Source of the DNA: a virus
Taxonomy: Duplodnaviria > Caudoviricetes
Reading direction: 5' to 3' (one strand)
Length of the DNA stretch: 26,623 nt
IMG/VR virus record: IMGVR_UViG_3300037601_000048
Coordinates: 1 to 26,623 of that record
The position numbers were made by a program, and so were the translations under genes. The first letter of the stretch is position 1, and every line of letters begins with the position of its first letter. The notes under the pieces are model-generated. The model made no database searches. It worked only from the letters and a program-made list of their open reading frames with translations, and had not been told where the DNA came from. Shown piece by piece: positions 1-26,623 of the stretch.

Positions 1-2
1 CA

Positions 3-725
3 AAAGGTTTAGATTATTCTTTTAACATAGAAGATATTTTAACTGCAATAAATAATCATGCTTTTTTTGATACTATAGAAAAACCTAATCAAACACATTA
101 TAAGTATATAACTTATGATATTTCATGTAATGAAGATTTTGCATTACATAGGAAATATTATGATTGGAAAAAAATATTTACATTTTTTAAAGATCATCCT
201 ATAGCAATGGGTACATTAGCTACAAAAATTATACCTTATGATTTTTTAGAATTTAACCCTGAAAAAAAAATTAGAATTAGGTTTAGTCTTATGCCTCAAA
301 AAATATCTTCTATATTAGAACCTAATACACCTGATATAATTGATAGAATAAAAGCCATTGATAAATTTATTGATGCTGGATATGATGTTCATATAAATTT
401 TAGTCCTGTAGTTATTTATAAAGATTGGTTAAAAGATTATAAAGATCTTTTTAAATTAGTTAATGATAATGTTGAAAATAAAGATATAGTTTTATCTGAA
501 GTTATATTTTTAACACATAATAAAGAAAAACATAAATACAATATTATAAATAATATAAAAGGAGAAGATTTACTTTGGAAACCTGATATTCAATCAGATA
601 AATTAAATTCTAATGGTAATGATGCTATAAGATATACTCCTAGTATCAAAAAACAATTTATTAATCAATGGGTAGAATTACATAATGAAATTATACCTTG
701 GAATAAAATAAGATATGTATTTTAA
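3..725 (+). CDS. Spore photoproduct lyase (SplB)-family radical SAM protein, 5'-truncated by the window edge
   Basis: The frame of ORF 207..725 stays open back to base 3 (KGLDYSFNIEDIL...KPNQTH...YDISCNEDF...). Motifs ATK, RIRFSLMP, AGYDVHINFSPV, EVIFLTHN, LLWKP and IRY match SplB-like proteins. The CxxxCxxC motif would lie upstream of the window. Confidence 0.8.
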   Translation, partial: KGLDYSFNIEDILTAINNHAFFDTIEKPNQTHYKYITYDISCNEDFALHRKYYDWKKIFTFFKDHPIAMGTLATKIIPYDFLEFNPEKKIRIRFSLMPQKISSILEPNTPDIIDRIKAIDKFIDAGYDVHINFSPVVIYKDWLKDYKDLFKLVNDNVENKDIVLSEVIFLTHNKEKHKYNIINNIKGEDLLWKPDIQSDKLNSNGNDAIRYTPSIKKQFINQWVELHNEIIPWNKIRYVF

Positions 726-1044
726 ATATAGAAATAATAATTATTTTGATGAAAATACTTTATATATTTTTTATCATGAATCAATAGATAGATTGTTAGT
801 TTCAAAAGTACATTTTTATAATGGAAATTGGCATACAAATGAAGGATTACAATATAAGTGTACGTCTGTAAAATGTATAAAAGCTAATAATTTATTAAAA
901 AGAAAAATTATATTAAATTTAAATGATACAATTATTAAAGGTAAAATTATAAATTTTCTTCCTGAAAAAAATTGTATAGGTGTTCATTGGGATAATATAT
1001 TATTTTATTATTGGCAAAACATAAACAAAGTAAAAATAATATAA
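715..1044 (+). CDS. Hypothetical protein
   Basis: 109-aa ORF overlapping the previous stop; its TAA overlaps the next ATG (TAATG at 1042-1046). Confidence 0.65.
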   Translation: MYFKYRNNNYFDENTLYIFYHESIDRLLVSKVHFYNGNWHTNEGLQYKCTSVKCIKANNLLKRKIILNLNDTIIKGKIINFLPEKNCIGVHWDNILFYYWQNINKVKII

Positions 1045-1367
1045 TGCAGAATGGTAAAAGATATAATGAAGGGAAATTAAAATGGAGTTTAGTTTCATGG
1101 AAAGCATTAGAACCAATGGTAAGAGTGCTTATGTTTGGTGCAGAAAAATATGATAGTTGGAATTGGAGCAAAGGTTTAAAATATACAGAAATTTGTGAAA
1201 GTTTACAACGTCATTTAAATGCATTTATACAAGGAGAAGATAATGATCCTGAAAGTAAATTATCACATGTAGGACATATATTATGTAATGCAATGTTCCT
1301 ATCATATATGTTTCTTTTTAAAAAAGACATGGATGATAGATATAATGATCCAAATTTAGTATTATGA
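1044..1367 (+). CDS. dATP/dGTP diphosphohydrolase domain protein (DUF5664-like)
   Basis: Motifs RYNEGKLKWSLV, VLMFGAEKY, NWSKG, SLQRHL, DPESKLSHVGHILCNAMFL. Start placed at the coupled ATG 1044 rather than TTG 1011. Confidence 0.85.
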   Translation: MQNGKRYNEGKLKWSLVSWKALEPMVRVLMFGAEKYDSWNWSKGLKYTEICESLQRHLNAFIQGEDNDPESKLSHVGHILCNAMFLSYMFLFKKDMDDRYNDPNLVL

Positions 1368-1708
1368 AAAAAATAGAAGATAATGATGGTAATATAATTA
1401 CCATAGATAATAATGGATCTGTATTACTTAAATTAAAAAATGAAAATAGGAGTAGAAAATTAGGTATTTTAAAAAATGATATTTATATTAAATATGATGA
1501 TGAAAAACATATTTTTAGAAAACTTAATGCTTGGAGTATACCTTATGAACTTTTTAAATTATGTACTATTATAATAGTAAAAACTAAAAAATTTAATTAT
1601 AAAATTGAATTAAAAGGATTAGATTATACTACTTTACATTTTAAAAATTCAGGAGTAGAAAGAAAAATTTATATTCCTATAACATTATTTAATAAAAAAC
1701 AAATATGA
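1364..1708 (+). CDS. Hypothetical phage protein
   Basis: 114-aa ORF with an ATGA overlap to the upstream gene. Confidence 0.7.
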   Translation: MKKIEDNDGNIITIDNNGSVLLKLKNENRSRKLGILKNDIYIKYDDEKHIFRKLNAWSIPYELFKLCTIIIVKTKKFNYKIELKGLDYTTLHFKNSGVERKIYIPITLFNKKQI

Positions 1709-1709
1709 C

Positions 1710-2213
1710 ATGAGTTATATAAGAACACAAGAAAACAATATATTTGATTATTTAAATATTAAAAATAATCAAGTTAGTATAGAAGAAATTGCTTCTGTAT
1801 TATCTAAAATACCTAGATGGTTAGGACATACAGATGAATTTTATTCTGTTGCTCAACATTGTTGCTGGTGTTATGATAATACTGAAGGTAATAAATTAGA
1901 AGCTTTAATGCATGATGCACCAGAAGCATATGTAGGAGATTGTCCTACACCATTAAAAAAATTATTACCTGAATTTAGAAAAATAGAAGATGAGATTAGT
2001 AAATTATTATCTAAAACATTTAATTATAATTATCCTTATTCAGAAGAAACACATGATGTAGATTCATTTGCTTTAGCTTTTGAAAGACATAATATAAAAT
2101 ATTTAGATAATAATTATGTACCTTTAGAAGTAAAACCTATAAATAATGTAGAATTTTGGTCTTGTAAAAAAGGTAAAAATGAATTTTTAAAAAGATTTTA
2201 TAACGAACAATGA
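1710..2213 (+). CDS. HD-domain phosphohydrolase (YfbR/YfdR-like 5'-deoxynucleotidase)
   Basis: Motifs PRWLGH, YSVAQH, ALMHDAPEAYVGD, PTPLK, D..AL..E. Confidence 0.88.
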   Translation: MSYIRTQENNIFDYLNIKNNQVSIEEIASVLSKIPRWLGHTDEFYSVAQHCCWCYDNTEGNKLEALMHDAPEAYVGDCPTPLKKLLPEFRKIEDEISKLLSKTFNYNYPYSEETHDVDSFALAFERHNIKYLDNNYVPLEVKPINNVEFWSCKKGKNEFLKRFYNEQ

Positions 2214-2497
2214 TACAAAACTTAACACCTTTAGAACTTGGTATTATAGTATTTATAAGCCAAACTGTATTTTTATGGTTTAGAACATTAAATGTAATAT
2301 ATACAAGTAAATTAAAAGTAATACCTTCAGTATTAACAGGTATTGGAATAGGAATATCATGGTTAATAGCTGTAGCTATTGGTGTGAATTCTATTTTAAA
2401 ATTAGAACCTATTCCTATTATAGGACATCTTTTAGGAGGTGCATTAGGTACTATATTAGGATTATATAAAGAAAAAAAGAAACAGAAAAAGGGTTAA
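2210..2497 (+). CDS. Small membrane protein (DUF5698/UPF0316-like, about 3 TM segments)
   Basis: Three hydrophobic segments, FRTLNV, GGALGTILG and a basic C-terminal tail; ATGA coupling. Confidence 0.7.
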   Translation: MIQNLTPLELGIIVFISQTVFLWFRTLNVIYTSKLKVIPSVLTGIGIGISWLIAVAIGVNSILKLEPIPIIGHLLGGALGTILGLYKEKKKQKKG

Positions 2498-2610
2498 CAG
2501 TATGGCACGCAAACCAGTAACCCTGCGGAAAGGAATATCCAGACTTCAATCCAATACCCCAAACCACTTCTGGGCATGAACGGTGGTGAGAAAGCTGTTA
2601 GGCGTGCATT
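2490..2610 (+). ncRNA. Candidate structured RNA / cis-regulatory element upstream of thyA (family not recognised)
   Basis: 59 of 120 bases in 2491-2610 are G/C, against a very AT-rich background. Complementary segments: AGGGTTA 2490-2496/TAACCCT 2518-2524; TAACAG 2495-2500/CTGTTA 2595-2600; GCACGC 2505-2510/GCGTGC 2602-2607; ACCACT 2563-2568/GGTGGT 2582-2587. Confidence 0.5.
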
Positions 2611-2627
2611 TTTTAAAAAAGTTAAAT

Positions 2628-3764
2628 ATGGCAGAAATAGATAAAAAATATCATGATTTATTATTGGATATATTACACAATGGTTACCAGTATGAAGACC
2701 CAAATAGAAAAGGTACAATTCGTACTGAAATACAAAGTCATACATTATATCATTCATTTAAAGATGGATTTCCAGCAATTACTACAAAGAAATTGGCTTG
2801 GAAAAGTGTTGTAGGTGAATTATTATGGTTTTTAAGAGGAGATACTAATGTTAAATATCTAGTAAATAACAATATTCCTATTTGGAATAAAGATGCTTAT
2901 AATTTCTTTCTAAAAAATACTAGAAATAGATTTAAAATGCCTCAAAATATATGGGAGGACGAAATAAGAAAAAGTAATTATATAGGAAATACCAGTCAAA
3001 AGGCAGGAGATTTAGGTAGAATATATGGTGCTCAATGGAGAAGTTGGAATGCATCTTTTGAAGATTATATTGGATTAGATCCTGAAGATGGTACATTTTA
3101 TAATGAAATATATTTAGATCAAATATCTAATCTTATTAAAGGATTAAAAGAAATCCCTATGGGTACTAAACATATAGTTACCGCATGGAATCCTGCTGAA
3201 TTAAATGATATGGCTTTACCACCATGTCATTGGTCATTTGAGATATTGGTTAAACCTATTAAAATAGGATCAAGAATGCGTCTATGTAATCAAGATAGTT
3301 TGAAAAAATATATTATTGATAATATAGATACTACTGAAACTTCAAGACAAGTTAGAGAAGAATATATGGATAATAATAATATTCCTAAATATTCTTTTAT
3401 TCTCAAATGGCATCAACGTAGTGTTGATACATTTTTAGGTTTACCATTTAATATTGCTAGTTATGCATTATTAGCTCATATTATTGGTAAAATGACCAAT
3501 ATGATTCCTGAAGGTATTATAGGTGATTTAAGCAATGTACATATTTATGATAATCATATAGATGCTGTTAAAGAACAGTTAAAAAGAAACCCTAATAAAT
3601 ATGATAATTGTAAATTATTAATGGATCCTAAAGCTGAAAAAGATTTTAAATTTAAAAAAACAATAGATTTAGCTTTAGATAATGTTGATATTTGGCAATT
3701 TCAGTTAAAAAATTATAATAGTTATCCAAGAATTAAAGCAGAAATGATACCTTATACAAATTAA
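2628..3764 (+). CDS. thyA: Thymidylate synthase (ThyA)
   Basis: Motifs TTKKLAWK, ELLWFLRG, IW, YGAQWR, AWNP, LPPCH, QRSVDTFLGLPFNIASY, HIYDNH. Start placed at ATG 2628 (MAEIDKKYHDLL). Confidence 0.97.
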   Translation: MAEIDKKYHDLLLDILHNGYQYEDPNRKGTIRTEIQSHTLYHSFKDGFPAITTKKLAWKSVVGELLWFLRGDTNVKYLVNNNIPIWNKDAYNFFLKNTRNRFKMPQNIWEDEIRKSNYIGNTSQKAGDLGRIYGAQWRSWNASFEDYIGLDPEDGTFYNEIYLDQISNLIKGLKEIPMGTKHIVTAWNPAELNDMALPPCHWSFEILVKPIKIGSRMRLCNQDSLKKYIIDNIDTTETSRQVREEYMDNNNIPKYSFILKWHQRSVDTFLGLPFNIASYALLAHIIGKMTNMIPEGIIGDLSNVHIYDNHIDAVKEQLKRNPNKYDNCKLLMDPKAEKDFKFKKTIDLALDNVDIWQFQLKNYNSYPRIKAEMIPYTN

Positions 3765-3768
3765 AAAA

Positions 3769-4359
3769 ATGAGAAATTATTCATGTTATTATTATAGATA
3801 TGATAGAAAAAACAAAAAATTAATATCAAATAAGAATACTGCTTGTTGGTCATATTTAGATCATTTTTCTGAAAATTATTGGGCAAAAGAATTTAATACG
3901 GTATTTAAAAGAAATCCTGATATAATTTATGTAAGTAATTATATAGAAAAAGATCTTGATGAAAAATATAGAAAACAATTGATTTATATTTTAAATAAAA
4001 TAACACCATGTAGAGAAATAGTATATAATGGTGTAAATTATTTAGCTGTTAGATTAATACATCATGATTGGTATGATAATAATTTAGTTATATTAAATTG
4101 GATAAGAGGTTTATGGCACGAACAAGCTACATTAGATGTAAATAAGTTTTACACTATGATAATGGAATATAAAGATGAAGATGACCCATTGTATTTTCTT
4201 ATGAATTGTAATAAAAAATGTTATAATTTAAGTAAATATGGAAATTTTAATCATAGTAATGTTGGAGAAGGTATAATTCCTAAAAATAAAGAACAATTAT
4301 TTTTAAGAAAAGAACCGTATCTCAGTCATTTTATGAAAAGACAAGAAATTATTAATTAA
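3769..4359 (+). CDS. Hypothetical protein
   Basis: 196-aa ORF, 4 nt after the thyA stop, with typical AT-rich codon usage. Confidence 0.75.
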   Translation: MRNYSCYYYRYDRKNKKLISNKNTACWSYLDHFSENYWAKEFNTVFKRNPDIIYVSNYIEKDLDEKYRKQLIYILNKITPCREIVYNGVNYLAVRLIHHDWYDNNLVILNWIRGLWHEQATLDVNKFYTMIMEYKDEDDPLYFLMNCNKKCYNLSKYGNFNHSNVGEGIIPKNKEQLFLRKEPYLSHFMKRQEIIN

Positions 4360-4368
4360 AAATTAAGA

Positions 4369-4386
4369 GGTTGGTAGATGGACGGA
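4369..4386 (+). promoter_or_regulatory. Repeated leader motif, copy 1 (GGTTGGTAGATGGACGGA)
   Basis: The 14-nt core GGTAGATGGACGGA is identical to 5197-5210. The motif ends 11 nt before ATG 4398. Confidence 0.65.
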
Positions 4387-4397
4387 TGAAGATGTAG

Positions 4398-5165
4398 ATG
4401 GAATTACCAAAAACAAAAAGAACAGCAACTAGACAAGATCCTACTAGTATAGTTATTTATTCAAAACCTAAAATGGGTAAAACAACTATTCTAGCAGGTC
4501 TTGATGATTGCTTAGTTATTGATTTAGAAAAAGGAAGTTATTTTGTAGATATATTAGTATTTGATGTACTACAAAAAGCTGAAGAAGAAGGTAAGTTACC
4601 TGTAGTTATTCTTAAAAGATTAATTAACAAAATTAAAGAAGAAAATCAAAAGATTAATGGTAAAGTATATAAATACATTGCTGTTGATACAGTAACTGCC
4701 TTAGAAGATATTGTTTTACCTTTAGCTAATAAAATGTATAAGGATACCCCAATGGGTAAGAATTGGGTAGGAGATGATGTAACAACACTACCTAATGGTG
4801 CAGGATATAGATACACAAGATTAGCTTTAAGTACAATATTAAATGAATTAAAAGAATTATGTGATACATTCATAATTCTTGGTCACGTTAAAGATAAAAA
4901 TGTAGAAAAAGATGGTAAAGAAATGAATGAAAGAAGTTTAGATCTTACTGGTAAATCTTCTTCTATATTATGCTCTCAAGTAGATGCAATAGGTTATTTA
5001 TTTCGTGATGAAAACAAAACAATAATAGACTTTGAATCAAATGAGAGTCTATTATGTGGAGCTAGATCTCCACATTTAAAAGGTCAAAAAATTCAAGTAG
5101 CCGAATCTGATGAAGAAGGAAATTTAAACATTGATTGGTCAGGAATATTTATTGACAAAAAGTAA
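4398..5165 (+). CDS. AAA-family P-loop ATPase (AAA_24 / Sak4-like recombination ATPase)
   Basis: Walker A YSKPKMGKTT, IDLEKG, Walker B IAVDTVT, ILGHVKD, DAIGYL; upstream of an SSB-like gene. Confidence 0.85.
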   Translation: MELPKTKRTATRQDPTSIVIYSKPKMGKTTILAGLDDCLVIDLEKGSYFVDILVFDVLQKAEEEGKLPVVILKRLINKIKEENQKINGKVYKYIAVDTVTALEDIVLPLANKMYKDTPMGKNWVGDDVTTLPNGAGYRYTRLALSTILNELKELCDTFIILGHVKDKNVEKDGKEMNERSLDLTGKSSSILCSQVDAIGYLFRDENKTIIDFESNESLLCGARSPHLKGQKIQVAESDEEGNLNIDWSGIFIDKK

Positions 5166-5192
5166 AATAAAATAATAATAATTAAAATATGC

Positions 5193-5210
5193 GGAAGGTA
5201 GATGGACGGA
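5193..5210 (+). promoter_or_regulatory. Repeated leader motif, copy 2 (GGAAGGTAGATGGACGGA)
   Basis: Same core as 4373-4386. The motif ends 10 nt before ATG 5221. Confidence 0.65.
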
Positions 5211-5220
5211 AGAAATAATT

Positions 5221-5802
5221 ATGTTTGATTTAAATGATGATAAACAATTTGGAGGAGTTCAAATTTTTAATGGTGGTGAAGCAGGATTAACCAAAAACGT
5301 AGAAATTTCTGTAGAGAAAAAACAAGTTGATGATGCAGATAATCATCCTGATTATAAACTACTAGCAAAAGATGCTAGTGGTGCTACAATTAATCAAGGT
5401 TTTTATTATTATAAACCTCAACCTCAATTGGACTCTGATGAAAATAAGAAAAAAGAAAAAGTGCAAGTAGGAAGAGTTTTATCTATTGCAAAAGCTGTAA
5501 TGGGTAATGATTATGTATTTCCACAAGTAAATTCAGGTAAAGAAGCATTTGATGTAATGTTTAAACTCATTGAAGAAAATGCACCTGGTAAAAAGTTTAA
5601 TGTATATACTACATATGGAACACAAGCTTATCCTAGTATTTATTTAGGATTTAGATATTTCAATTTTATTGAACCAGCAAATGTAGAAATTAGTACATTA
5701 AAACCTAATAATAATGATGTATTGGTCAGACCAGAAGCAGATAATGATCCTTCTGAAGACGAATTATCAGATGTGTCTAAATCAGCTTTAGACGAACTAT
5801 AA
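5221..5802 (+). CDS. Putative single-stranded DNA-binding protein
   Basis: Located between the AAA ATPase and primase, has an acidic C-terminal tail (EADNDPSEDELSD...LDEL) and is followed by a terminator. Function inferred from context. Confidence 0.55.
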   Translation: MFDLNDDKQFGGVQIFNGGEAGLTKNVEISVEKKQVDDADNHPDYKLLAKDASGATINQGFYYYKPQPQLDSDENKKKEKVQVGRVLSIAKAVMGNDYVFPQVNSGKEAFDVMFKLIEENAPGKKFNVYTTYGTQAYPSIYLGFRYFNFIEPANVEISTLKPNNNDVLVRPEADNDPSEDELSDVSKSALDEL

Positions 5803-5813
5803 TAATAATTAAT

Positions 5814-5845
5814 AAAGGGGGATTAATTTCCCCCTTTTTTTATTT
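5814..5845 (+). terminator. Rho-independent terminator
   Basis: Stem AAAGGGGGA (5814-5822)/TCCCCCTTT (5829-5837) running into a T tract. Confidence 0.85.
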
Positions 5846-5850
5846 AACAA

Positions 5851-6888
5851 ATGATAGATCTAAATAAAAAACTAGTAAGTAAAGAAGGTCTTTTAGAATA
5901 TATAAATGAATTAGATGTTTATCAATATTATACAGGTAAAGAAGTAACATTATCAGGTAATATGATTTCACCAATTAGAGCTGAAAAAACACCATCTTTT
6001 GGTTATTTTGTAAGTAAAACTGGTGAAAAAGAAATATTATTTAATGATTTTAAAATAGGTGGTGGTGATTTTGTTAAATTTGTTCAATTAAAATTTGGAT
6101 TAAATTATTTTGAAGCATTATCTAAAATTGCTATAGATATGAACATAGATGATCATTTTATAGTAAAAGATATGAAAAAATCAAATAAAGTGTATGATCC
6201 AAATAAATACCAAACAAATAGACAAAAATTATTATCAACATCTAATAGTGTTAAAATAGGAAGAAAAGTAAGAGAATGGAAATTATATGATCTTAACTTT
6301 TGGTATCAATTTGGTATAACAAAAGATGTTTTAAATTTATATAATGTAGAACCTATTTCTTATTTATTTTTAAATAATGTACCTATTGTTCCTGAAAAAT
6401 ATTCATATTGTTTTCCAGAATTTAAAGATGATACTGTTACATATAAAATTTATCAACCATATAGTGAAGATTATAAATGGTTAACAAATCATGATGCTTC
6501 TGTATGGCAAGGATGGAGACAATTACCTGAAAAAAATGAATTTTTAATAATAACATCTTCTTTAAAAGATGCAATGTCAATTGTAAGTACAACAAATTAC
6601 CCAGCTATAGCTTTACAAAATGAAGGAATTAAACCTAAAGAATCTGTAGTAAAAGAATTACATAATAGATTTGATTGTATTTATTTATTATATGATAATG
6701 ATTTTGATAAAGAAGTTAATTGGGGTAGAGAATTTGGTAAAGATATATCAGAAAAAAATAGATTTTTTCAAATTGAAATACCTGAAAAATATAATTCTAA
6801 AGATTATAGTGATTTAATTAAAAATATAGGTGTAAAAAATGCATCTGAACTATTAGTTCATTTGCAACAAAATTATATGCCTTTTTAA
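5851..6888 (+). CDS. DNA primase (DnaG/TOPRIM, phage type)
   Basis: Remnant N-terminal zinc-finger region SPIRAEKTPSF...DF...GD; KIYQPY; TOPRIM IITSSLKDAM; YDND; SKDYSD. Confidence 0.85.
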   Translation: MIDLNKKLVSKEGLLEYINELDVYQYYTGKEVTLSGNMISPIRAEKTPSFGYFVSKTGEKEILFNDFKIGGGDFVKFVQLKFGLNYFEALSKIAIDMNIDDHFIVKDMKKSNKVYDPNKYQTNRQKLLSTSNSVKIGRKVREWKLYDLNFWYQFGITKDVLNLYNVEPISYLFLNNVPIVPEKYSYCFPEFKDDTVTYKIYQPYSEDYKWLTNHDASVWQGWRQLPEKNEFLIITSSLKDAMSIVSTTNYPAIALQNEGIKPKESVVKELHNRFDCIYLLYDNDFDKEVNWGREFGKDISEKNRFFQIEIPEKYNSKDYSDLIKNIGVKNASELLVHLQQNYMPF

Positions 6889-6903
6889 AATAAAAATATA
6901 AAT

Positions 6904-7299
6904 ATGAAAGTAGCAGTTTATGGTACATTAAGAAAAGGAGAATCAAATCATGCTTTATTATCAAAAGCTAAATATGTAGGATTATTTGAAACAAATCCTG
7001 AATATAATTTTTTTAGTGTAAATGATGCTTTTCCAGCAATTACTCAAAAAGGAAACACTTCTATAATTATGGAAGTATATGAAGTATCTCATGATATTTT
7101 ACAAGGTGTTGATAATTTAGAAGGTTATGATAAAGGTAATAAAGAAAATAATCTATACAATAGAATAGAAATTGATACACCTTTTGGTAAAGCATATACT
7201 TATGTATATAATAAAAATGTAAAACATCTTCCTGTTATAAATGGAAATGATTGGAAAGAATATATAAGTATTAGAAGAGTAGTAAGAAGTATTAATTAA
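6904..7299 (+). CDS. Gamma-glutamylcyclotransferase (GGCT/AIG2-like)
   Basis: Motifs VAVYGTLRKG, FPA, EVYEV, DNLEGY, YNR, AYTYVY. Confidence 0.92.
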   Translation: MKVAVYGTLRKGESNHALLSKAKYVGLFETNPEYNFFSVNDAFPAITQKGNTSIIMEVYEVSHDILQGVDNLEGYDKGNKENNLYNRIEIDTPFGKAYTYVYNKNVKHLPVINGNDWKEYISIRRVVRSIN

Positions 7300-7311
7300 T
7301 AAAAAATAAAA

Positions 7312-8139
7312 ATGTCTTATACAAATTTTAGACCAAGAATTAGAAGTAGACATCCTTCTCATAATTCTTTAAGAAAAAACAAATTATTACCTTTATTACC
7401 TTTTAAATCAGTAATTAGATTTGGCTCTACTACTGATATGAAAGATACTATTACAAATGGAGGTAATAGAATTGAAATAAATACAATTGATTCAGTTAAA
7501 AATAGTAGTAATAAATTACTAATGAAAACTTGCTTTACTGAATTTAATATAAAAACAGCAGATTGGTGGAAAGCAGTAGATGTAAATGATATAAATGATT
7601 TACCTTATCCAGTAGTTACCAAACATTTATTTGGTAGTAGAGGAACAGGTAATAAAAAGCATGATAATGCAGAATCATTATCAAAATGGCTTGAAAATCA
7701 TGAAGATTTATCTAAGTACATTATAGAAAAATTCTATAATTACACTAGAGAATATAGATTACATGTTACTAAAAATGGATGTTTTTACACATGTAGAAAA
7801 ATGTTAAAAAGAGATACTCCAGAAGAGAAAAAATGGTATAGAAATGACGATAATTGTGTTTGGATTCTAGAAGAAAATGAAAATTTTGATAAGCCTGTAA
7901 ATTGGGTAAAAATTGAAGAAGAATCCGTTAAAGCATTAAAATCTGTAGGTTTAGATGTAGGAGCTGTAGATTTAAGAATTCAATCTGCTACTAATAAAAA
8001 AGGAGAAAAAAGAGAAGATCCTGATTTTATTATTGTAGAAATAAATTCAGCACCTAGTTTTGGAGATATTACACTAAATAAATATATAGAAGAATTACCT
8101 AAAATTTTATTAAATAAATATAATGAAAAAGAAGAATAG
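7312..8139 (+). CDS. ATP-grasp peptide ligase (RimK/YheCD-like, phiEco32 type)
   Basis: Motifs YPVVTK..GSRGTG, IEKF...EYRLHV, GLDVGAVD, IVEINSAP. Confidence 0.85.
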   Translation: MSYTNFRPRIRSRHPSHNSLRKNKLLPLLPFKSVIRFGSTTDMKDTITNGGNRIEINTIDSVKNSSNKLLMKTCFTEFNIKTADWWKAVDVNDINDLPYPVVTKHLFGSRGTGNKKHDNAESLSKWLENHEDLSKYIIEKFYNYTREYRLHVTKNGCFYTCRKMLKRDTPEEKKWYRNDDNCVWILEENENFDKPVNWVKIEEESVKALKSVGLDVGAVDLRIQSATNKKGEKREDPDFIIVEINSAPSFGDITLNKYIEELPKILLNKYNEKEE

Positions 8140-8896
8140 TATTACCATATTACATGATAATTATATTGACAATAATTATAAAGATTTTTTTACAAATTGT
8201 TTTCTTAATACTAATGTAGAATTTACAAGTTTGTCTGAATTTTTTAAAATGACAAAATCAGAAGATCCTGATAGAGAATATCATAATAGATTAGTAGAAA
8301 CAAAAAACTATGATATTGTATTATTTACAGGAGGAGCAGATGTAAACCCTTCTTTATATGATGATAAAATTGGACAATATACTCATATAAATAAAGAAAG
8401 AGATCAAGAAGAAATAAATCTTTATAATTTTTTACCTAAAAAAACATTAAAAATAGGTATTTGTAGAGGTTCACAATTTCTTACTGTAATGTCTAATGGT
8501 AAATTAATACAACATGTAGAAGGTCATGGGAGTTCTCATAAGATTGAATTTAAAACTAAAAAAGAAACTTATGTAGGAGGACAAGGGGTACAATTAATGG
8601 ATGAAATTAAACCATTAGTAATAACATCAACACATCATCAAATGATGTATCCTTATAATTTACGTGAAAATAATTATGAAATTATAGCTTGGTCTGAAAA
8701 ATTTTTAAGTAATGTTTATTTAAATGGAAATAATGAACAAATAAAAGTTCCTGAAAACTTTGTAGAACCTGAAATAGTTTTTTATAAAAACACCAATAGT
8801 TTGTGTATCCAAGGTCATCCAGAATATGGTAATTGTCCTGGTCAAACTGTTAAAATGATTTATGATTTAATTAAAGAAAAGTTATATGAAAAATAG
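8123..8896 (+). CDS. Class I glutamine amidotransferase (peptidase C26 / gamma-glutamyl hydrolase-like)
   Basis: FTGGADVNP, RD..E, GICRGSQ (catalytic Cys), STHHQ, QGHPE (His-Glu of the triad). Confidence 0.92.
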   Translation: MKKKNSITILHDNYIDNNYKDFFTNCFLNTNVEFTSLSEFFKMTKSEDPDREYHNRLVETKNYDIVLFTGGADVNPSLYDDKIGQYTHINKERDQEEINLYNFLPKKTLKIGICRGSQFLTVMSNGKLIQHVEGHGSSHKIEFKTKKETYVGGQGVQLMDEIKPLVITSTHHQMMYPYNLRENNYEIIAWSEKFLSNVYLNGNNEQIKVPENFVEPEIVFYKNTNSLCIQGHPEYGNCPGQTVKMIYDLIKEKLYEK

Positions 8897-9713
8897 AATA
8901 ACAAATTTTACAGTAGGTGCTGATCCAGAATTATTTTTAGAACAAAATGGTAAAATAGTATCTTCTGAAGGTATTATAGGTGGAAGTAAACATAAACCTA
9001 AACGAATTGATGGTTATGGTCGTTATGTTCAAGAAGATAACGTAATGGTTGAATTTAATATTCCTCCTTGTCAATCAAAAGAAGATTTTGTAAATGAAAT
9101 TAATGCTGTAAAAGATTGGTTACATGCATATGTTTCATTAAAAGGGTATAATTTAAATTATTCTTCATCTGCATTTTTAGATGAAAAATATTTAACAACA
9201 CCTCAAGCATTAGAGTTTGGTTGTGAACCAGATTATAATGTATATTTAAAAGATATAAATCAACCGCCTGATTCTACTAAAAATTTAAGATCATGTGGTG
9301 GTCATATCCATATTGGTTATAATGATCCAGATCAAGAAACTACTGAACATATAGTTTATGCAATGGATATTATGTTAGGTCTTGATTCTATTATTCTTGA
9401 TAATGATAGATTAAGAAGAACTATGTATGGTAAAGCAGGTTGTTTTAGATTCAAAGATTATGGTTTAGAATATAGAACTTTATCTAATTTTTGGATTAAA
9501 AATGATACATTGATTACTTGGGTATATGAAAGAGTTGAAAAAGCTATTAATTTAGTAAATTCAGGTCTTATGCCTAGTATCTTAAATTTATATGAAAATA
9601 ATATTAGAAAAGCTATTGATTCAGGTGATATTGAATTTTCAATAGAAGTTTATAATAGTATTTTAGAATTTATTGAAGTAAATAAAAAAGAAAAAATAAC
9701 AAAAACAGTATAA
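8886..9713 (+). CDS. Phage phiEco32-like COOH-NH2 ligase type 2
   Basis: Motifs GADPELF, QEDNVMVEFNI, FGCEPD, RSCGGHIHIG, RRTMYGKAG.FR, EYRTLSNFW. Confidence 0.9.
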   Translation: MKNRITNFTVGADPELFLEQNGKIVSSEGIIGGSKHKPKRIDGYGRYVQEDNVMVEFNIPPCQSKEDFVNEINAVKDWLHAYVSLKGYNLNYSSSAFLDEKYLTTPQALEFGCEPDYNVYLKDINQPPDSTKNLRSCGGHIHIGYNDPDQETTEHIVYAMDIMLGLDSIILDNDRLRRTMYGKAGCFRFKDYGLEYRTLSNFWIKNDTLITWVYERVEKAINLVNSGLMPSILNLYENNIRKAIDSGDIEFSIEVYNSILEFIEVNKKEKITKTV

Positions 9714-9716
9714 TAA

Positions 9717-11621
9717 ATGTGTGGAATTTTTGCATGGGCTGGTAGAAACCCAGCTACGTTTAATCCTTATAAATTTAATACTTTAGGGATAATGAATGAA
9801 GTAAGAGGTAAACACTCTTGCGGAGTAACTATTGATCAAGAAATTTATATTGGAGTAGATAATAATAAAGTATATAGAGACTTTGTAGCAAGTTCAGATC
9901 TACCTGTTCCTAAAAAATTTCCAAATGTTATAGGTCATACTAGACATGCTACTGGAGGAGCTCATAATATACATAATGCTCATCCTTTTGGTTTTGGAAA
10001 TTCTAAAAATAAGAATGATTATAAATTCATAGGTGTTCATAATGGAAGTTTAGTAAATCATGAAAACCTTGCTAAAAAAAGAAACATTCCGATAACAGTT
10101 AACTATACAAAACCTAATGATAATACTAAATATCATAGGGTGAAAATTGATAGTGAAATATTATTGGAATCTATTTATAAAGACGAAAATTTTAAAGTTT
10201 TAAGTGAGTATTCTGGTGCAGCAGCTTTAGTTTTTTATAAAACTAATGATCCTAATACAATTTATTGTTATCATGGTAAAAGTAAAATGTATAGACATGA
10301 TAATGAAATTGTAGAGGAAAGACCTTTATTCTATTATCAAGAAAGTAAATATTCAGTATATATTTCATCCATTAAAGAAAGTTTACAAATTATTGCAGGT
10401 GGAGCTGATAAAGAACACCTCATTAAATCTTTTGATTATAATACAGTGTATATTATAAAAAATGGAGATGTTAAATCTGCTGAAAAAATAAAGATAAGTA
10501 GAACAAAAAGATCTCAAAAATCAAATGATGATTATTATTTTGAAAATGAGACTAAAACTATTAAAAAGAATAATAGTGTTAGTAATTATCCTAAAAATAA
10601 TGATTATTATGATCAGATGGGTTATGAATTTGAAATGGAAGAAGCTTATTCTGGTTTAGGGTGTGGTGTAGCAAGATCTAGTCATATAAACTTAAATGAT
10701 GATGATTGTACACATAAAGTTATAAATATTTATAAAGAAGACGCATCATCTAAAATTAGAAATAGTGGAAAAGTGTATTATGAAAAATTAAGATATAAAT
10801 GTAAAAATAAATTAATAACAGGTTGTTATATATTTATTAAAAATTACGGATATTATTTTTTAGGTAATACAATTGAAAGTTCTAATCAAAATCTTGAAAT
10901 TTTATTTAATAAAAGATTCTTTAATGGTGATTTTATAACAAAAGAACAAATTAAAACTTTAATGAAATCTGATTCAAAAGAAAAAGAAGATTTTATTAAA
11001 AATTCTTTTGTACCATTTAAAAGAAGTGAAAATGATGGTGACTTGTTGCATTATATTTTTGAAGGAGTTAGAGTTAAAAATTATTTAGATTATTTAGCTT
11101 GTATAGATTCTAAAAAATCAGGAGCACCATTTGATTATATTTCATTATCAGCTTGTTCTTTATATCCAATTTGTGAAAATAAAGATTACAAAACTGTAAT
11201 GGAACAAAATATATTATTAGATAATAAACCTGCAAATGGTTGTTTTGTACCATTAGGTTCTTCAAAAATATATACTTTTGAGAATGGTAAATTATTAAGA
11301 AGTGAAAATATTATAGAAGATTCAAGTCAAACTGTAATACCTCTTAATGATTTAAACGAAGCATTAGATAAAGTAGAAGAAGAAGTTAAAGAAGAATTTA
11401 GTAATACTACAGATGAATCAGATGAGGTAAAGGAAACATGCGATTTATTAGAAAATAAATTAGATGAAATTTTTAAAGAACCTTTTTCTAAATTTCCTAT
11501 TTATATAAAAGAACTGGAAAAAAATTATTCACAATATGAAAGAGGTAAAAGAGCAATTTCTATATTATCTGATTTTGTAGATGATGTACATGAAACTATT
11601 AATATAGATATTAATCCTTAA
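9717..11621 (+). CDS. Class II (Ntn) glutamine amidotransferase with long C-terminal extension
   Basis: N-terminal MCGIF (nucleophile Cys), RGKHSCG, GHTRHAT, NAHPF, HNG, DSE, RPL. Confidence 0.92.
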   Translation: MCGIFAWAGRNPATFNPYKFNTLGIMNEVRGKHSCGVTIDQEIYIGVDNNKVYRDFVASSDLPVPKKFPNVIGHTRHATGGAHNIHNAHPFGFGNSKNKNDYKFIGVHNGSLVNHENLAKKRNIPITVNYTKPNDNTKYHRVKIDSEILLESIYKDENFKVLSEYSGAAALVFYKTNDPNTIYCYHGKSKMYRHDNEIVEERPLFYYQESKYSVYISSIKESLQIIAGGADKEHLIKSFDYNTVYIIKNGDVKSAEKIKISRTKRSQKSNDDYYFENETKTIKKNNSVSNYPKNNDYYDQMGYEFEMEEAYSGLGCGVARSSHINLNDDDCTHKVINIYKEDASSKIRNSGKVYYEKLRYKCKNKLITGCYIFIKNYGYYFLGNTIESSNQNLEILFNKRFFNGDFITKEQIKTLMKSDSKEKEDFIKNSFVPFKRSENDGDLLHYIFEGVRVKNYLDYLACIDSKKSGAPFDYISLSACSLYPICENKDYKTVMEQNILLDNKPANGCFVPLGSSKIYTFENGKLLRSENIIEDSSQTVIPLNDLNEALDKVEEEVKEEFSNTTDESDEVKETCDLLENKLDEIFKEPFSKFPIYIKELEKNYSQYERGKRAISILSDFVDDVHETINIDINP

Positions 11622-11632
11622 AAAATATTTTA

Positions 11633-13306
11633 ATGAGTAAAAAAGATGATTTAGTAACAGCAGTAGATGGTACATTACAACCTTCTTCTGATTGTAGAAA
11701 AATTAAAGGTGTTTATTATTTAATAGGAGATATTAATATAGAAAATTCAGGACATTGTTATTATATACCAGAAAGAGAAAAGTATTTTCGTTATGATACT
11801 GGTTATATTGCATACGACCATAATTTAAAACGTTATAATTTAAAATCAATGATAAATATTGAAAATGGTGTAGTAGGTATAAATGGTCAAGAAGTTATTT
11901 TTGGCTCTTTTTCTACTCCTGTATTTTATGAACATATTTACCTTAATTATAAAGGTAATTTATATCCTTGTTTAAACAGGGAAATATTTAAAGATTCTTT
12001 TTGGTATAAAGAAGATTTAGGTGAAGGTATTTATTATCATAGGCAAAATAGAAAAGTTTCTAATTTTTTTATACCTAAACCTTGTAATAATTCTTATAAA
12101 AATTCATTACAATATGATTGTAAAAATCAAATAAAGAATAGTGTTGATATTTATAATAAATTAAATGAAAACTTATTAGAAAATACACCTTATTCTAAAG
12201 TATTATCATATGGTGATTTTATAAAAGATTATACATTTGGTTTTGAATTTGAAACAATTAAAGGATCTATCCCTAAAGATATTAGTAACAAATTAGGACT
12301 AATTCCTGTAAGAGATGGAAGTATTAGTGGTTTAGAATATGTAACAATACCTTTATCTGGTAAAAAAGGTTTATGTAGTCTTGTTGATAGTGTAAATGAA
12401 TTAAAAAAAAGAACAGTTTATGATAGAAGTTGTTCTATTCATTTACATATAGGTGGTATTCCTAGAACAGAAGAATATATATTAGCTTTATTTAAAACAT
12501 TATGTCTTATTGAAGATAAAATGTTTGATTTATTTCCTATTTACAAAAAAGTAAATTACGGATTAAAACGTAAAGCTTATACTAAACCTTTTCCAATGAA
12601 TCAAACATTATGGTTAATGGATCCAAAAATTAATAAAGATAATATTAAATCTAATTTTAATATTTTATTTAATTATTTATCAATGGGTCATAACTATAGT
12701 GAATATGATTATGATTTAAATAATGTTAAAAGTCATCCATCTGATCCAGGTGGAAATGGTAAATGGCATATTAAAACCAGATATCATTGGGTTAATTTAA
12801 TACCATTATTATTTGGTAATAAGCAAACTATAGAATTTAGATTACATACTCCTACTTATGATATAAATAAAATTATGTCATATTTAATTATATGTGTATC
12901 TATTTTAGATTTTGTAGCAAAAAATCAAAATGCTTTATTATCTAATTTCAAAAACTTTGTAAATTTAAGTTTATTTGATGTTGTATATAATAATATTTCA
13001 TATTCTAGAGATTTACAACTTGACATTAGTACTTATCTTAATAACAGAAAAAATTATATATATAATTGTATAAAAAAAGGAGATTTAGAAGCAGATGAAG
13101 ATAATTTAGAATATAATTTTGATAAAACTATAGATTGGTCTTTTAATAAAAATGAAAAGATAGAAAATAAACCTTTAAGAAAAAAAGCAGCGCCTTTACA
13201 TTTTTATAATGGTGCTGGAAATATGGATATTCATGAGCAACTGTTGAATGCAATACAAGAGGATATACCTGAAGATGTATTTTTAGAACCCGATCCTAAT
13301 TTTTAA
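11633..13306 (+). CDS. Putative amidoligase (glutamine-synthetase-like COOH-NH2 ligase) with N-terminal extension
   Basis: Motifs FGFEFET, RDGSI, LEYVT, CSIHLH, RYHWVN, TIEFRLH. Confidence 0.88.
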   Translation: MSKKDDLVTAVDGTLQPSSDCRKIKGVYYLIGDINIENSGHCYYIPEREKYFRYDTGYIAYDHNLKRYNLKSMINIENGVVGINGQEVIFGSFSTPVFYEHIYLNYKGNLYPCLNREIFKDSFWYKEDLGEGIYYHRQNRKVSNFFIPKPCNNSYKNSLQYDCKNQIKNSVDIYNKLNENLLENTPYSKVLSYGDFIKDYTFGFEFETIKGSIPKDISNKLGLIPVRDGSISGLEYVTIPLSGKKGLCSLVDSVNELKKRTVYDRSCSIHLHIGGIPRTEEYILALFKTLCLIEDKMFDLFPIYKKVNYGLKRKAYTKPFPMNQTLWLMDPKINKDNIKSNFNILFNYLSMGHNYSEYDYDLNNVKSHPSDPGGNGKWHIKTRYHWVNLIPLLFGNKQTIEFRLHTPTYDINKIMSYLIICVSILDFVAKNQNALLSNFKNFVNLSLFDVVYNNISYSRDLQLDISTYLNNRKNYIYNCIKKGDLEADEDNLEYNFDKTIDWSFNKNEKIENKPLRKKAAPLHFYNGAGNMDIHEQLLNAIQEDIPEDVFLEPDPNF

Positions 13307-13317
13307 AAATTTAATTT

Positions 13318-14013
13318 ATGACTATTAGTAATGTATCTATTAACGTAGATTTTAATAAAAAATTTGGAAGATGGATGAATGTATTAAAAGAAGATATTTT
13401 TGAAAAAGAATTTTCTAGTCTTTTATTTGATATAGAAGAAGAATACAATAACTATATAGTATATCCTAATAAAGATGATATATTCAAAGCATTCCAATTA
13501 TGTGATCCTGATAATTTAAAAGTTGTAATTGTAGGTGATGAGCCTTTTTGCAATGGTAGATCTAATGGGTTAGCTTATGGTTCTAAAAATGACTTTGATA
13601 AAATGCATCCAGAAACTGAGTTAATTTTAAATTGTGTAGAAAAACAATTTTATGAAGGTTTTAATTTAACTAAAGATCCGACATTAAATGAATGGGCTCA
13701 ACAAGGTGTATTATTATTAAATAAATCTTTGACAGTAAGAGATAATTATCCAAAATCTCATGAACAATTATGGGATGATATGATGATTAATATTATACAA
13801 TCTATAGATTATTATTATCAAGGTATAATTTTTTTATTTTTAGGAGTACATGCTAAAAAACTTAGAAAACATATTAGTGAAGAATATAATTTAGCATTGG
13901 AGTATATTGCTCCTAAAACATCTATTGAAATGAATCTTAAATGGGATTGTCCTCATTTTAAACATATTAATAAATTGTTAACTAAAAATAAAAAAGTAGA
14001 AATAATTTGGTAA
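13318..14013 (+). CDS. Uracil-DNA glycosylase family 1-like protein with altered catalytic motifs
   Basis: YP..DIFKAF, LKVVIVGDEPF, GLAY, WAQQGVLLLN..LTV, SH..W, FLFLG and HF..IN match the UNG fold, but GQDPY and HPSP are changed. Confidence 0.85.
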   Translation: MTISNVSINVDFNKKFGRWMNVLKEDIFEKEFSSLLFDIEEEYNNYIVYPNKDDIFKAFQLCDPDNLKVVIVGDEPFCNGRSNGLAYGSKNDFDKMHPETELILNCVEKQFYEGFNLTKDPTLNEWAQQGVLLLNKSLTVRDNYPKSHEQLWDDMMINIIQSIDYYYQGIIFLFLGVHAKKLRKHISEEYNLALEYIAPKTSIEMNLKWDCPHFKHINKLLTKNKKVEIIW

Positions 14014-14048
14014 TAATAATAAATATTATAAACTTCTTTTAAAAAAAC

Positions 14049-14077
14049 TTGACTTTTGTGTAAAAATTTTGTATATT
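14049..14077 (+). promoter_or_regulatory. Sigma70-like promoter
   Basis: TTGACT (14049-14054), 17-nt spacer, TATATT (14072-14077), in a ~90-nt intergenic gap. Confidence 0.55.
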
Positions 14078-14104
14078 GTATATTTTTACATAAATATATA
14101 TAAT

Positions 14105-14527
14105 ATGATTTTTATAAAAGGGAACGTACCAAGTTCCAAAAATTCAAAAGTTAAGACATCTCGTGGAATATTTCATAGTAAAACTGTAAAAAAATATTTA
14201 AGATATTTAGGTATTATGAAGTATTCCACGAGTAAAAAAGAAGTAATTAATTATAAAACAATTCCTAATAATTTTCCTTATGAAGAATTGAAAAAAGAGT
14301 TTGAAAACAAAGAATATCCTATTAAAGTAGGGTTTCATTTTGTAAGAGGAACAAAACATAAATTTGATTTTCATAATGCAGTACAAATCATTGCTGATTT
14401 AATGGTTGCTTATGATATAATTGAAGATGATAATATGGATTGTTTTATACCAATAGCATTTAAAAAAAATAATAATTATTATACATATGATTCTGATAAT
14501 CCTGGTGTATATATAAAAGTGTATTAA
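14105..14527 (+). CDS. RusA-like Holliday junction resolvase / endonuclease
   Basis: Motifs GNVPSSKNS, FDFHNAVQIIADLM, IEDDN, PGVYI. Start placed at ATG 14105, downstream of the promoter. Confidence 0.7.
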   Translation: MIFIKGNVPSSKNSKVKTSRGIFHSKTVKKYLRYLGIMKYSTSKKEVINYKTIPNNFPYEELKKEFENKEYPIKVGFHFVRGTKHKFDFHNAVQIIADLMVAYDIIEDDNMDCFIPIAFKKNNNYYTYDSDNPGVYIKVY

Positions 14528-14529
14528 AT

Positions 14530-14790
14530 ATGAAAATTAAACTTAGTACAAAAAAAGAAATTAAATATCTAGCTTCTAATAGTTTAAATGAAAAACAATT
14601 TATTAAATTTGAAAATTTAATTAATAATGGTAAATTTAATCAAGCAAGATATTTTATATCTGATATTTTAGAATTAAAAGAAATTATATCAGAAACAATT
14701 GACAATGAGGTACTAACTATGGAGATTCAGTCTCTAAATAGATTAGAAGACATAATTATTAATGAATTAGAAATACATGATGCAAGATGA
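14530..14790 (+). CDS. Hypothetical protein
   Basis: 86-aa ORF tightly packed between its neighbours. Confidence 0.7.
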   Translation: MKIKLSTKKEIKYLASNSLNEKQFIKFENLINNGKFNQARYFISDILELKEIISETIDNEVLTMEIQSLNRLEDIIINELEIHDAR

Positions 14791-15823
14791 AGATTTAGAA
14801 GATTTAGATAAGTTATTTGGAAAAAATGAATTAGAATCGAATAGAATTTTAAGTTTTAGTAGATGCTCTGATTTTGATAGAAATGGACCTCAAGCTTTAA
14901 TAAAAAGGAAAAATACTGAAAGTAAAGCTTTAATGATAGGATCATTAGTAGATGATATGATAAATGAAAATATTAATATTAATGATATATATCATATTTT
15001 TAATGGAGCAAAACCAACAGCTACTTTAGGTAAATTAACTAATATAGTATTAGATATATATAAAAAAGTACCTACAGAAAAACAAGTATTAAAACTTGTA
15101 AAAAGTAATAATTTTTGGTCTAATATAACAGATGAAAATATATTAATTTCAAAATTTTCTAAACCACAATTTTGGAATTATTTAAATGATGTATTAGTTA
15201 AAGCTAAAGATAAAATATTAGTAACTACTCCTGATTATTTATTAGCAGAGGATCTTACTCATATATTAAAAACACATGATTTTAGTAAACATATTTTTAA
15301 TAGACCAGAACATATAAAAATATTTTATCAACAAAAATTTGAAATAACTTATAATGGCGTAAAGTTAAGAGGTATTATTGATATAGTTTTAGTAGATGAA
15401 AAAGAAAAAACTGTTACATTAATAGATCTTAAAACAGGTAAAGATAGTGGTTTAGAGTTTACAAATAGTTTTATTAAATATAGATATTATTTACAAGAAT
15501 GTATTTATATGAAATCATTTAAAAATATTTGTAAACAAATAGGTATAAATAGTAAAAGATATAAGTTACAACCTTTTAAATTTTTATACATTTCCAAATC
15601 TGAAAAAATACCTATAGAAATAGAAATACCAGAAAGGTGGCATAAAGCTGCTATACATGGTTTTAATACATCTTATGGATATTATTATAAAGGTTTAAAT
15701 CAAATCTTAGAAGATATTAAATGGCATTTAAATAACAAAGTGTTTGATATGCCAAGAGAAATGTATGAAACTAATGGTAACATAACTTTAAATGATAAAT
15801 TTATAAAATTAATGGATGAATAA
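14777..15823 (+). CDS. PD-(D/E)XK exonuclease (Cas4/RecB/ExoVIII-like)
   Basis: Motifs LSFSR, IGSLVD, LRGIIDIV, IDLKTG, YRYYLQ..IY. Confidence 0.82.
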   Translation: MMQDEDLEDLDKLFGKNELESNRILSFSRCSDFDRNGPQALIKRKNTESKALMIGSLVDDMINENININDIYHIFNGAKPTATLGKLTNIVLDIYKKVPTEKQVLKLVKSNNFWSNITDENILISKFSKPQFWNYLNDVLVKAKDKILVTTPDYLLAEDLTHILKTHDFSKHIFNRPEHIKIFYQQKFEITYNGVKLRGIIDIVLVDEKEKTVTLIDLKTGKDSGLEFTNSFIKYRYYLQECIYMKSFKNICKQIGINSKRYKLQPFKFLYISKSEKIPIEIEIPERWHKAAIHGFNTSYGYYYKGLNQILEDIKWHLNNKVFDMPREMYETNGNITLNDKFIKLMDE

Positions 15824-16409
15824 TATTAGATATAACAAATCTAAAACTTATTTATTACCATTATTATCAGAAAATATTTCACTAGATAAAAGATTTTACA
15901 AATATATAGAAAATACATATATATTTGATGATTTAGGGTTATATAAAAATTGTATATTTATAGAACATGATTATAAAAATACACAATTAAATATAACACG
16001 TTATGAAAATAATCTAATGGATAATGTATTTTTTAAAGATATTATCCAAATAGATGAAAGAAAAAAAATATTTGTATTTAACTTTCCTAAATTGTTTATG
16101 CATGAATACAAAATGTTCAAACAAGGTAAATATTCCTTGTATCAAAGAGATGCAAAACATATAATTATAGATTTTTATACAGAAATCTATTCAGGAAATA
16201 TAAATGCGGTTGAATTTTTAGTGAAATTAAAACAAGTGTTGTTTAAAGATAAAAAACTAAAAAAACAAATAGAAACCAGATTAAAAGTTATTTTAGACTA
16301 TGATGCAGAATTAACTGATATTATGGACGAAAATAATGAAACATATAAACTTAAAGAATTAATAGAAGAAACAGAAAAGAAAACATTTTATTCTGATGGG
16401 AGTGAGTAA
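15816..16409 (+). CDS. Hypothetical protein
   Basis: 197-aa ORF overlapping the nuclease stop; contains YLLPLL and F.QGKYS. Confidence 0.75.
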   Translation: MNNIRYNKSKTYLLPLLSENISLDKRFYKYIENTYIFDDLGLYKNCIFIEHDYKNTQLNITRYENNLMDNVFFKDIIQIDERKKIFVFNFPKLFMHEYKMFKQGKYSLYQRDAKHIIIDFYTEIYSGNINAVEFLVKLKQVLFKDKKLKKQIETRLKVILDYDAELTDIMDENNETYKLKELIEETEKKTFYSDGSE

Positions 16410-16430
16410 GTTTTTAAATAAAACGAATGT

Positions 16431-16823
16431 ATGATTGAATTGAATAAATTAGCATCTCAAATATATGAAGGAAATGCAGAAAAAGGATTTTGGGATGGAT
16501 CGTCAAGAGACGTAAAAGATAAAAATGAAGTAGCATTAAAATTAATGCTAATAGTATCTGAATTAGGTGAAGCAATGGAAGCTCACCGTAAAGGTAAATT
16601 TGCAAATACAGAAATGTATAAACATGATATGGAAGTATTTCCAACTAGTTTTACTGATAATTTTGTAGATAGAATAAAAGATAGCTTTGAAGATGAAATT
16701 GCAGATACTATAATTAGATTATTTGATATGGCTGGAGGTTTAAGTATAGATTTAGAATTCCACATTGAAAATAAATTAAGATATAATGCAACTAGACAAA
16801 AATTACACGGTAAAAAATATTAG
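16431..16823 (+). CDS. MazG-like NTP pyrophosphohydrolase
   Basis: Motifs KGFW, LIVSELGEAMEAHRK, EDEIADTIIRLFD, KLRYN..R...HGKKY. Confidence 0.88.
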   Translation: MIELNKLASQIYEGNAEKGFWDGSSRDVKDKNEVALKLMLIVSELGEAMEAHRKGKFANTEMYKHDMEVFPTSFTDNFVDRIKDSFEDEIADTIIRLFDMAGGLSIDLEFHIENKLRYNATRQKLHGKKY

Positions 16824-16825
16824 AA

Positions 16826-17800
16826 ATGGGATTATTTGAAAAAAGAGTAAATGTATTACCCTATGAATATCCCTCTTTATTAGAATATAAAGATGCAATA
16901 AGACATAGTTATTGGATTCATTCTGAGTTTAATTTCACAGAAGATATATCTGATTTTAAAACAAGAATTAGTGACACAGAAAGAAGTGTAATAACTAAAT
17001 GTATGTTAGCAATTTCACAAATAGAGTTTAATGTTAAAACATTTTGGGCTAAATTATATGATAGAATGCCTAAACCAGAAATAGCTAGTGTAGGAATGAC
17101 ATTTTCAGAGTCTGAAGTTAGACATCAAGATGCTTATGGTCATTTGTTGGAAAAATTAGGGTTGCAAAAAGAATTTGAAAAAGTAATAGAAGTACCAGCA
17201 ATTAAAGATAGAATTGCTTATTTAAAAAAGTATCAAAGTGGTGCAAGAAGTAAATCTGACAGAATGTATACTAAAGCAGTATTATTATTCTCTCTTTTTA
17301 TTGAACATGTATCATTATTTTCTCAATTTTATATTATGATGTCTTTTAATAAAGAAAAGAATTTATTTAAAGGTATTAGTAATGTAGTTGAGGCAACTAG
17401 TAAAGAAGAAGATATTCATGGTAATTTTGGTTCAGAATTAATTAATATCATCAAAGAAGAACAACCAGAGTGGTTTGATGATGAAATGAATGATATTATT
17501 TATTCTGCTTGTAAAAAAGCTTTTGAAGCTGAATGCAAAATATTAGATTGGATATTTGAAGAAGGTGAACTAGAGTTTTTATCTAAAGAAACTATAGAAG
17601 AATTTATTAAAAAAAGATTTAATAATTCTCTTGAAAGAATTGGAATGGAACCTTGTTTTGATATAAATGTAGATTTGATTGAACCAACTCTTTGGTTTGA
17701 TGTAGAAATAAAAACTACTAAAGAAGGAGATTTCTTTTATAAAAAACAAATAGATTATAATAAGAAATCTAAAAGTATAACAGAAGATGATTTATTTTAA
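16826..17800 (+). CDS. nrdB: Ribonucleotide reductase class I beta subunit (NrdBi / class Id-like)
   Basis: Metal-ligand motifs QIE67, ESEVRH..AY, IEHVSLFSQF, EEDIH; C-terminal SITEDDLF. Confidence 0.95.
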   Translation: MGLFEKRVNVLPYEYPSLLEYKDAIRHSYWIHSEFNFTEDISDFKTRISDTERSVITKCMLAISQIEFNVKTFWAKLYDRMPKPEIASVGMTFSESEVRHQDAYGHLLEKLGLQKEFEKVIEVPAIKDRIAYLKKYQSGARSKSDRMYTKAVLLFSLFIEHVSLFSQFYIMMSFNKEKNLFKGISNVVEATSKEEDIHGNFGSELINIIKEEQPEWFDDEMNDIIYSACKKAFEAECKILDWIFEEGELEFLSKETIEEFIKKRFNNSLERIGMEPCFDINVDLIEPTLWFDVEIKTTKEGDFFYKKQIDYNKKSKSITEDDLF

Positions 17801-17802
17801 TT

Positions 17803-17934
17803 ATGGAAGATTTTTTAAAAGATTTAGAGTTTAATACAGAATATTTAATGACTCTTGATGGTGATGAATTTGAATGTATTACAATAGAAAATTTAAAAGG
17901 TATTCTTAAAAATTATAAAATTGAAAAAAATTAA
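17803..17934 (+). CDS. Small hypothetical protein (43 aa) between nrdB and nrdA
   Basis: ATG 17803 gives MEDFLKDLEFNTEYLMTLDGDEFECITIENLKGILKNYKIEKN; its TAA overlaps the nrdA ATG (TAATG). Absent from the ORF track. Confidence 0.65.
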   Translation: MEDFLKDLEFNTEYLMTLDGDEFECITIENLKGILKNYKIEKN

Positions 17935-19562
17935 TGGAATATAATAAATACTATTGGCTTAATGAAGAGTCACGAAAGTTTCTATCTAGAGGTTATATAA
18001 CAAATCAAACACCTGAACAAAGAATTAAAGATATTGCAAACACAGCAGAAAGAATATTAGGTATTAAAAACTTTTCTGAAAAATTTGAAGATTATATGGC
18101 TAAAGGTTATTATAGTCTTAGTACACCTGTATGGTGTAATTTTGGAAAAGAAAAAGCTTTACCTATTAGTTGTTATGGTAGTAATGTTGATGATACTTTA
18201 GATAGTATATTAAATGCTGGTAGAGAGATTGGCATGATGTCTAAATATGGAGGAGGTACTTCTGTATATTTAGGTAATATTAGACCAAGAGGAGAAGCCA
18301 TATCAGTAGGAGGTAATGCAGATGGACCAGTTCACTATGCTAAAATTTATGATACAATTATAGATGTATGTAAACAAGGTGAAAGTAGGCGAGGTGCTTG
18401 TGCATTATGGTTACCTGTAGAACATAAAGATATTGAAGAATTTTTAAATATTGGAACAGAAGGACATCCAATACAAAATTTACAATATGGTGTTACAGTA
18501 ACAGATAATTGGTTATCTGATATGATAAATGGAGATAAAACTAAACGTACTGTTTGGGCAAAAATAATTCAAAGACGTAGTGAATTTGGATTTCCATATA
18601 TTATGTTTAAAGATAACAGTAATAATAATAGTCCTTATAAAGAATTAGGTTTAGAAATAACAGCAAGTAATTTGTGTTCTGAAATACAATTACCTACAGA
18701 TAGTTTTAATAGTTTTGTATGTTGTTTAGGTAGTATTAATTTATTACATTGGGATGAATTAAAAAATACTGATGCTATTGAAACTTATATTTTATTTCTG
18801 AATGCAGTAATTGAAGAATTTGTAAAAAAATCTAGTGTACTTCCTGGAATGAAAAGAGCATGGAAATTTGCAAAAGATCATCGTGCTATTGGACTAGGAG
18901 TATTAGGTTATCATTCTTATTTACAATCAAATCTTATAGAATTTGAATCATTACAAGCCAAGTCTAAAAATTATGAAATATTTAGTACACTAAAAGAAAG
19001 ATCAGATAAAGCTTCTCAATGGTGTTATGAATATTTAGGATATAAAAGTTTAAGAGAAGGATATGCAAATACTACAGTTCTTGCTATTGCACCTACTAAA
19101 TCAAGTTCTTTTATATTAGGTCAAGTATCTATGGGTATAGAACCTATTAAAAGTAATTATTTTATTAAAGATTTAGCAAAAGTAAAAACAGTATATAAAA
19201 ATCCTTATTTAGAAAAAGAATTAGAAAAATACGAATTAAATACTCAAGAAGTTTGGAAAACTATATTAGATAATGATGGTTCATGCCAACATTTAGATTT
19301 TCCAACTAAAGAAGTATTTAAAAGTTTTATAGAAATATCTCCAAAAGAAATTATATTACAAGGAGCACAAAGACAACAATTTATAGATCAAAGTCAATCA
19401 TTAAATTTAATGATTCATCCATCTATACCAGCAAAAGAAATTAATAAATTATATTTATATGCTTGGGAAGAAGGAATAAAAACTTTGTATTATCAATTTA
19501 GTCAAAGTTCTGCACAATCTTTTGCAAGAGATATTAACAATTGTGTTGCTTGTGAAAGTTAA
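17934..19562 (+). CDS. nrdA: Ribonucleotide reductase class I alpha subunit (short, no ATP-cone)
   Basis: Motifs STPVW.N, PISCY, GGGTS, RRGA, SNLCSEI, VCCLGS, AIAPT, SQSLN, KTLYY and C-terminal CVAC. Confidence 0.96.
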   Translation: MEYNKYYWLNEESRKFLSRGYITNQTPEQRIKDIANTAERILGIKNFSEKFEDYMAKGYYSLSTPVWCNFGKEKALPISCYGSNVDDTLDSILNAGREIGMMSKYGGGTSVYLGNIRPRGEAISVGGNADGPVHYAKIYDTIIDVCKQGESRRGACALWLPVEHKDIEEFLNIGTEGHPIQNLQYGVTVTDNWLSDMINGDKTKRTVWAKIIQRRSEFGFPYIMFKDNSNNNSPYKELGLEITASNLCSEIQLPTDSFNSFVCCLGSINLLHWDELKNTDAIETYILFLNAVIEEFVKKSSVLPGMKRAWKFAKDHRAIGLGVLGYHSYLQSNLIEFESLQAKSKNYEIFSTLKERSDKASQWCYEYLGYKSLREGYANTTVLAIAPTKSSSFILGQVSMGIEPIKSNYFIKDLAKVKTVYKNPYLEKELEKYELNTQEVWKTILDNDGSCQHLDFPTKEVFKSFIEISPKEIILQGAQRQQFIDQSQSLNLMIHPSIPAKEINKLYLYAWEEGIKTLYYQFSQSSAQSFARDINNCVACES

Positions 19563-19671
19563 TACAGTTGAAATAATAACAAATGATTGGGATGTAATTA
19601 TTGTGAAAAAGCACAAAAGAAGGTTACTTATAGATGATGATAATATAAATCAAAGTTTAATTGAAGATTAA
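19552..19671 (+). CDS. Possible small hypothetical protein (39 aa, GTG start)
   Basis: MKVNTVEIITNDWDVIIVKKHKRRLLIDDDNINQSLIED fills the gap between nrdA and the terminator. Confidence 0.4.
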   Translation: MKVNTVEIITNDWDVIIVKKHKRRLLIDDDNINQSLIED

Positions 19672-19672
19672 T

Positions 19673-19705
19673 AAAAGGAGGTAGAAATACCTCCTTTTTT
19701 ATTTT
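19673..19705 (+). terminator. Rho-independent terminator
   Basis: AAAAGGAGGTA-GAAA-TACCTCCTTTT hairpin with a GNRA loop and T tract. Confidence 0.9.
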
Positions 19706-19711
19706 AATACT

Positions 19712-20020
19712 ATGGTAATAAAAAAGAAAAAATCAGATAATAATATAACTTATAATAGTTTAGAAAGAGAGTTATTTTTATCAAGATATGGAGTTTTAAG
19801 AAAAAAATTAGATATATATCTAGAAGGATGTAATAATCTTCAAAAAAGTAATTTTTTAAAACTTTTAACTAGAAGAGTGTATGTTGATAATATTCACTAT
19901 AGAGTACCTAGAGAAAATCAATTATCTATAATTGCATGCTATTATAAATTAATGGAAAATTATGGAGGAGATGCGTCACCACGTTCAACAGAAAGCATTG
20001 AAATGTTGGTTAGCGAATGA
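19712..20020 (+). CDS. Hypothetical protein
   Basis: 102-aa ORF starting just after the terminator. Confidence 0.65.
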   Translation: MVIKKKKSDNNITYNSLERELFLSRYGVLRKKLDIYLEGCNNLQKSNFLKLLTRRVYVDNIHYRVPRENQLSIIACYYKLMENYGGDASPRSTESIEMLVSE

Positions 20021-21170
20021 TAAAAAAGGAACAGTAGAAATAATAACAGGATTAGGTAAAACTTTTATCTCTTTACATGCATTATGTACTATGCCTAAAA
20101 ATATACCTCATCTTTTTTTAGCAGAAACTACAGGTAGAGAAAAAGATTTAAAAAAAGATTTAAAAAAATATAAAAAAATATTTGGTATAGATATTGAAAA
20201 AGAATATGATTTAAGATTTTATTGTTATCAAACTGTCTATAAATGGGAAGGTAAAAAAGTAGGATTAGTTATTGCAGATGAAATTCATGATGCTTTAACT
20301 CCAAAATATAGTCAATTCTTTTATAATAATAACTATGATGCTATTATAGGTTTATCAGCTACTATTAATACTAAAACAATATATGAAATAGATGATGAAA
20401 AAATTACTAAAGGAGATATATTAAATGAAATAGCTCCTATATGTTTTAGTTATAAAGTAGATGAAGCTAAAGAAGATGGTACTATGAGGGATCTAAATGT
20501 TTATATTATTCAACATAAATTAGATTCTAAAAATAAAATAATTAAATCTGGAAATAAAAAGAAAATTTTTTATCAAACAGAAGAGGCTGCATATAATTAT
20601 TGGGATAATAGACATAAAAAATCTTGGTTTATTCAAGACCAAGAAAAGAAAAATTTACAGATAAGAATTACTTCTACTAAAAGAAGTAATATATTATATA
20701 ATTTAGAATCTAAAATACCTATTGTAAAAACATTATTAAAAAATATTAAAGGTAAAAGTATTATATTTGGTAATAGTATAGATTCTTTATTAAAAGTAAC
20801 ACCTTATGTTATTAGTTCTAGAAATAACGATGATGTAAATAATTCTATTCGTGAAAAATTTGAAAAAAATAAAATTAAAGAAATAGCCAGTTTTAAAAAA
20901 TTAAAACAAGGAGCTAATTTAAATGAATTAGATAATTGTATTATAATGTCTTATTATAGTACAGATAAAGATTTTATTCAAAGAATAGGTAGATTAAGAA
21001 ATAATGGTAAAATTGGAAGTGTATTTGTAATATTAACAATGGGTACACAAGAAGAACAATGGTTTGTTAAAATATTTGAAAATATAAATAATATGAATAT
21101 GATTTATTGTCCTGATGTAGATTTTGCTATTAAAAAATATAAAGAAAATGATTACAGAAAAACAAAGTAG
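19962..21170 (+). CDS. Superfamily 2 (DEAH) helicase
   Basis: Motifs TGLGKT, ADEIH, GLSAT, LKQGAN, QRIGRLR. The start could be 19971. Confidence 0.92.
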   Translation: MEEMRHHVQQKALKCWLANDKKGTVEIITGLGKTFISLHALCTMPKNIPHLFLAETTGREKDLKKDLKKYKKIFGIDIEKEYDLRFYCYQTVYKWEGKKVGLVIADEIHDALTPKYSQFFYNNNYDAIIGLSATINTKTIYEIDDEKITKGDILNEIAPICFSYKVDEAKEDGTMRDLNVYIIQHKLDSKNKIIKSGNKKKIFYQTEEAAYNYWDNRHKKSWFIQDQEKKNLQIRITSTKRSNILYNLESKIPIVKTLLKNIKGKSIIFGNSIDSLLKVTPYVISSRNNDDVNNSIREKFEKNKIKEIASFKKLKQGANLNELDNCIIMSYYSTDKDFIQRIGRLRNNGKIGSVFVILTMGTQEEQWFVKIFENINNMNMIYCPDVDFAIKKYKENDYRKTK

Positions 21171-21957
21171 AAATAAATTAGGAGAAGGTAGAAATTTTGG
21201 ATTTGGATTTTCTATATTAGAAAAAATTAAAAATTCAGAAGATTTTAAAACTTATACAGCTTTTACAGCATGTAAAGATTATTTTAATGATTTAGTTTAT
21301 GTAGAAAATACTAAAAAATATTTATCTAAAATATTTGGATTTAAACATGAATTAAAAAATATATTTGAAAATCATAAAGAAAGTCATTTTTATTTAGGTA
21401 TATGTCCTTTACATAAACTTAATAGTGGTGAATATAATAAATATGATCAATTAGAAAAATTATTAAAAGAAAATATTAACAATATTATTAAAAATATTAA
21501 TAATTTTGAAAAATTAATTCAAAAAGATAAATCATTCACTGAATTTTTTAAAAATGATGAAATAGAACATTATGGTAAGAAAAAAACCTCTTTTGCTGTA
21601 ATAATTAAAGTTCCTAAATATTGGGTTGAACATCCTTCTTTATTTAGTTTATATTTATTATTAATAAGAATATATGGTTCTGTAACTGAAGAAAAAAGCA
21701 TTTTTGAATTAGAAACTAAAGATGTTTTTATAGAAGCAGATGGTTATTTTTTAAGAAAATTAAAAAAATTAGAATTAATAGTTGATGATTTTTCTAAAAT
21801 TTATGAATTTTATGATTATGATAAATTATATGTTACTAAAAATCAAAATGCATCAGGAGTTCATAGTTATGGTATAATGTCATGGTTAGAAAATTTAGAA
21901 AAAAATTTAAAAGAAAATGAAAAAACTAAAGGAAAAAGTATTAAAAAGGCTGCATAA
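21148..21957 (+). CDS. Hypothetical protein
   Basis: ORF 21124..21957 with probable start at ATG 21148; contains FTACKDYFND, W...PSLFSLYLLLIR, HSYGI. Confidence 0.75.
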   Translation: MITEKQSRNKLGEGRNFGFGFSILEKIKNSEDFKTYTAFTACKDYFNDLVYVENTKKYLSKIFGFKHELKNIFENHKESHFYLGICPLHKLNSGEYNKYDQLEKLLKENINNIIKNINNFEKLIQKDKSFTEFFKNDEIEHYGKKKTSFAVIIKVPKYWVEHPSLFSLYLLLIRIYGSVTEEKSIFELETKDVFIEADGYFLRKLKKLELIVDDFSKIYEFYDYDKLYVTKNQNASGVHSYGIMSWLENLEKNLKENEKTKGKSIKKAA

Positions 21958-22195
21958 AAACTCACATGAATTTAATCTTTTAAAAACAGCAGAAGAAGCA
22001 AGTGAATTATCTGCTGTACTTTTACAAAGAGTTAATAAAGGACCTTTAAAAGTATCTGATAAAAAGATTATTGAAGAAATTGGAGATTTAAAATTAAGAC
22101 TTTGGTATTTAGAAGCCTATTATGGTAAAGAATCTGTTAAAAATAGAATTATTAATAAATTTATACAAATAAATAAATATGCTAATAGTAGGTGA
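21917..22195 (+). CDS. MazG-like pyrophosphohydrolase (short)
   Basis: Motifs KTAEEASEL and IIEEIGDL (EExxE...EExxD pattern). Confidence 0.72.
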   Translation: MKKLKEKVLKRLHKNSHEFNLLKTAEEASELSAVLLQRVNKGPLKVSDKKIIEEIGDLKLRLWYLEAYYGKESVKNRIINKFIQINKYANSR

Positions 22196-23084
22196 AGCAG
22201 CAAGAAAACAAAGTTTAGATGATATAAAAGTATTAGAAGTAATATGTAAAAGTGAACAAATTAATCATGTGTTAAATCATTTTAATATAGAATCACATAG
22301 ATTTAAATATATGAATAAAATAAGTACTTTTTACCAACTTAATAATAAAGGTAAAATGTTAATTATTCATAATGCTAGTACATTTTTACCATTACATCAA
22401 TTATTAGTCGAAACTTTTGCTACAGGATATAATTATAAAATTTGTAATGTAATTGTTCAAGCAGCTATAGATTATGCTAGATTATTATTTACTCATAAAG
22501 AAATTACTACATGGCAAGAATCTATGGAATTTTATACTTATATAAATGAAAAATACTTACAATATTTAGATCAAAAAACCAAATATCATTTTAACAGACG
22601 TATTAATATGTTAAAAGGATGGGTTATTAGTGATAATCATAGATATATATCTAAGGTATATAAATATAGTAGACATGTTGAATGTTCCAGTACTACTTTA
22701 TTTAATCTATATAGAAGAAGAAAAGACTCTGTTTTTTTACAATTATTTGATGAAGAAGAAGATTATATAGATTTATCTAAAATAAATTATAATACTTGGG
22801 ATCACTTTTCAGATATGCAAAAAACAGATGCAATAGCTGAACTTATTTCAGTACAAACTACTCATGATGAAATAATGCCTTACTATTTAATTAGAAATAG
22901 CTTACCTAAAGTAATGCTTCCTTATTTACTTATAAGTTATATGAATTTAGTAAGTTCTAATTTGGGTTATAAGATTATTAATTATGCTATTGCTAATTTT
23001 AACAATATAATGGAAGAAATTGATAATCAATCTTACAATGAAGATACAACTAGTTATTTCAAATATGGAGTTTTAAATTATTAA
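22179..23084 (+). CDS. Hypothetical protein
   Basis: 301-aa ORF overlapping its upstream neighbour; no recognised motif. Confidence 0.75.
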   Translation: MLIVGEAARKQSLDDIKVLEVICKSEQINHVLNHFNIESHRFKYMNKISTFYQLNNKGKMLIIHNASTFLPLHQLLVETFATGYNYKICNVIVQAAIDYARLLFTHKEITTWQESMEFYTYINEKYLQYLDQKTKYHFNRRINMLKGWVISDNHRYISKVYKYSRHVECSSTTLFNLYRRRKDSVFLQLFDEEEDYIDLSKINYNTWDHFSDMQKTDAIAELISVQTTHDEIMPYYLIRNSLPKVMLPYLLISYMNLVSSNLGYKIINYAIANFNNIMEEIDNQSYNEDTTSYFKYGVLNY

Positions 23085-23089
23085 AAAAT

Positions 23090-23803
23090 ATGAAAATAGC
23101 AACAATATCAGATACACATAATCAACATATATTATATAGCACTACTTTTTTAAAAGAAGAAAATGTTGATATGTTAATATGTGCTGGTGATGCATCAAAT
23201 ACTAAATCTCCTTATATAAATGAAAATGAATTAAGGAATTTTTTAGAATGGATGTCATCATTAAGACATATAAAATATAAAATTTTTGTACCTGGTAATC
23301 ATGATACTTCTTTTGAAAAAGGATTGATAAAAAGATTTCAATATCCAAATATTATATTTTTAGTTGATGAAACAATTACAATAAAAGAAAAATTATTGTT
23401 TGGATTAAAAAGTAGAAATATAAAAATACATGGAAGCCCATTCACACCTACATTTGGTACTGGATGGGCTTATAATTGTAAAAGAAGTAAAATATATAAA
23501 CATTGGGAAATGATTCCTGATGATACAGATATATTAATAACACATGGACCACCTAAATATATTTCAGATTATACTGTTGATTTTGATAGAAATATAATTA
23601 ATGTAGGAGATAAATCTTTATTAAATAAAGTTTTGGAAATACAACCTAAATTTCATATATTTGGTCATGTGCATGATGAAAAAGGGCATTATAATAATGG
23701 TGTAAAAACATTAGGTAATAAATGTAAAACTACATTTATAAATGCTTCAATTGTTGATTTAAAGCATAACCCAGTTAACACACCTATAATATTTAAAATA
23801 TGA
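23090..23803 (+). CDS. Calcineurin-like metallophosphoesterase (MPPED/239FB-like)
   Basis: Motifs ISDTH, CAGD, PGNHD, THGPP, FGHVHD. Confidence 0.92.
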   Translation: MKIATISDTHNQHILYSTTFLKEENVDMLICAGDASNTKSPYINENELRNFLEWMSSLRHIKYKIFVPGNHDTSFEKGLIKRFQYPNIIFLVDETITIKEKLLFGLKSRNIKIHGSPFTPTFGTGWAYNCKRSKIYKHWEMIPDDTDILITHGPPKYISDYTVDFDRNIINVGDKSLLNKVLEIQPKFHIFGHVHDEKGHYNNGVKTLGNKCKTTFINASIVDLKHNPVNTPIIFKI

Positions 23804-24045
23804 AATATAAATTAACAAAATTATCGGATGATAGATTTAAAGGAAAACATCCTAATGGTATTATAGAAGGTATGTCTTGGGAAGGACATATTAATTCTAA
23901 ACCAAAAATAGGAGAAAGATTTCATTTTGGTAATTATAAAGATCATCCAAGAAGTCATTTATTTACATCTGTAGTGACAGCACTATTTGAAGATGGTAAA
24001 TTTAAAACATTAAATAGTACATATCAATTAAAAGAAATAGAATGA
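23800..24045 (+). CDS. Hypothetical protein
   Basis: 81-aa ORF with ATGA coupling at both ends. Confidence 0.7.
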   Translation: MKYKLTKLSDDRFKGKHPNGIIEGMSWEGHINSKPKIGERFHFGNYKDHPRSHLFTSVVTALFEDGKFKTLNSTYQLKEIE

Positions 24046-24635
24046 GAATTAAAGATATAAAATTTGATAAAGACAAATTATTTTTTACATCTGATACTCA
24101 TTTTTGTCACGATAATATAATTAAATATTGTAATAGACCATTTGAAAATGTAGAAGAAATGAATAAAGTATTAATTAATAATTGGAATGAAAAAATATCA
24201 GAAGATGATACTGTATTCCATTTAGGTGATTTTGCTTTAAATGCTCCTACTAAATCTGTTCAACATATATTAAATAGATTAAATGGTAAAAAATATTTAA
24301 TCATTGGTAATCATGAAAAAGCTGCGTTATCTAAAGAATTTCTTCGTAATATGTGGGAAGGTATTTATGATATTGCAGAAATATATGTAGAAGATGAAGA
24401 AATAACATATAAAGAACAACATTTAGTAATGTGTCATTATCCAATGATTACATGGAATGCAAGTCACAGAGGATCTTGGCAATTATTTGGACATGTACAC
24501 GGAGGATTATCAAATAAAGGTAAAATAAATCATCATCCTGCACAAATGGATGTAGGAGTTGATTGTCATGATTTTTATCCTATTTCTTATCAAGAAGTAA
24601 AAGAACAAATAACAAAACAAATGTTATCAAAATGA
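24042..24635 (+). CDS. Calcineurin-like metallophosphoesterase (AQ1575-like)
   Basis: Motifs TSDTHF.H.NI, HLGDF, GNHE, CHYP, FGHVH, DVGVD. Confidence 0.92.
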   Translation: MRIKDIKFDKDKLFFTSDTHFCHDNIIKYCNRPFENVEEMNKVLINNWNEKISEDDTVFHLGDFALNAPTKSVQHILNRLNGKKYLIIGNHEKAALSKEFLRNMWEGIYDIAEIYVEDEEITYKEQHLVMCHYPMITWNASHRGSWQLFGHVHGGLSNKGKINHHPAQMDVGVDCHDFYPISYQEVKEQITKQMLSK

Positions 24636-24841
24636 AAATATTTGAAAAAAGAGAATTTTTTGATGGTGGACCTAATGATAAAGGTTGGACTATAGGGTAT
24701 ATTAAAGCTGAATCTAAAGAACAAGCTAAGGAAATTCTTAATATTGATCATAATTTTATTCAGTTATTTGAAATAAGCGAAAAAGAATTTAAAAAAAGAA
24801 AAAAAGAAGCTTGGGAAAATTATAAAATGTATAAACTATGA
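24632..24841 (+). CDS. Hypothetical protein
   Basis: 69-aa ORF with ATGA coupling at both ends. Confidence 0.65.
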   Translation: MKIFEKREFFDGGPNDKGWTIGYIKAESKEQAKEILNIDHNFIQLFEISEKEFKKRKKEAWENYKMYKL

Positions 24842-25386
24842 AAATTAGTAAAATAGAAAAAATAATAGTAACTTTATTGATAGGGCTTACATGGTTTGGT
24901 GCATTTATGATTCATCAAACTATGCCTTATGAATATCCATCACAAAGTTTTACTGCTGATAAAGATAATAAAATATGGTATATATTAATGCATGTTGGTA
25001 TGGCTATGACATTTTATTTTTTAGGTAGTATGTTTGGTAAAAAAAGGTTTATGTATACTGTTACAGCTTTTATGGGTATTGGTGTAGCAGGATTAGATAT
25101 GTTTGGATATAGTTTACCTCATAATATATTTACAGCTTTATTATTTGCTGGTGCTTCTTATTGTACTATTAAATATATGTCTTCTACAAAAGTAAAAGAA
25201 TTAATAAATAGTATAGCAATAGGCATATTATCTGTTTTATTTATATTTTCTGTTATAAATCCTTGTATTTTATTTACAGTAAAAGAAATAGAACAAATAA
25301 TTGAATTATACTTAGGAACAAATATTTTAATACATGTCTGGACAACAAAATATAGAACAAACAAAGACCTTAGTTTGGTTAGATGA
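24838..25386 (+). CDS. Multi-pass membrane protein
   Basis: Five to six hydrophobic segments. Confidence 0.75.
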   Translation: MKISKIEKIIVTLLIGLTWFGAFMIHQTMPYEYPSQSFTADKDNKIWYILMHVGMAMTFYFLGSMFGKKRFMYTVTAFMGIGVAGLDMFGYSLPHNIFTALLFAGASYCTIKYMSSTKVKELINSIAIGILSVLFIFSVINPCILFTVKEIEQIIELYLGTNILIHVWTTKYRTNKDLSLVR

Positions 25387-25765
25387 TATTAGAGATCCTA
25401 GTAAAAGTGGTTGGTTAAAATATATAGAATTTTATATAGATAATGATATTGATAATATAGGTATATATTGGGTTAAAAATTTAAATCAATTAAAAATACA
25501 TCTTGAAGTACATGGTTTACCTGATATTTTTAGTTTTGATACCATAGTCGATTCTTATCAAATAGATATGTTTGATAGAATTAAAAATGATATTGAAGAA
25601 AAAGAAAAATTAGGATATAAAGCTGTAGTAAAAGTTATAGATTATTGTATTAAAAATGATTTAGATTTTCCTAAATATCATATTCATTCAGGCACTAAAG
25701 AAGAAAGAAACGAAATTATTAATTATATTAATAATTTTCAAAATATTAAATTAGAATTAACATGA
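25334..25765 (+). CDS. Cyclic-phosphate-processing receiver-domain-like protein (divergent)
   Basis: Motifs WLDDIRDP, WVKN, GLPDIFSFD, GY, IHS; near two phosphoesterases. Confidence 0.7.
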   Translation: MSGQQNIEQTKTLVWLDDIRDPSKSGWLKYIEFYIDNDIDNIGIYWVKNLNQLKIHLEVHGLPDIFSFDTIVDSYQIDMFDRIKNDIEEKEKLGYKAVVKVIDYCIKNDLDFPKYHIHSGTKEERNEIINYINNFQNIKLELT

Positions 25766-25825
25766 CACCTTATTTTACAACAAATCAATATTTATTGTAT
25801 AACCTTAAAAAAGAAAAAAATAATA

Positions 25826-25939
25826 ATGACAAATAATCAATTAGGATTGAGAATTAATTACGCAAATAGGAGAAGGAACAGTATCCATCGTAATACACCT
25901 AGGGTTCTTTGGAAAACTAGAAGTAAACATATTGCTTAA
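25826..25939 (+). CDS. Possible small basic protein (37 aa)
   Basis: MTNNQLGLRINYANRRRNSIHRNTPRVLWKTRSKHIA, ending just before the terminator. Confidence 0.4.
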   Translation: MTNNQLGLRINYANRRRNSIHRNTPRVLWKTRSKHIA

Positions 25940-25952
25940 AAAAATTAATTAC

Positions 25953-25993
25953 AAAAAAAAGGGTAGCTTATTGCTACCCTTTATCTTTTTTTT
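25953..25993. terminator. Bidirectional Rho-independent terminator between convergent modules
   Basis: A tract, AAAGGGTAGC-TTATT-GCTACCCTTT hairpin, then T tract. Confidence 0.88.
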
Positions 25994-26009
25994 AGACCTT
26001 TTATTCATC

Positions 26010-26623
26010 TTATAACCCAGTACCAAATGTGGAATTTTGAAAATCATATAAATCTTCATATGTTCTTTTAAATTCTTTAAGTACTGGAATTTGTTTAATT
26101 ACTTTAGTTTTTAATTTATTCTCACCTTTATTGTAACCACCTTTATAGACATCATCTAATGTATGCCATTGCCAAGGTGAAAGAACTTGTAGTAATATAC
26201 TACCAGTTGTTTCAATAAGTCTAGCAGATGGTATTGGTGATCTCATAACTTTAAATGATTCTTCAATACTTCTATATTGAGAAAGTTCAGTATCAAGTCT
26301 TCTTAATTGATAAGCTAAGAAAAATAAATATTCTGAATCAGCATCATCAGCAGCAGCAGCTACAAATTGTACTGCAAGAGGTAATATACCCCAAGTCATT
26401 ACTAATTCTGTAACAGCTCTTTTTATATTATGTTTTTCATAATCTGATAAAGAAGCCCATGCATTTGTAGAAATAGAAGCTTTTTCAGGTTTATTTAAAG
26501 ACATTAAATAATAATTCATATCTTTAAACTTTTTAAACATATATCTCATTAAAGTAGTATATGTACCTTCTTCATACTCTTGTAATGCATATGAAAACTT
26601 TGTTTGAGCCTCTGTAAGGTCGT
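26010..26623 (-). CDS. C-terminus of a larger phage protein (possibly a crAss-like virion/ejected protein), truncated by the window edge
   Basis: The frame stays open from 26549 to the window end (DLTEAQTKFSYALQEYEEGTYTTLMRY...). It has a hydrophobic helix, then RLDTEL, SPIP, YKGGYNKGENKL. The family assignment is from recollection only. Confidence 0.6.
   Translation of the reverse strand, partial: DLTEAQTKFSYALQEYEEGTYTTLMRYMFKKFKDMNYYLMSLNKPEKASISTNAWASLSDYEKHNIKRAVTELVMTWGILPLAVQFVAAAADDADSEYLFFLAYQLRRLDTELSQYRSIEESFKVMRSPIPSARLIETTGSILLQVLSPWQWHTLDDVYKGGYNKGENKLKTKVIKQIPVLKEFKRTYEDLYDFQNSTFGTGL

What the first reader, a model, noticed from the sequence alone, without database searches (positions are those of the whole stretch)
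6904..13306. Complete six-gene phage peptide/amide-ligase operon of unknown product
Seen: GGCT, ATP-grasp ligase, class I GATase, COOH-NH2 ligase type 2, Ntn GATase and a second amidoligase are contiguous (gaps of 12 nt or less, or overlaps), with catalytic motifs apparently intact, between primase and UDG. Established: a similar set is known bioinformatically from phiEco32-like and LUZ24/PaP3-like phages of Proteobacteria, and to my knowledge its product is not determined. Inference: three ATP-dependent amide-bond formers, two glutamine-hydrolysing enzymes and a gamma-glutamyl remover form a write/erase pathway. It may make a gamma-glutamyl/isopeptide metabolite or tag on the host cell wall, proteins or nucleotides, for example for superinfection exclusion or anti-defence. 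A full copy in a probable Bacteroidota phage replication module is the strongest candidate for an uncharacterised system here.
Basis: partly seen in the sequence, partly recalled or inferred. Interest (0 to 1): 0.82.

Follow-up and report, generated by a model that had tools for sequence, protein, structure and literature searches.

The report
Phage amide-ligase cassette with displaced pseudo-ligase
This crAss-like phage carries an intact six-gene set of enzymes predicted to make and cut glutamate-linked amide bonds, a set recognised in hundreds of phages since 2009 but with no product found in the papers searched; it likely decorates a host cell-envelope precursor early in infection, and a seventh, distant gene predicted to have a remodelled ligase fold likely belongs to it.

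Summary
In detail: six tightly packed genes (GGACT-type cyclotransferase, ATP-grasp, C26/class I amidotransferase, COOH-NH2 ligase, Ntn amidotransferase, amidoligase-2) with catalytic residues intact. It is not a new system. It is the phiEco32/LUZ24/RIO-1 'peptidoglycan-modification' cassette. Cultured Crassvirales phage phi14:2 has five of the six genes at the same primase-UDG site, 62 of 74 related viral loci have all six, and this scan has noted the cassette in 36 earlier findings on other DNA. No experimental product turned up in my searches.

Two additions. (1) ORF 21148-21957 sits beside cassette genes in other phages. Its confident model matches the GS/GCL/PafA/Dop fold at middling Z, lacks the ligase motifs and keeps an invariant Glu, Cys and His: a likely optional seventh, Cys-dependent member. 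(2) In 42 of 73 relatives the Ntn enzyme carries a hydrophobic leader before its catalytic Cys, pointing to the inner membrane; this copy lacks it.

Best mechanism (0.35): a gamma-glutamyl build-and-trim relay that amidates or peptidylates a lipid-linked cell-wall precursor. Rivals: protein tagging (0.25), soluble metabolite (0.25), nucleotide/DNA (0.07). New member of a known kind; interest 0.42.

The parts
6904..7299 (+). Gamma-glutamylamine cyclotransferase (GGACT/AIG2/YtfP type), 131 aa
   Evidence: PF06094 1e-19; phrog_2520; YtfP 1xhs 1e-9; Y6 G7 E73 conserved
7312..8139 (+). ATP-grasp ligase of the phage RimK-like group, 275 aa
   Evidence: phrog_2599 6e-34; RimK family 4e-8, below cut-off; 57.5% to phi14:2 g038
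8123..8896 (+). Class I glutamine amidotransferase of the C26 (gamma-glutamyl hydrolase) type, 257 aa
   Evidence: PF07722 1e-14; best NCBIfam hits are gamma-glutamyl-CDP-amidate hydrolase and PuuD, both below cut-off; C114 H232 E234
8886..9713 (+). phiEco32-like COOH-NH2 ligase type 2, 275 aa
   Evidence: PF14395; phrog_3815 1e-77; homologues in 314 phage records
9717..11621 (+). Ntn (class II) amidotransferase with a long C-terminal extension, 634 aa; starts Met-Cys with no hydrophobic leader
   Evidence: PF13522; C2 R30 H74 R76 N109 G110 D145; leader survey
11633..13306 (+). Amidoligase-2: beta-hairpin N-terminal domain (about 1-140) plus GS/GCL-fold domain (about 180-490), 557 aa
   Evidence: PF12224; model pLDDT 91; Foldseek GS/GshF E 3e-4; Z up to 10.7
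21148..21957 (+). Displaced accessory gene, 269 aa (ORF finder start 21124): predicted degenerate GS/GCL/PafA/Dop fold, invariant E13, C42, H239
   Evidence: 1,698 representatives; conservation; model pLDDT 92.7; fold match; beside cassette genes in other phages
3769..4359 (+). Possible second accessory gene (Cys...Arg...His pattern); weak lead only
   Evidence: Profile links to positional orthologues (E 1e-4) and to cassette-internal unknowns (E 0.002); no significant link to ORF 21148
5851..6888 (+). DNA primase, conserved upstream flank
   Evidence: phrog_12622; present in 71 of 74 loci
13318..14013 (+). Uracil-DNA glycosylase, downstream flank
   Evidence: PF03167; present in 52 of 74 loci
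5814..5837 (+). Terminator-like hairpin before primase; none found within or at the ends of the six genes

Best explanation
The six genes likely form an early-expressed gamma-glutamyl build-and-trim relay that is predicted to amidate, and add a short glutamate-linked peptide to, a lipid-linked cell-wall precursor at the cytoplasmic face of the host inner membrane. Shown here: enzyme families, intact active-site residues, synteny, and a hydrophobic leader on the Ntn enzyme in over half of relatives. Inferred steps: (1) the Ntn enzyme, once its Cys is N-terminal, releases ammonia from glutamine and amidoligase-2 uses ATP to amidate a carboxylate; (2) the COOH-NH2 ligase gamma-glutamylates an amine; (3) the ATP-grasp enzyme adds a further amino acid; (4) the C26 hydrolase and the cyclotransferase remove gamma-glutamyl groups as deprotection or reversal; (5) where present, ORF 21148 would act as an ATP-independent, Cys-dependent transamidase or isopeptidase. 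The likely benefit is altered peptidoglycan that hinders entry of competing phages or changes lysis timing. That the cassette makes gamma-glutamyl/amide bonds is about 0.9 likely; the acceptor named here about 0.35.
For: Families and residues. Ntn and COOH-NH2 ligase genes accompany amidoligase-2 in 74 of 74 loci; Ntn and amidoligase-2 are adjacent in 36 of 38 earlier loci (the two exceptions are a truncated ORF call in phiEco32 and a 265-nt gap). A hydrophobic leader of about 24-43 aa (best 17-residue hydropathy 1.5-3.0), usually followed by Lys/Arg, precedes the catalytic Cys in 42 of 73 parsed relatives and in phi14:2, with no start codon at the Cys, consistent with a cytoplasm-facing membrane anchor. 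The replicative module of phi14:2 is early (bioRxiv 2020.03.07.982082, passages; that g037-g041 fall in it is my reading), and the PSA-HP1 cassette is expressed immediately (PMC7082346, passage). The cell-wall hypothesis is the published one (PMC5498523, PMC10580990, PMC11945000, passages). Recalled precedent, from no call: AsnB/LtsA/AsnH Ntn enzymes and the D-Asp ATP-grasp ligase modify stem peptides; butirosin BtrJ/BtrG and PuuA/PuuD use gamma-glutamyl protection.
Against: No substrate was tested. This copy has no leader, and none of the six proteins has a strongly hydrophobic segment (19-residue maximum 1.77); the leader is gained or lost at least 13 times on a quick tree, so it is dispensable. 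The ATP-grasp scores better against RimK (4e-8) than D-Ala-D-Ala ligase (4e-4), and ORF 21148's top folds are the protein-tagging enzymes Dop and PafA, tied within 1 Z with GS. An amidoligase plus GATase pair is reported in a virus assigned computationally to peptidoglycan-free Poseidoniales archaea (PMC11706807, passages). ORF 21148 is absent from many cassette genomes.
Confidence: 0.35

Rival explanations
1. Reversible protein tagging: the ligases attach a glutamyl or short-peptide isopeptide tag to host (possibly membrane or defence) proteins, and the hydrolases and the Dop-like accessory remove or transfer it.
For: RimK-family best hit; Dop and PafA top the fold list for ORF 21148; lineage-specific extra domains on amidoligase-2 and the Ntn enzyme could recognise protein targets; GGACT-type enzymes act on gamma-glutamyl-lysine (title of a reference seen).
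Against: All RimK/LysX hits are far below cut-off; no Pup-like or LysW-like small carrier gene lies in the six-gene block; a shared fold shows no function.
Confidence: 0.25
2. Soluble metabolite: a glutathione-like or gamma-glutamyl-polyamine product made by a GCL-type ligase plus ATP-grasp and trimmed by C26/GGACT, which alters redox state, polyamine pools or immune signalling.
For: The fold set includes GshA, GshF, YbdK and GmaS; the C26 enzyme's best hits are small-molecule gamma-glutamyl hydrolases; the archaeal-virus report fits a wall-independent product.
Against: The membrane-type leader in 42 of 73 relatives is unexplained for a soluble pathway; no exporter or tailoring genes in the block.
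Confidence: 0.25
3. Nucleotide or phage DNA base modification, suggested by the position among replication genes.
For: Lies between primase and UDG in 71 and 52 of 74 loci; nucleotide-sanitising genes are nearby.
Against: DNA of the cassette-bearing phage tf was cut by RsaI, HpaI, EcoRV, SmaI and HaeIII and copied by Taq and Klenow (PMC3517423, passages); no glycosyltransferase or base-modifying partner in the block; the membrane leader.
Confidence: 0.07

Closest known systems
phiEco32 gp77-gp88 / LUZ24-PaP3-tf / RIO-1 / PSA-HP1 phage amidoligase ('peptidoglycan modification') cassette (Iyer et al. 2009; Hardies et al. 2013; both seen only as cited in PMC5498523, PMC10580990, PMC11945000)
   Same: Same five core families (GGCT, ATP-grasp, COOH-NH2 ligase PF14395, Ntn GATase, amidoligase PF12224), beside primase in the early module; 25-35% identity to four phiEco32 proteins.
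   Different: Different gene order; a C26 class I enzyme is present; amidoligase-2 has a beta-hairpin N-terminal domain; ORF 21148's family was not detected in phiEco32.
Cellulophaga phage phi14:2 g037-g041 (Crassvirales, Steigviridae)
   Same: Same order at the same primase-UDG site; 34-58% identity for the five shared genes; 15 of 19 window proteins tested match phi14:2 in the same order.
   Different: phi14:2 lacks the class I enzyme at this site and ORF 21148's family, and its Ntn enzyme has the hydrophobic leader.
crAss-like phage cr108_1 gp028-gp034 and Leptolyngbya phage Lbo-JY46
   Same: cr108_1 has five of the six (no GGCT annotated) at the same site; JY46 has all six families plus an ORF 21148 homologue just downstream.
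   Different: cr108_1 has two unknown paralogues inside the cassette; JY46 has three class I paralogues and a different order.
Dop/PafA, GS, GCL (carboxylate-amine ligase fold)
   Same: Fold of amidoligase-2 (Z 8-10.7) and, more weakly, of ORF 21148 (Dop Z 6.3, rmsd 4.3, 185 aligned; PafA Z 5.7).
   Different: ORF 21148 has no ExE, HxH or ExR motif, keeps Glu/Cys/His instead, and shows no profile similarity to either cassette ligase.

Membership tests
phiEco32/LUZ24-type amidoligase cassette | COOH-NH2 ligase type 2 (PF14395) | tested here: met
   38.7 bits, cut-off 25
phiEco32/LUZ24-type amidoligase cassette | Amidoligase_2 (PF12224) with GS/GCL fold | tested here: met
phiEco32/LUZ24-type amidoligase cassette | ATP-grasp ligase, Ntn amidotransferase and GGCT in the same cluster | tested here: met
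phiEco32/LUZ24-type amidoligase cassette | Position in the early/replication module of a tailed phage | tested here: met
   between primase and UDG; expression not tested for this phage
phiEco32/LUZ24-type amidoligase cassette | Modifies peptidoglycan (the published hypothesis) | not testable with these tools
   no experimental paper found
Crassvirales (phi14:2-like) | Syntenic replication module | tested here: met
   15 of 19 proteins match phi14:2 in order
Crassvirales (phi14:2-like) | Terminase, capsid and virion RNA polymerase placement | not testable with these tools
   the record is a 26%-complete fragment
RimK family glutamate ligase | Score above TIGR00768 cut-off | tested here: not met
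   33 bits against 143.4
Carboxylate-amine ligase fold (for ORF 21148) | GS/GCL/PafA domain fold | tested here: inconclusive
   Top 13 rows and 19 of the top 28 are this family, over residues 15-240, but best Z is 6.3 and Foldseek finds nothing significant
Active ATP-dependent carboxylate-amine ligase (for ORF 21148) | ExE, HxH and ExR metal/nucleotide motifs | tested here: not met
   absent from the 144-row consensus
Dop depupylase (for ORF 21148) | Sequence similarity and a Pup-system neighbourhood | tested here: not met
   no PDB sequence match; 8% identity in the fold alignment; neighbours are a helicase and a MazG-like gene

The most novel reading that the evidence does not exclude
The cassette is a phage-only, membrane-targeted conjugation system that assembles a glutamyl peptide and hands it, through a previously undescribed Cys-dependent transamidase built on a dead ligase fold (ORF 21148 family, 1,698 representatives), onto a host membrane protein or lipid-linked precursor: a Pup/Dop-like write-transfer-erase chemistry used by phages against hosts or rival phages.
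Probability: 0.15. Interest if true: 0.85.

Novelty: new member of a known kind. Interest (0 to 1): 0.42.

Why it matters
The cassette is kept intact across podoviruses of Pseudomonas, E. coli and Vibrio and across crAss-like phages, yet I found no measured product. Solving it would define a widespread phage host-takeover chemistry. This copy is no better a test system than cultured phi14:2, LUZ24 or phiEco32. What it adds is two handles: an optional Cys/His protein on a predicted ligase fold, whose Cys mutant could trap an intermediate, and a membrane leader that tells experimenters to look in the inner-membrane fraction.

Tried and rejected
Iyer et al. 2009 could not be read; it and Hardies 2013 are known to me only from citing passages and recall. 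Complex prediction of amidoligase-2 (3-480) with the Ntn enzyme (1-520) gave no verdict. No RNA holder was listed among sequencing runs, so no reads were laid. Foldseek against PDB found nothing significant for ORF 21148; the ESM Atlas gave only unnamed clusters, an AGOG cluster at 0.93 that I did not pursue, and a poor model. No Pfam, PHROG or PDB sequence family for ORF 21148. The Ntn C-terminal extension gave no usable Atlas hit; the amidoligase N-terminal domain was not folded alone and is barely tested. Paralogy of ORF 3769, phiEco32 gp87/gp88 and cr108_1 gp029/gp030 with ORF 21148 is not supported by profile comparison (E 0.05-0.5, no better than unrelated controls). PF14395 missed the ligase in many genomes (11 of 26), so the test was repeated with my own alignment. 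An Ntn single-sequence locus scan found nothing. Promoter-like sites are at chance level (97 against 104 expected). A lipoprotein or signal-peptidase reading of the leader was considered and set aside: the residue before Cys is Asn in 15 of 42, and lipidation would block the nucleophile (reasoning from recalled rules). The seven GTDB matches to amidoligase-2 are binned metagenome contigs of unrelated taxa with the phage gene order, which I read as mis-binned phage DNA and not as hosts. The small 'PTxNCQ' accessory of relatives was not found in the window. bioRxiv supplements (phi14:2 per-gene timing tables) were not seen.
Full report
OBSERVATION. The window is a whole 26,623-base virus record estimated 26% complete. 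Six + strand ORFs fill 6904-13306 with gaps of 12, -17, -11, 3 and 11 nt. Pfam, PHROGs and NCBIfam assign them as a GGACT-type cyclotransferase, a phage RimK-like ATP-grasp enzyme, a C26 class I amidotransferase, a phiEco32-like COOH-NH2 ligase, an Ntn amidotransferase and amidoligase-2. The residues expected to be catalytic (roles recalled) are kept in at least 85% of 17-37 homologues per gene. The amidoligase-2 model (pLDDT 91) has a beta-hairpin N-terminal domain and a domain matching 18 GS/GCL/PafA chains at Z 8.1-10.7. Primase and UDG are packed just as tightly on either side, and no terminator-like site bounds the six genes, so they are part of a longer replication-module run.

CONTEXT AND SYNTENY. 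Fifteen of 19 window proteins tested match Cellulophaga phage phi14:2 (Crassvirales) in the same order at 27-58% identity. RefSeq annotates phi14:2 g037-g041 as GGCT, ATP-grasp, COOH.NH2 ligase, aminotransferase and amidoligase between primase and UDG. cr108_1 has five of the six there; phiEco32 and Lbo-JY46 have rearranged sets. The COOH-NH2 ligase has homologues in 314 of 50,697 phage records. An amidoligase-2 scan found 182 viral relatives and kept 79 loci. In the 74 with at least 7.5 kb upstream, the COOH-NH2 ligase and Ntn genes are present in 74, GGCT in 71, ATP-grasp in 70, class I in 65 and all six in 62. These loci include near-copies; the 83 Ntn sequences collapse to 59 clusters at 70% identity. 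A Bacteroidota host is inferred from phi14:2 only; the JY46 record names a cyanobacterial host, and no capsid or terminase gene is on the fragment.

LITERATURE. Passages in PMC5498523, PMC10580990 and PMC11945000 describe this set as a putative peptidoglycan-modification cassette against superinfection, citing Iyer et al. and Hardies et al. 2013, and treat the function as a hypothesis. PMC3890496 lists the genes without a function. PMC7082346 reports immediate expression in PSA-HP1; the phi14:2 preprint reports its whole replicative module as early. Nine searches ran; I read listings and selected passages, no whole paper, and saw no experimental product. The scan's own notes hold 36 earlier findings of this cassette on other DNA; they are unchecked notes and are not counted as evidence.

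A SEVENTH GENE. ORF 21148-21957 has no Pfam, PHROG or PDB sequence family. A profile built from its near relatives and JY46 found homologues directly after the ATP-grasp gene in three unrelated loci (E 5e-15, 4e-6, 3e-4 among 721 ORFs). The family has 1,698 representatives with invariant E13, C42 and H239 across 144 rows. Of 49 viral loci fetched with it, 10 have a cassette gene within 1.3 kb (8 abutting), 26 have cassette genes farther off in the flank, usually with the gene displaced after the SF2 helicase as here, and 13 show none in the flank. All 24 holder genomes tested also encode the COOH-NH2 ligase (25 of 25 searched, one a non-holder). The reverse does not hold: it is missing from phi14:2, phiEco32 and G001 and from 24 of 24 further cassette genomes, which I chose among loci without it in the flank, so that count is not a frequency. 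It is therefore optional. Its model (pLDDT 92.7) gives no Foldseek PDB match, but the wide structural search ranks GS/GCL/PafA/Dop chains in the top 13 rows and 19 of the top 28, the same 19 entries that head the list for amidoligase-2; best is Dop at Z 6.3, rmsd 4.3, 185 aligned. That Z is below the tool's caution level, so I put the fold at about 0.75. The ligase motifs are gone and there is no profile similarity to either ligase. Weak viral-structure hits at ranks 3 and 4 (E about 0.1) are cr108_1 proteins of 329 and 300 aa, the lengths of the two unknown genes inside its cassette; the mapping is by length only. ORF 3769 shows a similar Cys...Arg...His order but no significant link. Two searches of the scan's notes and one by sequence found no earlier report of this family.

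A MEMBRANE LEADER. In 42 of 73 parsed, distinct Ntn homologues (two fragments unparsed) the catalytic Cys follows a hydrophobic leader of about 24-43 aa with no start codon at the Cys; 31 start Met-Cys, 24 of them within 40 nt of the upstream stop, as in this window. phi14:2 has the leader. On a quick tree (the careful search did not finish) the state changes 22 times, at least 13 forced by well-supported branches. I infer an N-out anchor that places the enzyme at the inner membrane before self-cleavage; it is dispensable.

MECHANISM. The enzyme set has three ATP-dependent amide formers, one likely ammonia donor and two gamma-glutamyl removers, which fits build-and-trim chemistry (inference; butirosin, Puu and stem-peptide amidation precedents are recalled). 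The acceptor is undetermined. I rank a lipid-linked cell-wall precursor first (0.35) because of the leader, the tight Ntn-amidoligase pairing and precedent. Protein tagging (0.25) draws on the RimK and Dop/PafA resemblances. A soluble gamma-glutamyl metabolite (0.25) draws on the C26 and GCL resemblances and a report of an amidoligase-GATase pair in a virus assigned to archaea. DNA modification (0.07) is disfavoured because tf DNA is cut by five restriction enzymes.

VERDICT. Real, intact and conserved, but a new member of a cassette described since 2009 and already annotated in a cultured crAss-like phage. The open question is real; this copy does not make it more testable than existing cultured phages, but the accessory pseudo-ligase and the leader are useful new leads. 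Interest 0.42.

Noticed in passing
L069:5781-7607 and L070:4856-6730 (G007, G014): The COOH-NH2 ligase gene is split by roughly 1-kb insertions encoding LAGLIDADG endonucleases at two different sites, probably group I introns; amidoligase-2 is split by similar-sized insertions with an unassigned ORF in L064 and L069.
   Followed up: partly
window 3769-4359; L005:4816-5466, L061:6028-6615, L064:1146-1694, L066:5050-5601: Small divergent family just upstream of Sak4 with conserved Cys, Arg and His; weak profile links to unknown genes inside cassettes of other phages.
   Followed up: partly
L061:10827-11243, L062-L068, L003:5435-6940, L005:4515-4814: A 135-aa 'PTxNCQ' protein sits between ATP-grasp and class I genes in several relatives; no Pfam family; absent from this window.
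   Followed up: partly
L003:3757-7966 and L010:258-1139: NAD-salvage genes (nicotinate phosphoribosyltransferase, PRPP synthetase) lie next to cassette genes in JY46, and a PRPP-synthetase-like gene in one other phage.
   Followed up: no
L050, L051, L055, L058, L060: A second, different Met-Cys protein of 510-580 aa that looks like an Ntn enzyme follows amidoligase-2.
   Followed up: no
window 1011-1367, 1710-2213, 16431-16823, 21917-22195: Several nucleotide-sanitising enzymes: dATP/dGTP diphosphohydrolase, HD 5'-deoxynucleotidase and two MazG-like pyrophosphatases; no purZ on this fragment.
   Followed up: no
window 207-725: Spore photoproduct lyase-like protein (PF20903), cut by the record's start; a homologue follows UDG in L005.
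   Followed up: no
L075 and L078: Roughly 104-kb contigs with this phage gene order are binned into unrelated bacterial MAGs in GTDB.
   Followed up: no
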